This document shows, one piece after another, positions 1 to 64,000 of a DNA stretch of 64,000 bases. The notes under the pieces are model-generated. The model did not search any database. It saw nothing but the letters and a program-made list of their open reading frames with translations, and was not told the DNA's origin. The position numbers and the translations under genes were made by a program. Positions within the stretch are counted from its first letter, which is position 1; every line of letters starts with the position of its first letter. Origin of the DNA: an uncultured Acidobacteriota bacterium. GTDB lineage: Bacteria; Acidobacteriota; Terriglobia; UBA7540. The DNA lies in assembly GCA_963804995.1 (NCBI GenBank), contig CAWDSK010000006.1, forward strand, positions 512,001 through 576,000, in the 5' to 3' direction.

Positions 1-53
1 TAGCATGGCGTGGATTATACCCTACCCTGGGTAGACGATTGCAAGCGAGTCAG

Positions 54-1097
54 CTATTTCAGACTGGCGGTATCAATAACGAAGCGGTAGCGGACATCAC
101 CCTTGATAGTGCGCTCGTAGGCCTCGTTGATTTGCTGAATGGGAATCACCTCCACGTCAGACACCAGCCCGTGCCGGGCGCAAAAATCGAGCATTTCCTG
201 GGTCTCGCGAATCCCCCCGATCATGGAGCCGGCCAGCCGGCGGCGCCCCCCAATCAGCGGAAAGGCGTCGAGCGGAGTGGGATCCGGCAAGCCCACCAGC
301 ACCATCGTCCCGTTGCGACGCAGGAGTTTGAGATAAGCGTTGTAGTCGTGGGTGGCGGATACGGTGTCCAGGATGAAGTTGAATCGCCCGGCGTTTTGCG
401 GGAACACCGCGGGGTCGTGAGTGGCGACGAAATCATCTGCGCCCAGGCTTAACGCCCCCTGGCGCTTGCCCGGAGAGTGGCTGAGCACGGTGACCTGAGC
501 GCCTAGAGCCTTCGCAATTTTCACTCCCATGTGGCCAAGGCCGCCCAGGCCCACCACCGCGACCGCGTCGCCCGCCTTCACGCCAAAGCGCACGAGCGGC
601 GCATAAGTGGTGATGCCGGCGCACAGCAAGGGTGCCGCTCCGTCCAGCGGAAGGCCCGCCGGAATGCTTAGAACGTAGGCCTCATCCACCGTAATGCGCG
701 TCGAATAGCCGCCAAAGGTGAGGGTTTTGCCGTCCCGTTCATGGGAGTTGTAAGTGAAGGTTGTGCCCCGCTCGCAGAATTGCTCGTCGCCATCCTCACA
801 TGCCGCGCATTCACGGCAGGAATCAACGAAACAGCCAATGCCCACAGTGTCGCCCACCTTCCACTTTTTGACCTGGTTTCCGATTTCCACCACCTTGCCG
901 ACGATTTCGTGACCCGGCACCATGGGAAATATCTCGCCACCCCATTCGCCCCGGACCTGATGAATGTCAGAGTGGCAAACGCCACAATAAAGGATGTCGA
1001 TGAGGACGTCGTGCGGACCGGGTTCGCGGCGGGCAATCGAATAGGGGCCCAGCGGAGCTTTCGCAACCGTCGCGGCATAAGCTGGAGTTGATAGCAT
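54..1097 (-). CDS. Zn-dependent NAD(P)-dependent alcohol dehydrogenase (cinnamyl-ADH/YahK-like)
   Basis: CGVCHSD, GHEIVG, CxxCxxC...C Zn motifs and GLGGLG; ATG at 1097 with AAGGAG RBS. Confidence 0.93.
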   Translation of the reverse strand: MLSTPAYAATVAKAPLGPYSIARREPGPHDVLIDILYCGVCHSDIHQVRGEWGGEIFPMVPGHEIVGKVVEIGNQVKKWKVGDTVGIGCFVDSCRECAACEDGDEQFCERGTTFTYNSHERDGKTLTFGGYSTRITVDEAYVLSIPAGLPLDGAAPLLCAGITTYAPLVRFGVKAGDAVAVVGLGGLGHMGVKIAKALGAQVTVLSHSPGKRQGALSLGADDFVATHDPAVFPQNAGRFNFILDTVSATHDYNAYLKLLRRNGTMVLVGLPDPTPLDAFPLIGGRRRLAGSMIGGIRETQEMLDFCARHGLVSDVEVIPIQQINEAYERTIKGDVRYRFVIDTASLK

Positions 1098-1400
1098 AAG
1101 AAATCTCCTTCCGGGATGAATTACGCCTCGGAGCACCACACCCAGGGCGTCCTCGGGCAGGAGATTTTAGTCTCGAATGGGGTTTCTGGCACGCACTTTC
1201 TGGCGGCACTCACCCAAACCATGCGCTGCCGAACACGCGCATACGAACTTCAAAAGAAAGGCAAAACGCAAAGATGAGTGTGTCGTAGGGGCGAGCGACG
1301 CTCGCCCCTGGGCCGAATCCATTCGGCCCCACAAAGTTTGGGCGGCTCGCGACCTGTCCCGATCTTATCGGGAACCGCCCTACTTGCGGGCAAAGCCCGC

Positions 1401-1537
1401 TTTGGAGTGCGGCAGCTTGCTGCCGCTTTCCTCCCCGCGAGCTTGCTGCGGGAATCTTTACCGTGGGGCCTGTCGAGCCACGGCACGGCCGGCAAGCTGG
1501 CCTTATCGATAGCGGCAGCAAGCTGCCGCACTCCAAA
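1401..1537. repeat. REPIN-like element, family A
   Basis: 27-bp perfect inverted repeat tttggagtgcggcagcttgctgccgct at 1401-1427 and 1511-1537; each arm is itself palindromic. Confidence 0.85.
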
Positions 1538-1672
1538 ACTCCGCCTGCCCACCTCTCGCTTACCGCCTTCCGGTCACGCCCCACCGCTTACCGCCCTAAA
1601 TCGCGTTCGTGACGCCCTGCCCTGGAGTGTGCAAGAATGGGTCGCCAAATCTAACGGAAAGGTCAAACTTCC

Positions 1673-2890
1673 ATGACCTCACAGCACCAGACTTCCACCC
1701 GTTACCTGATGGCGACGGCGTGCGCAGGCCTGTTTACATTCGGTGTGATAACTTCACTTCTAGGCGCAATTCTGCCGGAGTTGAGTGCGCGCTCCAATTT
1801 TGATTTGACCCGCAGTGGAACGCTTTTCAGTTTTCTCTATTTCCCGCAAGTTCCCATGGTCTTCCTGGCGGGGCCCTTGATCGACCGCTTTGGCAAAAAG
1901 CTTGTACTGGCCGTGGGTTTTATGTGCAGCGCCGCGGCGCTGGTGGGGATGGCTTACGCGCCCAGCTACGCGGTGCTGGGAGCGCTGCTCGTCATGCTCG
2001 GCCTGGGCGGCAGTTCCGCCATGGCCGCCGCGAACACGCTCATCCCCGACCTTTACCCGCAGAATCCCTCTTCCGCGCTCAATCTGGCAGGCATCTTCTT
2101 CGGCGTGGGAGCAGTCTTCTTCCCCTGGCTGGTGGCGCTTATGACGCGCTGGTTGGTAAGGCTGATGGCGCCCCCGATGGTGCTGGTCACAATCCTGTGG
2201 TTCATTGCGTTGCTGGTCGGACTGGTGGCCGTGGTGGCGTTGATGCAGAAGTTTCCCCCCGCGAGCATGGCGGGAGGATTCGACTGGGAGCGCGCCCTGT
2301 CGCTGGCGACTAATCCCGCTGTCATTATCCTTGCCTGCGTCCTATTCTTCTATTCCGCTTTGGAAATTTCCACCGCTGGCTGGATTCGCACTTTCCTGGA
2401 GAAAGATCTGGCCGTTTCCGCCCGGAATTCCACCCTCCTGCTGACGACTTTCTGGATCATGATGATGTTGGGCCGGCTGATTGCCAGTCAAGTCGTCAAG
2501 CGAGTTCGCGGGCCGCAATTGTTGCTGGGATGTTCCCTGGGGGCCCTCGCGGGACTCCTGCTCATGGCGCTGGCGCCCAACCTGTGGATAGCCACCGCCG
2601 GCATTATTCTCTGTGGGCTCTCCTACGCGCCGGTATTTCCCACCACCGCGGGGACCGCCAGCACCTACTTTGCGCGCATCTTTGGGACCGTGTTCGGCAT
2701 GCTCATGACTCTCGCCCTGCTGAGTGGGGCGGTGATTCCTCCCGCCATCGGATACGTCGCCCAACACCAATCGGTACGAGCCGGCATCTGGATTCTGGCG
2801 GGCATCGCGGTCCTGCTCCTGATTACGCAGGGGATCTTCAACAGTTACGAGCGGCGGAAACTGCTCCCCGCGGCGCCGGGACCGGCATGA
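1673..2890 (+). CDS. MFS transporter (sugar/fucose permease-like)
   Basis: About 12 hydrophobic segments; motif A-like GPLIDRFGKK. Confidence 0.88.
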   Translation: MTSQHQTSTRYLMATACAGLFTFGVITSLLGAILPELSARSNFDLTRSGTLFSFLYFPQVPMVFLAGPLIDRFGKKLVLAVGFMCSAAALVGMAYAPSYAVLGALLVMLGLGGSSAMAAANTLIPDLYPQNPSSALNLAGIFFGVGAVFFPWLVALMTRWLVRLMAPPMVLVTILWFIALLVGLVAVVALMQKFPPASMAGGFDWERALSLATNPAVIILACVLFFYSALEISTAGWIRTFLEKDLAVSARNSTLLLTTFWIMMMLGRLIASQVVKRVRGPQLLLGCSLGALAGLLLMALAPNLWIATAGIILCGLSYAPVFPTTAGTASTYFARIFGTVFGMLMTLALLSGAVIPPAIGYVAQHQSVRAGIWILAGIAVLLLITQGIFNSYERRKLLPAAPGPA

Positions 2891-3048
2891 GTGGATAATA
2901 TTGAGAGTTAACGGCTCACAGCTTGTGGTTATGCTGTCAAGCTATCGTCGCGCGGACCTCCTATGCTTGCCCGGGCAGGTCAGGACCGACAGATTGAGGC
3001 GCACGGCTATCGAAGGTGTGAAGTGGAGGGACACGCGCGAAATATGGT

Positions 3049-3300
3049 TCAATTATCACCTGCCATGTATCGCTGGATGACTTCACGTTTTGCGGGCGTC
3101 AAGCCGAGGAATGCCAATCCTACTTTTTTGCCCGAGTGGATTATATAAAGGACCTTGGCCCGCACCTTCTGTGCCCCAATCAGGGGCATCTCGCGCTCGG
3201 CGAAATGCGCTTTTCTGGGCTCTCGGGGCACAGGATGCGCAGGTCGCGAGATTTGGGGCATCAGGAATTCCAGTTCCAGAACCTGACCCACCTCGACTCC
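3049..3300 (-). pseudogene. PilZ-domain C-terminal fragment
   Basis: VGQVLELEF...VRAKVLY...VGLAFLGLT..REVIQRY resembles a PilZ barrel; no clear start. Confidence 0.4.
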
Positions 3301-3322
3301 ACCCGTAGGGCGGGCACTGCGA

Positions 3323-4180
3323 TTACGCAGATGGCTCGTTCTCGGCAAGGTACATGATGCCCTGCCGGTAGAGTTCCGGGGAGGGTCCCTTGGAACTGTG
3401 AACGACACGGGCATCGACAAAAACGTTCACCGCCGTCGGTGAATAGGGAACCGCAACTTGGATGTAGGATCCGGTGCGGTAGGGCCGGCGGCTGGTGAAA
3501 CGCAGCCCGCCGTGGGAGATGTCCTCAGTGGTCGCCACATCGTCGTCCGACCCAGCCTGGCGAATGCAGACGGGTATCTCCGCGGCCACCCGGCGACCCC
3601 TCCGTTGGGGCTTGGCGAGGGGGGGAGGCGCGGCGGCCACCAGCCTCGCGGGATTCGCCGGCCCTAACTCTGGCCGCTTCGTCGCCTCTTGCTGTAACTC
3701 CAGCCACAGTGTAGGCCTCCCACACTTGTCGCAACTGAGGGAAAGCTGCCGATTGGCGTTGTAGACTGCCAGTTCCACCGAGTCAAGATGCACAATCTTG
3801 CGCGTCCCGCAGACCTTGCACGAAAGCAGAGCTCGCCCGGCAATGTCGTTGTCAGGCGGCAACTCCGGGAAAAAAACATCCCAGAAACCCACCATAGGTT
3901 TCCGGAACACCACGCTGAGAATCTGCAGACCTGCCTGCTTCCCGATTTGCCCCGCCACGTGGAATTCCGCCTCTCGGGGAACAGGGGTCCGGCGACGGCG
4001 GATGCTAATCAACTGACCGGGAGCGAGCGCGGCCTTCAGAGCAACCGCCGCCCCGTGCCGAGCCACCGTCACGGTGGTGGTATCTTCTGAAAATGGATTT
4101 CCTGAAGCGTCGGTTCCGGACACTGAAACCGGCAGGGCGATTGAGACACGATCACTACGACGTTTGCTGGTCTCTGCCAT
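3323..4180 (-). CDS. Tandem PilZ-domain protein with central Zn ribbon
   Basis: RRSDR and RRGRR RxxxR motifs, DISHGG, CKVC and CDKC. Confidence 0.8.
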   Translation of the reverse strand: MAETSKRRSDRVSIALPVSVSGTDASGNPFSEDTTTVTVARHGAAVALKAALAPGQLISIRRRRTPVPREAEFHVAGQIGKQAGLQILSVVFRKPMVGFWDVFFPELPPDNDIAGRALLSCKVCGTRKIVHLDSVELAVYNANRQLSLSCDKCGRPTLWLELQQEATKRPELGPANPARLVAAAPPPLAKPQRRGRRVAAEIPVCIRQAGSDDDVATTEDISHGGLRFTSRRPYRTGSYIQVAVPYSPTAVNVFVDARVVHSSKGPSPELYRQGIMYLAENEPSA

Positions 4181-4658
4181 TGATCCGTCTCCTCTGACAT
4201 CGCAAGGCTCTCGAAGCCCGACATAACTTTTTGGCTTTCAACGGTGAAAAGTGTACGCCCAATTGCGTAGAAAGGAGCGCATTTTTTCTTCAACCGGCAG
4301 CACCGGCTACAGCTCGTTAACAAAACGATTCGCTGTCGGCGGAGCTATGGGGAACCGAGTGAATAGGAGGCCACTTGCCAAAATTGGCATCACCCACATC
4401 GTAAATCCAGTGACGGCATTCGATGATACCCAGACAACGGGAATTTCCAATATCCACTTCCCGATGGCCGCAAGCGCACCTCCAACCGCCACCGAACGCA
4501 AACTTTGCAGTGCACCGCCTCGTGCACTGCCTCGATTGCACCATCCGGGTTCATGTAATAGAATGTGGCAACCGCTCAAAATGATGCAGAAGGTCGCAGG
4601 GCAATTGACGCTCGCCGCTGCCCTGCTGATGCGGATTCCCCTCAAGGAGGATGGCAGG

Positions 4659-5463
4659 ATGTCTACGAAGAAGAGCTATTACTACCAGCATTACACGTGG
4701 CTGGAGATGAAGGATGTCATCAAGCGGCAGCCCGTGGTGGTTCTGCCCGTGGGGTCGGTGGAAGATCATGGCAAGCATCTGCCGCTGGACGTCGACAACT
4801 TCATTATCACCTCGATTTGCGAAGAGGCGGCACGGCGCGCGGATGGCGAAATCCTGTTGCTGCCCCCCGTCTCCTACGGATTCGAAGAACATCACATGGA
4901 CATGCCGGGCACCATCGACATCGCCATGGAGCACATGCTGCATTTTGTGTTGGATATTACTCGCAGCGTGGCGCACCACGGCTTCAAACGCATTCTGCTG
5001 GCCGACGGGCATGGATCGAATATGCCGATTCTGGATCTGGTGGCGCGGCGCACCATCCTCGAAACCGAGGCGCTTTGCGGGGCGTTCATCTGGCCAAGTC
5101 TGGCGGCTGAGGCGATTGCCAGCATCCGCGAAACCGGGCTGGGCGGTATGGCTCATGCCTGCGAACTGGAGACCTCCGTCTACCTGCACCTTGATGGCTC
5201 GCGCGTGCAGATGAATCTGGCGCAGAAGGAAATTGCTCTGCCGCAGACGAAGTTTACCTGGATGGACCTCATGAAGGGATCTCCCGTGCTGCTGATGGAT
5301 CAGTGGACACGCTTCAGCAAAACCGGCGTCTCCGGCGATCCGACCAAGGCTACCAAAGAGAAAGGCGAGAAAGTCTTTGAGGCCGTCGTCACTGCTTTCC
5401 TCGAGCTGCGTAAAGATCTTCAAGAATTACGAGCGCGGCGAACGCGTGGATAATCACCTGTAA
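4659..5463 (+). CDS. Creatininase/MftE-family amidohydrolase (probable 1-nt frameshift near 5409)
   Basis: GSVEDHGKHLP, DGHGSN and HACELETS motifs; AAGGAGG RBS; a plausible C-terminus VKIFKNYERGERVDNHL* lies in a shifted frame. Confidence 0.88.
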
Positions 5464-5543
5464 GAAGCTGGATGCTCAGGCTTCGATATCGACGGGCGCG
5501 GCGGGACCAATGCGGCCGATCCGTTGACGAAACTTCCTAGCCC

Positions 5544-5647
5544 AAAACGCCTGAAGATGGGGAATTTGGTGGGACAAGGCGCGCTATGCCCCGCGGAGAG
5601 CAACATGTGGGACATGTCCCACATCGACAAAAAGTCGCCGGCCGACA
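5544..5647 (+). repeat. ~104-bp dispersed repeat, copy 1 (palindromic core GTGGGACATGTCCCAC)
   Basis: Aligns with the reverse complement of 54288-54391; ~40-bp identical core. Confidence 0.85.
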
Positions 5648-5800
5648 GGAGCAGAGTAGGGGATCACAGAAGGCTTGGGACCCCTTGTTCCACCCACAAC
5701 GCCCACTTCTACCCTTTGTAAAATTTCCGGAAGCTCAGATTCAGCGCAAGAAAGAACTCTGGATTGTGGATGGGAATTCGCTTCACTTCCAGGCAGGAAT

Positions 5801-7104
5801 TTACGTGCTCGCTTTCACAGTTGTGGAGTTATCAAGCGCGGGAACAATCGTTTTAGTCGCGTCAATTTTCAACCACAAGAGTCCGGCGAAAAAATAGACA
5901 ACGCCGGCGCTCATCAGCATCATGTCGAAGGAATGAAACTTGGTGTAAATCCACGCCGCCGCAACGGGCGAGATAAACGCGGTGACGCAGGAACCCGTGT
6001 TCATAAAAGCTGAAACCGTGCCGGCGTAATCTCCGCCTACTTCCAGGCACACGGCCCACGCGATAGGCATGGCAAGATCCAGACCCACCTCCGCCAGCAT
6101 GAGGCAGAGAATCGCCGGTCCCCCACTTACCATAAAGCCTGCGGCCACAAATCCGATGGCGGCGACAAGGAAGCCTCCCAGGCCCACGATGCGCCGGCCC
6201 CACATCAAGCTTCCGATACGCCGCACCAGAAAGTCCGACAGCATTCCTCCCGACAAACTACTGGCCGCGCCCACTGCCAGCGGCATGGCGGCATACATTC
6301 CCGCCCGTTGCGGCGAGACTCCGTGTTGCTGGATCAAGTATGTTGGGAGCCACGTCAGCAGGAACCAGAAGCCATACGACGTGGCGGAATACATCCCGAA
6401 GATCGAACCACATATTCCGGCTCTCGAAGCATCAGCTTCCACGGTGTGGGGCCGCCGTGCGTGGTGCCCGGTGAGTCCTTGTTCAGGCGCACGTATTCAA
6501 GATCCACGGCCGTCGCTTGGGGATGTTGGGCCGGGTCATCGCGATAGGTTTTCCAGAAGAGTAAACACCAGGCGCCTCCCACCAATCCAAAAATGTAGAA
6601 AGGAACGCGCCAGCCGAACCATCCGAGCAGCAGCGTGGCCACGGGTGGAGCCACGGCTCCGCCCAGGCGCGCGCCCATCCACATGACGCCGTTAGCTCGG
6701 CCGCGATCGGTGGGATGAAACCAGTGGCCAATGGCGCGGGCCAGAGAAGGAAACGCGCCGGCCTCCGCGGCTCCGAAAAGGAATCGCACTACCAGGAGCC
6801 CCCGGAACTCCCACACCAATCCCGTCATGGCTGTGAAGAACGACCAGAGCCCGACGATCCAGGTGAGCATTCGGCGCTGCCCCAGGCGATCGGTAAGCCA
6901 GCCCGAGGGAATTTCCGCGATCCCATAGGCCACGGCAAAAACGCCGAAGGCATATCCCATCTGGATTTTGGAAAGGTTCAACGTCCGCATGATGTCGGGC
7001 GTGGCGACGGAGATGCACACCCGGTCGAGATACGTGATACCTGCGGCCAGCGCCACCAGGCCCAGGATGCGACTGCGAAGCGGAATGTTCGATCCTTGTG
7101 GCAT
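5801..7104 (-). pseudogene. ACS-family MFS transporter (sugar-acid), frameshifted near 6400-6425
   Basis: N-half YLDRVCIS...GWLTDRLGQRR (6355-7104) and C-half (5801-6442) are in different frames. Confidence 0.85.
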
Positions 7105-7132
7105 CTGGAAACGATTGAGAAGTTCAAATGTC

Positions 7133-8170
7133 TTACGGCTGATAGCGCGCGAGCTTTGCCTGCATCCCTGGCTGGTCGAGAACTTTCCGGTTGACGATGT
7201 ACGGCGGCGCGGCTCCCTGGGAAACCGCCACGACGCTTCGGCACGCCGAAAGGCTTGTATCGCGAATGCCCTCGTGGGTTCGGGCGATCACGTGCGGCGA
7301 GAAAATTACATTTTCCAATTTCAGCAGGGGATGACCGGGCCGCACGGGTTCAGTTTCGAAGACGTCGATAGCCGCGCCGGCAATTTTGTTCTCCCGCAGC
7401 GCCGCGACCAGGGCGTCCTCATCCACAATCGGTCCGCGGGCGGTGTTAATCAGGTAGGCGGTGGGTTTCATCAGCGCCAGTTGACGGGCGCCGATCATCT
7501 TTCGGGTCTGCTCGTTCAAGGGGCAGTGGATGGAAACGAAGTCGCTTTCGCACATCACGGTGTCGAGGTCGACAAACTCCACACCCGCCGCGGCCTCTCC
7601 GGCACTGGGCGCAATGGGCTCATAGGCGAGCAGGCGGCGGAATCCCATGCCGCGGGCCAAGCGGAACAATTCCTTGCCGATGTTTCCGAGCCCTACCGTC
7701 CCCAGGGATTTGCCCTCGAGGTTTGAGCCGATGGGAGCATGTTCCCGCCACCGGCCCGCACGGCAATTGATATCGTGAGTGCGAAAGTTCTTGGCGAGCG
7801 CAAACATCAGCCCCAGCGCGCCCTCGGCAACCGGCCGCGCCACGGAGTCAGGCGTCACGGCCAGAATTACAGAGGCTTCCGTGCAAGCGGGCACGTCAAT
7901 GCGGTCAAAGCCCACGCCCCAGCGCGCGACGATGGCCAGCCGCTCAACTCCGCGAAAACTCTCCGCCGGAAAGCGATAGTCGAGCACGATGGCCGCGTCG
8001 TAGCGATTCAGAACTTCCGGCGCCGCCACGCCCCCCGTATCCGGCATGTATTCCCACTCAACGCCGGGAGCGGGCTTCAGGACTTCTTCGATTCCCGGGT
8101 CAATCACGCCCGCAACCTGCGTCACGAAATCAGGAGTGATGCCAATCCGAAATGGTTTATTGCCGCTCAC
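7133..8170 (-). CDS. D-2-hydroxyacid dehydrogenase (phosphoglycerate dehydrogenase-like)
   Basis: GLGNIG, HCPL, INTARG, DVFETEP and SPH motifs. Confidence 0.9.
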   Translation of the reverse strand: MSGNKPFRIGITPDFVTQVAGVIDPGIEEVLKPAPGVEWEYMPDTGGVAAPEVLNRYDAAIVLDYRFPAESFRGVERLAIVARWGVGFDRIDVPACTEASVILAVTPDSVARPVAEGALGLMFALAKNFRTHDINCRAGRWREHAPIGSNLEGKSLGTVGLGNIGKELFRLARGMGFRRLLAYEPIAPSAGEAAAGVEFVDLDTVMCESDFVSIHCPLNEQTRKMIGARQLALMKPTAYLINTARGPIVDEDALVAALRENKIAGAAIDVFETEPVRPGHPLLKLENVIFSPHVIARTHEGIRDTSLSACRSVVAVSQGAAPPYIVNRKVLDQPGMQAKLARYQP

Positions 8171-8296
8171 GGTCTAATCTGCCCCCTGTCTGTCCAGTCG
8201 TAGCGGCGAGTTTACCTCGCCATATGGCGGCGTCCCGATATGATCGGGATAAATGCCGCCGCCTCTACGCATGAAAATTGGTGCGCCGAAGGCGCC

Positions 8297-8467
8297 TTGG
8301 AGTGCGGTAGCAGCAGCTACCGCTTTTTCCTCCGCGCCTCACCTATTTGCCGTCTGGACCGAAGACCAAAAGCGGTAGCTGCTGCTACCGCTTTCTCGTC
8401 CGCGCCTCACCTATTTGCCGTCTGGACCGAAGGCCAAAAGCGGTAGCTGCTGCTACCGCAGTCCAAA
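8297..8467. repeat. REPIN family A' with internal tandem duplication
   Basis: ttggagtgcggtagcagcagctaccgc arm with inverted arm; ~60-bp internal unit duplicated; relatives at 9875-9902, 37451-37553 and 39736-39840. Confidence 0.85.
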
Positions 8468-8630
8468 GCGCTGCGCGCATTTTCGTGGTGCACCGCGCGA
8501 ACCCAATCAAATAAAATCGGAACCAAGCCCTTCCGATGATTCCTGACTCTGGAATCGCCGGCTTGAGACGGTAAGTCTATAACAAGTGGATAGAAGTGTC
8601 GAAGGAGAAGATGGGTGACTCATTCTGAGG

Positions 8631-8793
8631 TGCCACGGGCGTCCGAAGGTGTGAAAAAATACCATTTTCACCGCTGAGACGCTGAGACGCAGAGAAATGA
8701 CCCTTTGTTTTCAAGCCTCTGCGCCTCTGCGTCTCTGCGCGAGATGCTTTTGCTCGTTCAGGGATTTCTTCACAGCTTCGGACGCCCGTGGCA
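8631..8793. repeat. Nested inverted repeats (tgccacgggcgtccgaag arms around a CGCAGAG/CTCTGCG-type element)
   Basis: Outer IR at 8631-8648 and 8775-8793; inner gacgcagag/ctctgcgtc repeats. Confidence 0.7.
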
Positions 8794-9039
8794 CAACGTA
8801 GGGGCCAGCGGCGCTGGCCCGGCCGAACGGTCGCCCACCATTAAGATTGGCGGACTTTCAGCCGCGGCGACCCCTACATCCCGGGTTGCGGCTCCGCCGC
8901 GCTGCACTCCCTGCTTATTCGTGAAAACGATGAGCAAAGCGTGGACTTAAGAACGTTTCACACAGAGATCACAGAGTGTTTGGTCTTTGGAATTACCGAA
9001 CCACCTGATCACAGAGGGCACAGAGAACATCCCAGAACT

Positions 9040-9288
9040 TCTCCGCGGGAGCAGGCCAACGTCCTCAGCGAGTCTCTTGATCTGGTTGACCAGGCGGCCG
9101 GCCTTGTAGGGTTTGACCAGTTCGGCAACGCGCGGCTTTTCGAGCGTGGCGAGCAGCTCGTCGAGGTGCGCCGCGCAGGTGAGAAGCGTGAATTTTCCCT
9201 CTACCCAGGCGCTATAGATCGCGGCGGGATTGCCGGCTGGAGCGATCAGGGCGGAGACGAGGATGTTGGTATCGAGCACCACGCGCAT
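9040..9288 (-). pseudogene. Truncated PIN-domain (VapC-like) toxin
   Basis: MRVVLDTNILVSAL start; C-terminal acidic motifs absent, replaced by CACAGAG repeat sequence. Confidence 0.8.
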
Positions 9289-9400
9289 CAGGCTTTACCT
9301 TCGGTTGGGCGCGACGTTCGGCGCGGACCTCACCCACGGCCTCGTCGACGATGCGCTGAATCTCGTCCGGGTCGGCATCGGCTTCGAAGCGTGGTGGGAC
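9285..9400 (-). pseudogene. C-terminal remnant of the antitoxin for the PIN toxin
   Basis: DADPDEIQRIVDEAVGEVRAERR immediately upstream of the PIN start; N-terminus missing. Confidence 0.5.
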
Positions 9401-9406
9401 CAGCTT

Positions 9407-9736
9407 ATGGCTAAGAATTTCAAGGAACTGCAAGCGAAAATGTCTGCCGCGGCGCGGGAGCGTTCGCAAAGGAAGGCGGACCAAATGATTCAGGAAATGG
9501 CTCTGGACGAGCTGCGCGGAGCGCTTGACCTGACGCAGGAACACCTGGCGGAACTGCTGCACGTTAATCAGGCCGCCATTTCCAAAGTGGAGCGCCGCTC
9601 CGACATGTATATCAGCACGCTGCGGAGGATCATTGAGGCCATGGGAGGTCATCTCAACATCCGCGCCGTCCTTCCCAACGGGGTGGTTCGCATCAACCAG
9701 TTCGAAGAGGTTCGCAAGGCGAAATCGCAGGGCTGA
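9407..9736 (+). CDS. XRE/HigA-like HTH antitoxin (orphan)
   Basis: LTQEHLAELLHVNQAAISKVERRSDMYISTLRRIIEAMGG. Confidence 0.85.
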   Translation: MAKNFKELQAKMSAAARERSQRKADQMIQEMALDELRGALDLTQEHLAELLHVNQAAISKVERRSDMYISTLRRIIEAMGGHLNIRAVLPNGVVRINQFEEVRKAKSQG

Positions 9737-10362
9737 GCTCGCCCTGCGCCAGCCCGCCGATTACCGACTCCCATCGCTCCGGGCTTGCTGTGTTCTTGAA
9801 TCTCGAATCTGCAATCTTCGATTTCCGACTCCCCACCGCCCCTTGCACCTTTGCCGTATGAATCGAAGCCGGAAGGCGGTAGCTGCTGCTACCGCAGTCC
9901 AAGGCGCTGCGCGTATTTTCATCGTTGGCGGTGCACCGCAGGCAGGCGCAGGGCGAGCGCAGGTCTGCGGTTTAGCTTTTGTAGCGCGGAGTGTATGCCT
10001 TTCACACTCTGCGGCTTCTAATATGATGAATATGCACGGTATTATTAACACGCGGTTTTGACACCTGACGTCCTAATCCAGTTTCCCGGGAGGACATAAG
10101 GGCTGATCGGAAGTCTCGTCCATCAAACCAAGAGCCGCAGAGTCTCGGAAAGATCGAGACTCTGCGCACTGTCGCCGCGGCGACCGAGGGCTATGAATTC
10201 ATATTGGCGCCGTGCCCGTGGCTTTGACTTTTGAGCTTTGCGTTTTGCGTTTTGACTTTCTGTTGCGGCTTCGTGCGTGGCGTTACCGGCTGAATCCGAA
10301 ATCCCTAGTCCCTAGTCCCTAACCCCCACCCCCGATTCCCAATTCCCAACTCCCAGCCCTCA

Positions 10363-11322
10363 TCACTTCCCCATGGCCTGATCGATGGCGGTCAGAATCG
10401 CATCGGGCGCCTGGGGCTGGCCTTGCTGATTGAGGGCCGCGAAATTGTAATTAGTTCCCTTCGCCAACTTGATGTGAAAGACGCCCATGGCCGCCAAGTA
10501 CACGGCGTTCCGCTTGGCTTCTCTTACGGTGTTCAAGGGTATTTCAAAGTTGTGAATACCGTTGTTACTCTTATAAACTATCATTCCATTGCCAATCGAC
10601 ATGATCCCGACGCAATAATTCTGCCCGCTCTGCCCATGATCGTGCGCCACGGAAAAGGAGACGAATCCCGTGTGGGGCATGTTGGTGAGCGTGGGAGGGG
10701 ACGGGGTGGTGACTTGCGGCTGGGCGGGCGGGGGCGGATTGTAAACGGGGGGAGGCGCCGCTGCCGCCTGCAGATCGGCCGCCACCGTGGTCGTCTGCCC
10801 GACGGTCACCGTCACAGCCTGTTCGCTATCCTGATACCCGGCGAGCGCCAGGCGCACCCGGTGATTCCCCGGCCCGATGCGGGTCAATCTCAGCTTGCCC
10901 TGCAGGCTGGTCGTGCCCACGGGCACATCATCCACGTACACCTGGCATTCACCAGGATGCGACTGAATCATCAGCACCGTGGTGGAACCGGGACTCGGAG
11001 TGGCGTGGGGAGTCCGGGCGGGCAGGGAAGACGCGCGCGGTGCGAGTCCGCGTAAAACCTGAATGAGATCGTCTGACCCGTTGGCAGCACGGATGTCCCT
11101 CTCCGCAGCGGCGTCCATGGGAAAGGCAATGCCCTTTTGCTTGGCAATTTCCGCCACGCGCGTGCTCGCCACACCGCCGGTGAGCAGTTCAATCACATCC
11201 TTCTCGGATAATTTCTTGCCGGCGTTCTGGGATTGCGCCGTAACCGGGCAAAGCGCCATGGCCACCAGAAGGATGATCAGGAATGCCAGGACCCGGTGTT
11301 TACTCTCATTGAAAGGATTCAT
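10363..11322 (-). CDS. Secreted PEGA-domain protein
   Basis: Signal peptide; IQSHPGECQVYVDD..VGTT...GPGNHRVRLALAGYQD; Pro-rich linker. Confidence 0.8.
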   Translation of the reverse strand: MNPFNESKHRVLAFLIILLVAMALCPVTAQSQNAGKKLSEKDVIELLTGGVASTRVAEIAKQKGIAFPMDAAAERDIRAANGSDDLIQVLRGLAPRASSLPARTPHATPSPGSTTVLMIQSHPGECQVYVDDVPVGTTSLQGKLRLTRIGPGNHRVRLALAGYQDSEQAVTVTVGQTTTVAADLQAAAAPPPVYNPPPPAQPQVTTPSPPTLTNMPHTGFVSFSVAHDHGQSGQNYCVGIMSIGNGMIVYKSNNGIHNFEIPLNTVREAKRNAVYLAAMGVFHIKLAKGTNYNFAALNQQGQPQAPDAILTAIDQAMGK

Positions 11323-11400
11323 GTGCGGAGGCGTTACGACAACCTACTGGGACATGTCCCCCAGGCGCGCCGGCGAGAGTCTACGCGAGCGTAGTCCCAC

Positions 11401-13467
11401 CTAATGCAGGACCTTGTCTTCAATTTCCTTGGCCTTGCGCGCTTTCGCGACTTGATCCTTCAGTTTGGCATTGTTTGGATCAATTTTTAACCCATCTTCG
11501 TAAGCCGCGATCGCTGATTCATACTCGCCACGACCGAAGTAGAAATTACCCAAGGTAATCTTATCCTTCACGTCGGGAGGAGGTTTTACCGTCCGCGTGG
11601 CGTTTTTGATCTTGCCGGGCAGCACGCTGTTCGAAGGATCCAGGATCAAAGCTTCCTGGTATGCGGCGACTGCCTTCTCGTTTTCGCCGCGACTCAGGTA
11701 AGCATCCCCCTCAGCATCGTTCTTCTTAACCTGGTTGGCGCGCGCCAGCCGGTCGCTAACCTCGGAGTTCTGAGGATCGAGATTTGCGCCGTCCTGGTAA
11801 GCGGAGATGGCCTGGTCGTACTGGCCGCGATTCAGATAGTTATCACCCCTCTTTATCGCCGCGCGGACCTTCGCCGGGTCAGCTTTGCGGGGTGGGGGTG
11901 GGGGAGGCGGCACAACAACGTTGGGGGCTGTCACAGTGACGAACGCCGTGCGGTGGTCCGTGGCGCCCCCTTGTCCGGTGACGTTCAGGGTGTATGTGGT
12001 CGATGATAGTGGGGTGACCGACGTAGAACCCTGCGCCTGGACCTTGCCCACTCCTGGTTCCAAGTCCAGGTCCGTGGCGCCTTGGGAAGACCAGGTCAAC
12101 GTGACGGATTGGCCTTTCTCGATACTGGACGGAGCTGCACTCAGCGAAGCGGTCAGCGTTTCCCCCGGAGGTTTCGGCGTCGGGGTGAGAATATACAAAA
12201 TCCCGCCCGCCAATCCCACGATCAGGACAATCAATGCCACCCACATCCCCCAACGCGATTCCGGAGGCTTGGGCCTTTGGACCACAGGCTGAGGAATGGG
12301 TGGCGGAGGCTGTGGCCTTGGCTGGGGTAGGGGTTGCGGTTTCACAACCCTGGGCTGTTCAGGCTGCCGCGGCTGAGGAATCGGCGGCCGGGGAATAACC
12401 TGCCCCACCGCGGCAGACGGGTCAAGGCTGTGTGCCGAGTGCCCGCCGCCCGCCGCATTCATCTCATCGACAGTCACCACGTGGGTCGGGACCGAGTCCT
12501 CGGTGGCCATCTCCCTTTCGGCCCTTTCAATCTCCTGGATCAGCGCCCGTCCGGAAGCGGGGCGCAGATCGCGATTCTTCTCGAGCAGCCGCATGGTCAA
12601 CATGGCCACGGGTTCAGGCACTTGCAGTTCCGGATGCGCTACCCAGATGGGGGCCGGAGGCTTCTGCATGTGCGCGAGCAGCATCTCCATGGTGGTGTCG
12701 GCCTTGAAGGGAAGGTCTGCGGTCAGCATCTGGTACATCACGATGCCGAGCGAGTAAAGGTCCGCGCGGCCATCCAATTCATCGCCACGTTTCCCCATGG
12801 CCTGTTCAGGAGACATGTACTGCGGTGTGCCGATGACCACGCCGGTGCCCGTCAGGGTCAGGCCCTGGCCCTCACCAATTCGAGCTTCCTTCACCTTGGC
12901 GATTCCGAAGTCGAGAACTTTCACCATCTCGCCCTCAGGAGCGTCCACCAGGGCGATGTTCTCCGGCTTTATGTCGCGGTGGACCATGCCCAGCCGGTGC
13001 GCTGCATCGAGGGCCGCCGCCGCCTGTTTGATGAGATTACACACACGCTCGGCGGGAAGCGGGCCTTGCTCGCGGATAAGCTTTTTCAGGCTGATGCCCT
13101 CGATGAACTCCATGACAATGAAGGGGCGTCCATCTTCGGCCTCGTCGATATCGTCCACGCGCACGGCGTTAGGGTGCTGAAGCTTCCTGGTGATCACGGC
13201 CTCGTGCTTGAAACGCTTCACGAAAAGTTCGTCGCTCAGCAACTCCGGCGCGATCACCTTCAGCGCCCGCAATTCGTCAAACGCCAAGTGCAAGGCCTTA
13301 TAAACTGCGCCCATACCGCCCTGCCCAACCTTGCTCAAGAGGCGGTATTTCCCACGGATCACACTTCCTTCCGACCAGGTTCCGATGTCGAGGAGCGGAG
13401 TGCCATCCTGAGGGCAGACGGCAAAGTTATTTGGATAACTTCCTTGGCATGTCGGGCAACTCTTCAT
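11401..13467 (-). CDS. Hanks-type Ser/Thr kinase with TM helix, Ig-like region and TPRs
   Basis: GQGGMG, HRDIKPEN, DFG, GTPQYMSPEQ; TM segment WVALIVLIVGLAGGILYIL; C-terminal TPRs. Confidence 0.95.
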   Translation of the reverse strand: MKSCPTCQGSYPNNFAVCPQDGTPLLDIGTWSEGSVIRGKYRLLSKVGQGGMGAVYKALHLAFDELRALKVIAPELLSDELFVKRFKHEAVITRKLQHPNAVRVDDIDEAEDGRPFIVMEFIEGISLKKLIREQGPLPAERVCNLIKQAAAALDAAHRLGMVHRDIKPENIALVDAPEGEMVKVLDFGIAKVKEARIGEGQGLTLTGTGVVIGTPQYMSPEQAMGKRGDELDGRADLYSLGIVMYQMLTADLPFKADTTMEMLLAHMQKPPAPIWVAHPELQVPEPVAMLTMRLLEKNRDLRPASGRALIQEIERAEREMATEDSVPTHVVTVDEMNAAGGGHSAHSLDPSAAVGQVIPRPPIPQPRQPEQPRVVKPQPLPQPRPQPPPPIPQPVVQRPKPPESRWGMWVALIVLIVGLAGGILYILTPTPKPPGETLTASLSAAPSSIEKGQSVTLTWSSQGATDLDLEPGVGKVQAQGSTSVTPLSSTTYTLNVTGQGGATDHRTAFVTVTAPNVVVPPPPPPPRKADPAKVRAAIKRGDNYLNRGQYDQAISAYQDGANLDPQNSEVSDRLARANQVKKNDAEGDAYLSRGENEKAVAAYQEALILDPSNSVLPGKIKNATRTVKPPPDVKDKITLGNFYFGRGEYESAIAAYEDGLKIDPNNAKLKDQVAKARKAKEIEDKVLH

Positions 13468-13823
13468 GAGATTCCCTATTCAACCTACCTTCGCCAGAGT
13501 ATATCACGAGCTGACAATAAGAAAATCGGCTCAAAGGCCCCTGGCTTTAGCGGTTTGTGACCTCCCCGCGGTGGTCCTAACCAAGAGCTTAAATCCATGA
13601 CCAGCGGGGACTTTCCTTTGAGGGGCAATGACCACCTCAGGGCGGTCCACAAAGGTCAGAAGTGTACTCCGGAACTGGCTTCAAGGTAAACCTTTACGCG
13701 CAAAATCCGGGCCGCGTCGTCGGCCCTTCATTCCCCCTGGGATTCCTAAGCAAGATTTCATCGCCCCCCCTCTTAAAATACAGAACGCTGATCACAGTGT
13801 ATCTTGCGAAGGAAAGCAGGGTC

Positions 13824-14024
13824 TCATTCCTTTGGAATCTGTCCAAAGGGAATTGGCGCGCGATACTCCCAGTCAGCCGTGACGTTGGTTTTGTACCGAA
13901 ACAGTTTGCAGACTTCGCAAAGCTGCGCAACTGCGTAAGGGCTATCCTGATCGTGCCATTGGTGGTGGCACGTACCCGCCAACGGTTTTTTTTGCTCCGG
14001 CAAAATCGATTCATCCATCATCAT
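13824..14024 (-). CDS. Small hypothetical protein with CxHxW...CxxC putative Zn site
   Basis: CHHQW and CEVC in a ~65-aa ORF co-oriented with its neighbours. Confidence 0.5.
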   Translation of the reverse strand: MMMDESILPEQKKPLAGTCHHQWHDQDSPYAVAQLCEVCKLFRYKTNVTADWEYRAPIPFGQIPKE

Positions 14025-14103
14025 CCGTCCTGAACGCTCCATGGGTCCGGTTAGTTTGGCTCGAGGCGCAGCACCAGGAAGCCTGGCAATCCTCCGCAGG
14101 TTT

Positions 14104-15264
14104 TCACTTAACCTTCACCAGCACTACACCATGCTTTGGAACCACGGCCTTGAAGGGGTCCGACACCACGCCCAGGTCCTTCTTAGCCCAGAGGTCGCGC
14201 ACGCTTACCGCGTCCCCCACGCCAATATCCCGGAAGTGCGCGGTCACAGGCATGGTGGATTCTCCCCGATTGAACAAGCCCACGGCCTTACTTCCGTCGG
14301 CGAGCGGTTTCACCCATATCTCCAGCGGGCCTTCTTGCGCCACGATGTATGCCTGGATACCGGCCGGATCCTGGTCGACCGCGATCACTTCCGGATTCGT
14401 CAAGATCGCGAGGGTCTCAGGGCTCATCTTGGAGAGGTCGTTTCCAGCGAGCAACGGGGCTGCCAGCAGACACCACAAGCTCATGTGGGTGAGGTATTCG
14501 TCGTGCGTCATCTTGCCATTTCCGACTTCCAGCATGTCGGGGTCATTCCAGTGGCCCGGGCCGGCAAAGCGTTCCAGGCCGCCTTGTCCAAAGCCGATAT
14601 ACGCCATGCTGTCGTAGTTATCCCGGATGTCATCGGTGGTGCGCCACAAGTTGCCCCCCACGGACGGCGCCCAAGACCAGACCCGATCCATCCCGTATTG
14701 GCAAAGGCTGAAGACGATCGGCCGCCCGGCCTTTACCAGCGCCTCGTGCATCTTTCGGTAGGCGGAAATCTGGGCGGGCACATTTCCCTTGAAACTGCAA
14801 TAGTCGTACTTCAGATAATCAAAACCCCACTGTGCGTAGGTCTCCGCGTCCTGCTCTTCGTGGCCGAAGCTGCCCTCGAAACCCGCGCAGGTCTTGGGGC
14901 CCGGCGAAGAGTAGATTCCAATCTTTAAGCCTTTGCCGTGGACGTAGTCGGCCAGCGCCTTCATGTCGGGAAATTTCCCATTGGCCCGAATGAAGCCTTT
15001 CTCGTCACGCGTGCCCTGCCAGCAGTCGTCGATGTTCACATACGTGTAACCGGCCGCTTTCATCCCGTTGGTCGCGATGGCGTCTGCGGCGGAGCGCACG
15101 TCGGCTTCGGTGACCTTGCAGGCAAAATGGTTCCAACTGTTCCAACCCATGGGAGGCGTGCGCGCCAAGCCTGTGCCCTGGGCAAGCAGGCTGGAACCTG
15201 AACCGAGCACGAGAATGAAAAAGAAGAAAGTTTGCGTCCACCCGCGATCAAGACGGCTATTCAT
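14104..15264 (-). CDS. GH27 alpha-galactosidase (secreted)
   Basis: TPPMGWNSWN, NIDDCW, DYLKYDYC, WRTTDDI and WNDPDMLEVGN motifs. Confidence 0.95.
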   Translation of the reverse strand: MNSRLDRGWTQTFFFFILVLGSGSSLLAQGTGLARTPPMGWNSWNHFACKVTEADVRSAADAIATNGMKAAGYTYVNIDDCWQGTRDEKGFIRANGKFPDMKALADYVHGKGLKIGIYSSPGPKTCAGFEGSFGHEEQDAETYAQWGFDYLKYDYCSFKGNVPAQISAYRKMHEALVKAGRPIVFSLCQYGMDRVWSWAPSVGGNLWRTTDDIRDNYDSMAYIGFGQGGLERFAGPGHWNDPDMLEVGNGKMTHDEYLTHMSLWCLLAAPLLAGNDLSKMSPETLAILTNPEVIAVDQDPAGIQAYIVAQEGPLEIWVKPLADGSKAVGLFNRGESTMPVTAHFRDIGVGDAVSVRDLWAKKDLGVVSDPFKAVVPKHGVVLVKVK

Positions 15265-15681
15265 AATCTGGCTCCTAACAAGAGAATCGTGTCAGTACAG
15301 CGTTTGCTCCAGAAAAGCACTGTTGCCGCGCGCAGTGTACTACCTCGTGATGCAATCGTCCAGTTCGACTATCAGGGGTGTTCAACTAGAAAGGGAGACA
15401 CCGCTGAGGGAATCAGCCGGTCTTTCTCTCCAGCCAGAACCAACTTCTACGAGCGGTTGAAAGGGCGGGGCGCCAGCCTTGAAGTCAATCCCCGGCAGAA
15501 TGTAACCTGACTCCACTCTCGAAGCATCTAATCGGAAACCAATCCGTGTATAATCTATGCCGGAAGTAATTTCTGAAGGAAATCCTGGTACAGGGTTTCT
15601 CTCCAATCAGTAAGATCGTCATCAGGGCAACGAGAGCGAGTCATCAATAAGACTGTGCCGTGAGCAGAGTGGCATGGCCGC

Positions 15682-16662
15682 GTGCTGCCTGACTGGCACA
15701 CTGGGCCTGAGAATTCACTCCCCGAGGGATATTCCGTGGCGAAGGAAGCGGGATTGGGTCCAATATCGTTCAGACGTGGATGGGTCTTCATTGCTTTGGT
15801 CGCGATGGGTCTGATCATTGCCTGGAACGCCCGATCTGCCGGGGTTCCAGGTCAGGAAAAACCGAAGGCCACCGTCGCCGCCAAACCGGCAGCCAACCGG
15901 GGTGGCGAGGCTCTTTTCCGCGTGAATTGCGCCGACTGCCATGGGCTTGATGCGCGCGGCGGAAGCCAGGGACCGGACCTCACCGCCAGTCGGGCGATGC
16001 ATGGCGAAAGTGATGCCGCGCTCATCCGCACGATTACCAAGGGCGTTCCCGGAACTGCCATGCCGGCAAATGATCTCACCGAACCAGAGACTCGACTGGT
16101 CATCGCTTATGTCCGAGCCCTGGCGGCGGGCGTTCATGTCGAAATAACTGGCGACCGCGAAAAGGGCAAAACCATTTTCTACGGCAAGGGAAACTGCACG
16201 AGTTGCCACATGGTCAATGGCCAGGGAGGACGTTTGGGGCCGGACCTCTCAGGGGTCGGCGCGTCTCGGTCCATTCAATACCTGATCGATTCGATCCGTG
16301 AGCCCAGCAAGGAATTGACCGAGGGAATGGGCCAGTTGAACAGCCAATTCGAATCGCCGGCCATCTACGAAACCGTCACCGTGGTGACCCAGGACGGCAA
16401 GCGTATCATCGGGGTACCCAGGAACGAAGACAACTTCTCAATTCAGTTGCTGGATACAAGTGAGGAGCTGCATCTGTTCTTGAAGAAAGATCTCAAGGAG
16501 GTCATTCACGAACGGAAATCGCTGATGCCTCCCTACGACGAAAACACAATTAGCAAAGCGGAACTCCAGGACCTTCTGGCGTTTCTCCAAACCTTGCACC
16601 CAACGAAAGCACTGACTGGAGAACCGCCTAAGAAGGCATTGACCAAGGCTCCCAATAAGTAA
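15682..16662 (+). CDS. Diheme c-type cytochrome with putative heme-binding domain
   Basis: CADCH and CTSCH, GPDL motifs, SLMP; N-terminal TM; start may be GTG 15736. Confidence 0.88.
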   Translation: MLPDWHTGPENSLPEGYSVAKEAGLGPISFRRGWVFIALVAMGLIIAWNARSAGVPGQEKPKATVAAKPAANRGGEALFRVNCADCHGLDARGGSQGPDLTASRAMHGESDAALIRTITKGVPGTAMPANDLTEPETRLVIAYVRALAAGVHVEITGDREKGKTIFYGKGNCTSCHMVNGQGGRLGPDLSGVGASRSIQYLIDSIREPSKELTEGMGQLNSQFESPAIYETVTVVTQDGKRIIGVPRNEDNFSIQLLDTSEELHLFLKKDLKEVIHERKSLMPPYDENTISKAELQDLLAFLQTLHPTKALTGEPPKKALTKAPNK

Positions 16663-16676
16663 CCAGGTAAACCGAT

Positions 16677-18296
16677 ATGCGGATGAGAACGAATCAAGTC
16701 TTGCTGAATTTATTGCTGGCGTGCGTCGTCGCTCCTACCTTCGCGCAAGTCACTTCCGATCGATTGCTCAAAACCGCGCGCGAGCCACAGAATTGGCTGA
16801 CGTACTCGGGCAACTACGCGGGCTGGCGGTACAGCACGCTCGACCAGATTAATGTCTCGAACATCAGCAGGCTCCAGGCGCAATGGGTTTTCCAAAGTGG
16901 CGTGCAGGGTCTTTTCGAGACCACTCCGCTGGTAGTGGATGGCGTCCTTTACGGGACCGGGCCTGAGGACGTGGCCTTCGCGGTGGACGCGCGCACGGGC
17001 AAAGCCATCTGGCGGTACAAGCGGGCGCTTCCTGAGAAAATGACGGTCTGTTGCGGCCACGTCAATCGCGGATTCGCAATCCTCGGCTCGAAGGTCTTCA
17101 TGGCGACACTCGATGCCCACGTGATTGCCCTCGATACGAAAACCGGGAACCTGGTGTGGGATACCCCGGCAGCGGATTCGAGCAAAGGTTACAGCTTCAC
17201 CCTGGCGCCGCTCCTGGTTAAGGACAAAGTCGTGGTCGGTGTTTCCGGGGGCGAGTATGGCATTCGTGGATTCATCGATGCCTACGACGCGAACACCGGC
17301 AAGCGAGTTTGGCGCCACTACACCGTTCCTGTCCCTGGCGAACCCGGCGCCGAAACCTGGAGCGGAACTTCCTGGAAGACCGGGGGCGCGCCGGCCTGGA
17401 TCACGGGCTCTTATGATCCCGACCTGAATCTGCTTTATTGGCCCACCGGCAATCCTTCCCCCGACTTGTATGGCCGCGACCGCCAGGGCGACAACCTCTT
17501 CAGCGACTGCCTGCTGGCGCTCGATGCGGATTCGGGCAAGCTCAAATGGTATTTCCAGTTTACCCCGCACGACGTGTACGACTACGATGCCACGGAAGTG
17601 CCCATCCTCCTGGACGCCGATTGGAACGGCCAGCCCCGCAAGCTGCTGCTCCACGCCAATCGCAACGGCTTCTACTATGTGCTGGATCGCACCAATGGCC
17701 AGTTCCTGCTCGCGAAACAATACGCCAAGGTGACCTGGGCGAAAGGTATCGATGCGGCAGGCAGGCCCATTCCGCAATTCCGAGACCTTCCCCTTTCCGG
17801 AAACACGAATCTCTGCCCCAGCGTTTTGGGAGCGACGAATTGGTTTTCGCCCTCCTACAATCCGCAAACCGGCCTGGTTTATGTGTCCGCGTTTGAGCGC
17901 TGTGAGAACTTCACCTCCTGGCCTCAACCCTACGAGGAAGGTCATCGTTTCATCGGAAGCACCGGAAATAAGCTCAAGGATGAAAAAGACTGGGGAGCGG
18001 TTCGCGCCCTTGACCCCCATTCTGGTGAAATGAAATGGGAATTCAAATTCTATTCCGGCCCCTGGGCAGGTACGTTGTCGACGGCCGGCGGTCTGGTTCT
18101 CACCGGCGATATCGATGGCAACCTGATCGCCTTGGATGCGCGGACCGGCGAGCACCTGTGGCATTTCCAAACCGGCGCTGCGGTCAACTCTGCCCCCATG
18201 ACCTTCTCTGTTGACGGCAAGCAGTACATCGCCATTCCCGCCGGTGGCGCCCTCTTCACTTTTGGACTTCCAGATGGGGAGATCCAAGGGCACTGA
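16677..18296 (+). CDS. PQQ-dependent dehydrogenase-like quinoprotein (methanol/ethanol family)
   Basis: Vicinal CC, NRG, GGEYGIRG, GNPSP, HDVYDYD and Trp-docking beta-propeller repeats. Confidence 0.92.
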   Translation: MRMRTNQVLLNLLLACVVAPTFAQVTSDRLLKTAREPQNWLTYSGNYAGWRYSTLDQINVSNISRLQAQWVFQSGVQGLFETTPLVVDGVLYGTGPEDVAFAVDARTGKAIWRYKRALPEKMTVCCGHVNRGFAILGSKVFMATLDAHVIALDTKTGNLVWDTPAADSSKGYSFTLAPLLVKDKVVVGVSGGEYGIRGFIDAYDANTGKRVWRHYTVPVPGEPGAETWSGTSWKTGGAPAWITGSYDPDLNLLYWPTGNPSPDLYGRDRQGDNLFSDCLLALDADSGKLKWYFQFTPHDVYDYDATEVPILLDADWNGQPRKLLLHANRNGFYYVLDRTNGQFLLAKQYAKVTWAKGIDAAGRPIPQFRDLPLSGNTNLCPSVLGATNWFSPSYNPQTGLVYVSAFERCENFTSWPQPYEEGHRFIGSTGNKLKDEKDWGAVRALDPHSGEMKWEFKFYSGPWAGTLSTAGGLVLTGDIDGNLIALDARTGEHLWHFQTGAAVNSAPMTFSVDGKQYIAIPAGGALFTFGLPDGEIQGH

Positions 18297-18536
18297 TCCC
18301 TTTGGACCTGAATTCCAACTGTCTGCCCTCACGGGCCTGAGGCGGGCGCTTCGCGACCTGTCCCGATTTGATCGGGAACCACCCCTACTTTCCACCTTCA
18401 ACTTTCGACTTTCAACTATCGACTAATCGGTGATACCTTGCCGCGCAGTGCAGAGGCCGTCTCCTGGCAGGAGTGCAAGTCGTCTTGCCCACATAGTTTT
18501 AATCTGCGGCGGCCAGCCATCATTCAAGGAGGACTC

Positions 18537-19868
18537 ATGCTCCCAGATAAATTCATGGAAAGGCGAAAGTTTCTTAAAGGCGTAGCAGCGGCAGGGGCTG
18601 GCCTTGCGGCGGGGCTAAGCTCAGGACCCGCGCTGCTGGCCCAGAAGTCTCCCAACGACGTCATCGGGGTGGCCCACATCGGCGTGGGGACGCAAGGGCA
18701 CCGTCTGTTGGGGTTCTCTCAGGCGGTCCCCAATGCCGAAGTTCGCGTCATCTGTGATATTTATCAGGGCAACGTGGAGCGCGCCAAGCGGTTGTGCAAA
18801 AACCCGCAAGTCCGTTTCGTTCACGAATGGGAAAAGGTGCTCGAAGACCCTGACATCGATGCCGTGGTCATCGCCGTGCCGGATTTCTGGCACGCGCCGA
18901 TGGTGATTGCGGCCGCGCAGGCGAAGAAGGACATCTACGTTGAGAAAGGTTGGTGCACGAGGCTCGCCGACGCCAAGAAGATGCGCGCGGCGATAAAGGA
19001 CAACAAAGTCGTCATGCAGTTGGGGCACAATTACAACAGCCTGCCCGCCTATCACAAGGCGCGAGAGATTTTCCGTTCCGGCGACATGGGCAAGGTGCCG
19101 CTGATTCGCACCTACATCGACCGGGCCGAGACGCGGCCCATGTGGAAGTTCTACACCGATTACGACATTCACGAATTGCCCAAGGATGCAGGGCCCAACA
19201 CGATTGACTGGGACCGCTTCATCGCCAATGCCCCCAAGCGCCCCTTCGATGCCGAGCGCTTTTTTACGTGGAGGTGCTACTGGGATTACGGCACCGGTAT
19301 CGCGGGCGACCTACTGAGCCATCTTTGGGACGGTGTCAACATGATCGTGGGCATGGGGATTCCTGACACCGCCGTGACCCAGGGCGGAACGTATTTCTGG
19401 ACCGGCGATCGCGAAGTCCCGGACCAATGGAATGTCCTGTTCGACTATCCCAAGCAGAATATGGGACTGAGCTTCGCCTGCAATTTTCATAACTGCCATG
19501 TGGGTGAGATGACCCAAATTCTGGGCCGGGATTTGACCGTGGAAGTGAACACGGGCCTGTGCCGAACCTACAGTCCGGAGTGGAAGCCCGAGCATCAACT
19601 GAAAGTGAAGAGGGCGCAGGAACTGGCGTGGCAGTTCGGCCTGGAACCAAAAGACGCCGTCGTGCTGCCGGACTACACGATGAAACCCGGAGAGGTTGTG
19701 GTCACCTCCCACATGCAGGATTTTCTCGACTGCACGCGGACGCGCACCGTGCCGCGCTGCGGAGTCGACCGGGCCTTCGAGGAAGCCGCCACCATCCTAA
19801 TGTCGGTGGAGGCCTTCAAGAAGGACCGCAAAGTACGTTGGGACCCGGTCAAGGAGGAAATCGTCTGA
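18537..19868 (+). CDS. Tat-exported Gfo/Idh/MocA oxidoreductase
   Basis: RRKFLK Tat motif, PDFWH, YVEK; AAGGAGG RBS. Confidence 0.9.
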   Translation: MLPDKFMERRKFLKGVAAAGAGLAAGLSSGPALLAQKSPNDVIGVAHIGVGTQGHRLLGFSQAVPNAEVRVICDIYQGNVERAKRLCKNPQVRFVHEWEKVLEDPDIDAVVIAVPDFWHAPMVIAAAQAKKDIYVEKGWCTRLADAKKMRAAIKDNKVVMQLGHNYNSLPAYHKAREIFRSGDMGKVPLIRTYIDRAETRPMWKFYTDYDIHELPKDAGPNTIDWDRFIANAPKRPFDAERFFTWRCYWDYGTGIAGDLLSHLWDGVNMIVGMGIPDTAVTQGGTYFWTGDREVPDQWNVLFDYPKQNMGLSFACNFHNCHVGEMTQILGRDLTVEVNTGLCRTYSPEWKPEHQLKVKRAQELAWQFGLEPKDAVVLPDYTMKPGEVVVTSHMQDFLDCTRTRTVPRCGVDRAFEEAATILMSVEAFKKDRKVRWDPVKEEIV

Positions 19869-19982
19869 ATCGATTTGCAGGTTCAATGCTCATGAATCAA
19901 TTGCTCAATCCACCCTGCACGTCACTGGTCTCTCGTCACTTGTCACTCGTCACTCGTCACTGTGCTTGGGAGGCTGCCACGC

Positions 19983-20942
19983 ATGCGCGATGACTTGTGC
20001 CGCTCAGCCATCGAGGCGATTGGAGAAACCCCGCTTGTCGAGCTCGCCCGCATCACTCGTGACCTGGGCGGAAGAATTCTTGCCAAGCTCGAAAATCTGA
20101 ACCCGGGATACTCGAAGAAAGACCGCATCGCGCGGCAGATCATCGAGGATGCGGAAGCGGGGAAAGCCCTCCGGCCGGGCCAGACGGTGGTCGAGTTGAC
20201 GAGCGGGAACACGGGGACCGGTCTCGCCATCGTCTGCGGAATCCGCGGATACCCTTTTGTGGCGGTGATGTCCAAAGGGAATTCCAAGGAACGCGCCCAG
20301 ATGATGGCCGCCCTGGGCGCGGAGGTGGTCCTGGTTGATCAGCTTCCCGGTTCCGTGCCGGGCCAGGTTTCCGGTGGTGACTTGGAGTTGGTCGAGCAGG
20401 AAGCGCAACGCATCGTTGAAACTCGCCAGGCCTTTCGCGCCGATCAATTCAAACTCGAAAGCAACTTTCGCGCCCACTACCTGCACACTGGCCCTGAGAT
20501 TCTGCGGCAGGCAAAGAATCAGGTGGACGCTTTTTGTGATTTTGCGGGAACGGGCGGCTCGTTTGGAGGCTGTGCCGCCGCCTTCAAGGAAGCAAACCCG
20601 CAGATTCGGTGCTATGTTGTCGAACCACGGGGCGCCGCCGTGCTCGCCGGGGAACCCGCTACCCATCCCAATCACCGCATCCAGGGCGGCGGCTATTCGA
20701 TGCCGGACCTCAAGTTCATCAAGCCTGAACTGGTCGATGGCTACCTGCAAGTGAGCGACGAGGAAGCTATCCAAGCCACGCGGCGCCTGGCTAAAGAGGA
20801 AGGCATCTTCGCCGGGTTCTCCTCGGGAGCGAACCTGGCCGCTGCACTACAATTGCTTCAGGGCCCGCACCAAGGCAAAACCATCGCCATCCTCATCTGC
20901 GACTCCGGGTTGAAGTACTTGACGACCGACCTATGGACGTAA
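19983..20942 (+). CDS. PLP-dependent cysteine synthase family protein
   Basis: IGETPLV, NPGYSKKDR, TSGNTG and GTGGS motifs. Confidence 0.9.
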   Translation: MRDDLCRSAIEAIGETPLVELARITRDLGGRILAKLENLNPGYSKKDRIARQIIEDAEAGKALRPGQTVVELTSGNTGTGLAIVCGIRGYPFVAVMSKGNSKERAQMMAALGAEVVLVDQLPGSVPGQVSGGDLELVEQEAQRIVETRQAFRADQFKLESNFRAHYLHTGPEILRQAKNQVDAFCDFAGTGGSFGGCAAAFKEANPQIRCYVVEPRGAAVLAGEPATHPNHRIQGGGYSMPDLKFIKPELVDGYLQVSDEEAIQATRRLAKEEGIFAGFSSGANLAAALQLLQGPHQGKTIAILICDSGLKYLTTDLWT

Positions 20943-20991
20943 GGCGGCGAATCGGGTCATCGGGCCATCGGGCGATCGCGCCTGCCGATGT

Positions 20992-22164
20992 TCAAGCCTT
21001 GATGAAGATCTTATTTCGATACATCCAGAACAGCATTAACCACTCGACAGCCAGAACCACCACAGCTCGGAGCAGGGGTCCGAGGTTTCCCGATGTCCCC
21101 ACCATTCCCTTCGTAAAGATGCTCACCCAATTATGCAAAGGGACAATGCTGCTGAACATGTAAATGAAAACCGCGTTGCTGCCGATTACGACCAAGGGCA
21201 GCGTCCATCCGCGGTGGCCGCGCACGTCGATCGCCCAGTAGAACAACAAGAACATCAGGCAGGCCCATCCCGCCGTCACCAGGCCGTAGCTGGTGGTCCA
21301 GATTTTCATGATGATCGGGACAAAGGGGCTTATCGCGTAGCCGGTGGCGAGACAAAGAAGGCCTGCGCCCGCAATCATCTTCACCTTGCTCTCTTTCGAT
21401 CGGGCGCTCATCAGCCATCCGCCGATCAGCAGGCCAAGAATCGTGGTCGATAGGGTGGGCAGGGTGCACAGTACTGTTCCCCAAGGTTCCGTCACGGGGT
21501 AGGTTCTTCCCAGGACCATGAGGTCAATGGACCTCACAAGGTTAACGCCCGGTTCGTAGCTTCCCGCCGGAACGCCGGACGCTGGCACGAGCGCCAGGAT
21601 TAAGGCATAGGCCACAAGAATCGAGGCGCCCACTGCCGCTTGAAAGCGCTGCGATTTCCGCACCAGCAAGAATGCCACGAGAGAAGCGATAGCGATAGGT
21701 TGCAAAGCGCTGCTGAGTTCGACCCAGTAGGGCGCGCCTTGGTTGATTGAGGTTCGAAGTGAACCCAGCAGGAAAAGGACGGCACAGCGCTGCACGGCAT
21801 GTACAAGCATCTGCGGATAGGTCTGGGTGCGCGAGCGCTTGGCGAATGATAGTGGCACCGAAACGCCCACCATCAGCATAAAGGACGGCCAGATGCAGTC
21901 ATAGAAACGCAAGCCCACCCAGGGTGTGTGGTTGAGCTCATAGACAAGAGCATTTAACAGGCCGTTCGGCTTAAGCGCCTGGAGCCCGACCGCCAGCGCC
22001 TCGCCCCCGATAATCCAAAACATAATGAAGCCGCGGAAGGTATCAAGCGAGACCAGCCGCCCTTGCCCCGGGGATGGGGTGGGAGCCGTTCTCCCCGGCT
22101 GCTCTGCCAGCGCGGGCGTGGCTTGTTCTTTTTCCACAATAACGTTAGGAAGATTGGTCGCCAT
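20992..22164 (-). CDS. Membrane acyltransferase (heparan-alpha-glucosaminide N-acetyltransferase/DUF5009-like)
   Basis: RLVSLDTFRG, DCIWPSFMLMVGVS, PIIMKIWTTSY and GSNA motifs. Confidence 0.85.
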   Translation of the reverse strand: MATNLPNVIVEKEQATPALAEQPGRTAPTPSPGQGRLVSLDTFRGFIMFWIIGGEALAVGLQALKPNGLLNALVYELNHTPWVGLRFYDCIWPSFMLMVGVSVPLSFAKRSRTQTYPQMLVHAVQRCAVLFLLGSLRTSINQGAPYWVELSSALQPIAIASLVAFLLVRKSQRFQAAVGASILVAYALILALVPASGVPAGSYEPGVNLVRSIDLMVLGRTYPVTEPWGTVLCTLPTLSTTILGLLIGGWLMSARSKESKVKMIAGAGLLCLATGYAISPFVPIIMKIWTTSYGLVTAGWACLMFLLFYWAIDVRGHRGWTLPLVVIGSNAVFIYMFSSIVPLHNWVSIFTKGMVGTSGNLGPLLRAVVVLAVEWLMLFWMYRNKIFIKA

Positions 22165-22400
22165 GAGGGTACTCCCTTCTTTGCTTCGGACCCATAGCCG
22201 GGATTGGGCTGCCGGCTGTGAGTCAGACCCCAGGCCGAAGAGCTTTGCTCCACAGGCTTGACGGAGCCTCGGCACATGGTTACCTAATCCTGCGGGAAGT
22301 TCAATCGAATTAACTGGGAGTCCTCAGACTTAATCTGTTGCCTGCCATTACGTTGAGGTGTAACCTACTGCGGAACATTCCAAGTCAATGGGGGATATCG

Positions 22401-23826
22401 ATGCCAGTAGAAAAACCGGATGACGTGAAACACCTTGGTAAAGAAGTTTTAAAGAAGGGTTCGAGTGCCGCCGCTCTCGCGGGAATTACTTTTATTACGC
22501 AGCCCCAAAGGGTTTTCGGCGCCAATGACCGCGTGCGCGTGGGCATCTGCGGCTTGCGCGGGCAGGGATTCTTTCACGCCGAAAACTACGCCATGATACC
22601 GAATGTCGAAATTGCCGCCTTCTGCGACCCTGATGCGAACATCCTAAGCGGGCGCCTGGCTGACCTGGCTCTAATGGCGCTGCCGCAACCCAAGACCTTC
22701 AGCGACGTTCCGCAAGCTGCTTGACGACAAATCCATTGATTGCGTTTCCATCGCCACGCCCAACCACTGGCACTCGCTGATCGGGGTTTGGGCTTGCCAG
22801 GCAGGCAAAGATGTTTACGTTGAGAAGCCCGGTTCACATAACTGGTGGGACGGCCACCAGCTTGTGCGCGCTGCCCACAAGTATGACCGAATGGTGCAAC
22901 ACGGCGTCAACATGCGCGCGAGTGATTGCCTGCGCGAAGCCGTGCAGCAGCTTCGCGACGGGGTGATTGGCGACGTCTACATGGCGCGCGGCCTCTGTTA
23001 CAACTGGCGCGACACGATAGGCCACACTCCTGAAGAACCCGTTCCCGCGGGCGTGGAATACGATCTCTGGATGGGTCCCGCGCCGGTCAAGCCTTTCACC
23101 AGGAATCGCTTCCACTATAACTGGCACTGGCAGTGGGATTACGGCAACGGTGACATCGGCAATCAGGGCATCCATGAGCTCGATGTGGCGCGATGGGGAC
23201 TGGGCGTGGGCTTCCCCAACCGCGTTTCGGCGATGGGCGGCCACTTCATGTTTGACGACGACCAGGAAACTCCGAACACGCTTAACTGTGTGTGGGAGTA
23301 CGACCTGCCTGACGGCAAACGCAAGCTCCTGGAATTTGAAGTCCGCCATTGGATCACCAACCATGAAGCCGCTATCCGTACGGCAGGGTTTGGGCTGGAA
23401 ATACCAGGGTTCCTCGGTCCCCCTACGCCTGGACCCAAGCGGCGTCTGTTTGAAAACGGGATGGTGGGCGACATCTTTTACGGCTCCAAAGGCTACATGG
23501 CCACGACCGACTCCGGACCCTACCAGATCTACCGCACCTGGCTTGGCGAAACGCAGGAAAACGGTCCCACCGCCACGCACGGCGGGGGGAATAGTTGGGT
23601 TAATTTCATCGACTGCGTACGCAGCCGCAAGAAAGAAAACCTGCTATCGCCCATCGATGAAGGGCACATTTCCTGCACGCTCGTGCACCTGGCCAACGCG
23701 TCTTACCGGCTGGGCCGGAGCCTCCGCTTCGACCCCTCGACCGAGCAGGTCATCGGCGACGAGGAAGCCAGTAAGCTGTTGCGAGGCGCTTATCGCGAGC
23801 CTTTTGTGGTTCGCGAAGAAGTTTAG
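22401..23826 (+). pseudogene. Gfo/Idh/MocA oxidoreductase, frameshifted near 22710
   Basis: GANDRVRVG N-terminus; removing one C gives DVRKLLDDKSIDCVSIATPNHWH...VYVEKP, in frame with ORF 22864-23826. Confidence 0.88.
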
Positions 23827-24147
23827 GTTTAGCTTCCACCTTTCGCCGTCATACTCAGGTCGCCAGGGCGGACCTAAACTTTCTCACCGGTCAGAAATCC
23901 GCGTAAGGGGAGAGCTGCCTCGAAGGAACTCAGGCACATGTTGAATCGATATCAGCAGAAAATAGATGTCGCGACACGCGGCGTCCTGTTCACCTGTGTG
24001 TTGCTCTGCCTCATGACTTGGCCAGATCGCCGGGCCTTCTTCAAGCATCCCGAGACCCTCTAAAGCGAACTGTTAAGCTACAATGGGAGCCTGTCCAACG
24101 TTCCACCTGCGGAACCGTGAACCCGCGGGGGGCAATGGCAAGCGCCC

Positions 24148-25245
24148 ATGCACATTCCCGATGGCTACCTCAGCCCGTCCACCTGCGTCGTTATGTACGG
24201 CGCCTCCACGCCGTTCTGGTACGTCGCCTTGAGACGCATGAAGAAGTTGCTGGCCACGCGTCTGGTTCCCCTTCTTTCAGTGGTCGCAGCGTTTTCCTTC
24301 GTCATAATGATGTTCAATCTACCTTTGCCCGGCGGCACCACCGGCCACGCCGTGGGTGTAGGAATCGCCACGATTATTCTGGGACCGTGGGCATCGATCC
24401 TGGCGCTTTCGACGGCCTTGCTGATCCAGGCAGTTTTTTTTGGAGATGGCGGAATCACCACGCTCGGCGCCAACTGCTTCAACATGGCGATTGTCGGGTC
24501 TCTTGTGGCCTATGCTGTTTACCGAATCACCGCTGGCCGCACAGCCCTGACCTCCCCGCGCCGAGTGGCGGCGGCGGGTTTGGCAGGATACATCGCCATT
24601 AACGCTTCGGCCTTATGCGCCGCGGTGGAGTTCGGCATTCAGCCCCTGTGGTTCAAAGACCCGAGCGGAGCACCCCTCTACGCTCCTTACTCTCTGAGCA
24701 TCGCGATTCCCGCCATGATGCTTGGGCACCTTACTCTGGCCGGAATTGCCGAACTTTTTCTTTCCGCGGGAGTAGTGGCCTACTTTCAAAGGACCAACCC
24801 TTCCCTGCTGAGGCTCACGGCTCCGGGAGCATCGGCCGCTGACGACTCGCTTGGTTTCGCTGCCGGCCAAAGTACGTGGCGCGCTATACGGCCTCTTTGG
24901 ACGGCGCTCGCCCTACTGCTGGTTTTAACCCCGCTGGGGATTTTGGCGGCGGGAACGGCCTGGGGGGAGTGGAGCGCGCGAGACCTTGCCGATCCGCACT
25001 CGCGTCAGATGATCACGGCGGCGTCCGGAAATGCCGCGCTGCCCCTCCAGGCGCCTCAAGGCCTCGAGCGCCTTTACTCTGTGTGGACGGCGCCCTTCCC
25101 CCAGTATGCTCCGGCGTTTGTCCGGCGGCCTGCGGTGGGCTATGCACTTTCCGCCATGTTCGGCTCGGGGCTGATTATTTTGGTTTTTCTGGTCGCGGGC
25201 ACTCTGGCCACGCGCAGCAGAGTGGGATCGAGCGGGGCGGATTAA
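24148..25245 (+). CDS. cbiM: Ni/Co ECF transporter substrate component, CbiM/NikM with C-terminal extension
   Basis: MHIPDGYL N-terminus, GTTGH, FGDGGITTLGAN. Confidence 0.92.
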   Translation: MHIPDGYLSPSTCVVMYGASTPFWYVALRRMKKLLATRLVPLLSVVAAFSFVIMMFNLPLPGGTTGHAVGVGIATIILGPWASILALSTALLIQAVFFGDGGITTLGANCFNMAIVGSLVAYAVYRITAGRTALTSPRRVAAAGLAGYIAINASALCAAVEFGIQPLWFKDPSGAPLYAPYSLSIAIPAMMLGHLTLAGIAELFLSAGVVAYFQRTNPSLLRLTAPGASAADDSLGFAAGQSTWRAIRPLWTALALLLVLTPLGILAAGTAWGEWSARDLADPHSRQMITAASGNAALPLQAPQGLERLYSVWTAPFPQYAPAFVRRPAVGYALSAMFGSGLIILVFLVAGTLATRSRVGSSGAD

Positions 25246-25263
25246 GCTGGACACAATAATCCC

Positions 25264-26073
25264 ATGAATTTTCTTGAGCGCACCCTGTCGAGTTTCGTCC
25301 AGGCCCTGGAGCGTGCCCTCTACGCCGAGGAACTCGCGAAAGTGAAAGGCCTGCTTCAGCGGCTCGATCCGCGCGTCAAGGTCATTGGCATCCTGGGATT
25401 GATTGTTGCCGCCGCCATGGCCCGGAAGCTCTGGGTCATCGGTGCGGTATTTGTGATTGCGCTTATCCTGGCCATTTCCTCCCGCGTACCCCTTGCGATC
25501 CTCACCCAGCGGGTTTGGATTCCCGTACTCTTGTTCACAGGAGTCATCGCCCTGCCTGCGCCGTTCGTGATACCTGGCCGCGAGGTCTGGCGCCTTCCCT
25601 GGCTGGGTTGGCCCGTAACGGTCCAGGGATTCACCAGCGCCGCTTATCTCGTGACGCGGGTTGAAACCGCGGCAACACTATCAGTCCTTCTCATCCTCTC
25701 GACACCCTGGAGTCATGTACTCAAGGCGCTGCGCGTACTTCGCGTGCCGGTCGTCGTTGTGGCAATACTGGGCATGGCCTACCGCTATATCTTCTTGCTG
25801 CTCGAAAGCGCTCACGATATGTTGGAATCGCGCCGCAGCCGTATGGTGGGCAATCTGGAAGGACCGGAGCGCCGCCGCGTTGCCGCCGCAAGTGTGGGAG
25901 TCCTGATGTCCAAGACGCTGCAACTAAGCGGTGACGTCTATAGCGCCATGCTGGCCAGGGGATTTCGTGGCGAGGTCTATGTGCTGGATGACTTCAAAAC
26001 CGCCGCACTCGATTGGATCATGCTGGCCGTTTTCGTGACCCTGGCGGCAGGCGCGTTTTATTGGGGGAGATGA
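25264..26073 (+). CDS. cbiQ: ECF transporter T component CbiQ/NikQ
   Basis: LDPRVK, YRYIFLL, SRRSR and AMLARGF motifs. Confidence 0.92.
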   Translation: MNFLERTLSSFVQALERALYAEELAKVKGLLQRLDPRVKVIGILGLIVAAAMARKLWVIGAVFVIALILAISSRVPLAILTQRVWIPVLLFTGVIALPAPFVIPGREVWRLPWLGWPVTVQGFTSAAYLVTRVETAATLSVLLILSTPWSHVLKALRVLRVPVVVVAILGMAYRYIFLLLESAHDMLESRRSRMVGNLEGPERRRVAAASVGVLMSKTLQLSGDVYSAMLARGFRGEVYVLDDFKTAALDWIMLAVFVTLAAGAFYWGR

Positions 26074-26076
26074 GGC

Positions 26077-26210
26077 GATTTTAGATTTTGGATTTTAGAT
26101 TTTGGATTGAAGCAGAGCTGCCAGGGGAGCGCGCTCATCAGAAATTTGAAATTGAAAAACGAAAGATCTAAGATCCAAAGCCGAAATCGAAAATCCAGAT
26201 TCCAGAAATC
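26077..26210. repeat. Heptamer tandem repeats (attttag/attttgg) with degenerate inverted partner
   Basis: (gatttt[a/g])n followed by aaatc-type repeats. Confidence 0.75.
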
Positions 26211-26212
26211 CT

Positions 26213-27017
26213 ATGCCAGTTCCAGTCTTTGACGTTCGCGAGATCACATTCCGTTATCACCAAGTCACCGCGCTCGAACAACTTGAGCCTGGCGGTCGCT
26301 CCCGGCCAGCGCGTGGCTCTGCTGGGGGCCAACGGCTCCGGTAAATCCACGCTACTGCGCATTCTCGATGGACTGGCCTTTCCGGAAAAGGGTAGAGTCA
26401 CGTTCTGCGGGGGGGCGCTCACTGAAGAACGCCTGCAGAATTCTGACTTCGTCTACGATTTTCGCCGCCGCGTGGGGCTGGTCTTCCAGAATCCGGACGT
26501 TCAGCTCTTTTCGCCTACGGTGTTTGATGAAGTGGCCTTCGGTCCCTTGCAGCTTGCATGGCCCAAGGAAAAGGTCCGAGCTCAGGTTGAGCAGATGCTG
26601 GAGGTGATGAAGATCTCCCATCTCAAAGATCGCTCGCCGCATCACCTTTCAACGGGAGAGAAGAAGCACGTCACGCTTGCCTCCGTGCTGGTGTTGGATC
26701 CGGAAGTGCTGCTGCTTGACGAGCCCACTGCCGCTCTCGACCCCAAGAGTGCGAGCCAGATCATCGATTTCCTGATTGGTCTCAGGGGCGGCCCGAAGAC
26801 TGTGGTCACGACGACGCACGACCTCGATATCGTGGAGGACGTTGCCGATCATTGCTTCGTTTTCCAAAGCGGGCGCGTGGTCGCTGCAGGCGCGCCCGGG
26901 GAAATTTTGCGTGAAACTGCTTTGCTCGAGCAAACCAATCTCGTCCATGCGCACCGGCACATTCATCCTTCGGGAGAAGTTCACACGCATCCGCATTTGC
27001 ACTCCCATAAACATTGA
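26213..27017 (+). CDS. cbiO: ECF ATPase CbiO/NikO with His-rich tail (1-nt frameshift near 26277)
   Basis: GANGSGKST, FQNPD, LLLDEP; N-terminus MPVPVFDVREITFRYHQVTAL is in another frame. Confidence 0.88.
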
Positions 27018-27241
27018 CAACCCGCTATAAGCCCTTATAAACCATTACAGACCCTACTACGGGCGCTTGCGGGGAAAATGGTAAATTTGTCTGTTTCTGG
27101 GGTGCAGCAAAAAAATGACAAATCTCCCGCGCAATTCGCTCCAAACGTAAATATAATCTGCAACCGGCGGTTGTGTGCCCGGTGAGGTGGCAAGCAACCG
27201 AGGGAGCGGCCGCCAAGCAATGATAATGGGGAGGAGACTTC

Positions 27242-28558
27242 ATGGATAACGATACTCTGAATATTTTGGACAAGCGGACGAACACGACTTATGAAGTGCC
27301 GTTTCACAAGGGCACCATACGCGCCATGGATTTGCGGAAGATTAAAACCGGGCCCGAGGATTTCGGCCTGATGACTTACGACCCGGCGTTCATGAACACG
27401 GCTTCGTGTCACAGCGCCATTACTTTCATCGACGGCGACAAAGGCATTCTGCGCTACCGCGGGTATCCCATCGAGCAACTCGCGGAGAAGTGTACGTTCC
27501 TTGAGGTCGCATATCTGCTTCTCGCTGGTGAGTTGCCTACGTCCTCCCAATTAAAGGACTGGGTCAACAATGTCACTCACCACACCATGTTGCACGAGAC
27601 GACCAAGAAGTTTCTGGAGGGTTTCCGTTACAACGCCCACCCCATGGGAATGTTCATCAGCACTGTCGCGGCGCTCTCCACGGTTTATCCGGAAGCCCGG
27701 GATGTGCATGACGCCGCCACGCGGCAACTCCAGATTTTTCGCCTGATCGGCAAAGTTCCCACCATCGCCGCTTACACGTACCGCCACGGCCTGGGCTTCC
27801 CCTACGTCTATCCCGACAACGACCTGAGCTATGCCGAAAACTTCATGAACATGTTGTGGAGGATGGCGGAGCCCAAGTACGTGGCCAATCCCGCCCTGGC
27901 GCGCGCGCTCGACATCCTCTTCATCCTGCACGCCGACCACGAGCAGAATTGCAGCGCCAACGTGATGCGTTCGGTGGGCAGTTCCCAGGCCGACCCGTTT
28001 GTGTCGACGGCTGCGGCGGCGGCAGCGCTCTCCGGCCCCTTGCACGGCGGCGCCAATGAAGAAGTGCTGAAAATGCTTGACGAGATCGGATCGAAGGACA
28101 AGGTGCCGGCTTACATTGAAAGCATCAAAGCGGGCAAGGGAAAGTTGATGGGCTTCGGCCACCGCGTCTACAAGAACTACGATCCCCGCGCGCGCATCAT
28201 CAAGCAGGCCGCCGAAGAAGTCTTCGAGGTCACCGGCAAGAATCCCAAGCTCGAAATCGCCCTGGAACTGGAACGCATCGCGCTGCAAGACGATTACTTC
28301 GTCAAGCGCAAGCTCTATCCCAACGTGGATTTCTACTCCGGCATCATCTACCAGGCCATGGGATTCCAGCCGGAAATGTTTACGGTGCTGTTTGCCATTC
28401 CGCGTACGGCCGGATGGCTGGCGCAATGGCAGGAAATGATCCAGGACCCCGAACAGAAAATTGCCCGCCCACGCCAGATTTACACCGGCTACGACGAGCG
28501 GAATGTTGTTCCCATGGAGAAGCGCGGGGAGGCGAAGGAAGCAGGCAGTGGGCGGTAA
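27242..28558 (+). CDS. gltA: Citrate synthase
   Basis: HADHEQN, GPLHGGANE, GFGHRVYK and YPNVDFYSG motifs. Confidence 0.97.
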   Translation: MDNDTLNILDKRTNTTYEVPFHKGTIRAMDLRKIKTGPEDFGLMTYDPAFMNTASCHSAITFIDGDKGILRYRGYPIEQLAEKCTFLEVAYLLLAGELPTSSQLKDWVNNVTHHTMLHETTKKFLEGFRYNAHPMGMFISTVAALSTVYPEARDVHDAATRQLQIFRLIGKVPTIAAYTYRHGLGFPYVYPDNDLSYAENFMNMLWRMAEPKYVANPALARALDILFILHADHEQNCSANVMRSVGSSQADPFVSTAAAAAALSGPLHGGANEEVLKMLDEIGSKDKVPAYIESIKAGKGKLMGFGHRVYKNYDPRARIIKQAAEEVFEVTGKNPKLEIALELERIALQDDYFVKRKLYPNVDFYSGIIYQAMGFQPEMFTVLFAIPRTAGWLAQWQEMIQDPEQKIARPRQIYTGYDERNVVPMEKRGEAKEAGSGR

Positions 28559-28650
28559 GCAGAAAGCAGAAGGCAGAAAGCAGAAGGCGGTAGGCAGCGA
28601 GCGGCGTGTGCGAGTCCCGACGCCATCGGGATGGGCGGCAGGCAGTGATT

Positions 28651-28688
28651 GTAGCGCGGACCCCCGTCGTTGGGGTCCGCGGCTCTTC
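28651..28688 (+). repeat. GTAG-type REP, family B
   Basis: gtagcgcggaccccc...ggggtccgcggctcttc; paired copies at 32053-32189 and 34970-35090. Confidence 0.8.
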
Positions 28689-28824
28689 CGTTGACGCCTT
28701 CGATCATGCGGCAACAGGAGAGTTGGTAGCCACGGTCAGCGTTTTTCTGACCGTGGGTTCTTCCCTTGATGACGAGGGCATAGCACGCAGGGACAGTTCA
28801 ACCCCGAGCGGAAGCGGCGGGTGA

Positions 28825-29001
28825 GGCGGGGGTAGCCACGGTTAACGATTTTCTGACCGTGGGTTCTTCTGGTGGTGGTCGGGTTACAGCAAACTTACTT
28901 TGGACAGGGCAACGGTAGCCGCGTGTTCCATCCAGATTGACGACCTGCCGCTGGAGCATCGGGCATGAGAAAAGCCCACGGTCAGAAAAACGCTGACCGT
29001 G
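28825..29001 (+). repeat. REPIN family G (gtagccacggtcag...ctgaccgtgg), right arm split by the IS
   Basis: Arm ends ...ctgaccgtg at 29001 and resumes gctacccgc at 30716; extra arm at 28725-28760; inverted homolog at 31801-32000. Confidence 0.88.
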
Positions 29002-29078
29002 ATGTTATGAAACGGCGATGCCTCCTCGGGTCCAGGTAGACTGGACCTGGGAAAGAAATTCAACGAGGAGGCAAGACG

Positions 29079-30119
29079 ATGATACCGGTTGCGTCGGACG
29101 TTCACAAGGGACGTTGTTGGATGGCGATGATTCCGCCCGGGGAAGACGTAAAAATGCTGGAGCCGATCGAGTGCACGCGGGAAGCGTGGCGGCAGCGCTT
29201 GGCGGAGCTGCCGCCGGATGCGGAGATCGCTCTGGAAGTTTCCACCAGCGGTTATTTTGTGATGAGTGTGCTGGAAGAGGCGGGGTGGCGGGATCGGGCG
29301 CACTGGGTGCACACGGCGGGGATCGACAGCTTGCGCAAGCAGAAGTCGGACCGGCTGGACACTCGGCGCTTGGTGAAGAAACTGGCGGTGCACGACGTGG
29401 AGCCGCTACCGGAGGCTTGGTTTCCGCCCCCTTCCATCCGGGAATTACGCCTGCTGGCGCGGCAGCGGTGCGGCCTGGCGCGGCTGCGGGCCCAGACGAA
29501 GAACCGCGTCAATAGCCTGCTGGAGATGCACGGGCTGCGACCGCAGCGGTGCGTCTTCACCGCCAAGGGGCGAGCCTGGATCCAGCAGCAAGCGCTCTCG
29601 TCGGCGGCGCAGTTGTGTTTCGAGCGGATGTTTCGCCTGTACGATTTTCTCAGCGCCGAGCGCGAAACCAGCGAGGCGGAACTGCTGGCGGCCGCCGCGG
29701 CTTTCCCCCAGGTGGCGCTCCTGCAGACCATCCCCGGCCTCGGGCACATGCTGGCGGCGGTCATCTGGAGCGAGATCGGAGACCTGGCGCGTTTCGACTC
29801 CGCCGACGCGCTGTTGAACTATACCGGCTTGGTGCCCAGTTCCTACGATAGTGGCGAGGTTTCGATTCATGGTCCGATCACCCGCCAAGGTCCGGTCTGG
29901 TTGCGCTGGGCCTTGATCACCGCCGCCAACGCCCTGACGCGCAGCAAGAGCCCGCTCGGCCAGCGTTACTGGCACCTGCGGCGCTGCCACAAGCACCCCA
30001 ATGTGGCCAAGACGGCGGTGGCGGGTTCGGTCGCCCGCTGCGTTTACGGAGTTTTGAAACACGGAGCACCTTTCCAGGCCGAACGTTGGGGCCGGAGAGC
30101 CGGCAAGCTGGGGCAGTAA
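29079..30119 (+). CDS. IS110-family DEDD recombinase/transposase
   Basis: SDVHK, LEVST and KSDRLD (DEDD); TIPGLG; GLVPSSYDSG with the catalytic Ser; ITRQG..LRWAL; GAGGAGG RBS. Confidence 0.95.
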   Translation: MIPVASDVHKGRCWMAMIPPGEDVKMLEPIECTREAWRQRLAELPPDAEIALEVSTSGYFVMSVLEEAGWRDRAHWVHTAGIDSLRKQKSDRLDTRRLVKKLAVHDVEPLPEAWFPPPSIRELRLLARQRCGLARLRAQTKNRVNSLLEMHGLRPQRCVFTAKGRAWIQQQALSSAAQLCFERMFRLYDFLSAERETSEAELLAAAAAFPQVALLQTIPGLGHMLAAVIWSEIGDLARFDSADALLNYTGLVPSSYDSGEVSIHGPITRQGPVWLRWALITAANALTRSKSPLGQRYWHLRRCHKHPNVAKTAVAGSVARCVYGVLKHGAPFQAERWGRRAGKLGQ

Positions 30120-30690
30120 GCCTGAGGTAGCCATGGGGAAACCAAACCCGAACCGTGATGAGGAACTGCCCCTCGAACAACAGACTGAGGCCTGCGGGAG
30201 ACCCCCGCAGTGATCCTGTAGAGATGACTGGAATCGGCGCATCCGCCGGCGACATCGTGGCAAGCGACAAGCGCCCACGTCCTGGGCTCCGAGTTTCAGA
30301 AAGGGCCGAGCGAGAATTCTTCTCCTCGGCCGCGGTCGGGGGTGCGTGGCCTGGGGATTTCTCTTGGGCCACCGCACCACCGGCAGGCCAGGGTGAGAAC
30401 CTGGCCCTACCCCAGGGAGGTGTTTTAACTTAGCCGTGCAAGTTTCGGAGTGGCGAACTCGGCGAGGATCGTAATCGGCCGGGCGTTTTCTCAGGCATGG
30501 GGAAGCTATCGTAACCACCAGGAGGAGGAGCGATCATCCCATCGCCCCCCTGCTCGTCGTTACGATGAGCCTCCCACCGGCTATTCCTCGGCGGGTTGCT
30601 CGCCAGCAGAGCCCGCTTCCGCTTCGCCGGCTGACTGCCATTCTGAAACTAGGTGCAGACTTCTGTCAATCGGCACCTAAAATCCGCTTG
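30111..30690 (+). ncRNA. Predicted bridge/seek RNA in the 3' non-coding end
   Basis: Internal loop with GGTAGCCA and ACCGTG matches the target; AGAGATGA and GACATCG match the circle junction; many hairpins; exact ends unknown. Confidence 0.75.
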
Positions 30691-30734
30691 ACACGGCATC
30701 GCGGTTTCAGAGATGGCTACCCGCTGACGACGCA

Positions 30735-31304
30735 ATGTGGTTTGATGACCGGATCAAGCAATTTCAAAACGTTGCAGCGAAGTACGTGGATACCCCAAAC
30801 GCCCACACAAAGTGGTTAACCAACCAAATATCCGCGTGGCTCTTGCGACCCTGGACCGAAATACTCCGTCAGGGTGGGACTCAGTCATTTTTGACGGAGC
30901 GCCCTGGATTTGTGACTGACTTTATCAGAGGAATAGGATGGAAGAAGCCCTGGCGCTCGGTCGTACCGTTCTGTATTTCCGCTCTCCTGCTTCTCCTGTC
31001 GGTCGCGCTTGTCATTGGCTGCTATCTATTCTTCACGCCAACGGCAGCTTACGGCGCGGCTGGTATCAGCGGGCTTCTTTACGCGCGTCGGTACGTTCAG
31101 GCCCGCGATTTCAGGAAAGAGCGCGCGCGAGTCACCCGTTTGTGGCGCAAGGTTTCCGAGTTGCACAATGAGGTCGAAAACGGCAAGTACAACGCTGGCG
31201 AAGTCATCAGACGTTTCAGAGAAGTTGAAGTTGATGACTTGCGCCTCCCATCAATTTTCGTGAGCGTCATTGCGTTGTCGGAAGTGCACCCGCCAAGCGA
31301 ATAG
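30735..31304 (+). CDS. Hypothetical membrane protein (cargo, possibly N-truncated)
   Basis: 189-aa ORF with two hydrophobic segments; no RBS evident. Confidence 0.55.
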   Translation: MWFDDRIKQFQNVAAKYVDTPNAHTKWLTNQISAWLLRPWTEILRQGGTQSFLTERPGFVTDFIRGIGWKKPWRSVVPFCISALLLLLSVALVIGCYLFFTPTAAYGAAGISGLLYARRYVQARDFRKERARVTRLWRKVSELHNEVENGKYNAGEVIRRFREVEVDDLRLPSIFVSVIALSEVHPPSE

Positions 31305-31348
31305 CGGCCCCTCAAAACCGGCGCGTCTCAGGACCATTTGGAGCAATC

Positions 31349-31799
31349 ATGACGCAACACAATAACTTCATCAAGGCCGGGTTAGGCGTCCCGATTGTCA
31401 TTCTTTCCGGATTTTGTTTGGCTTCTAAATATATTTGGTATATCCAGACATTGCTTTACCTTGTTTCCCTCTTTCCGGGTACATATTTAGTTATAGGTCC
31501 AGCACTGGTAGCAGATCGTTTAGAAACAAACCCTAATATAGTGCAACTATCCGAACACGCTGATAAAGATAAATACTTTAATCGTACAGTAATAGGCTAC
31601 TTCATTCTTATGTTTTCTGCATTTTTGTTGGCATACTCATAGGTTTATTATTTATATTGCTATAATTGCGGCTATAGTTTTGGTTATGAGTTCGGGGATG
31701 AAGGCAGATTATTACGAAAACAACTTTGAAAGGCTTGTCGAAGAATGCCTTAAAAAGCGTGCCAAAGAATACGAGATACAAAACAACGTAAGAAAGTAA
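31349..31799 (+). pseudogene. AT-rich hypothetical membrane protein, split near 31640
   Basis: 97-aa hydrophobic ORF continues in a shifted frame as FIIYIAIIAAIVLVMSSG...NVRK*. Confidence 0.5.
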
Positions 31800-31800
31800 A

Positions 31801-32000
31801 AGCGGGTAGCCACGGTCAGCGCTTTTCTGATCGTGGGCTTTTCTCAGGCGCGATACCCCAATGGCAATCGCACGTAATCAATCTGGATGGGGCACGCCGC
31901 CACCGTTGCCTTGTCCAAAGCGAAATTGTTGTAACTCGACCACCGCCAAAAGAACCCACGGTCAGGACTGGTCGCCGCGGCGACACCGTGGCTACCCCGC
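31801..32000 (-). repeat. REPIN family G, inverted copy
   Basis: Arms and spacer match the reverse complement of 28825-29001 plus 30716-30725. Confidence 0.85.
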
Positions 32001-32239
32001 TATGGAGAAGCGCGGAGCGTAGAAGGCAGTAGGCAGAAGGCGGTAGGCAGTCGTAGCGCGGACCTCCGCCCTTGGTCCGCGGCTCTTCGTGTGCCGCCGG
32101 ACCGAAATCCGAAATGGCCGCCTCTATTCGGAATTTGAAGGATCTTTAAACGAAGAACCGCAGACCCCAACGACGGGGGTCTGCGCTACAGTTGCAGGGG
32201 GGGCCGAACCCCTAACCCCCAATCCCTAACCCCTGCTCT

Positions 32240-34765
32240 TCAGTACTTCACATTCGAAAGCCGGCCCGTGGTCTCGCCGCGCAGCCACACGTAGATCGGG
32301 GCATGGGGAGAGGGTGGCGGCCAGGGAAGCTCCACTTTCAGCGTCTGCTCTTGCGGACTGCCGGGCACAGGCGTGGGAATTCCTTGCGTGGGGAAACCCG
32401 TTTTGCTATCCCAACCGGTTTTCTCGATAATCTGCAAGTCCTGGCCGGTCAGGGTTCCGGCGTAAAGCGTTCCGCTAAGTTTTTCTTCCGTCAAAGCAAA
32501 TTTCTCAATGCGTGGCAAGCGAATCACGCGGCCCAGCACGGAGGGATCTGAACTCCCCGCGCTATCGGTGGAAAGAGTTGCCGCCAATTGGCACCCCGAC
32601 TGGCCGACGACGCCGGGATCAAGCGAAAGAAACAGCCCGTCCTCCCCCGCGAAATCCAGTTGGGCAGTGCCCGTTCTGTCTCCGGGGCGGAGGGTCAGGG
32701 CCTGCTTCACAAAACCCTCGTTCGCGCAGGTAAGGCTGAGCGAGGGCCGCGCGTCGAGGTTCTGAGTCAGCAACGAAAAACTTATCGCCCCGCCCGCCGG
32801 CATTTCTCCCTTGTCCAATTGCACATCGGGTTGCTGGGCCAAGGACTGACTGATGCCGGCGATCTTCGGCCGTGGACCCGCCACCTGCAGGACATCGGGA
32901 ATCTCGAGAGGCGCTTGAATATCCACCACAGAAACTTTCGCGGCAACCAATTCACCGCGATGCGCCGCGGGCAGAAGTTTGACGGTGGCCATGCGCTCCT
33001 TCAGATCGTGAGCGTCCGGCTTCACGGCGGCAAGTTCCCACGTCGCGTCGGAACTGGTAAGGCGCGTGATGCGTTCCAAACTTGTTCCCCGCAGGGTAAC
33101 AGTCTGCTGGGTCTCACCCAGGTTCGAGCGCAGCGGCAGGCTTTCAAGCTGGGGATTGGGTGGATGGATGACCAGCGCCACGTCGTGCGCGGCCCCACTA
33201 GTCTGGGTCAGCTCCAAACGGTAGCTCCCTGCCTCCCAGGTTGAGGTGTCCACTTCGACTTCCATACTATCCTGATCGCCTTGCGCCAAACCCTTCGGCA
33301 GGGTAAAGGTAAGTTCAGCCTTCTTATCACCCGCCTTGGCAATTGCAACCTTATTAACAAACTCAAAGTCCGTGCCGCTCAGTTGGACCTTCACCAGGCC
33401 GCTTCCCTGCGCCAGATGATCCGCAGACTCCTGCGTGACTTTTGCTTTGGTGAAATCTCCCAGGGAACGCAATTCCACCTTCTCCGCCACCTGAAAAGGC
33501 TCCCAGTCCCATAGGGCAGTAAGCTTATAGTCGCCCTCTGCCAGCTTGGTTTTACTCAGGTCGAGTTCGAGCGAATCCTCTGCGGCGCCTGCTTCCACTT
33601 TCACGGGTACGTCAGCGTGTTGACTGGCAGAAACCAACTCCCAGCCGTGGGCGCGCGGCAGCAGCTTGGCATCCGCGGGCTTGGAGTAAGGGATCTTCAG
33701 GTTAGCCTTTCCGCCCAACGGCACATACACCGCTTGCGTGAGTGTCCCGGGCGGCGCGGCCGTATCGGGAAGGCGCAACATCCAGAGGTAGGCGACGCGG
33801 GTGCGCGGTTTTTCCGGCTCTTTTTTCGCACAGAGCGCCAGGCCATTCGTTTCGAAGGGTTGGGTAAAGGCCGCGCGGAAATCACTATCGGGAAACATCA
33901 AGGTGCGCAGGTTCAAGAAAAGCGCCGCGCCTCCCGCCACTAGTCCTACTGGCGAGCCAAAGAAAAGCGCGGCCACCGCGCCCGCCAGACCAGCAGACTG
34001 CTGCGCCACTCCGGAGGGAGTGGAGGTGAGCGGATCAAAAGTTTGGAGCGAAGGGAGCGTCGCCGCCAGTAGCAACGCGGCCTGCTGGTTCGGCGGCGCA
34101 TTCGGGTCAAGCTTGGGTACCGCCACGTTGTAGTCGGCTGAGAATCCTGCCAGCGCCGCGTTCAAGTTGCGGGTCGGGTCCGGCGTCTGTTGATATTCCG
34201 CCAGAGCCTCAACCAGGGCGCCCACCTTGGCCGTTTCCTCCGCATATTCGGTCAACTGAGGAATGAGATCGGGATTCTTCTCCACCATGGAGCTGACCTT
34301 CTTTACGTCCAGCCCATGCGGCCCGAAGACCACTCCCACGACGCAGGCCCGGTGCGGCACCTCCCATTCGGTGGGATCCTTGGCGGGCCGCGCTTCCAGC
34401 ACGTCGAGGTCTTCGCCCTTTTTCTCCTTGCCTTCGTTGTCCTCTTTCTGCTCCTTCGATTTCATACTCGTTGCCGGGATGAGTAACACGGCAATCTTGG
34501 CCTTGTCCTTGATGGCGGGGGGGATGTGCAAGGGCTCATACTTCAACTTTTCGCCCGGCTGGAGAATATTGAGTTCGCGCACTGGCAGCGACGGCCCACT
34601 CTTTGCCGGCTCAACTAGCAGCCGGAACCTGCTGACGTTGAGGCTTCCTGCGCAGGCGGGGCCGGTTCCAGCCAGGCACCGGGGGATAGCTGAAATTAGG
34701 ATTAGAAAAGCCGCGAGTATAAAGACTCTGCCTGCTGAGGAGGGGCGTGGGTTTGTTTTTTTCAT
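32240..34765 (-). CDS. Large secreted hypothetical protein
   Basis: ~840-aa ORF with signal peptide and beta-rich C-terminal region; no recognised domain. Confidence 0.8.
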   Translation of the reverse strand: MKKTNPRPSSAGRVFILAAFLILISAIPRCLAGTGPACAGSLNVSRFRLLVEPAKSGPSLPVRELNILQPGEKLKYEPLHIPPAIKDKAKIAVLLIPATSMKSKEQKEDNEGKEKKGEDLDVLEARPAKDPTEWEVPHRACVVGVVFGPHGLDVKKVSSMVEKNPDLIPQLTEYAEETAKVGALVEALAEYQQTPDPTRNLNAALAGFSADYNVAVPKLDPNAPPNQQAALLLAATLPSLQTFDPLTSTPSGVAQQSAGLAGAVAALFFGSPVGLVAGGAALFLNLRTLMFPDSDFRAAFTQPFETNGLALCAKKEPEKPRTRVAYLWMLRLPDTAAPPGTLTQAVYVPLGGKANLKIPYSKPADAKLLPRAHGWELVSASQHADVPVKVEAGAAEDSLELDLSKTKLAEGDYKLTALWDWEPFQVAEKVELRSLGDFTKAKVTQESADHLAQGSGLVKVQLSGTDFEFVNKVAIAKAGDKKAELTFTLPKGLAQGDQDSMEVEVDTSTWEAGSYRLELTQTSGAAHDVALVIHPPNPQLESLPLRSNLGETQQTVTLRGTSLERITRLTSSDATWELAAVKPDAHDLKERMATVKLLPAAHRGELVAAKVSVVDIQAPLEIPDVLQVAGPRPKIAGISQSLAQQPDVQLDKGEMPAGGAISFSLLTQNLDARPSLSLTCANEGFVKQALTLRPGDRTGTAQLDFAGEDGLFLSLDPGVVGQSGCQLAATLSTDSAGSSDPSVLGRVIRLPRIEKFALTEEKLSGTLYAGTLTGQDLQIIEKTGWDSKTGFPTQGIPTPVPGSPQEQTLKVELPWPPPSPHAPIYVWLRGETTGRLSNVKY

Positions 34766-35131
34766 CTCCGCTCGGTCCGATGGAGGATGGTAAGTCTCAA
34801 CAACTATTGGATGCAAGTGCGCTGAGCGGGGTGGTGCGGGCGGGAGCAATTATGAATTATGAATTATGAATTGCGAATCATGGACAACTAGATTGTGATG
34901 TTGCGTAGTTCAGAATTATTTCTGCCATTACGCAGCAAACACCGTGAGGTAGGTGATATTCAAGCGAGCGTAGCGCGGACCTCCGCCGTTGAGGTCCGCG
35001 GCTCTTCGTGTGCCATCTGAGCGAATTCAGCGTAGCAAAGCAGTTTTCAAACGAAGAGCCGCGGACCCCAGAAACGGGGGACCGCGCTACGCCGCTGATG
35101 ACCCTTTGATGCCTATTGCATAATTCAGAAC

Positions 35132-35959
35132 TCAGGGTTTCCCCGCCGCGCTCCACACGCAGCGCAGGCCGAAGTCAGGGTTTCCTACTTCGGGATACTC
35201 CGCGTGACGGTCTGACAGGCGGGTGAACTGGGCACCCCACTGATACGAACCGCCCCGCAGACCGCGCATGTTACTGCTCCACGGCCCGGCGGGATCGACG
35301 GACGGGCTGTGCGGGTAGTAGTGGTCATCGTACCCGTCGTTCACCCACTCAAACGCGTTCCCCAGCATGTCGTAAAGGCCGTATCCATTGGGACGCTTCA
35401 GGGCTACGGCGTGCGCGTGCCCACCGCTGTTGTCGTTGTACCAGGCGATTTCGTTGAGAGGGCGAACCTCGTTGCTACCGCCGCGCGCCGCGTATTCCCA
35501 CTCCGCTTCGGTGGGCAGCCGCCCTCCTGCCCACTTGCAATAAGCCGCGGCAGCGTGCCAGTTCACCTCGGTCATCGGCATGTCGTCCTTGGCCAAGTCA
35601 GGGTGGGCCTCGAGATACATGGGCATGCCGTGTCCTGACGCCGCAGCAAAGCGCTTCCATGCTGCCACGGTGACTTCTGTCTGTCCGATCCAGAAGCCCC
35701 TCGCGATCTTTACCTGATGCGCCGGCTTTTCCGGGTCGAAGCACTCGTTGTCACCAGTTGAGCAGCCCATCATGAAAATTCCAGGGGGGATCCAGACGTA
35801 CTTAAGCCCGTCCTTTGGATTCTCGCGCACTGCACCGGGGGTTGGCCCGGCCCCCGCTGATTGGGGTTCGGTCTTGAGGATTGCGGTTTGATAGATTGAA
35901 ACGCCGACGGTGAGCAACGCCGCGAGACCTATGGCAACGAGAATGTGTTTCGATTTCAT
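35132..35959 (-). CDS. FGE-sulfatase (SUMF1/PvdO-like) domain protein
   Basis: FMMG, TEVT, RLPTEAEWEYAARGG, NGYGLYDMLGNAFEW, RGGS and FGLRC motifs. Confidence 0.92.
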   Translation of the reverse strand: MKSKHILVAIGLAALLTVGVSIYQTAILKTEPQSAGAGPTPGAVRENPKDGLKYVWIPPGIFMMGCSTGDNECFDPEKPAHQVKIARGFWIGQTEVTVAAWKRFAAASGHGMPMYLEAHPDLAKDDMPMTEVNWHAAAAYCKWAGGRLPTEAEWEYAARGGSNEVRPLNEIAWYNDNSGGHAHAVALKRPNGYGLYDMLGNAFEWVNDGYDDHYYPHSPSVDPAGPWSSNMRGLRGGSYQWGAQFTRLSDRHAEYPEVGNPDFGLRCVWSAAGKP

Positions 35960-36011
35960 GCTTCCAGCTTCCGCCTGTCGGCCCCCTTGGATTCTTTGAA
36001 CCTGCGAGTGG

Positions 36012-36240
36012 CCCCTCACCCGTCCTCCTCGTTTGACTCCTGGACGAGAAATCCGAGCTATACAGAGCGCCATAAGTGTTTGCGCATTCGGCTGTAGCGG
36101 CGCTCTATGAGCGCCGACCGGCGGTCATAGACCGCCGCTACAATTTATGGCGCTGTGTATAGAACCCCCGCACCCGTCCCGCTCCGGCTGATGAAAGCGC
36201 CGGCAGCGGTCCACCCTCTCCCCCAAAGGGGCGAGGGCTA
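36012..36240. repeat. Nested REPs: GTAG doublet within an IR within a family C (ccctctccc/gggcgaggg) element
   Basis: 36094-36141 doublet flanked by IR 36058-36075 / 36145-36162. Confidence 0.7.
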
Positions 36241-36295
36241 TGAATCTGGCCGTATCGCACTGCTCGGACGGTGATTCTACATCTCGAACGAGGGA

Positions 36296-37334
36296 TCAGT
36301 CGAACGCTGACTGCAAGAACGCCGCCATGTAGAAAGCGTCGAGATACTTGAATGGCGCCTCGGCGGTGATGTAATGGCCGCAGGGCAGGACGCGGGTCTG
36401 GTGCGGCAATCCTCGGCGGGTGAATTCATCGAGGAGCTGATGCGAGTACATCGGCAAGAAGGTTAGATCGTAGGTGGCATAGATCAGCAGGGATTTCTTG
36501 GGCCAGCGCGCGAACTTGTCGACATAGGAAAAAGGGCTGATGGCTAGCCAAATGCGGCGCAGGCGATCCTGGTCGATGTCGCGCTCGATGCCCTGGCGCA
36601 CGTGGCGCGTGGATTGGCCCGTCCACACCACATCGCCAAAGGTGACGGAGAAGTGGTTGAAGACGTTCACCTCCAAGCGCGGGTCGTGCGCGCTGGTCAG
36701 GAAGGCGTAGCAGGAACCGAGGCTTGTCCCCACAATTCCAAATTCGCTTGTAGCCCTGCATTTCCAGCCAATCGAGACAAGCCCGCGCATCGATCACCGC
36801 CTGGCGCCCGGCATCGAGAGTGCGACCCAGATTCGCGGACACTGCGTAATCAGCGCGCTCGGTTTCTGCCGGCTTGCGATAGTCGTGGTAAGGCAGGCTC
36901 AGGCGCAACGCGGAGATTCCCAGGAAGTTGAAGATCCGGCACAGGGCGTTGTGGCTTTGGGCGTCGGCGTTCCACTGCGGCATCACGATCAGAGCGCGGC
37001 GGCGTCCGGCGGGAAACCAGCGGGCCCGCGCCAGGTTGTTGCCGGGGCAGGGCGTGTGGACGGGCGAAGTGAAAAGCAGAAAATCATTCTCCAGTCGAAA
37101 ATCCGAAGGGGTCTGGTAGGCGTAGAAATCGTCACTCGCCGAGACGATCTGCTGGTTCAGTTGGGTGAGGTACGCCTCGGGGTCCACGTGCGCGCAGTCG
37201 CCGGCGCCGTTCACGCCCGGCCAGCCCGCGGTCCAATCGAGTCCCCATTCGAGGGGCCGCACCACGCGGTTGGTGTCGCGCGCGTTGAGCCGCGTCTCCC
37301 AGGCGTACATCCAATCTCGGTAGCGGTCCCACAT
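36296..37334 (-). pseudogene. Alpha/beta hydrolase (ABHD18-like), frameshifted near 36748
   Basis: Two overlapping ORFs join at GY|SEFGIVGTSLGS (nucleophile elbow); PCGHY. Confidence 0.85.
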
Positions 37335-37450
37335 CAGTCTGCGGCCTCAGCTCAGAACCATCCATTATACCCAACCCGGCGTGGACGACCACTGTGGCGC
37401 TCGGCCCCGATCATCAATTTGGAAAGAACGCGCTATCGGGGCTCGGCGCC

Positions 37451-37793
37451 TTGGATTGCGGTAGCAGCAGCTACCGCTTTCTTCCTCCGCGCCTCGCCAA
37501 TTTGCCATCTGGACCGAAGGCGGAAGGCGGTAGCTGCTGCTACCGCAGTCCAAAGTGCCTTCGGCACAGCAAGAACCATCGCGGGTGGGGACGCCCGCGC
37601 TACAAATGCCGCATGGAAACTTCACGCCAATGCTTAATGCGGGTATATACTGCCCTGCCTCGGGATGCAAAAAATGGAAGAATTGGCATATGTGTATCGC
37701 GGTTCCCCCCAAGCACCCAATGGCCTTTGTAGCGCGGGTGTCCCCACCCGCGTATTCACAAGGACCAATCGCGGGTGGGGACACCCGCGCTAC
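37451..37793. repeat. REP cluster (family A' REPIN and family D gtagcgcgggtgtccccacccgcg)
   Basis: 37451-37553, 37581-37603 and 37729-37793; family D also at 43409-43472. Confidence 0.8.
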
Positions 37794-37814
37794 AACGGTG
37801 GAAGGAAGGTACCG

Positions 37815-39704
37815 ATGAGCATTAGGCGGATTTTATTTCTACTTATTCCCCTCTGCGCCCTCACGTGGGGTGCGGAATTAGCGGGGGCGTCCTTGCCGGG
37901 CAAACCCTATCGCGTCCTCGTTGTCGTGGAGCGCTGGAGCGATCCCGCCAGCGTTCTGATTGACCACGAAAAGGACGACTTCCAACCCGTCGCCGCACTG
38001 CTCAAAGCCTGGTCTGTTCCCTTTGACATTTTTCGGCTCGACCAGCAGCATCTCGACGCCACCTACTTATTCGACCGCGAGGGAAAAATTCGTTACGGAA
38101 GTGTGATTTGGCTGGCGGACTCTCCCTCTTACCAGACGCATAATCTGGCGGCGCTCGAGGACGCGGCGCATGCCGGCACCAGCCTCGTCGCGATCAGCTC
38201 CCGGTGTCTCGACCCGGTGCTCAACCGCGTGCTGGGGTTGGAGTTCAAGTCGCCCTATCGGGCCGATGAGGCGCTGCACTTCACTGAAGCCCACTTCATC
38301 ACCCGCGGGTTGGCGGGCGAGAAGATGGATCCGCGCGACGTGCTTGAGGAAAACCAAGGCCGTTTGTGGATGGGGACCGGCGGAGCGACAGTCCTGGCCG
38401 CGCAAGGGCAGCATCCCGTCCTGACCGTGAATCAGTTGGGCAAGAACGTTTCAGGAATTTGGTTGGGCCCCGCGCATGTGGGCCTGGTGCGCGCCTCCAC
38501 CTTTTGGCGGAGCCTCTTTTTCCGCGCCCTGGTGTGGAGCCTAGGCTACCTCGTCCAGCCTGACGTGGATTACTCACACCGCATTGAGATTGAGATGGAC
38601 GACTGGGGAACCTCCGACAAGGGCTACCTATCTTATTGGCATTACGTCGAACCCAGCGAGGAGACCCTGCGCGAACATTTGATCGCACCACTCGAAAAGC
38701 ATCATGCCGTGGCGTCGGCTAACGTCAATACCGGTTACGCGGACCGCAAGACGAAGCAGATCCTCTCCCCCTGGGCGCAGGATTTTACGGACGCGTATGG
38801 CCGGCATCAGGATTTTGCCTCGACCCGAAGGGGCTTGAAAGCGGCGCTGGCCGCCGGAGTATTGGAGATCCAGAGTCACGGCTGGACCCACATGCAGCCC
38901 GACTTGGAATCCCCTCCCGGCCCCTGGTGGACGGCGGATTTGGAGGGAGAAGGTTCGGCGGGCGGCTGGTACACGGAGTTTGGTGACGAGCGGCGTGGCG
39001 TCGAAAATGCCGCCATCGTCCAACTCTTTCACCTGCAACGCTCCCTGGAGTATCTCGCCAAGGACTTTGGCCAACGCCCGCTGGAATTGCGGCCCGGTGG
39101 GGGCCAGTGGTCGAAGTCGCTCGCGAATCACACCGCCTTGGTGGCCGCTCGGGCGGGGTTCGGAATCTTCCACTCGGAGCCCAACGCTTATTACTATCTG
39201 GACCGCGAATTGGCTTTGGATATGTGGGGGATTTCGCCGCACACGACGGTGGCCTTCGATGTGCCTTTCCAAACGGAACTCTGGCCACCCCATCCGGATG
39301 GCCCTTTTATGGTGGTTTTTCACGATCGGGATATCGCCTACCAGCCGGAGTTCTTTGAGCGGTTCCTGACCGCTCTGCCTGCCGGCTACCAAACCATCAG
39401 TACGAATCAGTACGTGGGCTTTCTTCACACCCGCATTGAGTCCAGCGCCGACGACGGGTGGCAGCTCAAATTCCGCTTTGATGAAGCCTACTGCCCTTAC
39501 TTTTCGAGCCATCCTTCGGCGTGGCGAGTCTGGCTCTCCGACCCCTGGCGCGAGGAACTCGGGACCCTTCAGGGATCGGTCGTCACCGTGGATGGTAAGA
39601 CCGTTCGCACGGCAGGCGCCCCAGACTTGTCTCACGAAAACCTGACGATCGATATTCCCGCGGGGCTGGGTGAGCACGTATGGAAATTAAGTCGCGCGCG
39701 GTAG
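37815..39704 (+). CDS. Secreted protein with polysaccharide deacetylase-like domain
   Basis: Signal peptide; EMDDWG, EIQSHGWTH and RPGGG motifs. Confidence 0.65.
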   Translation: MSIRRILFLLIPLCALTWGAELAGASLPGKPYRVLVVVERWSDPASVLIDHEKDDFQPVAALLKAWSVPFDIFRLDQQHLDATYLFDREGKIRYGSVIWLADSPSYQTHNLAALEDAAHAGTSLVAISSRCLDPVLNRVLGLEFKSPYRADEALHFTEAHFITRGLAGEKMDPRDVLEENQGRLWMGTGGATVLAAQGQHPVLTVNQLGKNVSGIWLGPAHVGLVRASTFWRSLFFRALVWSLGYLVQPDVDYSHRIEIEMDDWGTSDKGYLSYWHYVEPSEETLREHLIAPLEKHHAVASANVNTGYADRKTKQILSPWAQDFTDAYGRHQDFASTRRGLKAALAAGVLEIQSHGWTHMQPDLESPPGPWWTADLEGEGSAGGWYTEFGDERRGVENAAIVQLFHLQRSLEYLAKDFGQRPLELRPGGGQWSKSLANHTALVAARAGFGIFHSEPNAYYYLDRELALDMWGISPHTTVAFDVPFQTELWPPHPDGPFMVVFHDRDIAYQPEFFERFLTALPAGYQTISTNQYVGFLHTRIESSADDGWQLKFRFDEAYCPYFSSHPSAWRVWLSDPWREELGTLQGSVVTVDGKTVRTAGAPDLSHENLTIDIPAGLGEHVWKLSRAR

Positions 39705-39735
39705 TGCCCTGTAACAGAAGTGCGTCGAAGGCGCC

Positions 39736-39840
39736 TTGGAGTGCGGTCGCAGCAGCTACCGCCTTTGTTCCTCCCACGACGTGCACATTTGCCGTATGGA
39801 CCGAAGGCCGAAGGCGGTAGCTGCTGCGACCGCACTCCAA
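39736..39840. repeat. REPIN family A'
   Basis: ttggagtgcggtcgcagcagctaccgcct and its perfect inverted arm. Confidence 0.85.
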
Positions 39841-39984
39841 GACGCTGCGCGCATTTTCATTGTCAGTGGTGCACCGCAGGAGCAGGGGCGTCTGTGGGGT
39901 TCGGAAACGATCCCGCACATTTGAGACTTGGTGAGCTAAGTTATTTGTCCGGGGATGGAAGAGCCAGGATGATGGAGGTGTTCA

Positions 39985-40917
39985 ATGACCGGAAAAGAGA
40001 TGCGTCGTCGCCAATTCCTCCAAACCGCTGCGGCACTGACCGCCGGCGGGGGATTGTCCCTCTCCGCCTTTGGCCAGGTATGCCCTGCCGAGCCGGGCAC
40101 CGTTCGAGACCGGCTGTGGGTATTCTGTAATCCGATTAATGGTGATTATGAGTACGTTCGCAAACGCTCCGTGATGACACCGCTCGAGAGCGCCGTATAC
40201 CTGGGTGTGCCCAACATGATCATGGTCAATCAATACCCCGGACCCGGGCAGGAGGCATGGTACAAGCCCTGGGAGCCCCCCTTCGAAGCGTACGCTTTCC
40301 CTTTGAAAGTCGAGAAGCGCGTGGTGTGGTCCATTGTAGATGCGGGTGGAGTTACCAAAGACTGGGAGAGGAAGCAAGTCCTGGCTATGGCTCGCCGCAC
40401 CCCCAACATGGTTGGCGTCTTTATGGATGACTTTTTCACAGGCAAGCCGGGCGCGAAACCGGCGAGCTTGACGCTGGATGAACTGCAAGCTGTTAAGCGC
40501 GAGCTCAAGGGACCGGACAAGAAGCTGGACCTTTACGTCACACTCTATACCCAGATGCTAAAGCTCCCCATCGTTGAATACCTGAAGCTGATTGACGTGA
40601 TCACGCTCTGGACAGGCGAGACGGCTCAAATAGCCAATCTCGACGCAAACCTGACCAGCCTGAAGATACTGGTGCCGGAATCCCGAATACTATTGGGCTG
40701 TTATACGGCTGAGTATGATGGAAAGCGAACCCCCATGTGGCTGCCCCTCCCGGTTTCCGCCATGCAACACCAGTGCGAGGTCGGATTGCGCTGGCTCCAG
40801 GAAGGCCGCATCGAAGGGATTATCATCTACGGGAATTTCTTCGATCTGGGTTGGGAATGCGTCGAATGGGCTCGGGAATGGATCAGGAAGGTCGGGGAGA
40901 CCAAGCTCCGATCGTGA
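39985..40917 (+). CDS. Tat-exported hypothetical protein
   Basis: RRRQFLQ Tat motif; GVFMDDFF suggests a TIM-barrel hydrolase-like fold. Confidence 0.75.
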   Translation: MTGKEMRRRQFLQTAAALTAGGGLSLSAFGQVCPAEPGTVRDRLWVFCNPINGDYEYVRKRSVMTPLESAVYLGVPNMIMVNQYPGPGQEAWYKPWEPPFEAYAFPLKVEKRVVWSIVDAGGVTKDWERKQVLAMARRTPNMVGVFMDDFFTGKPGAKPASLTLDELQAVKRELKGPDKKLDLYVTLYTQMLKLPIVEYLKLIDVITLWTGETAQIANLDANLTSLKILVPESRILLGCYTAEYDGKRTPMWLPLPVSAMQHQCEVGLRWLQEGRIEGIIIYGNFFDLGWECVEWAREWIRKVGETKLRS

Positions 40918-40968
40918 ACCGGCGAAGCCTGTGCCGCCCTAGTGCGGTGTCCCGAGTTAGAGTTGAGA

Positions 40969-41105
40969 ACCCCCTCACCCCCGGCCCCCTCCCCCAAGGG
41001 GGCGAGGGGAGTGTTAATCTGATTTTATAGCCCTCGCCCCTTTGGGGGAGAGGGTGGACCGCAGCCGGCGTTTTCATCAGCCGGGGCGGGACGGGTGAGG
41101 GGGTC
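40969..41105. repeat. REPIN family C
   Basis: ccccctcacccc...gggggcgaggg / ccctcgcccc...gggtgagggggt; near-copy at 61413-61545. Confidence 0.82.
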
Positions 41106-41169
41106 GGACAGCCTTGTCAAATATTTACCGGGACACCACACTAGTCGAGCGCCCAGTTCACAAAATTCC

Positions 41170-42546
41170 ATGGGTCAAGGCAATGCCAATACGAACGCTC
41201 CTGGAGCGCAAGCGCCCGGTTTGCGCCGTGTCCTCACCCTCAAGGACCTGATCTTCTACGGTCTGGTCCTCATGCAGCCCATCGCTCCCGTAGGAATCCT
41301 GGGCTTCTCTCAGCAGATGTCTCACGGTCATGCCGTGACCACGATCTTAATCGGCATGGTCGCGATGATGCTGACCGCGTTCAGCTACGGCAAGATGGCG
41401 GCGCTTTATCCTTCGGCGGGATCGGCCTACACCTACGTCGGACGGGAACTCAACCAGCATCTGGGTTTCCTGGTCGGGTGGGTGATGACGCTCAACTATA
41501 TGATGATTCCGCTCATCAACACGGTCTTCGGTTCGCTCACTCTCTACCGCCTGGTCCCGCAGATTCCCTACGTTATCTGGGTTGCAATTTTCGTCGGAGT
41601 GATCACCTTTTTCAATCTGCGGGGCATCCGCGCCGTCGCCAACACCAATACCGTCTTCCTGGGAATCATGACGGCGGTGATCCTCCTGTTCGTGGCGCTG
41701 GCCGCCCATTATGTGGCGAAAATGCACGGCTGGCTGGGCTTGTTTTCGTTTCAGGCATTTTATGATCCGCGTACCTTCGACGTACGCTCGGTCAGCAAGG
41801 CTACTTCCCTTGCCGTCCTCACTTATGTGGGCTTTGACGGGGTAACCACGCTCGCTGAAGAAGTGAAAGACGCCAAGCGCACCGTTCCGCTGGCGACCGT
41901 GCTCATCTGCCTGTTGGTCGGAATCTACAGCGGAGTGGAAATATACCTCGCGCAGCTCGCCTGGCCGGACTACCTCCACTTTCCCAATATCGAAACCGCC
42001 TTCCTGGACGTCACGCGAAGAGTGGGGGGCCCCCTGTTGTTCGCAGCCATGGGGGGTGTGTTCATCCTGGCTTGCCTGGGCAGCGGGCTGACAGGGCAGG
42101 TGGGAGCGGCCCGGCTGCTCTACGGCATGGGCCGCGATAATGTGATCCCACGCCGCTTATTTGGACATCTCGACCCGCAACGGGGTAACCCCAGCTTTAA
42201 CGTCTGGGTCATTGCGGCATTGACCTTTGCCGGGGCCTTGTTCATCAGTTATGAGCGCACTGCGGAACTTCTGAACTTTGGCGCCTTCATCGGCTACATG
42301 GGCGTCAACGTTGCCGCCATCCGGCGGTTTCATCCCCGGCCGGGAAAAGGCGTGTTACGCGAGTGGCTCGGCGGTGCTTTGGTGCCGGGGTTGGGCTTCG
42401 TGTTTTGTTTCGTCATATGGTGGGGCCTGGCCGCGCCTGCCAAAGTCATTGGCGGAATCTGGCTCCTTCTGGGGATCATCTATAGCGGCATTAAGACCCG
42501 CGGCTTCCGCACCCCACCGCGCTCCTTGAACTTCACGGAAACCTAA
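41170..42546 (+). CDS. APC-family amino acid/polyamine permease
   Basis: LRRVLTLKDL, PSAGSAYTY and GFDGVTTLAEE motifs; about 12 TMs. Confidence 0.92.
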   Translation: MGQGNANTNAPGAQAPGLRRVLTLKDLIFYGLVLMQPIAPVGILGFSQQMSHGHAVTTILIGMVAMMLTAFSYGKMAALYPSAGSAYTYVGRELNQHLGFLVGWVMTLNYMMIPLINTVFGSLTLYRLVPQIPYVIWVAIFVGVITFFNLRGIRAVANTNTVFLGIMTAVILLFVALAAHYVAKMHGWLGLFSFQAFYDPRTFDVRSVSKATSLAVLTYVGFDGVTTLAEEVKDAKRTVPLATVLICLLVGIYSGVEIYLAQLAWPDYLHFPNIETAFLDVTRRVGGPLLFAAMGGVFILACLGSGLTGQVGAARLLYGMGRDNVIPRRLFGHLDPQRGNPSFNVWVIAALTFAGALFISYERTAELLNFGAFIGYMGVNVAAIRRFHPRPGKGVLREWLGGALVPGLGFVFCFVIWWGLAAPAKVIGGIWLLLGIIYSGIKTRGFRTPPRSLNFTET

Positions 42547-42625
42547 CGTTGCGACCGCATACCTGCCAAAACGCGGCACGTATGCGCCACCCGCAGCCCC
42601 CCTGCGGTGCGTGCTGCCTTACTGT

Positions 42626-42654
42626 TTGACATTAAACGCAAGGCGTTATAGACT
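42626..42654 (+). promoter_or_regulatory. Sigma70 promoter of higBA with palindromic operator
   Basis: TTGACA-N17-TAGACT; AACGC-aag-GCGTT in the spacer. Confidence 0.75.
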
Positions 42655-42661
42655 GCAAGGT

Positions 42662-42940
42662 GTGATTAAATCTTTCCGGTGCAATGAGACGGAGCGGCTC
42701 TTTCATCGCGAGCCCAGCCGGAAGTTCCGCGCCATCGAACGTTCGGCGCTTCGCAAGCTCGACATGCTCGATGCGGCGAATGATCTTCAAATACTCAGTG
42801 CACTTCCGGGCAACCGACTGGAGCGGCTGCGCGGCGACCGCGAGGGACAGTACAGCATTCGGATCAACGACCAGTGGCGGGTCTGTTTTAGCTGGCGAGA
42901 GGGCGACGCCTACCACGTGGAAATTGCGGACTACCATTAG
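42662..42940 (+). CDS. higB: HigB (RelE-family) toxin
   Basis: IKSF, PGNRLERLRGDREGQYSIRINDQWRVCF, EIADYH. Confidence 0.93.
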   Translation: MIKSFRCNETERLFHREPSRKFRAIERSALRKLDMLDAANDLQILSALPGNRLERLRGDREGQYSIRINDQWRVCFSWREGDAYHVEIADYH

Positions 42941-42952
42941 AAGGAGGACAGG

Positions 42953-43258
42953 ATGGCTAGGAAACTGAAGCCCGTGCATCCGGGCGAAATTCTCCGCGAG
43001 GAGTTTATGAAGCCGCTCGGCCTCAGCATGAACAAGCTGGCGTTGGACCTGCGTGTGCCCGTCACCCGCATCGCGGAGATTGTCCATGAGCGTCGTGCTA
43101 TTTCGAGCGATACCGCCCTGCGCCTGGGCCGCTACTTCAACACCCCACCGGTTTTCTGGATGAACCTCCAGGTTCGCTATGACCTCGAAGTCGCGGAAGA
43201 CGAACTGGCGCCCCGGATCGCGCGCGACGTGCATCCCATTGAAACAGCAACCACTTAG
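42953..43258 (+). CDS. higA: HigA antitoxin
   Basis: HPGEILREEF, HTH, FWMNLQ..YDL. Confidence 0.95.
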   Translation: MARKLKPVHPGEILREEFMKPLGLSMNKLALDLRVPVTRIAEIVHERRAISSDTALRLGRYFNTPPVFWMNLQVRYDLEVAEDELAPRIARDVHPIETATT

Positions 43259-43505
43259 GCAAACTGGCGCAGAGCGAGCGCGCACTGTAGCACCGGCACT
43301 CCTGCCTATGAATGGGGCTTGAAGGTTCGAGCCTAACAACACAGCCAGGAGTGGCTGTGCTACAGCTACGGCTGGCGCCCCGACGAGTCAGGGCGATTTA
43401 GTCCATTTGTAGCGCGGGTGTCCCCACCCGCGATTGTTCTCGCGAATACGCGGGTGGGGACACCCGCGCTACAACGGCGGGGGGCAACACCCGAGATTAC
43501 CCCCA

Positions 43506-43596
43506 GTCCATGGTCAAGACGGACGAATCGTTCAGATAATAGAATCGGAGGCCGGACGTGGCCGGGCTCGAAGTGGCGTCTGTAGGTCGGGAACAT
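43506..43596 (-). pseudogene. Probable internally deleted RAYT/Y1 transposase remnant
   Basis: MFPTYRRHFEPGH fused to RFYYLNDSSVLTMD; repeated at 52594-52647 and 52722-52791; adjacent to REPs. Confidence 0.5.
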
Positions 43597-43690
43597 CGGC
43601 GGGCAGGGTTCAGCGACGTAAATCGCAAAAATGTACGGCATAGCCTTCTTCAAATGTTCGAAAATGCGATGTCCGAGCCGGACTGTGAGT

Positions 43691-43870
43691 CTAACTTATG
43701 CTGTAGGGAGCGAATGCAAAAAACAAGTACACCGCGCCCATGACGATCATGGCAGCAAGAAAAAACACGACCACGCCCAAGACGGCGACGGCAGCAATAT
43801 CGGCGGCGGTCTTCACTATCAGTCTGAGATCCTCAGACCATGCTGGCACCTTAAAAATCATAGCGAACAT
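43691..43870 (-). CDS. Small (59 aa) membrane protein
   Basis: AGGAGG RBS; hydrophobic; ends GAVYLFFAFAPYSIS. Confidence 0.65.
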   Translation of the reverse strand: MFAMIFKVPAWSEDLRLIVKTAADIAAVAVLGVVVFFLAAMIVMGAVYLFFAFAPYSIS

Positions 43871-44237
43871 GGCGCCCTCCTATCACGCCCGTCTCGATGG
43901 GCTTAGCTGCGCTGCCTCTCTTCCACGGGCACTCTAATGAGGCACGGAGGCCCGGGCACCGGCAACGGTGGCGCTCGGGGTACCCTTTTCAGAGTTTCCT
44001 CGCATTCTCCCGTCCTTGCGGGTACAAACAATTCATGAGGCATCTTGCTTTCCAAACTGTTGCCGGCCTTAATCCTTGTAAATACATGGGCCCCAACATT
44101 GGATCGGTCCGCAGTTGTATAAGCCTTTGAACAACCGGGCATGGCTTGTCCAGGATTTTTGACGATCCTGAATGGAGCCGTCAGCGCAAGTTGCGCAGAA
44201 CTCGAAGATTGTGAGGCGGTTACCTGAAAAGGATCGA

Positions 44238-44253
44238 TTGGAACAACGCGTGC
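44238..44253 (+). promoter_or_regulatory. Putative sigma54 promoter
   Basis: TTGGAACAACGCGTGC (GG-N10-GC). Confidence 0.55.
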
Positions 44254-44363
44254 CTCACGGAGGGCGTGGTCGGCGGGACTCCTGGAGCTTCGTAGCGCGA
44301 CCACGCAGCGAGCGAAAATCTTAACGCAATCGCTAGCTGACGAAGAGGAGGATTTAACGAACC

Positions 44364-44927
44364 ATGAACCGCCAAAAGAGAACACCTTACTTCTTGATCT
44401 TGTTGCTAGTGGTTGCGGGCTGCCTTTTGATTTCACCCGCCGCCAATGCCGGGGACAACCCATCTGGAAGCTCCCAGGCAATATCCCAGCTTCTCTCGCA
44501 AGTCAAAACAGAGGCGATCGCCCTGGAGGAGGATGCGGAAGATCTCGCCACGTGGACGCGAACAAAACAGATGAGCTGGCAGAGTCACGCGGAAAAACTC
44601 AACAAAATGCGCGACCATATCAACGTGGCCGGCAAGCTCCTTGCCCAGCTTAACGAAGCCCGGGGGGGAGCCTCCCCTTGGCAGCAGCAGGCGATTGACC
44701 GCATCTACCCCTTGCTGAAGGAACTCGCCGACAATACTGAAACGACGATCAGGCATCTCGTAGACAACAAGGGCCTCATCCACTTTTCACCCTACACGGA
44801 TTACGCGAGAGCCAATTACGATCTGGCTCAAGAACTGACAGCGCTGATTAGCGATTACGTGGAATATGGGGATCACGAGGCAGAATTCCATCGCCTCCAG
44901 GAAAAGCTGCGACCTGCCGCAAGCTGA
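44364..44927 (+). CDS. Secreted alpha-helical hypothetical protein
   Basis: Signal peptide; GAGGAGG upstream. Confidence 0.8.
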   Translation: MNRQKRTPYFLILLLVVAGCLLISPAANAGDNPSGSSQAISQLLSQVKTEAIALEEDAEDLATWTRTKQMSWQSHAEKLNKMRDHINVAGKLLAQLNEARGGASPWQQQAIDRIYPLLKELADNTETTIRHLVDNKGLIHFSPYTDYARANYDLAQELTALISDYVEYGDHEAEFHRLQEKLRPAAS

Positions 44928-45209
44928 TTCCGCTTTCGGAACGTCGGACGGAAGACTGTGAGGTGGCCGGGTTCGGGCCAGGGCCGCCTCACAGGTTTTC
45001 CGGTTCCAGTGTTTTCAGACCGGAGTGCGCCGGTTATGCCAACCCGAGGAAGGCCGTCTGATCGAGAGGCTTGATCTTGAAAGCGATGGCCGCTCTGAGC
45101 CACCAACACATGACCAGCCGGAGTCCCAGGGGGCCGCCTGGTTTTACACGCAACGCTGGGGAGGGCGATTCCGGGTTTTCATTGCGAGCTGAGCAGAAAG
45201 GACATCGAC

Positions 45210-45728
45210 ATGCCCTATCTTTTTCAAAACTGGAGTGGGCTCCACCAGCTCATCGTTCACATCCCGATCATCTTGCTCCTGGTCGCCCCGTTCTTAGTCT
45301 TTGTGAGCCTCGGATTCTCGGCCGCAAAAAGGCGTCCATTTCTAGTGTCAGCTTTGACACTCATGGTGCTGGGGACGGCGATGACCTTCGTGGCCGTCAT
45401 GACGGGGGAGGCCGCGATGAAAGTCATTAGCTCCACACCTGCCATTAAGGCTGCACTCGCGGAACACCGGGCTCTGGCCGAAACTACACAGGAGTTGTTC
45501 ATCGTGCTTACGTTGGGATTTGCGGCTCTGCTCTTCGCCACCAGGCTGTTGGGGGGTGAACTCGAGCCTCGCGTCAATACGGTACTATGGGTCGTTTACC
45601 TGCTTCTTTATGCAACTGGAGCAATATTACTCGTCCACACTGCGCGTCAGGGGGGGCAACTCGCCCATAGGCTTGATGCACAGTCGGCAGCAACTTATCA
45701 ACTGTCAGGTAAGGAGGGCGCGAGGTGA
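45210..45728 (+). CDS. DUF2231-like membrane protein
   Basis: LHQLIVHIPI, TGE, H, GGQLA pattern; 4 TMs. Confidence 0.75.
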   Translation: MPYLFQNWSGLHQLIVHIPIILLLVAPFLVFVSLGFSAAKRRPFLVSALTLMVLGTAMTFVAVMTGEAAMKVISSTPAIKAALAEHRALAETTQELFIVLTLGFAALLFATRLLGGELEPRVNTVLWVVYLLLYATGAILLVHTARQGGQLAHRLDAQSAATYQLSGKEGAR

Positions 45729-46099
45729 AAATCCCTACCGTGCTACTGATACTCGAGGAGTCTGATGATCTGGAAATCTACGGAGATTTTCTCCGCGACA
45801 GGGGGTACGCGACCCTGAAATGTACCTCCCTGAATGAAGGCATCAATTCCCTTGAGACCGAATCGGTCTCACTAGTGATTGTCAGCCAAGGTACGCGCGC
45901 GTTCGAGGGCCGGCAGGTACTGGAACGATCCCTACAACTCCACCCGCAAGTTCCGGTTTTGGTCGTGGCGCGGGTTTTGGACATGCACTGCTACCTCGAA
46001 GCCATGGATCTTGGGGCGACCGATTACCTTGAAAGGCCGGACCCACAGGACATGGTGTGGGTGGTCGATACGCAAATGCGCCGGGTGGGAACTACATGA
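45725..46099 (+). CDS. Atypical single-domain response regulator receiver
   Basis: Receiver fold pattern; phospho-Asp replaced (LVIVSQ); YLERP in place of the KP motif. Confidence 0.75.
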   Translation: MKIPTVLLILEESDDLEIYGDFLRDRGYATLKCTSLNEGINSLETESVSLVIVSQGTRAFEGRQVLERSLQLHPQVPVLVVARVLDMHCYLEAMDLGATDYLERPDPQDMVWVVDTQMRRVGTT

Positions 46100-46118
46100 T
46101 CTTGGGAAGGAGGTTGCC

Positions 46119-46262
46119 ATGTTTCAGATGATGAACGAGGAGTCAACACAGCCACAGGACCGTAAGATGATGATCGTGAGGGTCGGCGCATTGACCGTCG
46201 CCTTGCTTGCGCTAGGAGCTGCGGTCTATTTCTTTGCGTTCCTTCCGTACGCCAACCGCTAG
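46119..46262 (+). CDS. Small (47 aa) membrane protein
   Basis: AAGGAGG RBS; single TM; ends GAAVYFFAFLPYANR. Confidence 0.7.
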   Translation: MFQMMNEESTQPQDRKMMIVRVGALTVALLALGAAVYFFAFLPYANR

Positions 46263-46504
46263 GTGCAGCAGAGTCAAGTAGAAGGGAACACTAAGAGATA
46301 CCCATGGCCGGTTTCATCACTGATTCGTTACCCCCAAAGGGCCTTTTCTCGGTCGGCTCAGCGAGGCAGCGGACCACGTTATCTCTCTCCATTTCGGGGG
46401 GCAGAGTTTCAGGCAGATGCTCGCGAAAGCCTCCCTCAGAAATGGCGTGGGAGTGTTTGCCGTCGAACGGGACAGCCACTCCCCAAGCAGACTGACGGGC
46501 ACAC

Positions 46505-47146
46505 ATGTTGGAAATACTTGTAATATTCTTCGCGGTCTTCATTCTGAACATTATTCCGGCGTTTGCTCCGCCTACGTGGATGGCCCTTTCCTACGCAGGG
46601 TTCCGGCATCCTTTGTACAGCATAACCCTCCTGGCTTTCGTAGGCGCCACTGCCGCAACGCTCGGTCGACTCGCGCTTGCTAAGCTGTCACGGGTGATCA
46701 TTCGACAAAGGTTGTTGAGCAAATCTACCCGCGAGAATATCGATGTCCTTAAGGAGGGGTTGGAGAAGAGGCGGAAGCTTACCTTCAGCGTGTGCCTATT
46801 CTATGCCTTCAGTCCGCTTCCGTCGAATTTCCTATTTATCGCGTATGGCCTGACTTCGCTGGAATTAAACCTCATTGCAATTCCGTTCTTCCTAGGTCGG
46901 TTTGTTGCATACAACATTTATGTCTTCGCCGGCTCAATCGCGGCCAGAAAGATCACCTTGGAATCATCCGAAGGGCAGTCCTATCTTGGAGCGTACTTCG
47001 TCCTTTCGCAGATCCTCTTGCTTTTTCTTGTTTACCTCTTCACGAAGGTTGATTGGAGAGCCCTCTTTGACGATAAGAAATTCAGATTGGTAAAAGCAAA
47101 GAGTGCAATCAAATTGGGCTCCGTTGACGCAGCCGCACCGCGATGA
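46505..47146 (+). CDS. DedA/VTT-like membrane protein
   Basis: NIIPAFAPPTW, SPLPSN and FFLGR motifs. Confidence 0.7.
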   Translation: MLEILVIFFAVFILNIIPAFAPPTWMALSYAGFRHPLYSITLLAFVGATAATLGRLALAKLSRVIIRQRLLSKSTRENIDVLKEGLEKRRKLTFSVCLFYAFSPLPSNFLFIAYGLTSLELNLIAIPFFLGRFVAYNIYVFAGSIAARKITLESSEGQSYLGAYFVLSQILLLFLVYLFTKVDWRALFDDKKFRLVKAKSAIKLGSVDAAAPR

Positions 47147-47170
47147 CCGAAATTCTCAGGGTTGCGACCA

Positions 47171-47187
47171 TTGGCACGATAGTTGCT
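47171..47187 (+). promoter_or_regulatory. Sigma54 promoter
   Basis: TTGGCACGATAGTTGCT, near consensus. Confidence 0.8.
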
Positions 47188-47340
47188 CTATTCAACGCTG
47201 TGGAAGACGGCCATGACATAACTTCGACGGAGTGACGGTCATTGGGGAAAAATTTGGAAGGCCGATGCATCGCCCGTCTGCGAAATGGAAATGAACGGCG
47301 AAGGCAGAGTTGAGCTCAACTTCAGAAAGAGAGAACACCG

Positions 47341-48324
47341 ATGAAAAAAACATCCAGTTTGGGAAGTTTGTTGATCGCCGCTACCTTTCTGGTTCCGGCA
47401 TGGGTGAGGCCGGCCGACCAAAAAAATGATGTTGAAGCCATCGGGTCTCGCAATGTCGCACATAAAAGCATCGTTTCCATCGAGAAAGAGGTGGCGATTG
47501 GCAGGCAGTACGCCACGGAAATTGACAAGTCCGCGAAATTGCTGACGGATCCTGTCGTCACGGAGTACGTGAACCGCCTCGCCCAGAACATCGCGCGCAA
47601 CTCAGATCTCCAGGTCCCGCTAACCGTCAAGGTCCTCAACATACCGGATATCAACGCGTTTGCACTCCCCGGTGGCTTCATGTATGTGAATAGCGGTCTG
47701 TTGGCGGCGGCCGAGGAGGAAGCCGAAGTTGCCGGAGTCATCTCACACGAAGTGGCGCATGTGGCGGCGCGCCATTGGGCAAGTCAAATGACCAAGTCAA
47801 CCCTTTTGCAATACGCGATGATCCCCTTGATTTTCACGCCCATGTCCTACCCTGTGTATGTGGGAGTATCGCAGGGAATGAATATTGGGATACCCCTTAC
47901 TTTTCTCAAATTCAGCCGCAGCGCTGAATCCGAGGCTGATTTTTTGGGGCTGCAATACATGCATAAGGCCGGGTATGATCCCAATGCCTACGTGGCTTTC
48001 TTCGGGAGGATCATTGATGAGCAGAGGCGGACTCCAGGCAGCACCCCCTCGATTTTTTCTGATCACCCGATGACCGGCGACCGGATCATTAAGTCAGAAG
48101 AGACGATCAAGGAGGTCTTACCCAAGAAAGACTCCTACCTGGTTTCCACTTCGGAGTTTGATGATGTCAGAAATCGACTCCTGGCCACTTTGAAGAGGAG
48201 CAAACTGCAGAAGTCTGAGGCCAACAACCCGACGTTGCGGAAGCGCGAAGCAGCAAAGGAATCGCCCAGCCGAGTGGAAACCCGGAGCGAAGATAAGCCG
48301 CCGGTTCTGCGGCGGAAGGAATAA
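47341..48324 (+). CDS. M48-family Zn metallopeptidase (BepA-like)
   Basis: NAFALPGG, HEVAH, FSRSAESEAD and DHP motifs. Confidence 0.92.
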   Translation: MKKTSSLGSLLIAATFLVPAWVRPADQKNDVEAIGSRNVAHKSIVSIEKEVAIGRQYATEIDKSAKLLTDPVVTEYVNRLAQNIARNSDLQVPLTVKVLNIPDINAFALPGGFMYVNSGLLAAAEEEAEVAGVISHEVAHVAARHWASQMTKSTLLQYAMIPLIFTPMSYPVYVGVSQGMNIGIPLTFLKFSRSAESEADFLGLQYMHKAGYDPNAYVAFFGRIIDEQRRTPGSTPSIFSDHPMTGDRIIKSEETIKEVLPKKDSYLVSTSEFDDVRNRLLATLKRSKLQKSEANNPTLRKREAAKESPSRVETRSEDKPPVLRRKE

Positions 48325-48609
48325 ACCCGGGGGATAAAGCCATTCAAGAGCCGTCCGAGGATGGATCGGGCAATGGCCTGTTCGGCGCGGTCAAAGATTT
48401 TGGACACTTTTAGCCTTGGGATGTACAAAGATTCAGCCACGACGCCCCGAAACCGTGAGTCCCCCGCAGTCAATTCATTTGTTTTCAGAGTCTTGCGACT
48501 ACGGCTCCTCGATTGCAATCAAGGGTGCGTGAGGCAAGGACAGAAACGCTGGACAACACGATTCACGGCCGCCCCGTTTCAAAGGGAAAGCCTCCAGGAG
48601 GATACTCTT

Positions 48610-49353
48610 ATGCGTACAATGACTCTGTTCGCTATTCCCTTCGTTTTCGTATTAGCTGCCGGTCCAGCGCTGGTAGCCGGAGAGCGCGCAACTGACGCTC
48701 AGATCGTTGCTGAAATCCAGAACAAACTTTATCACGCTAAGGTTTCGCAGCACGGCGACGTACAGGTAGCGTTTAGCAATGGCATTGCGACGCTCACGGG
48801 GACAGTCGATAGCGTGGGTGTGAAGCAGGCAGCCGAGCGGGCCGCGGAGAAGGTTGACGATGTCGCCCAAGTCATCGGACAGATCACGGTGCATGCCGAG
48901 GATGTAACCGACCGACAGATTGTCGAAAAGGCGCGCAAGGAGATCGTCACCTACCCGTTTTACGGCATCTTCGATAATCTCGAACTGCGGGCCGAAAACG
49001 GCGTGCTGACGGTGGGTGGCCAGGTGAGCGATCCCTTCAAGAAGTCTGACATCGGGAACTTTCTGGCTTACGTCAAGGGTGTGTCCCAGGTCCAGAACAA
49101 TCTTGAGGTTCTACCCGTCTCGATCTATGACGACCAATTGCGGCTGGCCATCGCTCGTGCAATCTACAACGACCCGTTCTTTGTCCACTACGCGACCACG
49201 GCGCTGCCGTCCATCCACATTATCGTCAAAAACGGAAATGTGACTCTGGAAGGTGTAGTGAGCTCCCCCCTGGACAAGGCCAAGGCGGGAAACGACGCGA
49301 CGTTCGCAGCCACCTATTTTGCCCTCACGAATAACCTGCGTGTGGGGAACTGA
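48610..49353 (+). CDS. Triple BON-domain protein
   Basis: Signal peptide; repeated G..TL.G.V and V.N.L BON patterns. Confidence 0.88.
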   Translation: MRTMTLFAIPFVFVLAAGPALVAGERATDAQIVAEIQNKLYHAKVSQHGDVQVAFSNGIATLTGTVDSVGVKQAAERAAEKVDDVAQVIGQITVHAEDVTDRQIVEKARKEIVTYPFYGIFDNLELRAENGVLTVGGQVSDPFKKSDIGNFLAYVKGVSQVQNNLEVLPVSIYDDQLRLAIARAIYNDPFFVHYATTALPSIHIIVKNGNVTLEGVVSSPLDKAKAGNDATFAATYFALTNNLRVGN

Positions 49354-49514
49354 AATCGCATGCACGATTCGCCACTGCGGGGGGAGGCGCTCGAAGCAGT
49401 CGATAACAAGGGCGCCTTCCCCCGTCGCTCGCTGGCGGACCGCTCACCACACAACTCTGGCGCCTTTGCTGATGATCATTGTTTGCCCACAAGCCGGCAT
49501 GCCCGCCAGTTCTG

Positions 49515-49622
49515 TACCTCAAAGCCATAGATTTTGGGGCGATCGATTACCTTGAAAGCCCGGACCCAGAGGAGATAGTGTGGGTGGTCGATTCGCAAAT
49601 GCGCCGGGTGGGAGCTGGCTGA
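49515..49622 (+). pseudogene. Duplicated 3' fragment of the atypical receiver gene
   Basis: 108-nt ungapped match to 45992-46099. Confidence 0.85.
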
Positions 49623-49623
49623 C

Positions 49624-51027
49624 CTATGGCTTGGAATCACCTATACCGTACTTGGCAATTTTGTATCCGAGATCGCTGCGGGAAAGCCCCAGGCGGCGGG
49701 CGGCTTCCGCCTGCGCCCCATTGGTAGACTTCAAAGTTCTCAGGATGAGTGTCTTCTCGGCCTCGGCAAGGAAGTTGCGTAAGTCATTAACTTCCGGTAG
49801 GACGTCGGAAAGGGATGCCGATTTCCCCCCCGCGGATCTTGCCGATTCCTGTATCGGGCCTGAACTCAACGGCACAGGGAAGCTATCCGCACTGAGCTCG
49901 CTGCCGCTCGAAAGGATTGAGGCTCGCTCGATGAGGTTTCGCAGCTCCCGGATGTTTCCTGGGAAGTCGTAGTCTTTAAGCTTCTCCATCGCCTCCGGGC
50001 TAAAGGTTCGCTTCGGCAGCTTGAGTTCCAAGGCCACCTGCCGCACGAAAAGTTCCGAAAGGACAGTAATGTCCTCTCTCCTTTCGCGCAGCGGAGGAAT
50101 GGCAATGGGCACTACCGCCAGCCGATAGTAAAGGTCCTGCCGGAACAGCCCTTCGCTCACCCGCTGCGCCAAGTCCCGATGGGTGGCTGCCAGCAGGCGC
50201 ACATCCACTTTCCTCAACTGTGTGGTTCCAACTCGCAAGACTTCTCCGTCCGTGACCACGCGCAAGAGCTTAGCCTGCGCGGCGGGCGACATCTCCGCCA
50301 CTTCGTCGAGGAAGAGAGTTCCCTGGTGGGCAGCCTCGAAGAGCCCTTGACGGCTGCGGTCGGCGCCGGTAAAGGCCCCCTTCTCGTGGCCAAAGAGTTC
50401 GCTTTCGAGCAGTGTCTCCGTGAAAGCCGCGCAGTTCACGGCCACAAAGGGTTTGGGGGCCCGGGGGCTGTTCTTATGGATAGCGCGAGCCACCAGTTCC
50501 TTGCCCGTGCCCGTCTCGCCGGTGATCAGGACCGTGGCGCCGGTCGGAGCTACCCGCGCTATCAACTCGCGCACCGCCTGCATAGCCGCGCTTGAGCCAT
50601 AGATCTCCGGCGAACCCACCAGACGAACCACTGTGTCCTTGAGGAGGACGTTTTCACGCCGCAGCCGCGTACGCTCGCAGGCGCGGGAGACCGCCGCGCG
50701 CACCACCTCGGGCTGAAACGGTTTCGTAATGAAATCAAAGGCCCCTTGCCGCATGCTCTCCACGGCCAGATCGACGGTCGCAAAGGCCGTGATGACCACC
50801 ACGGAAACCGCGGGATCGGCCTCGATTGCAGCCGCCAACACCTGTAGGCCGTCTCCGTCGGGCATCTTTTGGTCAGTGAGCACGACGTTGAAATCCTCCG
50901 CCATCAGGACTTTTCGGGCCGCCTGCACTCCCGCGCACTCCGAGACCTCGTGGCCGTCCTGCTGTAGGTTCAGCGCCAGCACGCGACGCGTATGAGGCTC
51001 GTCATCCACAATCAATACTCTGCCCAT
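49624..51027 (-). CDS. Sigma54-dependent NtrC/AtoC-family response regulator
   Basis: LIVDDE, TDQKMP, GETGTGKE, GAFTGA and C-terminal HTH. Confidence 0.96.
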   Translation of the reverse strand: MGRVLIVDDEPHTRRVLALNLQQDGHEVSECAGVQAARKVLMAEDFNVVLTDQKMPDGDGLQVLAAAIEADPAVSVVVITAFATVDLAVESMRQGAFDFITKPFQPEVVRAAVSRACERTRLRRENVLLKDTVVRLVGSPEIYGSSAAMQAVRELIARVAPTGATVLITGETGTGKELVARAIHKNSPRAPKPFVAVNCAAFTETLLESELFGHEKGAFTGADRSRQGLFEAAHQGTLFLDEVAEMSPAAQAKLLRVVTDGEVLRVGTTQLRKVDVRLLAATHRDLAQRVSEGLFRQDLYYRLAVVPIAIPPLRERREDITVLSELFVRQVALELKLPKRTFSPEAMEKLKDYDFPGNIRELRNLIERASILSSGSELSADSFPVPLSSGPIQESARSAGGKSASLSDVLPEVNDLRNFLAEAEKTLILRTLKSTNGAQAEAARRLGLSRSDLGYKIAKYGIGDSKP

Positions 51028-51160
51028 AACCTCCACCCCTGGGGTTTGACAGTGATAATCCGTCCCCTAACTCAGCCGGCAAGGCCTAGCGTATATTGGT
51101 ACGATTCACGGGGGCCATCCTCAAGCCATCTGCGCCTCCCGCCGTCGGTTTAAGCAGGGT

Positions 51161-52474
51161 TCATGCCAAGTCTCTATCCTCATGTGCCGCCGGAAAGGTC
51201 AGCTTAAAGCAAACACGGCCCGGCTCATTTGCCGAAAGAATTAAGTCGCCCCCGTGAGCGCGGGCAATGTTGCGCGCAATGGCGAGGCCCAGACCGGTTC
51301 CCTGCGCCTTGGTGGTAAAGAACGGTTCGAAGATCCGCGCCACGGAGGCAGGGGGAATGCGCGGGCCGGCGTTTTCAACTTCAATCCGGACTGAGCCGTC
51401 GCCGTCTACCCCCGCCCGCAGATCCACCCTGCCCTCTGGAGACGATGCTTCGACGGCATTCATCACCAAATCTACCAACGCCTGCTGCACGTAGCTGGCG
51501 TCGATGTCCGCCACTAAGCCACCGGAAGAGTGGGCATGGATGGACACTCCCCTCTCGTTACCGCGTGGACGGCAGGCATCCGCAACGTAGCCGAGAGTAT
51601 CATCAAGTGAAGACGGAGCCTTTTGCGGGCGGCGCGGACGCGCGTATGCCAGGAAATCGGTGGTCAGCCTTTCCAGGCGGCGTGACTCCTTGGCCGCAAT
51701 CTCGAACATCTCCTCGCGCTCGGAAGTCTCCAACCCACTCCCGCGTGCTGTCGCGAGAGCGCTGACAATAGACGAGACCGGATTCCGGATCTCGTGGGCG
51801 ATGCCGCTCGCAAGCCGCCCCACCGCTGCAAGCCTTTCTTCCTGGACCAGTTGCTCCTTCGCCCTCTCGAGGTCCATAAGGCTTGCGGAGAGTCGCGCCT
51901 CTTTTTGGTGCAGATGATTCACCAGCAACCATACCAGTACGCCCACCACGGCATAGATCAACGATATGGTTCCGGCCTCAACGTATTCGTTCACTGGCGT
52001 CCGAAGTTGGTGCTGCGCATAATGCCAGACCCAGGAGAAATTGATGCCGTCCACAACCGCTATGACGGCCAGCGTTGGCAGCAGGGTTAGGCGAAAGGCT
52101 GCTACCAGGATAGGCACAACCATAATCACGAAGTATTGGGTATCCTCGCGATTCGTGACTCCTCCCAGCACGACCGCGAGGAGAATATTGAAGCAAATCG
52201 AAGCCCAGCTCAGTACCATCATTCCCTTGACGCCCAGGGGCGTGCTCCGGGCCACCAGCCAGAATAATTCCGCCCCTTGGGCAAAGAAAGCCCCTCCCAG
52301 GATGGCGATCAAGGATACGGAGGGAAAACCCCAGTGAGAGGCGAACAAAGTGTGAACGAGGACCAGAGTAGCAAGGATGAAAAGGTTGAGGATGATGAAG
52401 GTCGTTTCCTGACGTTTGAAGGAGTCAAAATCAGTGGCTAGGAATACCGATTTGGGTTGAGGTTTTCGGAACAC
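51161..52474 (-). CDS. Membrane sensor histidine kinase
   Basis: AHEIRNP, FEPFFTTK and GTGLGL motifs; N-terminal TMs. Confidence 0.95.
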   Translation of the reverse strand: MFRKPQPKSVFLATDFDSFKRQETTFIILNLFILATLVLVHTLFASHWGFPSVSLIAILGGAFFAQGAELFWLVARSTPLGVKGMMVLSWASICFNILLAVVLGGVTNREDTQYFVIMVVPILVAAFRLTLLPTLAVIAVVDGINFSWVWHYAQHQLRTPVNEYVEAGTISLIYAVVGVLVWLLVNHLHQKEARLSASLMDLERAKEQLVQEERLAAVGRLASGIAHEIRNPVSSIVSALATARGSGLETSEREEMFEIAAKESRRLERLTTDFLAYARPRRPQKAPSSLDDTLGYVADACRPRGNERGVSIHAHSSGGLVADIDASYVQQALVDLVMNAVEASSPEGRVDLRAGVDGDGSVRIEVENAGPRIPPASVARIFEPFFTTKAQGTGLGLAIARNIARAHGGDLILSANEPGRVCFKLTFPAAHEDRDLA

Positions 52475-52557
52475 GTTGACCTACCTTAGCACGGGTTTTT
52501 GAACTCGTATAGTGTTCCGCAGGCCACAGCCGCAGGCAGAAAGTATTTGGCAGGTTT

Positions 52558-52807
52558 GTGCAGAGCGAGCCCAGCTCTGCGATTTAGTGCGGATCAAGCA
52601 AGCCGGTCCCTGATCAAGACCGACGAATCGTTCAGATAATAGAATCGCAAGCTTGTGTGTAGATCGTCTGGCTGGCGCAGAGCGAGCCCAGCTCTGCGTT
52701 ATAGTGCGAATCATACGGCGCATCGTTCAGATAATAGAATCAGAGGCTGGACGTGGCCAGGCTCGAATTAGCGTCTCTAGGTCGAGAACATCGGCGGGCA
52801 GGATCAG
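52558..52807. repeat. Tandem [gcagagcgagcccagctctgcg REP + putative RAYT 3' end] units
   Basis: Two units; homologous to 43264-43280 and 43511-43602. Confidence 0.75.
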
Positions 52808-53535
52808 TAATGACCGGGAGGCCAAGGCTCGCGGCATCCTTTATGAAGACCATTTCCAACTTGACCATCTACAACATGTTTGCAGGGCGGGATTACAGGA
52901 GACGTTGTGTCTGGTGAGGTGAGCGCGACCGCCGCTTTGAACTCCCGAGTTTCCCCTTGCGGCTGGATAACTCTTTGGGAAGTTATTTTCGCTGCGCTTG
53001 CAGATACGCCTTGCAGGGCTGCCTCGACACGGGCAGTCTGGCCCGCGTCCAGAATCATCGGAGCGCCCATGCCAAGGATCTCCGCTGTCCCGTGGTTCAC
53101 CACAACCGTGGAGGCATTCCCATCAGCCTCCAACTCGCACTCCGCTCCCGTTAATTCATCCCCCTTCACCAGCACCTTTCCGCCGGGAAGAGCAACTTGC
53201 ACCTGATCACCCATCTTCTCGTCGACAACCACGGATCCCCGGCGCAACTCAAATTTCGTCGCCGAGCCGCTGGCGGGCAATGCCACTTGCGTATCGCCGA
53301 GGAGGATGATCGATTCGTTCGAGCGGAAACGGAGCCAGGCATTGGATCTCTCGGCGGTAGTGATCACGTCGCCAGGTAGGACTGTGGTCCCGCTGGAGAC
53401 AAGGACGTCCCCTACGGTCACTTGACCGCTGGTCCGCAAGACCCCGACCCACTGGGTATTCGGACCCGCTTCCAGCAGTGCACTCGTGACCGCCACTAGA
53501 AAAATCACCGCGAGCGGCAATCGTAGCCTTTTCAT
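52804..53535 (-). CDS. Secreted FecR-like domain protein
   Basis: Signal peptide; PGDVITT, L.RGSV and V.VNHG patterns. Confidence 0.6.
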   Translation of the reverse strand: MKRLRLPLAVIFLVAVTSALLEAGPNTQWVGVLRTSGQVTVGDVLVSSGTTVLPGDVITTAERSNAWLRFRSNESIILLGDTQVALPASGSATKFELRRGSVVVDEKMGDQVQVALPGGKVLVKGDELTGAECELEADGNASTVVVNHGTAEILGMGAPMILDAGQTARVEAALQGVSASAAKITSQRVIQPQGETREFKAAVALTSPDTTSPVIPPCKHVVDGQVGNGLHKGCREPWPPGHY

Positions 53536-53936
53536 GGTGAGACTCCTTTCCACCGTGCTCTTCTGCCGACGGAACTTAAGGCCATGAGCACTAACTTCTT
53601 CCCCCGCGGAGAAGCCTTCGAGACACACGCGACTTGTTCTGAGTTTTAGTTACAACGCTCCCCGTTTGTCTTTTACCATTTAAGGTATGCGGTGTCAAGG
53701 GTGTTACCCCTTCAGCAACTAGTGTAGAGTAACCCAACTCCGAGCGGGATGCGGCTTACATCTTTAAGTCTTATTAAACGGGTTGACGTTTATCATGTTA
53801 AAAACTGCAAAGCATGTCGCTGCGTGCCTGACTTGGAGGCGCAACCCGCTTGTAATTCCAGCGCGTTGCCAGGAGAATCGACACAATTTTTACTTGTGTT
53901 CAAAATTGACCATCTTTTTTCTGCGCAGGGATTACG

Positions 53937-54119
53937 ATGAGGAGCGTGAAGACGAGAGAACTCACCCAGGAACAGATACTGTCGGTTCGTTGTCCTACCT
54001 GTGACGCTGATCTTGGAAAGCGCTGTGAATTGAGTGCCGGAGGCTTACGCTATTCACCACACCGGGACAGGATACTTGCAGCATCTGAAGCTGTGAAAAG
54101 AAGACGGGCATCGAAGTAG
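53937..54119 (+). CDS. Small Zn-finger protein
   Basis: CPTC...C...H.DR pattern in 60 aa. Confidence 0.6.
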   Translation: MRSVKTRELTQEQILSVRCPTCDADLGKRCELSAGGLRYSPHRDRILAASEAVKRRRASK

Positions 54120-54287
54120 CCGGCAACGTCCAATTAGGATACTGCCGGCATTTTACTTACCATACTTCCACTCCCTGATTTCAATTTGACCCACTACCGA
54201 GGGCAGGCGGGCGCATCAGGACGAGCCCAGTGGCGGATAGGGCAGTAATAAACGCGTTTGGAGCCGCATGCTCGCCATTCTGGCATT

Positions 54288-54391
54288 TGCCAGCCAGCGA
54301 CATTTTGTCATAGTGGGACATGTCCCACATGTTGCTCTCCGCGGGGCATAGCGAGCGAGGTCCCACTTAATTCCCCATCTTCATGCGTTTT
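54288..54391 (-). repeat. ~104-bp dispersed repeat, copy 2
   Basis: Inverted homolog of 5544-5647. Confidence 0.85.
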
Positions 54392-54651
54392 CTTCCTATG
54401 ACTTTTCACGTGTGAATTTGCCGCACTCCGCTACGTTTAGGCCCCAAGAGGCGGGAGCTGTAAATTCGAGTCCCTCCCTCATTCGGCTGAAATCAGGGCC
54501 AGGTCCGATTGCAAATTTAGTCTGGATTTGAGTAGACGTTACCGCGGAAACCCTCATCCAATGGAAGGCCTAACTGCGGCTTTGCTTGACGCATCTGCAG
54601 ATTGTCCTTAGACTAGAAAATTGTCCAGAGCTTATTGCCCTGTTCCTTAAT

Positions 54652-56505
54652 ATGATGCTAATCAGGCGATCGTGTGCCAGCCTCGCGTTGGTTCTCCTGC
54701 TTGCAACCTCACTGGGAGGCCAAGAGAGCGCACCCATCTTTCCCGTGGGTGAAATCCACCCCGGCCTCAAGGGAGTCGGGCGCACCATTTTCACCGGCGA
54801 CAAGATCGAAGAATTCCAGGTGGAATTCCTGGGCGTGCTGAAGAATGCGCTGGCTCCCAAGCGTGACATTATTCTGGCGCGGCTTTCGGGTGGCCAGATC
54901 GAGAAGACCGGCGTCATCGCGGGCATGAGCGGAAGCCCGGTTTACGTGGACGGCAAGCTGGTGGGCGCCGTGGCCTTGTCGTTTCCATTTTCAAAGGATC
55001 CGATTGCGGGCATAACACCGATCGGGGAGATGCTGGATGTCGTCCCCGAAAAAACCAGCAGCACCGCCCGCTTATCACCCAGCGAGAGCTATCGAATTGT
55101 CCGCGTCTCCGGTGAATCCGGGGAGATGGGCCGCTTGATCCCCAACGAAGATGCCGCCGCGGTTGCGCCCAGCCTTCCCCCGGCGCCAGAACCCGCTGAG
55201 GCTTCTCTTTCCAGTCTTCTGCTGCCCCTGCGCTTTGGTGGCTTTACGAACGAAGCCATCAGCCTGCTTACCCCGCAGTTTCACCGAATGGGATTCGAGC
55301 CCATGCAAGGCGGCGTGGTTTCAGGCGGCGGGGAAGAGACTCCGCCCAGCGCGACGGACCTGACGCCAGGCTCCATGATCAGCCTGCTGCTGGTGCGCGG
55401 CGACCTGAACCTGAACGTCGATTGCACCGTGACCTTCCGGCAGGGAAACAATCTCTACGCGTGTGGCCATCGTGTGCTCTCCAGCGGACCCGCCCAGTTC
55501 CCCTTCGCGCCATCGCACGTGATCACCACGGTGGCGAGTATTGCCTCCTCCTTCAAGCTGGACGCGCCCGGCAAGGTGGTGGGCACCATTCAGCAAGACC
55601 GCTTTGGCGCCATCTACGGCCAGGTCGGCGACAAGACTCCGCAGATGATTCCCGTGCACCTCCGGGTGGACTCAACCCTTAACCGCAAGGCCGATTACCA
55701 ATTCGATATGGTGCAGGAACCATTCCTCTCGCCCATCTTGCTGAATCTCAGTATTACTTCCTCCCTGATGGCCACGGAGCGCGCCATAGGGCCGTCCACT
55801 TTGGAACTGAAGGGCAAGATTCAACTGGCTGACGGTGAGTCCGTGAACCTGGAAGACGTCCTCTCCAGTGATATGGGGGCGGCGAACATGGTGGGCGGGG
55901 CCGTGGCGACCCCGCTCAATTTCCTGATGTCCAGTGGATTTCCTGACCTGAAAATCCAGGCAATCGATCTCAACATCGTCTCGCTGAACGAGAAAAGGAC
56001 CGCCACTATCGAGCAAGTGTGGAGCACGAGGTCGGAAGTGCGGCCCGGCGACCACCTGGAAGTAGCCGCCCTGCTACGGCTGCCCTGGGGTGAAACGCTG
56101 ACGCAGATGATCCCGGTGAACGTGCCGGACAACGTGACGGACAAGATGCTGTCGATCGTGGTGGGGGGTGGAGCAAGCATCAACGCGCTGGAGTTTCGCT
56201 TCACGCCGCTGGGATCCGCGCCGCGCGATTCGCATCAACTGGTGCGCGCGTTGAATCGGATGCGCCGCAATAATCGGGTCTACGCCCTGCTGATGTCACC
56301 GCAGCGTTCCTTTGTCATGCAGGGAGAGGAATATCCATCACCTCCTCCCTCCCTGATGCAGACGTTGTTGGCGGACCCTGCCGCCGCATCGAGCGTAGTG
56401 TTCAGCGGCACGTCTGTGGTGGGTGATTTTGAGACCAAACCGACTCCCTACACCATCCGCGGGCAGAAGACGCTGATCCTCAAGGTGGTCGGTCCGGGGA
56501 TGTAG
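54652..56505 (+). CDS. SpoIVB/peptidase S55 domain protein
   Basis: GVIAGMSGSPVYVDGKLVGAV. Confidence 0.88.
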   Translation: MMLIRRSCASLALVLLLATSLGGQESAPIFPVGEIHPGLKGVGRTIFTGDKIEEFQVEFLGVLKNALAPKRDIILARLSGGQIEKTGVIAGMSGSPVYVDGKLVGAVALSFPFSKDPIAGITPIGEMLDVVPEKTSSTARLSPSESYRIVRVSGESGEMGRLIPNEDAAAVAPSLPPAPEPAEASLSSLLLPLRFGGFTNEAISLLTPQFHRMGFEPMQGGVVSGGGEETPPSATDLTPGSMISLLLVRGDLNLNVDCTVTFRQGNNLYACGHRVLSSGPAQFPFAPSHVITTVASIASSFKLDAPGKVVGTIQQDRFGAIYGQVGDKTPQMIPVHLRVDSTLNRKADYQFDMVQEPFLSPILLNLSITSSLMATERAIGPSTLELKGKIQLADGESVNLEDVLSSDMGAANMVGGAVATPLNFLMSSGFPDLKIQAIDLNIVSLNEKRTATIEQVWSTRSEVRPGDHLEVAALLRLPWGETLTQMIPVNVPDNVTDKMLSIVVGGGASINALEFRFTPLGSAPRDSHQLVRALNRMRRNNRVYALLMSPQRSFVMQGEEYPSPPPSLMQTLLADPAAASSVVFSGTSVVGDFETKPTPYTIRGQKTLILKVVGPGM

Positions 56506-56511
56506 AAAAGC

Positions 56512-56596
56512 AGTGGCGAGTGGCTAGTGGTTAGTGGTTAGTGGTCAAGGGCCGGGGTTCAGAGACTAGCCACTAACCACTAGCCACTAACCACTA
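56512..56596. repeat. Heptamer repeat hairpin (tagtggt / accacta)
   Basis: Tandem heptamers followed by their inverted complement. Confidence 0.8.
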
Positions 56597-56622
56597 AAAA
56601 CTGGTTTCAAAAAGGGTTTGGC

Positions 56623-58896
56623 ATGAAATTCGGCAGCTACCATCGTACCCTGTTTCTGGTCTTGCTTATCGCCGTGCCCGTTTGGGGAGTGGAGACAACC
56701 TTCTGGCAGATCGGCTCCTTCGACGAGTTCCTGCAAGGGAATTTGACGGGAGTCTCCCTGAGCAAGGAAGGTGAGTTGACCCTCGCCCCCGATGCGCAGG
56801 TAGTCTTCACCCCGGAAGAGGCCCAAGCGCTCGCCCTGGCACGCGACCCGAGCGGCAACCTTTTCGTGGGCACCGGCCACCAGGGGAAAGTATTCCGCAT
56901 GGGCTCCGACCAGAAATCCCACCTCTTCTTCACCACCCATGAGCCGGATGTCTTCGCCCTGGCCGCAGGTCCTGACGGGGCACTCTACGTGGGAAGTTCG
57001 CCCGAAGGCAAAGTCTACAAAGTTACCCCCGACGGCAAGTCCAGCGTCTTTTACGACCCCAAAACGAAATACATTTGGGCGCTGGGGTTCGACTCACAGG
57101 GACGGCTTTATGTGGGCACGGGTGATAAGGGCCAGATCCTGCGCGTGGACCCTTCTGGAAAGGGTGAGGTCTTTTTTGACAGTAAGCAGACGCACATCAT
57201 GTGCCTGAAACTCGACCCGCAGGGCAACCTGCTGGCGGGCAGCGTGCCGAATGGGCTGATTTATCGCATCACACCCCAGGGAAAGGCCTCTGTACTTTAT
57301 CAGGCGAGCTTGCCGGAGATTCATGAGTTGGCGCTCAACTCCCAGGGCCACATTTTTGCAGCGACCTTGGGCGGGGCCGGAGGCAAGGGGTCGCCGGATT
57401 TCCTGCTGACTCCCCCGGGTGCTCCTGCGAGCGGAGGCGTCACGACCGTCACGGTTACTGCGTCCACGGAGCCCGAAGCCTCGATGCCCAAAGGACAGAC
57501 TCCGCCCGCCGAACCCGCCTCTCCCAGTTTTAACCGTTCGACCCCTGTTCCCCCTCCCTTCATGCCTATGGGATTCTCCCAGGGACGCGGCGCTCTGGTT
57601 GAAATCTTCCCGGATTCCACGGTAGAGACTATTTGGAGTTCAAATAACGAAAGCATTTTTGGCCTTACCGTCAGGAACAATCATGTACTCTTTTCCACCG
57701 ACTCTAACGGCCGTATCTTCGACTTGGACCCGCAGCGGGAAGGCGAAAATCTGACCCTACTGACCGAAACCCATGAGACGCTCGCGACTCGCCTCCTGAT
57801 GGGAGGTGGCAATCTTTACGCGACCACAAGCAACGCAGCTAAGCTGCTCCGGATCTCCACTTCCCCCACCCGCGAAGGCACTTTTGAAGCGCCAGTCAAG
57901 GACACGAAGTTCATCTCGCACTGGGGGGTCCTAGCCTGGCGAGGGGAAGTACCCCCAGGATGCGCCTTACAGTTTTACACGCGTTCGGGGAATTCCGAGC
58001 GCCCCGATAATACGTGGAGTGACTGGGGGGGGCCCTACAGCAATCCCAGTGACGGCGCGGTGGTAAGCCCACCCGGCCGGTATATCCAATGGAAGGCAGT
58101 TTTTAAGGCTTCCGGCAACGCCTCACCGACCCTGGACGAGGTCACCGTTTCATACCTGAACCAGAACCTGCCGCCGCAAATCCACTCGCTGAACGTCAGC
58201 ACTTCCGGGGAGCGAACTGGGGCCGCAGGGACCGGGATGCCGTCCGGCCTGCCGATGGGAATGGGGGTCTCGATCACGGCCCCCTCCAACCTGAATTTTG
58301 GCCCTGCCCCGCCGCCCACCCCAGCCGGTAAGACCCCAGTCAATCTAACCTGGCAAGCCGACGACCCTAACGGGGATCAGTTGGTTTATGCGCTGTATGT
58401 TAAGGCCACAGACGAGGAGGAATGGCACCTCCTCCGCGACAGGCTCCACCAGACTAACTATACGATCACGCCCGATGTCCTAGCCGATGGAAAGTACGTG
58501 GCTCGATTGGTGGCATCGGATGAGGAATCCAATCCCCCCGCCACAGCCCGAAAATCCGAATTGCTGAGCGCCCCGTTTTGGGTCGATAATACCCCCCCAG
58601 AGGTTCGGGTCCTTAGGCAGACGGTCAATGGCTCCGCGGCGGAAGTCCAATTTGTCGCAGAAGACAGCACTTCCCCCCTGCGGAGTGCTGAAACCTCCTT
58701 GGATGGCAAGCATTGGGAAGACGTGATTTCCGACAACGGAATCGTGGATTCTCGTAAGGAGACTTTTACCGTCAAGCTCCCCCATTTGGACCCGGGGGAG
58801 CACATCCTGCTGCTGCGGGCCTACGACACCGCGGGGAACGCAGGAGTGGGGAAGGCGGTGATCCGGCTCCCCGGGACCGGAGGCCAGGTCCGATGA
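56623..58896 (+). CDS. Secreted beta-propeller plus FN3/Ig-like protein
   Basis: Repeated D..G.LYVGT...G.V blades; C-terminal DNTPP and D.AGN. Confidence 0.8.
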   Translation: MKFGSYHRTLFLVLLIAVPVWGVETTFWQIGSFDEFLQGNLTGVSLSKEGELTLAPDAQVVFTPEEAQALALARDPSGNLFVGTGHQGKVFRMGSDQKSHLFFTTHEPDVFALAAGPDGALYVGSSPEGKVYKVTPDGKSSVFYDPKTKYIWALGFDSQGRLYVGTGDKGQILRVDPSGKGEVFFDSKQTHIMCLKLDPQGNLLAGSVPNGLIYRITPQGKASVLYQASLPEIHELALNSQGHIFAATLGGAGGKGSPDFLLTPPGAPASGGVTTVTVTASTEPEASMPKGQTPPAEPASPSFNRSTPVPPPFMPMGFSQGRGALVEIFPDSTVETIWSSNNESIFGLTVRNNHVLFSTDSNGRIFDLDPQREGENLTLLTETHETLATRLLMGGGNLYATTSNAAKLLRISTSPTREGTFEAPVKDTKFISHWGVLAWRGEVPPGCALQFYTRSGNSERPDNTWSDWGGPYSNPSDGAVVSPPGRYIQWKAVFKASGNASPTLDEVTVSYLNQNLPPQIHSLNVSTSGERTGAAGTGMPSGLPMGMGVSITAPSNLNFGPAPPPTPAGKTPVNLTWQADDPNGDQLVYALYVKATDEEEWHLLRDRLHQTNYTITPDVLADGKYVARLVASDEESNPPATARKSELLSAPFWVDNTPPEVRVLRQTVNGSAAEVQFVAEDSTSPLRSAETSLDGKHWEDVISDNGIVDSRKETFTVKLPHLDPGEHILLLRAYDTAGNAGVGKAVIRLPGTGGQVR

Positions 58897-59033
58897 CGGG
58901 CGGCAAAAATGACCGCGAGAGTAAGCTGGCGGTAACTGCTTGGCTGGCTTGTGCGTCATAGTAGGAATACAACTCTCAATAATTGCTCCGCATCTCATTA
59001 TGCGAGTTGAGGTGCGGCCGATAGTGAAACGGT

Positions 59034-59669
59034 TTGAACCCACAAAAGACACCGGCACCGAAAGCTGCGTCGGAGACTCAGCTCATTGCGCGTGCACAGC
59101 GGGGTGATGAAGAGGCGTTTGCCAGTCTTTTCGAAACCCACAAGCGCCGGGTTTACTCCCTGTGCTTGCGCATGACAGGAAATACTGCGGAAGCGGAAGA
59201 CCTGACCCAGGAAGCGTTCTTGCAGTTGTTTCGTAAGATCTCCACCTTTCGCGGAGAGTCTGCTTTCTCAACGTGGCTGCATAGGTTGTCAGTAAATGTG
59301 GTGCTGATGCACCTGCGCAAGAAAGGATTGCAGCAGGTTTCGCTCGACGAGGTGGACACTTCCCAGGACGAACCCGTCAAGCGGGATTACGGTGATGATG
59401 ACCGGCGACTGACGGGCTCAGTTGACCGCATCGGCTTGCAGCGGGCCATTGCGGATTTGCCCCCCGGATATCGGGCGGTGTTTGTGTTGCACGACGTGGA
59501 AGGTTACGAGCACAACGAAATCGCTGAAATCATGCATTGCTCCGTGGGGAATTCCAAGTCGCAGCTTCACAAGGCTCGCATGAAGCTGCGCGACCGGCTG
59601 CGTAAGGATCGATATCACGAAATTGCGGCAGAACCGCTTCCTGCCGACGAACAGGTGGAAGAGGTTTGA
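59034..59669 (+). CDS. ECF RNA polymerase sigma factor
   Basis: [25 protein letters not shown] and SKSQLHKAR. Confidence 0.95.
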
Positions 59670-59677
59670 GAGGCGTT

Positions 59678-60367
59678 ATGGAAGAGGGTCGATACGAAAA
59701 ACCCGGCGCGTGCCTCCAGTTTGAGAGTGAGCTGGAAGCTTACCTGGAGGGAGAAACCCGCCCCTTCGTAATTGCGCACATCCAGGATTGCCCGTTCTGC
59801 CGTGTCCTGCTGGGCGAGGTGGAGCAGATCCGCCAAGTGGCCCGGGAGTTGCCTCTGGAGGAGCCTTCCTCTGTCGTCTGGGCAAACCTGCATGCGAGGC
59901 TGGAGGCCGAGGGAGCCTTTCGCCCGCAAGGGGCCGGCTGGCACAACATCCTGTCCTGGCGTTTTCTTCCTCACCCCGTTCCCGCGGGAGTTCTTGCCGG
60001 CTTGATTATCCTGGCCTCAGTCCTGACCCTACCTCCCCGCGGTGTCGAGCGTTGGGACGCGCCGGCTCGGGCCACGAGTTCCCCCGCCACGATAACCGCC
60101 TCCGCGATGCCGGTGGGCGAAGATGGCGCCCTGGCGCAAGTCGTTGGCGATCTCGAAAACAATTTTCGCGCGAACGAGGCTTCCTTAAACCCAGACCTGA
60201 AGGCCACGTACGAAAAGAGCCTGGTCAGTTTGGATGACTCGATTCGCGAATGCCTGGACTCTCTGCGCGACGAGCCCAGGAATACCATGGCGCATGATTA
60301 CCTCTTGACAGCGTACACTCGAAAGGCTGAAATACTTTCTTCTGCGTTGGAGTTCGAAGGGCGTTAA
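59678..60367 (+). CDS. Zn-binding (ZAS, HxxxCxxC) membrane anti-sigma factor
   Basis: HIQDCPFC; TM segment; directly follows the sigma gene. Confidence 0.85.
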   Translation: MEEGRYEKPGACLQFESELEAYLEGETRPFVIAHIQDCPFCRVLLGEVEQIRQVARELPLEEPSSVVWANLHARLEAEGAFRPQGAGWHNILSWRFLPHPVPAGVLAGLIILASVLTLPPRGVERWDAPARATSSPATITASAMPVGEDGALAQVVGDLENNFRANEASLNPDLKATYEKSLVSLDDSIRECLDSLRDEPRNTMAHDYLLTAYTRKAEILSSALEFEGR

Positions 60368-60383
60368 CGGAAGGGATACGGGC

Positions 60384-61277
60384 TTGAAGCACCGAACATT
60401 TACCAAGTCGTTACCAGAGATCAAACCGATTCTCCGATCTCTGGCGCTAGTGCTTTTGTCGGCCACGATAGTATGGGCCGGCGGCGAGGGGCGGTTGGAG
60501 AAGTCCTTCGACACCACCCGCGAGCCACGCATCAGCTTGACCAACCTGAAAGGTCAGGTGCTGGTGCGCTCCTGGGACAAAGCCCAGGTTCACATTGTCT
60601 ACACCGTTGCCTCTCCGCGTGTGGAAGTGGATACGGAAGTCATGCCTGACACGGGCGCGGCCGAGAAAATCCACATCACCACTCACGTCCTGGACGGGGC
60701 GGTCATCGGAGATGCCCAGACGGCCGATTACATCCTGGATGTTCCCGCCGGCTCCAGCCTCGAAATCCGCAATTCCCAAGGGAAAGTCCGCGTCGTGGGA
60801 ATCCAAGCCGATGCCGCCGTTGATTCAGTGGGTGGCGACATCGTGGTGGCAGACTACACCGGCCACCTTACGGTTCGTTCCGTGGGCGGAAACATCGAGG
60901 TTACCCATCCAACCGGTCAAGTGGAAGCTTACACAATTACCGGCAACTTGCGATTTGTGTCTCCCGCCACCACCCGGCTGCATGGCAGCACGACCTCCGG
61001 GAACATTGTCTTTGAGGGCGATTTCATGGCCCGCGGCGACTACTTCCTCTCCACTTACAGCGGAAACGTGGACGTGATCTGTCCAGCTTCCGCTTCCTAC
61101 GAGGTGAGTGCCGTCACCAAGCGCGGAAAAGTCATCAATACGTTGCCCATCAAAACCCGGCGCCAGTCGGCGTCACCGCTTGACTCCAACAGCTTGCTTG
61201 GAACACACAATACCGGCAAGGCCACCGTGGAATTGAAGTCCTACAGCGGAACCATCCGCATCCGGCCACAAGAATAA
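60384..61277 (+). CDS. DUF4097 beta-strand repeat protein
   Basis: Repeated S.GG.I and T.SG.I units; signal peptide. Confidence 0.85.
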   Translation: MKHRTFTKSLPEIKPILRSLALVLLSATIVWAGGEGRLEKSFDTTREPRISLTNLKGQVLVRSWDKAQVHIVYTVASPRVEVDTEVMPDTGAAEKIHITTHVLDGAVIGDAQTADYILDVPAGSSLEIRNSQGKVRVVGIQADAAVDSVGGDIVVADYTGHLTVRSVGGNIEVTHPTGQVEAYTITGNLRFVSPATTRLHGSTTSGNIVFEGDFMARGDYFLSTYSGNVDVICPASASYEVSAVTKRGKVINTLPIKTRRQSASPLDSNSLLGTHNTGKATVELKSYSGTIRIRPQE

Positions 61278-61412
61278 AAGGAATAACTTTTGGATTGGGG
61301 TAGGTGGAGGAGCCTCCACCTACGACTTCACTTCCCTGGCGAGGGGCGAGGAGAGGGACCCTGCTGTGGCAAGCTAGTACGGTGTCCCGGTTAATATTCG
61401 ACAAGGCTTCCG

Positions 61413-61545
61413 ACCCCCTCACCCCCCAGCCCCTCTCCCCCAAAGGGGCGAGGGGAGAGCTAATTCTCTTGCCCTCGCCCCTTTGGGGGAGAGGGTGGCT
61501 GGCCGAGGCGTTCTCATCAGCCGAGGCCAGACGGGTGAGAGGGTT
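61413..61545. repeat. REPIN family C
   Basis: Homolog of 40969-41105. Confidence 0.8.
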
Positions 61546-61623
61546 CTACCCCTTGCCTTCGCGCAGCTTGGACTGGTGGATTAAGAGATTCGTGCGATGT
61601 GGCTCACGATTCGGATCGGGGAG

Positions 61624-63627
61624 TCAAGGCTGCCCCCCGAGAGATTCCAACTTTTTGAGGTTGGCAAGAGCGTCGGCATTGGAAGGATCAAGTTTCAGCC
61701 CCGCGTGGTATTCGCGGATAGCGTCGGCGTTACGGCCGGAGTCCATGTAAAGAAGTCCCAGCATGAAATGCGTCCGGCTATCGAAGGGACTGATCGCCTC
61801 AGCATCCAGAAAAGCGCGCTCCGCGCCGCTGCGGTTTCCCTGGAACCATTCCACCAATCCCAGGTCCCAGTCCCCCTGCCGGGTAGGCTCGATTTCTACG
61901 GAGCGGCGCGCTTCCGCCTCGGACTCACGCAGTCGCCGCCGATTCAAATAGAACTCACTCAAGGCGTTGTGCGCCCGCACGCTGAGAGGCGCAAGATTTT
62001 CGGCGGCGCGGAACTGGGTCTCCGCTTCCTGGAGCCTGCCCGTGGCCTCGTAAGTTTTCCCCAAGTCCAAATGGGCATCACTGTAATTCGGCCGGATCAT
62101 CAGGGCGCGAAAGAAGAAACCTTCCGCTTCCTCATAATGCTTCTCCTCGTTGGCTGCCAAGCCGAGATTGTGCAGAACGTATTCATTATCCGGGGCCAGT
62201 TCCAGCGCCGTGCGCCATTCCTTTACCGCCGCCGCTTTGTTTCCCTGCGCCCAGTATACGGTCCCCAGATTATTGTGGATGTAATAGGCGTCCGGTGAAA
62301 TGGCCAGGGTAGCGGTGTAAAAAGTGGGGTTATCCCGCCAGTCGCGATTTCGGATGAGGATGCGAAAGGCCCAAAGGGTGGCGATCAGGCCCGCCGCGAG
62401 GGGCAGCGCGACGCGCCATCGACTGCCCCGGGCAGAAAGCGCCTTCCAGCCTTGGACGCCCGCCCAGCCCACCATCCAGCAGAATCCCACTGAGGCAAGA
62501 TAGAGGTAGCGCTCCGCAAAGGGATTGCTGGTCATCCAACGAACATTCAATACCGGGGCGAGCGTCAGGAGCAGCCAAACTACGCCGAAAGAGGCTTGCC
62601 GGTTGAACTTCCAGAGGACCGCAAAAGCTGACGCGCAAATGATCAGAGCCGCAAGCCCACCGAGCGCCCAGGGATAGAGTCCGGCAAAGTCGGTGGGAAA
62701 GACGTAATAGGCGCAGAGTTCGGCCGGCCACACAAGTTTCCAACAGTAACGGCCAATCAGGTACAAGGCCGAAATTACCAAATCACCTATCCCCAACCCC
62801 GGCCTGCCAACGCTGGGTGCAAGTCCGCCCAGATATCGGACGCGGAGCACCAGATAAATTGGCGCGAGCAACCATAATGCGCCATAGCGCCGAAACTTCT
62901 GGACCCCGGTGGTCTGCGCGTGATCCTCACGGAAAAAGTGCTCGTAAAGCGTAGCGAGCAATGGAAGCGTGAGCGCTTGCTCCTTGGAAAGCACGGCGAG
63001 CACAAAGGACCCCACCATGGCGATCTGGAACGGGATCGAGCGCTTGCCTCCCGCACGCGCGGAGGCGAGGAAAAACCAAAAGGTCAGAAGATAGAAGAGC
63101 GCTAGCTCGAGTTCGGTGACCGCGGAGATCCAGTTTACCGCTTCGCTGTGAATGGGGTGGAGCGCAAAGATACCTGCCGCCAGGAGCGCCACTGCAGGGG
63201 AGCGAAACATTTTGAGCGTGACCAGGAAGACGAGGAGAACCACCCCCACGTTCGCCAAAAGATTGGCGAGGTGAAACCCCAGCGCACGGGGCCCGAAAAG
63301 CTGATAACAGAACAGATATCCCAGCGACATCATCGGGCGGTAATAATTGGAGGAGCCGCGGAAATCACCCATAAACGACCACACCGAGGAGGTGAAGATC
63401 TCCCGCAAGTGATGGAAGTTCCGAAGGTAGGGATTAACCAGGACCTGGTCGATGTTGTCATAGACAAAGCCGTTGCGTAAGGAGGTGAGATAAGGGAGCG
63501 CCGCAAGGCCAACGAGGATGAGGAAGTACGCCACGCCCTGCTTGTTCCGCAGGAGGGCCGGAGGCGCTGTGCCCGCCACCGAAGGCGAGGCGGGAGACGA
63601 AAGGTCAGGGGGGTGCTCTGGGATCAC
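61624..63627 (-). CDS. TMTC-like membrane glycosyltransferase with TPR repeats
   Basis: NGFVYD, YYRP, HPIHSEAVNWIS, SKEQA and AERYLY motifs; C-terminal TPRs. Confidence 0.88.
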   Translation of the reverse strand: MIPEHPPDLSSPASPSVAGTAPPALLRNKQGVAYFLILVGLAALPYLTSLRNGFVYDNIDQVLVNPYLRNFHHLREIFTSSVWSFMGDFRGSSNYYRPMMSLGYLFCYQLFGPRALGFHLANLLANVGVVLLVFLVTLKMFRSPAVALLAAGIFALHPIHSEAVNWISAVTELELALFYLLTFWFFLASARAGGKRSIPFQIAMVGSFVLAVLSKEQALTLPLLATLYEHFFREDHAQTTGVQKFRRYGALWLLAPIYLVLRVRYLGGLAPSVGRPGLGIGDLVISALYLIGRYCWKLVWPAELCAYYVFPTDFAGLYPWALGGLAALIICASAFAVLWKFNRQASFGVVWLLLTLAPVLNVRWMTSNPFAERYLYLASVGFCWMVGWAGVQGWKALSARGSRWRVALPLAAGLIATLWAFRILIRNRDWRDNPTFYTATLAISPDAYYIHNNLGTVYWAQGNKAAAVKEWRTALELAPDNEYVLHNLGLAANEEKHYEEAEGFFFRALMIRPNYSDAHLDLGKTYEATGRLQEAETQFRAAENLAPLSVRAHNALSEFYLNRRRLRESEAEARRSVEIEPTRQGDWDLGLVEWFQGNRSGAERAFLDAEAISPFDSRTHFMLGLLYMDSGRNADAIREYHAGLKLDPSNADALANLKKLESLGGQP

Positions 63628-63888
63628 TGTAAACTCGATGAGTACCGCCAGCGGGCTTGGATTTTCCGGACGGCTCGCCCTATCCGGCGCTTCATTTTGA
63701 TTATACCGACTGACATAGGTTCTTGCGAATTTCGTTGTAGCGGGTGGATTCTCGCTTGGAATTCAGAAGGGATTTCTCTTGATTTTCAACCTTCAACTCT
63801 CGCATCCCTAACTCTTCGGGTTGCGCAACCGGCGAGCGCGACACTATAATCTCAAACGGATATTTTTGGGGCGAGACCCTGTCAAGGA

Positions 63889-64000
63889 ATGAACCGTCAA
63901 CGGCGAAAACTGATCTACCTTCTGGGCTTCATGGGGAGCGGCAAGTCCACGGTGGGCCAACTGCTGGCAACAGCGCTGGGTTGGCCGTTCATTGATCTTG
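63889..64000 (+). CDS. aroK: Shikimate kinase (partial, runs off window)
   Basis: IYLLGFMGSGKSTVGQLLATALGWPFIDL. Confidence 0.88.
   Translation, partial: MNRQRRKLIYLLGFMGSGKSTVGQLLATALGWPFIDL

Follow-up and report, generated by a model that had tools for sequence, protein, structure and literature searches.

The window analysed here, a 64,000-nt stretch of contig C6 of a soil bacterium of the Acidobacteriota (Terriglobia; genome G000), contains at 29000–30715 (+) an intact IS110-superfamily element of IS1111 build, which we call IS-A. We conclude with considerable confidence that IS-A is an intact and recently mobile IS1111-type RNA-guided recombinase element.

Ends, cores and copies of IS-A

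Junction sequence and a comparison of four copies define IS-A as a 1716-bp element including both TG cores (29000–29001 and 30714–30715, +). The left junction reads ctgaccg[TG]atgtta (28993–29007) and the right one cagaga[TG]gctacc (30708–30721), exactly where an earlier note on this DNA had placed them. The 15-bp sub-terminal inverted repeats described in that note were also recovered by repeat search (29008–29022 and 30695–30709, +); they have one mismatch (93% complementarity) and lie 6 and 4 bp from the cores. Four copies are present in G000, with 0, 0 and 1 difference over the 1717 bases compared. The note had anticipated that the flanks of further copies would read accgTG|gctacc, and all three others have the same ends, so that all four lie in the same orientation between ACCG|TG|GCTACC. 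Insertion in each case is at this specific target, with a short shared TG core and no longer duplication. Near-identical copies and intact frames together point to recent movement of IS-A. The near-identical copies agree with the earlier suggestion of a potentially active element.

Non-coding DNA amounts to 79 nt before the gene and 596 nt after it. An outward-facing −35 box, TTGACA (30688–30693, +), has a −10-like partner, GATGAT, that is formed only when the ends of the circle are joined; the spacing of this putative junction promoter is 18 in 24 and 17 in 4 of the 28 clusters with both ends. The joined-end 14-mer of the circle junction is absent from the G000 assembly. In a DNA sequencing run, two contig joints linked a left to a right end; both were short-sided and belonged to contigs of relatives, and we did not count them. 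No public sequencing run contained more than one fifth of the words of the stretch. No plasmid record matched IS-A at 60% identity, and a named relative may still exist in ISfinder.

Non-autonomous mini-copies could not be established in G000, where we found two orphan left ends without a right end within 4 kb. These belong to related elements, lie in sites of the target repeat REP-A at G000:C3:973244 (−) and G000:C6:230774 (−), and are followed by no gene or right end; they are relics of a third and a fourth lineage.

IS-A interrupts a GTAG hairpin repeat

The target of IS-A is the border between tag and stem of a GTAG hairpin repeat, REP-A, with about 150 copies in G000. REP-A has the GTAG tag, the hairpin, the many extragenic copies and the neighbouring RAYT of a GTAG REP; the RAYT (NF047646) adjoins one REP-A doublet. 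The 12-mer target occurs uninterrupted 87 times in G000 against 1.5 expected from GC content, and the upstream hairpin arm is present at 82 of these 87 empty sites. All four IS-A copies interrupt the repeat at the same point, separating the GTAG tag (here 30716–30721, −, from the junction sequence) from the hairpin (28968–28999, −), which belongs to the second REP of an inverted doublet starting at 28831. Removal of IS-A at the TG core restores a repeat that is identical at 37 of 39 positions to the REP at 28725, which bears out the earlier view that excision restores the REP arm and that the element sits within a REP. Empty REP-A copies lie nearby at 28725–28763 (+), 28831–28869 (+), 31805–31843 (+) and, with a variant loop, at 31950–31996 (−; repeat search and REP-A map); the unoccupied 12-mers listed earlier at 28725, 28831, 31805 (+) and 31985 (−) are exact. 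The statement that IS110/IS1111 elements often target REPs likewise stands, such targeting by the IS110 superfamily being already described in PMC1525189, PMC12288879 and bioRxiv 10.64898/2026.03.19.712850.

Two other readings of the site were rejected. The REP-A map consists of doublets and loose clusters, with no regular one-gene cassettes as in an integron-like cassette array. Membership of the IS1111-attC group does not fit a target at the tag–stem border of a GTAG hairpin repeat; the end motifs of attC sites were not seen, and the search with models covered Rfam.

The surroundings have features of their own. A 1.09-kb stretch of low GC content (47%) with short ORFs lies between two REP doublets (30716–31804); the doublets are inverted copies of each other (83–86% over 150 bp), and two ORFs scanned within the stretch matched nothing in Pfam or NCBIfam. 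A third GTAG repeat, REP-C, with about 200 copies, flanks the region (28650–28688 and 32053–32190). At locus L178, four REP-C copies lie beside a RAYT, adjoining an ORF that by eye resembles a reverse transcriptase. Three relatives (L011, L071 and L079) carry REP-C guides, and no such element was found in G000. Upstream of the repeat cluster are a nickel or cobalt transporter cluster resembling CbiM/Q/O by eye (24148–27017) and a citrate synthase gene identified by domain matches (27242–28558), from which read-through could reach IS-A.

The recombinase and its placement

The element encodes a 346-aa IS110-family RNA-guided recombinase (29079–30119, +) with domains PF01548 and PF02371, preceded by a putative ribosome-binding site, GAGGAGG (29065–29071, +), 7 bases before the ATG. 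The protein matches NF033542 above its cut-off (E 3e-52), and its profile matches the structures of IS621 and ISCro4. Both domains of the superfamily, the DEDD RuvC-like domain and the C-terminal SG domain, are there; D7, E53, D91, D94, S258 and G259, which had been noted as intact, are indeed all present, and are invariant or nearly so in 49 aligned relatives.

IS1111 elements, as described in PMC11187229, have inverted repeats of 11–13 bp or more, 7 and 3 bp from the ends, and an RNA after the gene in which the complement of the top target strand comes first. The length of the IS-A enzyme falls within the range of 330–350 aa, and the motif GL-P----SG is present as GLVPSSYDSG. The ends of IS-A align with those of IS4321, taken from a plasmid, and the repeats have its 3 + 7 spacing, provided that the innermost pair is treated as mismatched; in the relative L013 this pair is a true one. 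The 596-nt downstream region is the long non-coding region of an IS1111 element, and within it the top-strand complement (30126–30133) precedes the bottom-strand match (30152–30157), the order given for IS1111 seekRNAs (PMC11187229).

The protein is less easily placed. It is similar to ISEc11 and IS4321 at a phmmer E of about 1e-12, and its best reference scores are to ISSso6, ISBth13 and ISEc45, above those two. A 16-row tree did not resolve a grouping with ISEc11 and IS4321, and a constraint imposing one was not rejected (p-AU 0.21); its references were two IS1111 and six other named elements, the six taken as IS110-group from the order of a supplementary matrix. A phylum-wide search for distant relatives found them in 7 other genomes of 400. 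The recombinase might come from an IS110-group lineage that separately acquired IS1111-like ends and a 3′ RNA, as its best scores would suggest; such exceptions are reported in PMC11187229. We regard this as somewhat unlikely, given that the tree test does not reject a clade with ISEc11 and IS4321 and that the element follows IS1111 in protein length, end geometry and guide order. Of the earlier label "IS1111-type", the part that concerns DNA architecture holds, whereas the protein is not placed in the IS1111 clade. IS-A is filed here as an IS110-superfamily element that, judged by its architecture, works like an IS1111 member.

Target guides covary with insertion sites

Folding predicts a target-binding loop of a bridge/seek RNA at 30110–30172 (+), the outer stem of which begins in the last codons of the gene. 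Its inner stems are kept, with two-sided changes, in 41 of 41 aligned relatives, a count limited to inner stems because alignment gaps affect the outer one. The two sides of an internal loop in the predicted fold are the two guide segments. The first, GGTAGCCA (30126–30133, +), is complementary to the top strand of the core and right target; the second, ACCGTG (30152–30159, + with the following AT), equals the top strand of the left target and core. The AT, the predicted handshake dinucleotide, follows the second guide in 93 of 94 loci.

The RNA guide that the earlier note had attributed to this type of element was thus located for both sides of the target, and across relatives both guides covary with the insertion sites. 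We assembled 103 distinct loci, with repeats of one place removed and the eight G000 copies included, of which 94 had a readable loop. L007 (no strong match) and L012 (cut short) were set aside; the right-side test excluded the mis-called right ends of L021, L113, L053 and L099, and L059 for a one-base gap. For the right target, 415 of 426 positions matched over 71 loci (shuffled 336 ± 7), scored as the better of two registers in real and shuffled data alike. Left-target matches numbered 289 of 320 over 80 loci, against 187 ± 10 after shuffling. When each 90% protein cluster was represented by a single locus, the counts were 186/192 (right) and 136/148 (left), and with one locus per distinct guide 56/60 against 34 shuffled and 37/40 against 20.5. 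In every test, 0 of 20,000 shuffles reached the observed score; since related loci are not independent, these shuffle counts overstate significance and are not probabilities. The match was perfect in 64 of 71 right flanks and 56 of 80 left flanks, and imperfect in 7 and 24. On this covariation, a comparison of sequences only, both target strands are complementary to segments of the non-coding RNA.

Five guide labels mapped on a 43-row tree need 7 changes, where 4 is the least possible, and the A and B types are interleaved. The IS-A guide class is common to 27 of 43 relative clusters (56–100% identity), so the earlier claim that the element has its own target specificity was overstated. Within the same scaffold, guides of the A and D types lie one base nearer the core than those of the B and C types. 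A well-supported subclade (L057, L058, L066 and L073) has quite different guides, ending TGTCA and GAA-TG, and its left flanks were not recovered. Locus L064 combines an A-type left flank with a B-type right flank and guides; this chimeric site arose either by recombination between elements or by mis-assembly.

G000 also contains four copies of a second element, IS-B (58% aa identity to IS-A), one of them frameshifted and one with a nested element. Its ends are almost identical to those of IS-A, and it occupies the site GCTC|TG|CGCCAGC in another repeat. At the same places just after the stop codon, IS-A has GGTAGCCA and ACCGTG and IS-B has GCTGGCGC and GCTCTG, and each guide pair matches its own target. 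IS-B is a natural control, within the same genome, for the predicted guide–target pairing. The interrupted copy (G000:C3:1379537–1382378; L021, about 2600–3720) carries its 1.1-kb nested element at a TA, inside the predicted donor region of the IS-B RNA; judging from motifs, we take the two ORFs of the nested element to be IS630-like. In genome G065, two related copies lie ~2.3 kb apart in opposite orientation (L010 and L016, equivalent to G000:C6:1124004–1128322), an arrangement like that of a composite transposon or an invertible segment.

Predicted donor pairing and handshake

The donor-binding region predicted from fold and alignment spans 30176–30228 (+). It comprises a degenerate 5′ donor guide (30176–30182) and AGAGATGA (30220–30227), which matches the right end of the element and the core. 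All 41 aligned rows, a set selected by the presence of this motif, have AGAGATGA unchanged, and it was found in 41 of 43 clusters. Donor ends hardly vary among relatives; in L013 (32% aa identity), both donor halves and both RNA segments change together. The predicted donor pairing rests on the invariant 8-base match and on this one distant relative.

An alternative is that the RNA picks only the target while the protein reads the ends through the sub-terminal repeats, the AGAGATGA match having another role or none. An 82-nt seekRNA with target matches sufficed for movement of ISEc11 (PMC11187229), and the IS-A clade combines a degenerate 5′ donor guide with long, conserved inverted repeats. 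We nevertheless judge this unlikely in view of the near-universal match to the circle junction and the joint changes in L013, and we favour an RNA that would pair with donor as well as target.

In one respect the clade departs from IS621: an A follows the 3′ donor guide, at the position next to the core, in 91 of the 91 counted, and the equivalent G166A change in IS621 lowered recombination (PMC11208158). The AT after the second target guide matches the donor, and AC follows the donor guide. These dinucleotides would give one Watson–Crick pair before strand exchange and three after it, the pattern counted for IS621 (PMC11208158; PMC13626964). Read on the opposite strand, the geometry of IS-A is that of IS621 (PMC11208158; PMC11208160).

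A structured passenger on the minus strand

The 3′ region of IS-A measures 596 nt against about 330–360 in many relatives. As a whole it folds better than shuffled sequence (z −3.8), and further hairpins lie between guide RNA and passenger at 30251–30485. The passenger is an RNA-like structured motif on the minus strand (30486–30638), recognised by alignment and covariation, with a conserved core of three helices (30560–30638), then a variable hairpin and a conserved 3′ motif near 30486–30498. A sigma70-like promoter, TTGACA-18-CAGAAT (30640–30669, −), faces the motif and is antisense to recombinase and guide RNA; its boxes are conserved in relatives and its spacer is variable. Of the 32 clusters with a right end, 15 carry the passenger, and these are spread over the guide types. 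In an alignment of 22 sequences, pairing holds in 98% of cells, and both sides have changed in 8 of the 15 pairs; none of 500 shuffles and no slid control comes close, a result favoured by the derivation of the structure from the same alignment as was tested.

A model of the passenger matched 10 places in G000, eight of them within the two IS types. The other two (G000:C1:2564–2633 and C3:567446–567523) are weaker copies that lie outside IS110-type elements; both have a −10-like box, and the ORFs scanned there contained no transposase domain. The model matched 44 of 151 genomes of the class, a count that takes in G000 and G075, and 11 of 151 genomes of the phylum. We examined 28 of the 31 non-self loci returned, leaving out two repeats of earlier places and one unpublished locus, and scanned the four longest ORFs of each; 13 of the 28 were cut by a contig end. 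A transposase-type domain lies beside the passenger at 13 of 28 loci and was not found at 15. Seven are of the rve (IS3) type (L148, L154, L156, L159, L162, L168 and L173); at L150, L163, L165, L167, L166 and L176 the types are IS21 (two), IS110 (two), IS6 (one) and IS256 (one). Random G000 windows contained a transposase in 3 of 20 cases (Fisher p 0.03 against 13/28). The passenger mostly faces the transposase and in some cases follows it in sense. At one distance from the motif, a −10-like hexamer is present in 25 of 28 loci, compared with at most 8 at unrelated offsets beyond 13.

Rfam 15 gave no match over the motif at E values up to 1 in the window and nine other loci. Together with this result, the lack of any fit by eye to their known motifs led us to reject a hammerhead, an HDV-like ribozyme, a riboswitch and a box C/D RNA. 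A protein was rejected as well, as the copies do not preserve a common reading frame and a stop follows immediately in some. We found no description of the passenger in the literature, including the accessible text of PMC5737381 and bioRxiv 10.64898/2026.10.21.760802, whose supplementary motif tables could list it.

Expression was checked in four runs (three RNA, one DNA), all with contigs of relatives. A contig from a relative about 90% alike spans 30051–30707 or 30067–30619 in two RNA libraries. Coverage is deepest over the motif in each of the three RNA runs, but is high there in the DNA run too; with strand unrecorded and DNA possibly present in the RNA runs, we do not count this as evidence.

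The passenger may instead be a DNA relic, either a miniature element nested here or a fragment from the end of another IS. Its absence from 17 of 32 clusters, its occurrence in both orientations relative to transposases and the 15 loci without a transposase domain in the DNA scanned would all suit a relic, and the pairing could equally reflect a single-stranded DNA structure. We think this improbable, because pairing and two-sided changes lie far above the slid controls and because the hexamer keeps its distance although the surrounding DNA differs. Most probably the passenger is an optional small RNA, with transcription running in the direction of guide RNA and gene. Damping of the element, by antisense pairing or by collision, and plain hitch-hiking are about equally likely roles. 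More tentatively, and with slightly less than even confidence, we propose an uncatalogued small RNA of about 150–270 nt with its own sigma70 promoter, spread among IS110, IS3, IS21, IS6 and IS256 elements in Acidobacteriota and acting on carrier or host as a shared transposition brake, as an RNA for addiction or defence, or as a ribozyme or RNP scaffold of a new kind. If so, its transcription in IS-A would run into the bridge RNA, and the element would contain a control of its own RNA-guided recombinase.

Discussion

The idea that the protein or the REP hairpin chooses the target, with the RNA matches as by-products, draws on the position of the main targets at the hairpin foot, the upstream arm at nearly all empty sites and the specificity that a target stem-loop adds for ISPpu10 (bioRxiv 10.64898/2026.03.19.712850), but is very improbable, as closely related proteins differ in guide and target together while the same guides reappear in distant proteins, and single-base guide variants often have the matching flank (of seven ACTG-guide loci, three lie in an ACTG and three in an ACCG flank).

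We therefore return to RNA-guided insertion. By analogy with IS621 and ISEc11, read-through transcription would yield some enzyme and RNA, and the element would excise as a circle at the TG core. Joining of the ends would complete a promoter driving the gene and the 3′ RNA. The target loop would then pair with both strands of ACCG-TG-GCTACC and the donor region with the circle junction, and the RuvC-like DEDD domain and the SG serine would exchange strands with no duplication beyond the core. With a single handshake pair before exchange and three afterwards, insertion would be favoured over excision. The clade as a whole retains one donor end and switches guides among host REP families.

The IS-A clade offers a natural data set, with one donor end, recombinases 56–100% identical and guides repeatedly switched among host repeat families. 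Two specificities in one genome, those of IS-A and IS-B, permit tests of the cross-use of RNA and donor between paralogs, and the clade permits tests of a one-base slip in guide register and of donor pairing by IS1111-type RNAs. The passenger, if it is a real RNA common to unrelated IS families, would add something new to the biology of mobile elements and might serve as a switch for controlling bridge recombinases.

IS-A appears to be a new member of the system described in 2024, and may have a named ISfinder relative. It resembles ISEc11, ISPa11, ISKpn4 and IS4321, as described in PMC11187229, in its sub-terminal repeats, long 3′ non-coding region, putative junction promoter, guide order, enzyme of 330–350 aa and GL-P----SG motif; natural reprogramming between relatives is also already reported there, for ISEc11 and ISXne4. 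Its protein is only distantly related to those of ISEc11 and IS4321. IS-A differs from IS1111-family elements in its longer 3′ region with an extra antisense module, in its mismatched innermost repeat pair and in its target, an acidobacterial GTAG REP. With IS621, as presented in PMC11208160, PMC11208158 and PMC13626964, it shares a REP target, a 2-bp core, the 14-bp donor and target geometry, a predicted two-loop RNA and the predicted handshake of one pair before and three after exchange. IS621, unlike IS-A, has its RNA before the gene, short inverted repeats, a CT core and the opposite guide order; in IS-A, moreover, the core-adjacent handshake base on the donor side agrees with the donor.

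REP-A resembles the GTAG REPs with RAYTs of PMC3733652 in its tag followed by a hairpin, its doublets, its copy number of about 150 and an NF047646 RAYT beside a doublet. The available text of that study gives GTAG repeats for other phyla and mentions Acidobacteria only for TIR-flanked transposases. The nearest parallel to the passenger is ssr9 of ISPpu9 (PMC12288879), where an IS110-superfamily element in REPs likewise carries, downstream of the transposase, a small-RNA gene that is optional and has a promoter of its own. According to that account, ssr9 has end boxes of its own on either side, is restricted to three strains and pairs with Asr9, whereas for the IS-A passenger we found no separate end boxes and it occurs beside several unrelated IS families. 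The optional passenger makes IS-A a variant of the known system, and is the part most worth following.

Follow-up and report, generated by a model that had tools for sequence, protein, structure and literature searches.

Can the guides of an RNA-guided insertion sequence be read directly from its DNA, and do they address both the target and the donor? The question is raised by a locus in an uncultured Acidobacteriota bacterium (Terriglobia, UBA7540). The window that we analyzed is a stretch of 64,000 nt from contig CAWDSK010000006.1 of assembly GCA_963804995.1 (positions 512,001 to 576,000, forward strand), and all positions given here count from its first letter. An initial annotation of this DNA had proposed a bispecific, reprogrammable guide RNA, with one loop for the target and one for the donor.

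We propose that the locus holds an IS1111-type element whose DEDD/serine recombinase is, very probably, guided by a noncoding RNA that follows the transposase gene and overlaps it slightly. We establish the element with its ends and the fold of the RNA, and show that both target guides covary with their targets. By analogy with IS621 and ISEc11, the RNA would be made, bind the recombinase and bridge the circular donor to the target. The guide-RNA mechanism was described in 2024. The element is a new and ordinary example of it, and the known mechanism is unchanged by this case.

Table 1. Features of the element and its surroundings, in window positions.
Feature	Position	Strand	Evidence or remark
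Target left half ACCG plus core TG, within REP-like repeat	28996..29001	+	ACCGTG in 4/4 genomic copies
Insertion sequence	29002..30715	+	1714 bp, counting a single TG core copy
Left subterminal inverted repeat GAAACGGCGATGCC	29009..29022	+	13/14 positions match the reverse complement of 30695-30708
Transposase gene, 346 aa, IS110-family DEDD recombinase	29079..30119	+	Pfam, NCBIfam and structure matches
Bridge/seek RNA	30086..30304	+	Covariance-model limits (model R1, 204.6 bits); predicted ends
5' hairpin GCCGG-AGAG-CCGGC	30091..30104	+	Conserved, without compensatory change
Target-binding loop (putative)	30110..30172	+	Helices listed below; same helices predicted on 89 sequences
Target-loop outer stem	30110-30117 with 30165-30172	+	Compensatory changes in 5/8 pairs
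Target-loop 3-bp stem	30121-30123 with 30161-30163	+	Compensatory changes in 1/3 pairs
Right target guide GGTAGCCA	30126..30133	+	Pairs with top strand TG+GCTACC; covaries with own right flanks
Target-loop inner hairpin	30136-30138 with 30147-30149	+	Compensatory changes in 1/3 pairs
Left target guide ACCGTG, then ATG	30152..30160	+	Equals top strand, so pairs with bottom strand
Stem-loop between the two loops	30188..30217	+	AGG 30188-30190 / CCU 30215-30217 around GC-rich hairpin; GC to AU in 6/13 sequences
Candidate left donor guide AGAGATGA	30220..30227	+	Matches circle junction; in 86/87 relatives
Donor-loop inner hairpin	30234..30249	+	AU to GC in 5/13; missing from shortest relatives
Candidate right donor guide GACATCG (tentative)	30251..30257	+	Pairing with TGATGTT: 5 Watson-Crick + 2 G-T
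Conserved 3' accessory module	30479..30715	+	Starts with right-end-like GCGTTTTCTCAGGCATG
Promoter-like site, TTGACA, 18 nt, CAGAAT	30640..30669	-	10/12 consensus positions; within 3' module
TTGACA, possible -35 of junction promoter	30688..30693	+	Conserved in 35-sequence alignment
Right subterminal inverted repeat GGCATCGCGGTTTC	30695..30708	+
Target right half GCTACC	30716..30721	+

An IS1111-type insertion sequence in REP-like repeats

The element belongs to the IS110 family of insertion sequences and, within it, to the IS1111 type. Its left junction reads ACCGTG/ATGTTATG (28996-29009) and its right junction CAGAGATG/GCTACC (30708-30721). Therefore the target is ACCG-TG-GCTACC and the circle junction AGAGA-TG-ATGTT, just as the initial annotation had assumed. 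Four full-length copies with 100% rounded identity are present in the genome. All of them share these junctions, ACCGTG on the left and GCTACC on the right, at the insertion site ACCG-TG-GCTACC, and each lies within a REP-like repeat. The uninterrupted target 12-mer ACCGTGGCTACC occurs 87 times genome-wide (reversed control: 0). REP-like repeats also abound near the element, where four intact target 12-mers lie within 3 kb. The element would insert at the TG of such a repeat, and the core would not be duplicated.

IS1111 elements are distinguished by a longer noncoding region downstream of tnp (PMC11187229) and by subterminal inverted repeats of 7-17 bp (PMC11208160). In our element 596 nt of noncoding DNA lie downstream of tnp (30120-30715) compared to 77 nt upstream (29002-29078), and the 14-bp subterminal inverted repeats are placed 7 nt in from each end. 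The GL-P----S(t)G motif of the group, in a protein of 330-350 aa, is present as GLVPSSYDSG at residues 250-259. The elements for which Siddiquee et al. (2024, PMC11187229) report seekRNAs (ISEc11, ISPa11, ISKpn4 and ISPst6, all IS1111) are alike in the noncoding region downstream of tnp, the subterminal inverted repeats and a transposase of ~340 aa with GL-P----SG.

The transposase contains both the N-terminal DEDD (RuvC-like) domain and the C-terminal Transposase_20 domain. It matches the Pfam families PF01548 (34.7 bits, cut-off 29) and PF02371 (79.2 bits, cut-off 21.3) as well as the NCBIfam model NF033542, "IS110 family RNA-guided transposase" (177.7 bits, cut-off 140). Structure matches are IS621 (E 9e-13; 8wt6, 9.4e-13) and ISCro4 (E 9e-12). 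D7, E53, D91, D94 and S258 are invariant in all 26 aligned homologues, and in the alignment with IS621 (chain 8wt6_A) S258 falls on the serine of ...YESG.... These five residues may correspond to D11, E60, D102, D105 and S241 of IS621; the N-terminal part of this alignment does not reach significance by itself. Compared with IS110-family genes on plasmids, protein identity is no higher than 31%.

Relatives of the element were found in Acidobacteriota/Terriglobia MAGs. A phylum-wide search of 401 genomes at E 1e-40 returned only the window's own genome; the threshold is strict and the sample thin, and absence is thus unproven.

The probable guide RNA and its target guides

The covariance model of the RNA, R1, matches at 88 further places in relatives, 89 in total. 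In our element the 5' part of the RNA shares 34 nt with the 3' end of the transposase gene. The consensus fold has 25 pairs, with 98.1% of the cells paired. Eleven pairs are altered on both sides, compared to 5.6 in shuffles (0/500 reach 11) and at most three when the partners are slid. The stem GGGCAGT/ACTGCCC, from which the initial annotation started, can be read directly at 30111-30117 and 30165-30171 (the 30171 given there is an end coordinate), and the helix is really 8 bp long, at 30110-30117 with 30165-30172. A long-range closing helix between alignment columns 6-8 and 205-207 showed one-sided changes only and was dropped. A search of the region against Rfam gave no family match, with chance-level scores only (E at least 0.07, far under the gathering scores). 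Folded as a single sequence, the RNA is no more stable than its shuffles (z = -0.31).

Two segments that match the target sit in an internal loop of this conserved secondary structure. The first internal loop of the RNA would be the target-binding loop. At the positions that had been annotated, 30126-30133 and 30152-30157, GGTAGCCA and ACCGTG are read directly. GGTAGCCA complements TGGCTACC, ACCGTG repeats the top-strand sequence, and TG is where they overlap. The ATG that follows ACCGTG equals the first bases of the left end of the IS. To judge chance matches, we shuffled the 596-nt noncoding region 30120-30715 20000 times, preserving dinucleotides. GGTAGCCA occurs in 83 of these shuffles, ACCGTG in 2062, and both together in 7.

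If the two segments guide the element, they should change when the target changes; the initial annotation had named such covariation among homologs as a check on its reading. The guides do change with the flanks. Among the 89 model matches, the right guide reaches 7 or 8 Watson-Crick pairs out of 8 against its own right flank in 60/67 cases, and all 8 in 51. The left guide shares at least 5 of 6 bases with its own left flank in 69/78 cases, and all 6 in 51. In the relatives, 11 different guides occur on the 5' side and 15 on the 3' side, and these follow the flanks of the elements that carry them. When every distinct guide is counted once, the mean fit is 7.18 versus 4.40 for the right guide and 5.33 versus 3.51 for the left guide, and 0/20000 permutations reach the observed fit for either guide. 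The guides change together with the flanks, and the stems around them carry compensatory changes. Hence, the target guides are real. On the sequence evidence, the target loop is naturally reprogrammed among relatives.

For this comparison the guides were taken from alignment columns, and the right end of each relative was the first strict match downstream. Several ends obtained otherwise were false: the internal motif TTTTTCAGGCATG as the right end of L017, L121 and L093, matches far downstream as right ends of L054, L013 and L132 (replaced by the first strict match), and the left ends that a first pattern gave for L033, L032b and L116 (replaced using a stricter pattern). The fit is poor for 7 of the 67 right flanks and 9 of the 78 left flanks, including those of L109/L029, L032b, L112, L082, L094, L127 and L092.

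The genome also harbours a second IS type that shares these ends, and its protein is 59% identical to that of the window element. It is inserted in GCTC-TG-CGCCAGC, and its RNA carries GCTGGCGC and GCTCTG at exactly the corresponding guide positions. One relative, L017, combines the second type's scaffold with the guides and the left flank of the first.

The initial annotation had noticed that the right guide precedes the left guide in the target loop, reversed relative to IS621. This order is real, GGTAGCCA lying 5' of ACCGTG, and it is already published as a hallmark of IS1111 elements (Siddiquee et al. 2024, PMC11187229). In IS1111-type seekRNAs the complement of the top strand is 5' of the complement of the bottom strand, and in IS110 types the order is reversed (PMC11187229). 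In IS621 the LTG is 5' and the RTG 3' (PMC11208160). Our RNA shares with the IS1111 seekRNAs this order and the overlap of both segments at the insertion point, and natural retargeting among related elements is likewise reported there (PMC11187229). In size, the first loop module of our RNA (~70-90 nt) is similar to the short seekRNA of 82-96 nt, and both loops together (~175-215 nt) are similar to the long seekRNA of 148-172 nt (PMC13604230, Table 1).

Thus, IS1111-type target guides are readable from raw sequence and can be checked by covariation alone. On a single scaffold, the family offers no fewer than 82 distinct natural variants of the RNA, with 11 versions of the right guide and 15 of the left guide, all with the core TG. 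They form a natural reprogramming series for the engineering of IS1111-type recombinases, from a phylum, Acidobacteriota, in which no such element is known to have been studied.

The 3' module and RNA libraries

Compared to the IS1111 seekRNA elements of PMC11187229, our element resides in Acidobacteriota, its target is REP-like with the core TG, and an extra conserved module of ~240 nt separates the RNA from the right end. A T-run is present at 30478-30481. The module is 75% identical to that of the second IS type. It was aligned in 35 distinct sequences and is absent in relatives whose right end follows ~150-200 nt beyond the RNA. We found no solo copies in the genome, where the module occurs only in the eight IS copies and, beyond these, as one weak match of 35 nt. 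In its right-end-like start it resembles a module of ISPpu9, the hitch-hiking, MITE-like small-RNA module ssr9, which lies downstream of tnp and is flanked by a repeated copy of the end sequences (PMC12288879).

On the plus strand of the module, circle formation would place a possible -10 hexamer, GATGAT, at an 18-nt spacer from the TTGACA at 30688. In metatranscriptomes, two of four runs contain a contig of a ~92%-identical relative that covers 30048/30067-30619 without the upstream gene. Such contigs give neither strand nor ends, and DNA carry-over may contribute to them. The element parts without contig cover are no sign of silence, and the small word shares in the RNA runs are uninformative on habitat.

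These contigs could equally stem from the conserved minus-strand site at 30669-30640. The library transcript would then be an antisense RNA that runs leftwards from this site over the module and the bridge RNA and regulates the element instead of guiding it. Both hexamers of the site are conserved in the 35 sequences around a variable 18-nt spacer, the strandless contigs stop at 30619, and antisense and accessory small RNAs are reported for ISPpu9 (PMC12288879). However, the promoter matches are matches to a consensus only, and an antisense RNA leaves the covariation of guides and targets unexplained, which needs the plus-strand loops. We consider this reading unlikely; it is compatible with the guide RNA and does not replace it.

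Candidate donor guides

The donor half of the proposed bispecific RNA is less clear than the target half. The second region of the RNA carries AGAGAUGA, and this would be where the donor is read. As annotated, AGAGATGA at 30220-30227 equals the circle junction over 8 nt, and a hairpin CGGCG/CGCCG (30235-30239 / 30244-30248, loop CATC) separates it from GACATCG. A second, weaker segment, GACAUCG, may contact the top strand of TG-ATGTT. Of the four motifs, three exceed chance by far, above all when taken together. The fourth is GACATCG: it is found at 30251-30257 and can pair with TGATGTT if two wobbles are allowed, as the initial annotation had stated, but [GA]ACATC[GA] occurs in 2087/20000 shuffles (~10%), and taken alone the match is not significant.

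Conservation differs between the two candidates. Of the 84 relatives that share this left end, just 14 retain [GA]ACATC[GA]; the other 70 carry AAACTCG, GAATCCG and similar sequences in its place. Positions 1, 2, 6 and 7 stay pairable in at least 73 of 77 rows, and positions 3 and 4 do not. AGAGATGA is almost invariant (Table 1). Covariation on the donor side is absent because the ends of all 89 relatives are alike, ...AGAGATG and ATGTT.... Hence the bispecific reading is borne out by covariation in its target half; in its donor half an invariant AGAGATGA and a rarely kept GACATCG are what we see.

Two other donor guides were considered and dropped. Second-scaffold relatives sometimes carry AACATCA, GACATCA or AGCATCA ~255 nt into the RNA, elsewhere in the 3' noncoding region, which would be a better right donor guide; this segment is part of ...ACAT(A/C/T)AAGGAGG and reads ACATAAA in most members. 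A donor-loop handshake, in which GACATCG is followed by TGG pairing with CCG of the target, fits the window element and not its relatives.

Does the RNA read the donor at all? It could be a seekRNA for the target only, with the protein reading the IS ends via the 14-bp subterminal inverted repeats and with AGAGATGA and GACATCG as scaffold or regulatory sequence. The predominant seekRNA in the reported systems is short, 82-96 nt, with only two matches, both to the target (PMC11187229; lengths PMC13604230). The rarely kept right donor guide, the missing inner hairpin of the second loop in the shortest relatives and the lack of donor covariation, itself due to uniform ends, agree with such an RNA. 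So do three cases in which AGAGATGA and the right end differ by one base, in the guide of L104 and in the right ends of L059 and L032a, none of them compensated. Against a target-only RNA stand the 8-nt identity between AGAGATGA and the circle junction, reached in 222/20000 shuffles, and the conservation of AGAGATGA in 86/87 relatives though the preceding base takes all four values. AGAGATGA is also placed like the left donor guide of IS621, directly 3' of a helix that carries compensatory changes, the candidate right guide stays pairable at four of its positions, and donor-complementary loops in IS1111 members are reported by Durrant et al. (PMC11208160). We regard a target-only RNA as distinctly improbable.

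That the matches are functionless relics, pieces of REP target and IS end copied into the noncoding region by past recombination, is barely credible: the abundant REP-like repeats nearby, with their four intact 12-mers, and the degenerate right-end-like start of the 3' module, by which the family does duplicate ends, would suit it, but relics would neither follow the flanks across 11 and 15 distinct guide variants nor hold fixed loop positions framed by compensating helices, and two-strand recognition requires just what is seen, one guide complementary to the target and one that repeats it, with an overlap at the core.

For the guide RNA itself the variants suggest a further reading, which combines target guides extended into the ends of the element, two registers of the right guide, and a module whose antisense promoter perhaps regulates the guide RNA. 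We put this combination forward tentatively, as possible and not as probable. The left guide is followed by AU in 88/89 relatives and the right guide by U in 85/89. The guides may thus match the integrated junctions, over 8-9 nt, better than the empty site, over 6-8 nt; a handshake-like pairing may then exist on the bottom-strand guide too, possibly favouring excision or capture of the product. Two pairing registers, offset by a single base, occur for the right guide: where it ends in CA it may pair with both core bases, and where it ends in GC with the second only. These three points may be undescribed for IS621-type systems or the tested IS1111-type systems.

Several features of the RNA recall IS621 (Durrant et al. 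2024, PMC11208160; Hiraizumi et al. 2024, PMC11208158). The two systems are alike in recombinase family and REP target, in a 2-nt core that is included in both guides, and in two internal-loop segments around an inner hairpin that would read both strands of each DNA. In the putative donor loop the candidate left guide is 5' and identical to the top strand, and the guides are followed by 1-2 further bases that fit the recombination product, as handshake guides do. In contrast, our RNA is 3' of the gene and that of IS621 5', the order of the target guides is reversed, the subterminal repeats are long, the right donor guide is poorly defined and the core is TG instead of CT. REP-targeting is also shared with other IS110-family elements: ISPpu10 and ISPa11 of the IS1111 group, with predicted bridge RNAs (PMC11208160), and ISPpu9 (PMC12288879).

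The element and its insertion site

The insertion sequence and its parts are collected in the table. All four full-length copies in the genome (100% rounded identity to a 1713-bp query) share the same junctions, ACCGTG followed by ATGTTATG on the left and CAGAGATG followed by GCTACC on the right. Farther out, the left flank deviates in one of the four copies, and the base 3' of GCTACC is either C or A. The empty-site 12-mer ACCGTGGCTACC occurs uninterrupted 87 times genome-wide, compared to 0 occurrences for the reversed control. Hence, the shared junctions and the uninterrupted 12-mers define the bounds of the element, which is inserted at the TG common to target and ends, without target duplication.

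The 12-mer belongs to a REP-like palindromic repeat, and four further intact targets, also in REP-like palindromes (GGTAGCCACGGTCAGCGnTTTTCTGACCGTGGG), lie near the occupied one. The insertion sequence is located in a REP-rich intergenic region 3' of a citrate synthase gene.

Features of the element and its surroundings
Feature	Position	Details
Citrate synthase gene, upstream neighbour	27242-28558	PF00285, E 1e-138
Intact target 12-mers	28725-28736, 28831-28842, 31805-31816, 31985-31996	
Insertion sequence	29002-30715	1714 bp counting one TG
Subterminal inverted repeats	29009-29022 and 30695-30708	14 bp, 13/14 positions match
CCTCCTCG, left end	29021-29028	
CGAGGAGG, Shine-Dalgarno region	29064-29071	8 nt 5' of transposase start
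Recombinase ORF	29079-30119	346 aa
Stem GGGCAGT/ACTGCCC	30111-30117 / 30165-30171	full helix 8 bp, 30110-30117 with 30165-30172
Right target guide GGTAGCCA	30126-30133	
Left target guide ACCGTG	30152-30157	
Probable left donor guide AGAGATGA	30220-30227	
Hairpin CGGCG/CGCCG	30235-30239 with 30244-30248	
Doubtful right donor guide GACATCG	30251-30257	
3' module	30479-30715	~240 nt
Core of 3' module	30560-30635	~75 nt
Promoter-like site, minus strand	30640-30669	TTGACA, 18 nt, CAGAAT; 10/12 matches
TTGACA of candidate junction promoter	30688-30693	18 nt before GATGAT

The ORF encodes an IS110-family recombinase with the Pfam domains DEDD_Tnp_IS110 and Transposase_20. It scores 177.7 bits against NCBIfam NF033542, 'IS110 family RNA-guided transposase' (cut-off 140), and among related proteins, solved structures are limited to the transposases of IS621 (E 9.4e-13) and ISCro4 (E 9.2e-12). 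Non-coding DNA extends over 77 nt 5' and 596 nt 3' of the gene. By the criteria in section 6 of PMC11187229 and in PMC11208160, the subterminal repeats, the long 3' non-coding region and the recombinase motif GLVPSSYDSG are sequence marks of the IS1111 group.

In the left end, CCTCCTCG is the exact complement of CGAGGAGG in front of the transposase gene. Pairing between the two could block translation of read-through transcripts. The CCTCC of the left end is kept among relatives.

Target guides covary with their targets

The initial annotation described a bispecific guide RNA: a stem closing an internal loop with two target guides and, downstream, a match to the circle junction and GACATCG on either side of a hairpin. 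Every one of these motifs is found in place. In 20000 shuffles of the 596-nt non-coding region with dinucleotides preserved, GGTAGCCA appeared in 83, ACCGTG in 2062, both jointly in 7 and AGAGATGA in 222. The pattern [GA]ACATC[GA] appeared in 2087 shuffles, thus GACATCG alone is unremarkable.

The 5' guide is the complement of the top strand over the core and the right target. The 3' guide repeats the top-strand sequence of left target plus core, and therefore pairs with the bottom strand. The reversed, right-then-left order suspected for this loop is real; PMC11187229 reports it as a difference of IS1111-type compared to IS110-type seekRNAs. Lengths of seekRNAs are tabulated in PMC13604230 (Table 1).

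We collected relatives from genome contigs (Acidobacteriota and Terriglobia MAGs), from the same taxonomic order and, with a 26-protein alignment, from metagenome contigs. In the order, 39 of 137 genomes matched at E 1e-25; among the 39 are the genome of the window itself and two unpublished ones left out of the analysis. A covariance model built from 13 sequences yielded 89 matches in 92 sources, or 82 distinct sequences. The 25 specified pairs are 98.1% paired in the 13-sequence MAFFT alignment. Two-sided changes affect 11 of them, compared to 5.6 in shuffles (0/500 reach 11) and at most 3 when partners are slid by 1-3 columns. Applied to all 89 sequences, RNAalifold finds no helices other than the three of the first loop, with compensatory changes in 9 of 13 pairs.

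Guides were taken from alignment columns and flanks from strict matches to the element ends. A right flank was available in 67 of the 89 rows; it forms 8/8 Watson-Crick pairs with the row's own right guide in 51 rows, 7 in 9 and fewer in 7. Left flanks (78/89 rows) are identical to their own left guide at 6/6 positions in 51 rows, at 5 in 18 and at fewer in 9. The covariation that had been named as a check on the target guides is therefore present: 60/67 right flanks have at least 7/8 pairs and 69/78 left flanks at least 5/6 identities. These per-row counts overstate independence because the rows are related, and a test per guide is fairer. With flanks permuted and one row per distinct guide (11 right, 15 left), the mean is 7.18 compared to 4.40 for right guides and 5.33 compared to 3.51 for left guides; 0/20000 permutations reach the observed value in either case.

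The poor right-flank rows are the loci L109 and L029 (a single element, with 6 pairs and one G-T), L032b (on a contig where two truncated copies lie head to head), L112 (whose flank resembles the expected one with two to three bases missing), L082 (two right ends in tandem), L094 and L127. Among the nine poor left-flank rows, L092 combines flanks of two target classes, the first on its left and the second on its right, possibly from a rearrangement between two elements.

A second IS type in the same genome is, at the level of sequence, a natural control for the target guides. It has 59% protein identity and 66% DNA identity across the gene to the window's element, and identical terminal sequences. 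All four copies sit in another repeat, GCTC-TG-CGCCAGC, whose empty 13-mer occurs 22 times genome-wide. At the same aligned positions the right guide changes from GGTAGCCA to GCTGGCGC and the left guide from ACCGTG to GCTCTG; the stems differ compensatorily and GTAGAGATGA is identical. Locus L017 combines the second type's scaffold with the guides GGTAGCCA/ACCGTG, and ACCGTG also forms its left flank.

Guides beyond these two classes include CGTAGCGC/GGTCTG at GGTC-TG-CGCTACG, GATTGCGC at TG-CGCAATC, ACATGTCA/AGAATG at AGAA-TG-ACATG and GCCTGTCA/GGAATG at GGAA-TG-ACAGGT. The core is TG throughout.

Two copies of the second type are altered. In L024 (~2621-3722, G000:C3) a ~1.1 kb insertion, which has inverted repeats at its ends (TTGATTCCTGCATAATAAATGTCC...) and a duplicated TA, breaks the guide RNA between the two loops; it looks like an IS630/mariner-type element. 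L005 (G000:C6:1008221-1009956) is 1 nt longer than the other copies (1736 compared to 1735), and its transposase match in two overlapping pieces suggests a frameshift.

The register of the right guide varies. Guides ending in CA pair both core bases and six target bases (42/42 rows with right flank), and in guides ending in GC the pairing takes in the second core base alone and seven target bases (23/24), so that the registers are one base apart relative to the scaffold. AT directly follows the left guide in 88/89 rows (ATG in the window's element). Since the left end starts with ATG, agreement of the left guide with the integrated left junction extends to 8-9 nt. A T directly follows the right guide in 85/89 rows; where the guide ends in CA, this T would pair with the right end's last A. 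Such extensions resemble the handshake guides described for IS621 (PMC11208158; PMC13626964), and because the element ends are invariant they look the same as scaffold conservation.

Probable donor loop and proposed mechanism

The donor side is less certain. AGAGATGA consists of the right end's last five bases, the core and the left end's first base. It is found in 86 of the 87 rows reaching that far, and the preceding base takes all four values. The left donor guide of IS621 has the same position and polarity; AGAGATGA would likewise pair with the bottom strand. All relatives share the same ends (right AGAGATG, with AAAGATG in two; left ATGTT), which leaves no variation for a donor guide to follow. 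For three single-base differences (the guide of L104, the right ends of L059 and L032a) no compensation was found. Position, length and invariance make AGAGATGA probably the left donor guide.

GACATCG can indeed pair with TGATGTT, as proposed, but [GA]ACATC[GA] is kept in only 14 of 84 rows. The other rows carry AAACTCG (24 rows), GAATCCG (7), AAGCTCG, GAACCCG and others instead, with an unchanged left end. Over 77 seven-letter rows, pairing stays possible at positions 1, 2, 6 and 7 in at least 73, and is lost at position 3 in 57 and at position 4 in 56. The entire 3' region was also scanned for a better partner, and none of the candidates is conserved. We therefore consider GACATCG a rather doubtful right donor guide. 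In this family a few base pairs at and near the core may suffice, or the subterminal repeats and the protein may take over.

The element with its ends and the first-loop fold are established, and so is the fact that both target guides covary with the sites they match. By analogy with IS621 and ISEc11, the guide RNA would be supplied by the transposase transcript, or else by a junction promoter whose GATGAT exists only in joined ends. It would bind the recombinase. Around the TG, the first loop would recognise the REP target on both of its strands, and AGAGAUGA would recognise the excised circle where its ends are joined. The element would then be inserted by an exchange of strands at the TG.

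The RNA guidance of IS110/IS1111 transposition became known in 2024, and REP targeting, 3' RNA location, reversed guide order and natural retargeting are already described. To our knowledge, Acidobacteriota is a phylum without a studied example, and the recombinase has at most 31% protein identity to plasmid-borne family members. New is an IS1111-type member from Acidobacteriota whose relatives provide a rich set of natural guide variants.

RNA libraries and the 3' module

Among 24 runs listed, 20 RNA runs (16 studies) contain a small share of the element's words. Four metatranscriptome runs (X1, X2, X3, X5) were examined for contigs. X2 and X3 each contain one contig of a ~92%-identical relative, of 572 nt (30048-30619, depth 41.9) and 553 nt (30067-30619); the part of the transposase gene from ~29260 to 30047 has no contig in either run. 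This hints weakly, from contigs without strand or ends and libraries possibly containing DNA, at a higher RNA abundance of the 3' non-coding region than of the gene. In all four runs, numerous short contigs with differing flanks cover 30577-30625 (summed depth 142-343). They reflect a 45-nt core that many diverged elements of wetland and peat communities share, and are no measure of expression.

Between guide RNA and right end lies a conserved module, which opens with GCGTTTTCTCAGGCATG, resembling a degenerate right end, and contains a nearly invariant core. It is present where the right end is at least 340 nt past the RNA (40 rows) and absent at ~150-200 nt (20 rows). In the window's genome it occurs only within the eight IS copies. 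It recalls the hitch-hiking MITE-like module described for ISPpu9 (PMC12288879). Both hexamers of the promoter-like site on the minus strand are kept among 35 relatives, with a variable spacer; the site would yield an antisense transcript over the conserved core towards the guide RNA.

What the first reader, a model, noticed from the sequence alone, without database searches (positions are those of the whole stretch)
30292..30679. Extra ~360-nt highly structured domain appended to the guide RNA
Seen: AGTTTCAGAA (30292-30301) pairs with TTCTGAAACT (30641-30650). This encloses hairpins at 30304-30331, 30341-30378, 30386-30406, 30508-30566 and 30591-30616; a further hairpin lies at 30650-30679. 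No convincing ORF is present. GTTTCAGA also matches the right IS end (30704-30711). Characterised bridge/seek RNAs are to my knowledge much shorter than this 600-nt end. Inference: an undescribed accessory RNA domain, a second ncRNA or captured structured cargo.
Basis: partly seen in the sequence, partly recalled or inferred. Interest (0 to 1): 0.8.

Follow-up and report, generated by a model that had tools for sequence, protein, structure and literature searches.

The report
Shared structured RNA module inside transposons
The long tail of this jumping gene is not one oversized guide RNA but a patchwork, and its last part is a previously undescribed folded RNA cassette that unrelated transposon families in Acidobacteria also carry.

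Summary
They do not form one domain. The canonical seek/bridge RNA lies directly after the transposase stop (30126-30227), and its guides change with the target in relatives. Three lineage-specific GC hairpins follow (30304-30406). Then comes a discrete module of about 160 nt (30485-30640).

The module has four covarying helices: 89.7% of cells are paired, 20 of 31 pairs changed on both sides, and 0 of 500 shuffles reached this. It has no Rfam match. It sits near the right end of IS3-family (DDE) elements and of distant IS110-family elements across Acidobacteriota, sometimes on the strand opposite to the transposase.

Close relatives that insert into the same target lack the module. The proposed enclosing helix is no better than chance (9 of 60 shuffles; pairing probability 0.05), and a nearer partner outcompetes it.

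Best reading: an exchangeable accessory RNA cassette carried as cargo, not part of the guide. Its function is unknown and probably involves binding a host factor. It is a new RNA motif of moderate to high interest.

The parts
29002..30715 (+). IS1111-type insertion sequence, 1714 bp. The boundary is uncertain by 2 nt because TG stands at both junctions.
   Evidence: Four copies in the genome are 99-100% identical. All four carry the junctions ...ACCGTG|ATGTTATGAAAC...TTTCAGAGATG|GCTACC inside a REP-like hairpin.
29079..30119 (+). DEDD transposase, 346 aa
   Evidence: Pfam DEDD_Tnp_IS110 (E 1.8e-8) and Transposase_20 (E 3.1e-22).
29008..29022 (+). Left subterminal inverted repeat. Its partner is 30695-30709, with 14 of 15 positions complementary.
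   Evidence: Read from the sequence. Subterminal repeats define the IS1111 group (PMC11187229; PMC11208160).
30126..30159 (+). Target-binding loop of the seek/bridge RNA. The 5' guide GGTAGCCA (30126-30133) complements the top strand of the right target half. The 3' guide AACCGTGAT (30151-30159) equals the left target half plus the first IS bases.
   Evidence: The guides change with the flanks in relatives. The second family has GCTGGCG/GCGCTCTGAT with flanks GCGCTCTG|...|CGCCAGC in 4 of 4 copies. L031 has AACTGTGAT with flank GACTGTG. The order, top-strand match 5' of bottom-strand match, is as published for IS1111.
30174..30227 (+). Putative donor-binding loop: hairpin 30192-30210 followed by GTAGAGATGA (30218-30227). 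AGAGATGA equals the right IS end plus the first base of the left end, that is, the circle junction.
   Evidence: (G/C/T)AGAGATG(A/G) stands at the aligned place in the relatives read. It does not vary, so the assignment is inferred. No 5' donor guide was identified.
30292..30301 (+).
   Evidence: Exact complement of 30641-30650. Pairing probability is about 0.05, and 9 of 60 shuffles give a repeat as long. A (G/A)YUUCA element followed by a hairpin also stands here in the relatives L034 and L074, which lack the module.
30304..30406 (+). Three lineage-specific GC-rich hairpins (30304-30331, 30341-30378, 30386-30406)
   Evidence: Present in the MFE folds. Kept with changed inner sequence in L031, whose transposase is 89% identical. 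Replaced by unrelated sequence in the second family, L035 and the G065 element.
30441..30454 (+). Candidate closing stem of the module (P0), pairing with 30637-30650 (14 bp, two G.U)
   Evidence: Pairing probability is about 0.95 for most of the stem. CAGAAUGGC/GCCAUUCUG is kept in the second family and, with a U.G, in L035; it is 8 of 9 in L084; L040 has a change on both sides (by eye). A test over 41 loci showed no preference for cognate partners, so the stem stays provisional.
30485..30640 (+). Conserved structured RNA module. P1 is 30501-30518 with 30556-30574 and encloses a variable hairpin. P2 is 30577-30580 with 30627-30630. P3 is 30591-30596 with 30611-30616. P4 is 30598-30600 with 30605-30607. 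The invariant loops are UAUUCCUC (30582-30589) and UCCGCUUC (30618-30625).
   Evidence: Covariance model R1 scores 147.4 bits here. Covariation is shown; coordinates come.
30640..30669 (-). Promoter-like site on the minus strand (TTGACA, 18 nt, CAGAAT), pointing back into the module
   Evidence: Consensus scan: 2 sites found against 0.2 expected. TGTCAA and ATTCTG are kept in IS1111-type relatives. Function untested.
30650..30679 (+). Hairpin with a 7-bp stem (TAGGTGC/GCACCTA) between the module and the right end
   Evidence: The sequence is not conserved in the second family.
30688..30715 (+). Right end. It holds an outward-facing -35 box TTGACA (30688-30693), the right subterminal repeat and the terminus. 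Joined to the left end it would give TTGACA, 18 nt, GATG|AT.
   Evidence: Read from the sequence. Junction promoters are described for this family (PMC12288879 introduction). Inferred here.

Best explanation
The 596-nt 3' end of this IS1111-type element is a mosaic of four parts, not one extended guide RNA.

(1) The canonical seek/bridge RNA lies right after the stop codon. This is shown by guides that change with the target.
(2) A lineage-specific cluster of GC hairpins follows.
(3) Next comes a self-contained module of about 160 nt (30485-30640), possibly closed by 30441-30454 with 30637-30650.
(4) Last is the right end, with its subterminal repeat and outward -35 box.

Part 3 is an exchangeable accessory RNA cassette carried as cargo. 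The same four-helix RNA, with the same invariant pyrimidine-rich internal loops, lies 75-90 nt inside the right terminus of IS3-family (DDE) elements. It also lies in IS110-family elements whose transposases are only 26-60% identical to this one. In some elements it is on the strand opposite to the transposase.

It moves because it lies between the transposase gene and the terminal repeat (shown). It passes between element families by recombination or nesting (inferred). It is not needed for RNA-guided target choice or for transposition as such (inferred from multi-copy relatives without it).

Because its loops do not vary with the element's ends or targets, I infer that the plus-strand RNA acts through a partner common to the hosts, a protein or RNA of Acidobacteriota. 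In this respect it resembles the hitch-hiking sRNA gene ssr9 of ISPpu9.

My odds: a real structured RNA shared across IS families, about 0.85. A self-contained accessory or hitch-hiker RNA acting through a host factor, about 0.45.
For: Boundaries and copies.

Guide and target covary across the window family, the second family, L031-L033, L035 and the G065 element.

Module structure:
- On the MAFFT alignment A1 (30 sequences), 89.7% of 911 cells are paired and 20 of 31 pairs changed on both sides. 0 of 500 shuffles reached this, and the slid controls pair at 29-45%.
- RNAalifold on its own recovers P2-P4, with 10 of 18 pairs compensatory.
- On the model-fitted alignment A3 (56 hits), 30 of 31 pairs changed on both sides.
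- A U.G pair in P3 is present in 30 of 30 sequences and in 50 of 53. It keeps the same sense in the elements where the module is convergent with the transposase.

Distribution:
- blastn matched 103 of 401 genomes of the class. By my reading of the table, about 11 of these match only the terminal 40 nt.
- The model matched 12 of 151 genomes sampled across the phylum, 6 of them outside the class.
- 1 of 72,556 plasmid records matched, from an Acidobacterium.

Context of 52 module loci besides the window:
- 19 have an IS3-type OrfB (rve plus HTH_21) upstream on the same strand; 7 have an IS110-type transposase; 26 have neither, 6 of them at contig edges.
- An IS3 element with two 100% identical 1594-bp copies holds the module 90 nt inside its right terminus.
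- Four loci have the module convergent with an rve transposase, and in three of them it lies inside an element bounded by inverted repeats.
- pACPOL3 has a full module 9 nt from the stop of an annotated IS110 transposase on the other strand.

Dispensability: the G065 element has a 62%-identical transposase, the same target and guides, and 3 copies, with a 3' end of about 350 nt and no module hit with filters off. L034, L074 and L077 also lack it.

Transcription hint: a 656-nt metatranscriptome contig at depth 26.5 covers 30051-30707 while the transposase body has almost no cover in that run. The core bin 30567-30624 piles up to a summed depth of 47-388 in 4 of 4 RNA libraries.
Against: No function is shown, and no RNA end, promoter or partner has been mapped.
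- The metatranscriptome data are contigs, which cannot show ends or exclude DNA.
- No plus-strand promoter was predicted upstream of the module in the window.
- The strand call rests largely on two columns: 52 of the 75 G.U cells come from them, and elsewhere G.U (23) and A.C (29) balance.
- In IS3 elements an ORF runs through the module. It usually starts at an ATG overlapping the orfB stop, and third codon positions vary about twice as much as first and second (128 against 56 and 69). A coding or dual role is therefore not excluded.
- In this genome all eight intact modules sit inside IS110-type copies. The only others are an IS3 remnant and one weak hit, so there is no free-standing intact copy here, unlike ssr9.
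- The loci examined are the best matches returned by the searches, not a random sample, and related genomes are not independent.
Confidence: 0.6

Rival explanations
1. The module is a cis-acting 3'-UTR element of the transposase and bridge-RNA transcript. It would control what happens to RNA that reaches the right end, for example by protecting the 3' end, by offering RNase III a site in the long P1 helix, or by stopping transcription before the outward -35 box of the junction promoter.
For: The module is on the same strand as the transposase and directly 3' of it in 19 IS3-type and 7 IS110-type loci. In many IS3 copies it starts at the orfB stop codon. Its distance to the right terminus is similar in both families: 75 nt here and 90 nt in the G203 IS3 element. 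P1 is a nearly continuous helix of more than 20 bp. The X1 contig joins the bridge-RNA region and the module in one 656-nt piece. A U-run opens the module and is often preceded by a GC hairpin.
Against: In four rve-type loci and on pACPOL3 the module is convergent with the transposase, so there it cannot be part of that mRNA. No terminator-like hairpin with a U tract follows the module. Relatives without it are multi-copy.
Confidence: 0.2
2. One reading: 30292-30679 is one highly structured domain, closed by the 10-bp helix, that belongs to an unusually long guide RNA and is needed for recombination.
For: The inverted repeat is exact. The region folds with z = -5.4. A relative's RNA-library contig spans the whole 3' end. 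In L031, 8 of 9 positions can still pair, and in the second family one U-A is replaced by C-G (by eye).
Against: 9 of 60 shuffles give a repeat as long, the pairing probability is 0.05, and a 14-bp rival partner has 0.95. The 3' strand belongs to a stretch that is also present next to the module in IS3 elements. The 5' hairpins are not conserved beyond an 89%-identical relative. The G065 element has the same guides and target but neither the 5' strand nor the module. The module's loops do not vary with ends or targets.
Confidence: 0.05
3. The conserved stretch is primarily protein-coding: a small protein or C-terminal extension (MSF(F/L)RHGEIY ... DE(F/S)PAGYS(S/L)AGCSPAEPASASPA) translated by coupling to the IS3 orfB stop.
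For: In most IS3-type rows of A1 one frame is open from an ATG that overlaps the orfB stop (ATGA) through the module, despite length changes in the variable part. In five loci orfB is fused in frame to it. Third codon positions vary most (128 against 56 and 69).
Against: Compensatory changes are bought with radical residue changes, for example C to W with A to P in L050, and S/L/W or E/L/G/V at single codons. The 5' block keeps its nucleotides while shifting frame between copies. The frame has stops in the second family, L084, L055 and L061, and has no start codon in the IS1111-type copies. The window ORF has no Pfam match. In GC-rich DNA about 15% of 65-codon frames are open by chance (my estimate).
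Confidence: 0.07
4. The feature acts as DNA. It would be either a miniature inverted-repeat element that landed in the 3' end (14-bp terminal repeats at 30441-30454 and 30637-30650) or a structured binding platform near the transposon end.
For: The unit is flanked by a 14-bp imperfect inverted repeat. It occurs in both orientations relative to transposase genes and at a similar distance from element termini. Short transposase-less copies exist, such as L040, L100 and L102.
Against: Four separate helices covary while the internal loops stay invariant, which is the pattern of a folded RNA rather than of terminal repeats. The U.G in P3 is kept in one sense. No target-site duplication is evident at 30440/30651. 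The flanking repeat is not supported as a general feature.
Confidence: 0.08

Closest known systems
seekRNA / bridge RNA of IS1111-group elements (Siddiquee et al. 2024, PMC11187229; Durrant et al. 2024, PMC11208160)
   Same: Both are encoded in the long non-coding end downstream of a DEDD transposase. The element as a whole fits the family, and 30126-30227 behaves like a seekRNA: the top-strand match lies 5' of the bottom-strand match, and the guides change with the target.
   Different: The module at 30485-30640 has no variable guide loops. It occurs with DDE (IS3) transposases, can lie on the opposite strand, and is missing from close relatives. Published seekRNAs are 82-154 nt, whereas this 3' end is 596 nt.
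ssr9 sRNA module of ISPpu9, an IS110-family element of Pseudomonas putida (Pares-Guillen et al. 2025, PMC12288879; abstract, introduction and one results section read)
   Same: Both are extra RNA genes downstream of the transposase of an IS110-family element that inserts into REP sequences. ssr9 is not required for transposition and is present in only some relatives. It is interpreted as a selfish passenger.
   Different: ssr9 is flanked by its own copies of the end boxes (A'/B') and also occurs alone in the genome. Here the end-like motifs stand in a different order (right-end-like at 30293, left-end-like at 30641), and this genome has no intact free copy. ssr9 is confined to three closely related strains, whereas this module spans a phylum and two transposase superfamilies. 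There is no sequence relationship: the Rfam searches found nothing, and whether ssr9 is in Rfam was not checked.
IStrons (group I intron fused to an IS; PMC4227781, search listing only)
   Same: Both are a structured RNA living inside a DNA transposon as a chimeric partnership.
   Different: IStron RNAs are self-splicing group I introns with a known activity. This module is far smaller, has no Rfam match and no known activity.
Acido-1 and Acido-Lenti-1 RNA motifs (Weinberg et al. 2010, PMC2864571; table and passages read)
   Same: Both are candidate structured RNAs of unknown function found in Acidobacteria by comparative genomics.
   Different: Both are Rfam families (RF01686, RF01687). Neither matched the window region or eight other module loci at E up to 1. 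The 'Solibacter-1' and 'Soil-1' motifs of that paper are not in Rfam and could not be compared.

Membership tests
IS1111 group of the IS110 family (the whole element) | DEDD (RuvC-like) N-terminal domain plus Transposase_20 C-terminal domain, 330-350 aa | tested here: met
   Pfam PF01548 and PF02371, 346 aa. The size range is taken from PMC11187229.
IS1111 group of the IS110 family (the whole element) | Subterminal inverted repeats | tested here: met
   TGAAACGGCGATGCC (29008-29022) against GGCATCGCGGTTTCA (30695-30709): 14 of 15 positions complementary, 6 nt from each terminus.
IS1111 group of the IS110 family (the whole element) | Long non-coding region downstream of the transposase gene, and site-specific insertion | tested here: met
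   78 nt lie upstream and 596 nt downstream. 4 of 4 copies sit at ACCGTG^GCTACC in a REP-like hairpin.
seekRNA / bridge RNA (for 30126-30227) | Two short segments matching the top and bottom strand of the target, with the top match 5', which change when the target changes | tested here: met
   Shown in the window family, the second family, L031-L033, L035 and the G065 element.
seekRNA / bridge RNA (for the module 30485-30640) | Single-stranded loops complementary to target or donor that vary with them | tested here: not met
   The loops UAUUCCU(C/U) and (C/U)UCCGCUUC are nearly invariant across IS1111-type, other IS110-type and IS3-type elements with different ends and targets.
seekRNA / bridge RNA (for the module 30485-30640) | Association with IS110-family recombinases only | tested here: not met
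   19 of 52 loci have an IS3-type OrfB upstream, and 4 have a convergent rve transposase.
Any Rfam 15 family | Match to a curated covariance model | tested here: not met
   Window 28500-31000 gave only mir-602 at E 0.37, far below its gathering score. Eight other module loci gave only snoZ206 at E 0.43.
ISPpu9-type modular add-on (ssr9-like) | Module flanked by its own copies of the IS end boxes, in the order left-like then right-like | tested here: inconclusive
   A right-end-like GTTTCAGA stands at 30293 and a left-end-like TTCTGAAAC at 30641, which is the reverse of the order needed to flank the module. The definition comes from PMC12288879.
ISPpu9-type modular add-on (ssr9-like) | Free-standing copies of the module in the same genome | tested here: not met
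   Of the 10 model hits in the genome, 8 lie inside IS110-type copies, 1 is an IS3 remnant and 1 is weak.
ISPpu9-type modular add-on (ssr9-like) | Dispensable for transposition | not testable with these tools
   There is only comparative support: relatives without the module are multi-copy.
MITE | Terminal inverted repeats plus target-site duplication, and empty sites in relatives | tested here: inconclusive
   A 14-bp imperfect repeat flanks the unit. No duplication is evident. No precise empty site was found; the relatives without the module differ over the whole region.
Intrinsic terminator | GC hairpin followed directly by a T run | tested here: not met
   The scan finds none at the module's 3' side. 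The only plus-strand site is 30400-30416, upstream of the module.

The most novel reading that the evidence does not exclude
The module is a new class of transposon-borne RNA that two mechanistically unrelated transposase superfamilies (DDE IS3 and DEDD IS110/IS1111) have each recruited. Both transpose through a circular intermediate with a junction promoter. The RNA, placed 75-90 nt from the right terminus, would do a job specific to that lifestyle. It might recruit a host factor or process transcripts that cross the junction, or it might be a small ribozyme or ligand-sensing RNA that gates transposase expression.
Probability: 0.15. Interest if true: 0.85.

Novelty: new variant of a known kind. 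Interest (0 to 1): 0.62.

Why it matters
Bridge and seek RNA elements are being turned into genome-editing tools, so it matters which parts of their non-coding ends are guide and which are passengers. Here the guide occupies only the first 100-150 nt of a 596-nt end. The rest includes a cassette that can apparently be lost without loss of targeting, which is useful for minimising constructs.

Independently, the cassette is a well-supported structured RNA that is absent from Rfam. It is widespread in a major soil phylum, shared between unrelated transposon families, and abundant among metatranscriptome contigs. It is either a selfish RNA that rides on transposons or a common solution to a problem those transposons share. 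Both possibilities can be tested in cultured Acidobacteria.

Tried and rejected
- Rfam: nothing above noise for the window or for eight other module loci.
A trimmed alignment was used instead.
- General closing stem (P0): duplex energies between the 50 nt upstream and the 50 nt downstream of the module in 41 loci were no better for cognate than for non-cognate pairs (mean -24.75 against -24.62 kcal/mol; 853 of 2000 permutations as low). P0 therefore stays a local feature of the window clade.
- MAFFT could not align the P0 5' strands, so P0 was counted by eye only.
- An internal closing helix between the 5' block (UCAGGCAUGG) and the tail (CCAUUCUGA) fits the window and L044 but fails in the rows with G at the variable position (by eye). 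Dropped.
- Hammerhead-like and -1 frameshift readings of the 5' block (GAUGAG, UUUUUUC): the motifs are not conserved across rows. Dropped.
- Single-sequence folding does not recover the comparatively supported P2 (probability 0.002), so the MFE pictures were not used for the module.
- Sequencing runs: only small shares of the words (0.05-0.07) were held by RNA runs. The laid data are contigs, so parts without cover, and the two X10 contigs that begin at 30441, are not used as evidence of RNA ends.
- RE-only blast hits (L068-L082) turned out to be short right-end-like remnants next to GCTACC without a transposase. They were not pursued.
- Earlier findings by sequence: none.
- Literature: four full-text searches and a term search inside bioRxiv 10.64898/2026.10.21.760802 found no description of an RNA motif shared by IS3 and IS110 elements. 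Supplements of those papers were not read.
Full report
THE ELEMENT. Window 29002-30715 is an insertion sequence of the IS1111 group of the IS110 family.
- Its 346-aa ORF (29079-30119) carries DEDD_Tnp_IS110 and Transposase_20.
- The genome (G000, Acidobacteriota by the titles of its relatives) holds four copies that are 99-100% identical.
- All four have the junctions ...ACCGTG|ATGTTATGAAAC ... TTTCAGAGATG|GCTACC inside a REP-like hairpin that has dozens of copies in the genome.
- TG stands at both junctions, so the boundary is uncertain by 2 nt.
- Subterminal inverted repeats (29008-29022 and 30695-30709, 14 of 15 positions complementary) lie 6 nt from each terminus.
- The non-coding ends are 78 nt on the left and 596 nt on the right.
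- A second family in the same genome has four copies and a transposase 59% identical. It has nearly the same ends but sits in a different repeat, GCGCTCTG^CGCCAGC.

WHERE THE GUIDE IS. GGTAGCCA (30126-30133) lies directly after the stop codon and complements the top strand of the right target half. AACCGTGAT (30151-30159) equals the left target half plus the first IS bases. Top match 5' of bottom match is the order published for IS1111 seekRNAs (PMC11187229). These segments change with the target in relatives:
- The second family has GCTGGCG and GCGCTCTGAT at the aligned place.
- L031 has AACTGTGAT next to a GACTGTG flank.
- L035 has the second family's backbone but the window's guides and the window's left flank.
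- The G065 element has the window's guides and flanks in 3 of 3 copies.
A hairpin (30192-30210) follows, and then GTAGAGATGA (30218-30227). Its last eight bases equal the right end joined to the first base of the left end. This segment is present in all the IS1111-type relatives I read but never varies. I therefore call it a putative donor loop. The canonical guide thus occupies roughly 30120-30265, in line with the published 82-154 nt.

THE OBSERVATION.
- The region is far more stable than shuffles: z = -5.4 with 0 of 100 shuffles as good, and z = -4.95 with 0 of 20.
- The enclosing helix does not stand up. A perfect repeat of at least 10 bp with a loop of at least 50 nt arises in 9 of 60 dinucleotide shuffles of the 596-nt end.
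- In the ensemble of the 606-nt RNA that helix has a probability of about 0.05. Its 3' strand instead pairs with 30441-30454 (14 bp, two G.U) at about 0.95.
- They give the nearer partner better support. CAGAAUGGC/GCCAUUCUG is kept in the second family and, with a U.G, in L035. It is 8 of 9 in L084. L040 has a change on both sides (by eye).
- Neither helix is general. A test of cognate against non-cognate flanks over 41 loci was flat.

WHAT IS CONSERVED.
- Against the second family, only window 30479-30715 still aligns (about 75% identity), while 30182-30478 does not.
- The three GC hairpins at 30304-30406 are kept, with changed inner sequence, in L031, whose transposase is 89% identical. They are replaced by unrelated sequence in the second family, L035 and the G065 element.
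- The G065 element has a 62%-identical transposase, three copies, and the same target and guides. Its 3' end is only about 350 nt and gives no module hit with all filters off.
- L034, L074 and L077 also lack the module while keeping the target and donor segments.

THE MODULE. Window 30485-30640 is a different matter.
- blastn with 30479-30715 matched 103 of 401 genomes sampled from the class. By my reading of the table, about 11 of these match only the terminal 40 nt.
- Thirty copies aligned by MAFFT show a 5' block (GUUUUYUSAGGCAUGGGGAA) and a long helix P1 that encloses a variable hairpin.
- P2, P3 and P4 follow, separated by two nearly invariant pyrimidine-rich strands, UAUUCCU(C/U) and (C/U)UCCGCUUC.
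- RNAalifold alone recovers P2-P4, with 10 of 18 pairs compensatory.
- For my 31-pair structure, 89.7% of 911 cells pair and 20 pairs changed on both sides. 0 of 500 shuffles reached any of the five measures, and sliding the partners drops pairing to 29-45%.
- On 56 model-fitted hits, 30 of 31 pairs changed on both sides. This alignment leans towards the model.
- Covariance model R1 finds 10 hits in the own genome: the 4 + 4 IS110-type copies, one decayed IS3 right end and one weak hit.
- R1 finds the module in 12 of 151 genomes sampled across the phylum, 6 of them outside the class.
- Only 1 of 72,556 plasmid records matches, and it is from an Acidobacterium. One IMG/VR contig matches.

CONTEXT. 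I examined 52 module loci besides the window. They are the best matches returned by the searches, not a random sample.
- 19 have an IS3-type OrfB (rve plus HTH_21) upstream on the same strand. The module often begins at the orfB stop codon.
- 7 have an IS110-type transposase that is 26-89% identical to the window's.
- 26 have neither, and 6 of those sit at contig edges.
- In G203 two 100% identical 1594-bp copies of an IS3 element with typical terminal repeats hold the module 90 nt inside the right terminus. In the window the distance is 75 nt.
- Four loci carry a variant module convergent with an rve transposase. In three of them it lies about 76 nt inside an element bounded by inverted repeats about 1.66 kb apart.
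- On pACPOL3 a full module (81 bits) ends 9 nt from the stop of an annotated IS110 transposase on the other strand.
- A quick tree puts most IS110-linked modules together and L083 apart (no support values were printed).

STRAND, CODING AND EXPRESSION.
- G.U cells outnumber A.C cells 75 to 29, but 52 of the G.U cells come from two columns. One of these, in P3, is U.G in 30 of 30 sequences and in 50 of 53. It keeps its sense where the module is convergent with the transposase, so I take the strand of the model as the RNA strand.
- In IS3 copies one frame is usually open through the module from an ATG that overlaps the orfB stop, and third codon positions vary most (128 against 56 and 69).
- Against a coding role, compensatory changes cause radical residue changes, the 5' block shifts frame between copies, and several IS110-type copies have stops or no start. 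A dual role is not excluded.
- A 656-nt contig in one metatranscriptome library (depth 26.5, about 90% identical) spans 30051-30707, while the transposase body is almost uncovered in that run.
- The core bin 30567-30624 reaches a summed depth of 47-388 in 4 of 4 RNA libraries. This reflects many relatives, and DNA carry-over cannot be excluded.
- A promoter-like site on the minus strand (30669-30640) points back into the module. It was not tested.

MECHANISM.
Shown: the module is a folded nucleic-acid unit, is internal to active elements of two transposase superfamilies, and is absent from close, multi-copy relatives.
Inferred: it is an accessory RNA cassette carried as cargo and exchanged between elements.
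- Its invariant loops do not track ends or targets, so it acts through a partner common to the hosts rather than as a guide.
- I prefer the self-contained RNA reading (odds about 0.45) over a cis-acting 3'-UTR element (about 0.2). Only the former fits both orientations.

COMPARISON WITH WHAT IS KNOWN.
- The nearest analogue is ssr9 of ISPpu9, an sRNA gene downstream of an IS110-family transposase in a REP-targeting element. It is not required for transposition and is viewed as selfish (PMC12288879).
- This module differs from ssr9. It lacks flanking end boxes in the right order, has no free intact copy in this genome, and is spread over a phylum and two transposase superfamilies.
- Rfam has no match, including the Acidobacterial motifs of PMC2864571 that are in Rfam.
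- Four full-text searches and one in-paper search found no description of such a motif. Supplements were not read.

LIMITS.
- One of the 30 rows of A1 and A2 (L046) comes from G386, which flags as unpublished.
- Related genomes are not independent, so the shuffle controls overstate significance.

Noticed in passing
window 28726-28765, 28833-28870, 28974-29001 (interrupted by the IS): A REP-like hairpin family (GGTAGCCACGGTCAG...CTGACCGTGGGTTCTTC). The first 102 nt of my 1.9-kb query, which hold one copy, matched several dozen further places in the genome. This is the target of the IS and of its relatives in other genomes.
   Followed up: partly
window 30640-30669, minus strand: A promoter-like site (TTGACA, 18 nt, CAGAAT) pointing into the module. 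The two hexamers are conserved in IS1111-type relatives. It would give an RNA antisense to the module and to the bridge RNA.
   Followed up: no
window 30688-30715 joined to 29002-29010: Joining the ends would create TTGACA, 18 nt, GATGAT, a plausible junction promoter for the circular form. The left end also holds a hairpin in which GCCTCCTCG (29020-29028) can mask the ribosome-binding site CGAGGAGGC (29064-29072).
   Followed up: no
G000:C3:1379689-1382528 (second-family copy; locus L006/L015): This copy carries a 1,102-bp insertion 5 nt before the putative donor guide GTAGAGATGA, that is, inside its bridge RNA. The insertion has a 260-aa ORF with a helix-turn-helix-like start that was not scanned. 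It is probably another IS nested in the guide region.
   Followed up: partly
G000:C1:2473-2635 (locus L096 1501-1663): A decayed right end of an IS3-type element, with a module carrying an internal deletion and the terminal repeat. It is the only trace of the IS3 carrier in this genome.
   Followed up: partly
loci L041, L044, L045, L048, L052, L058, L064 and others: IS3-type elements have a small ORF (MSF(F/L)RHGEIY...PAGYS(S/L)AGCSPAEPASASPA) that starts at an ATG overlapping the orfB stop (ATGA) and runs through the RNA module. In five loci it is fused in frame to orfB.
   Followed up: partly
loci L104, L105, L106 (about 1425-3090): An rve-type element of about 1.66 kb with terminal repeats TGTCCTGGTTCAGCGTGAAATGGAC.../...GTCCAATTCC...CAGGACA. 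A variant of the module lies just inside one end and points towards the 3' end of the transposase gene.
   Followed up: partly
loci L068-L082: Short right-end-like sequences (...TTGACACGGCATCGC..TTTCAGAGATG) abut GCTACC in many genomes of the family, with no transposase within 2.3 kb. L074 and L077 keep target and donor segments as well. These are transposase-less derivatives or remnants.
   Followed up: partly
window 28560-28600: A purine-rich, near-tandem stretch (cagaaagcagaaggcagaaagcagaaggcggtaggcag) lies directly after the stop of the 438-aa ORF 27242-28558.
   Followed up: no
L127 2414-2576 (NZ_CP030844.1, Acidisarcina polymorpha pACPOL3): A cultured strain carries a full module in an unannotated gap, 9 nt from the stop of an annotated IS110 family transposase on the other strand. 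This gives a handle for experiments.
   Followed up: partly
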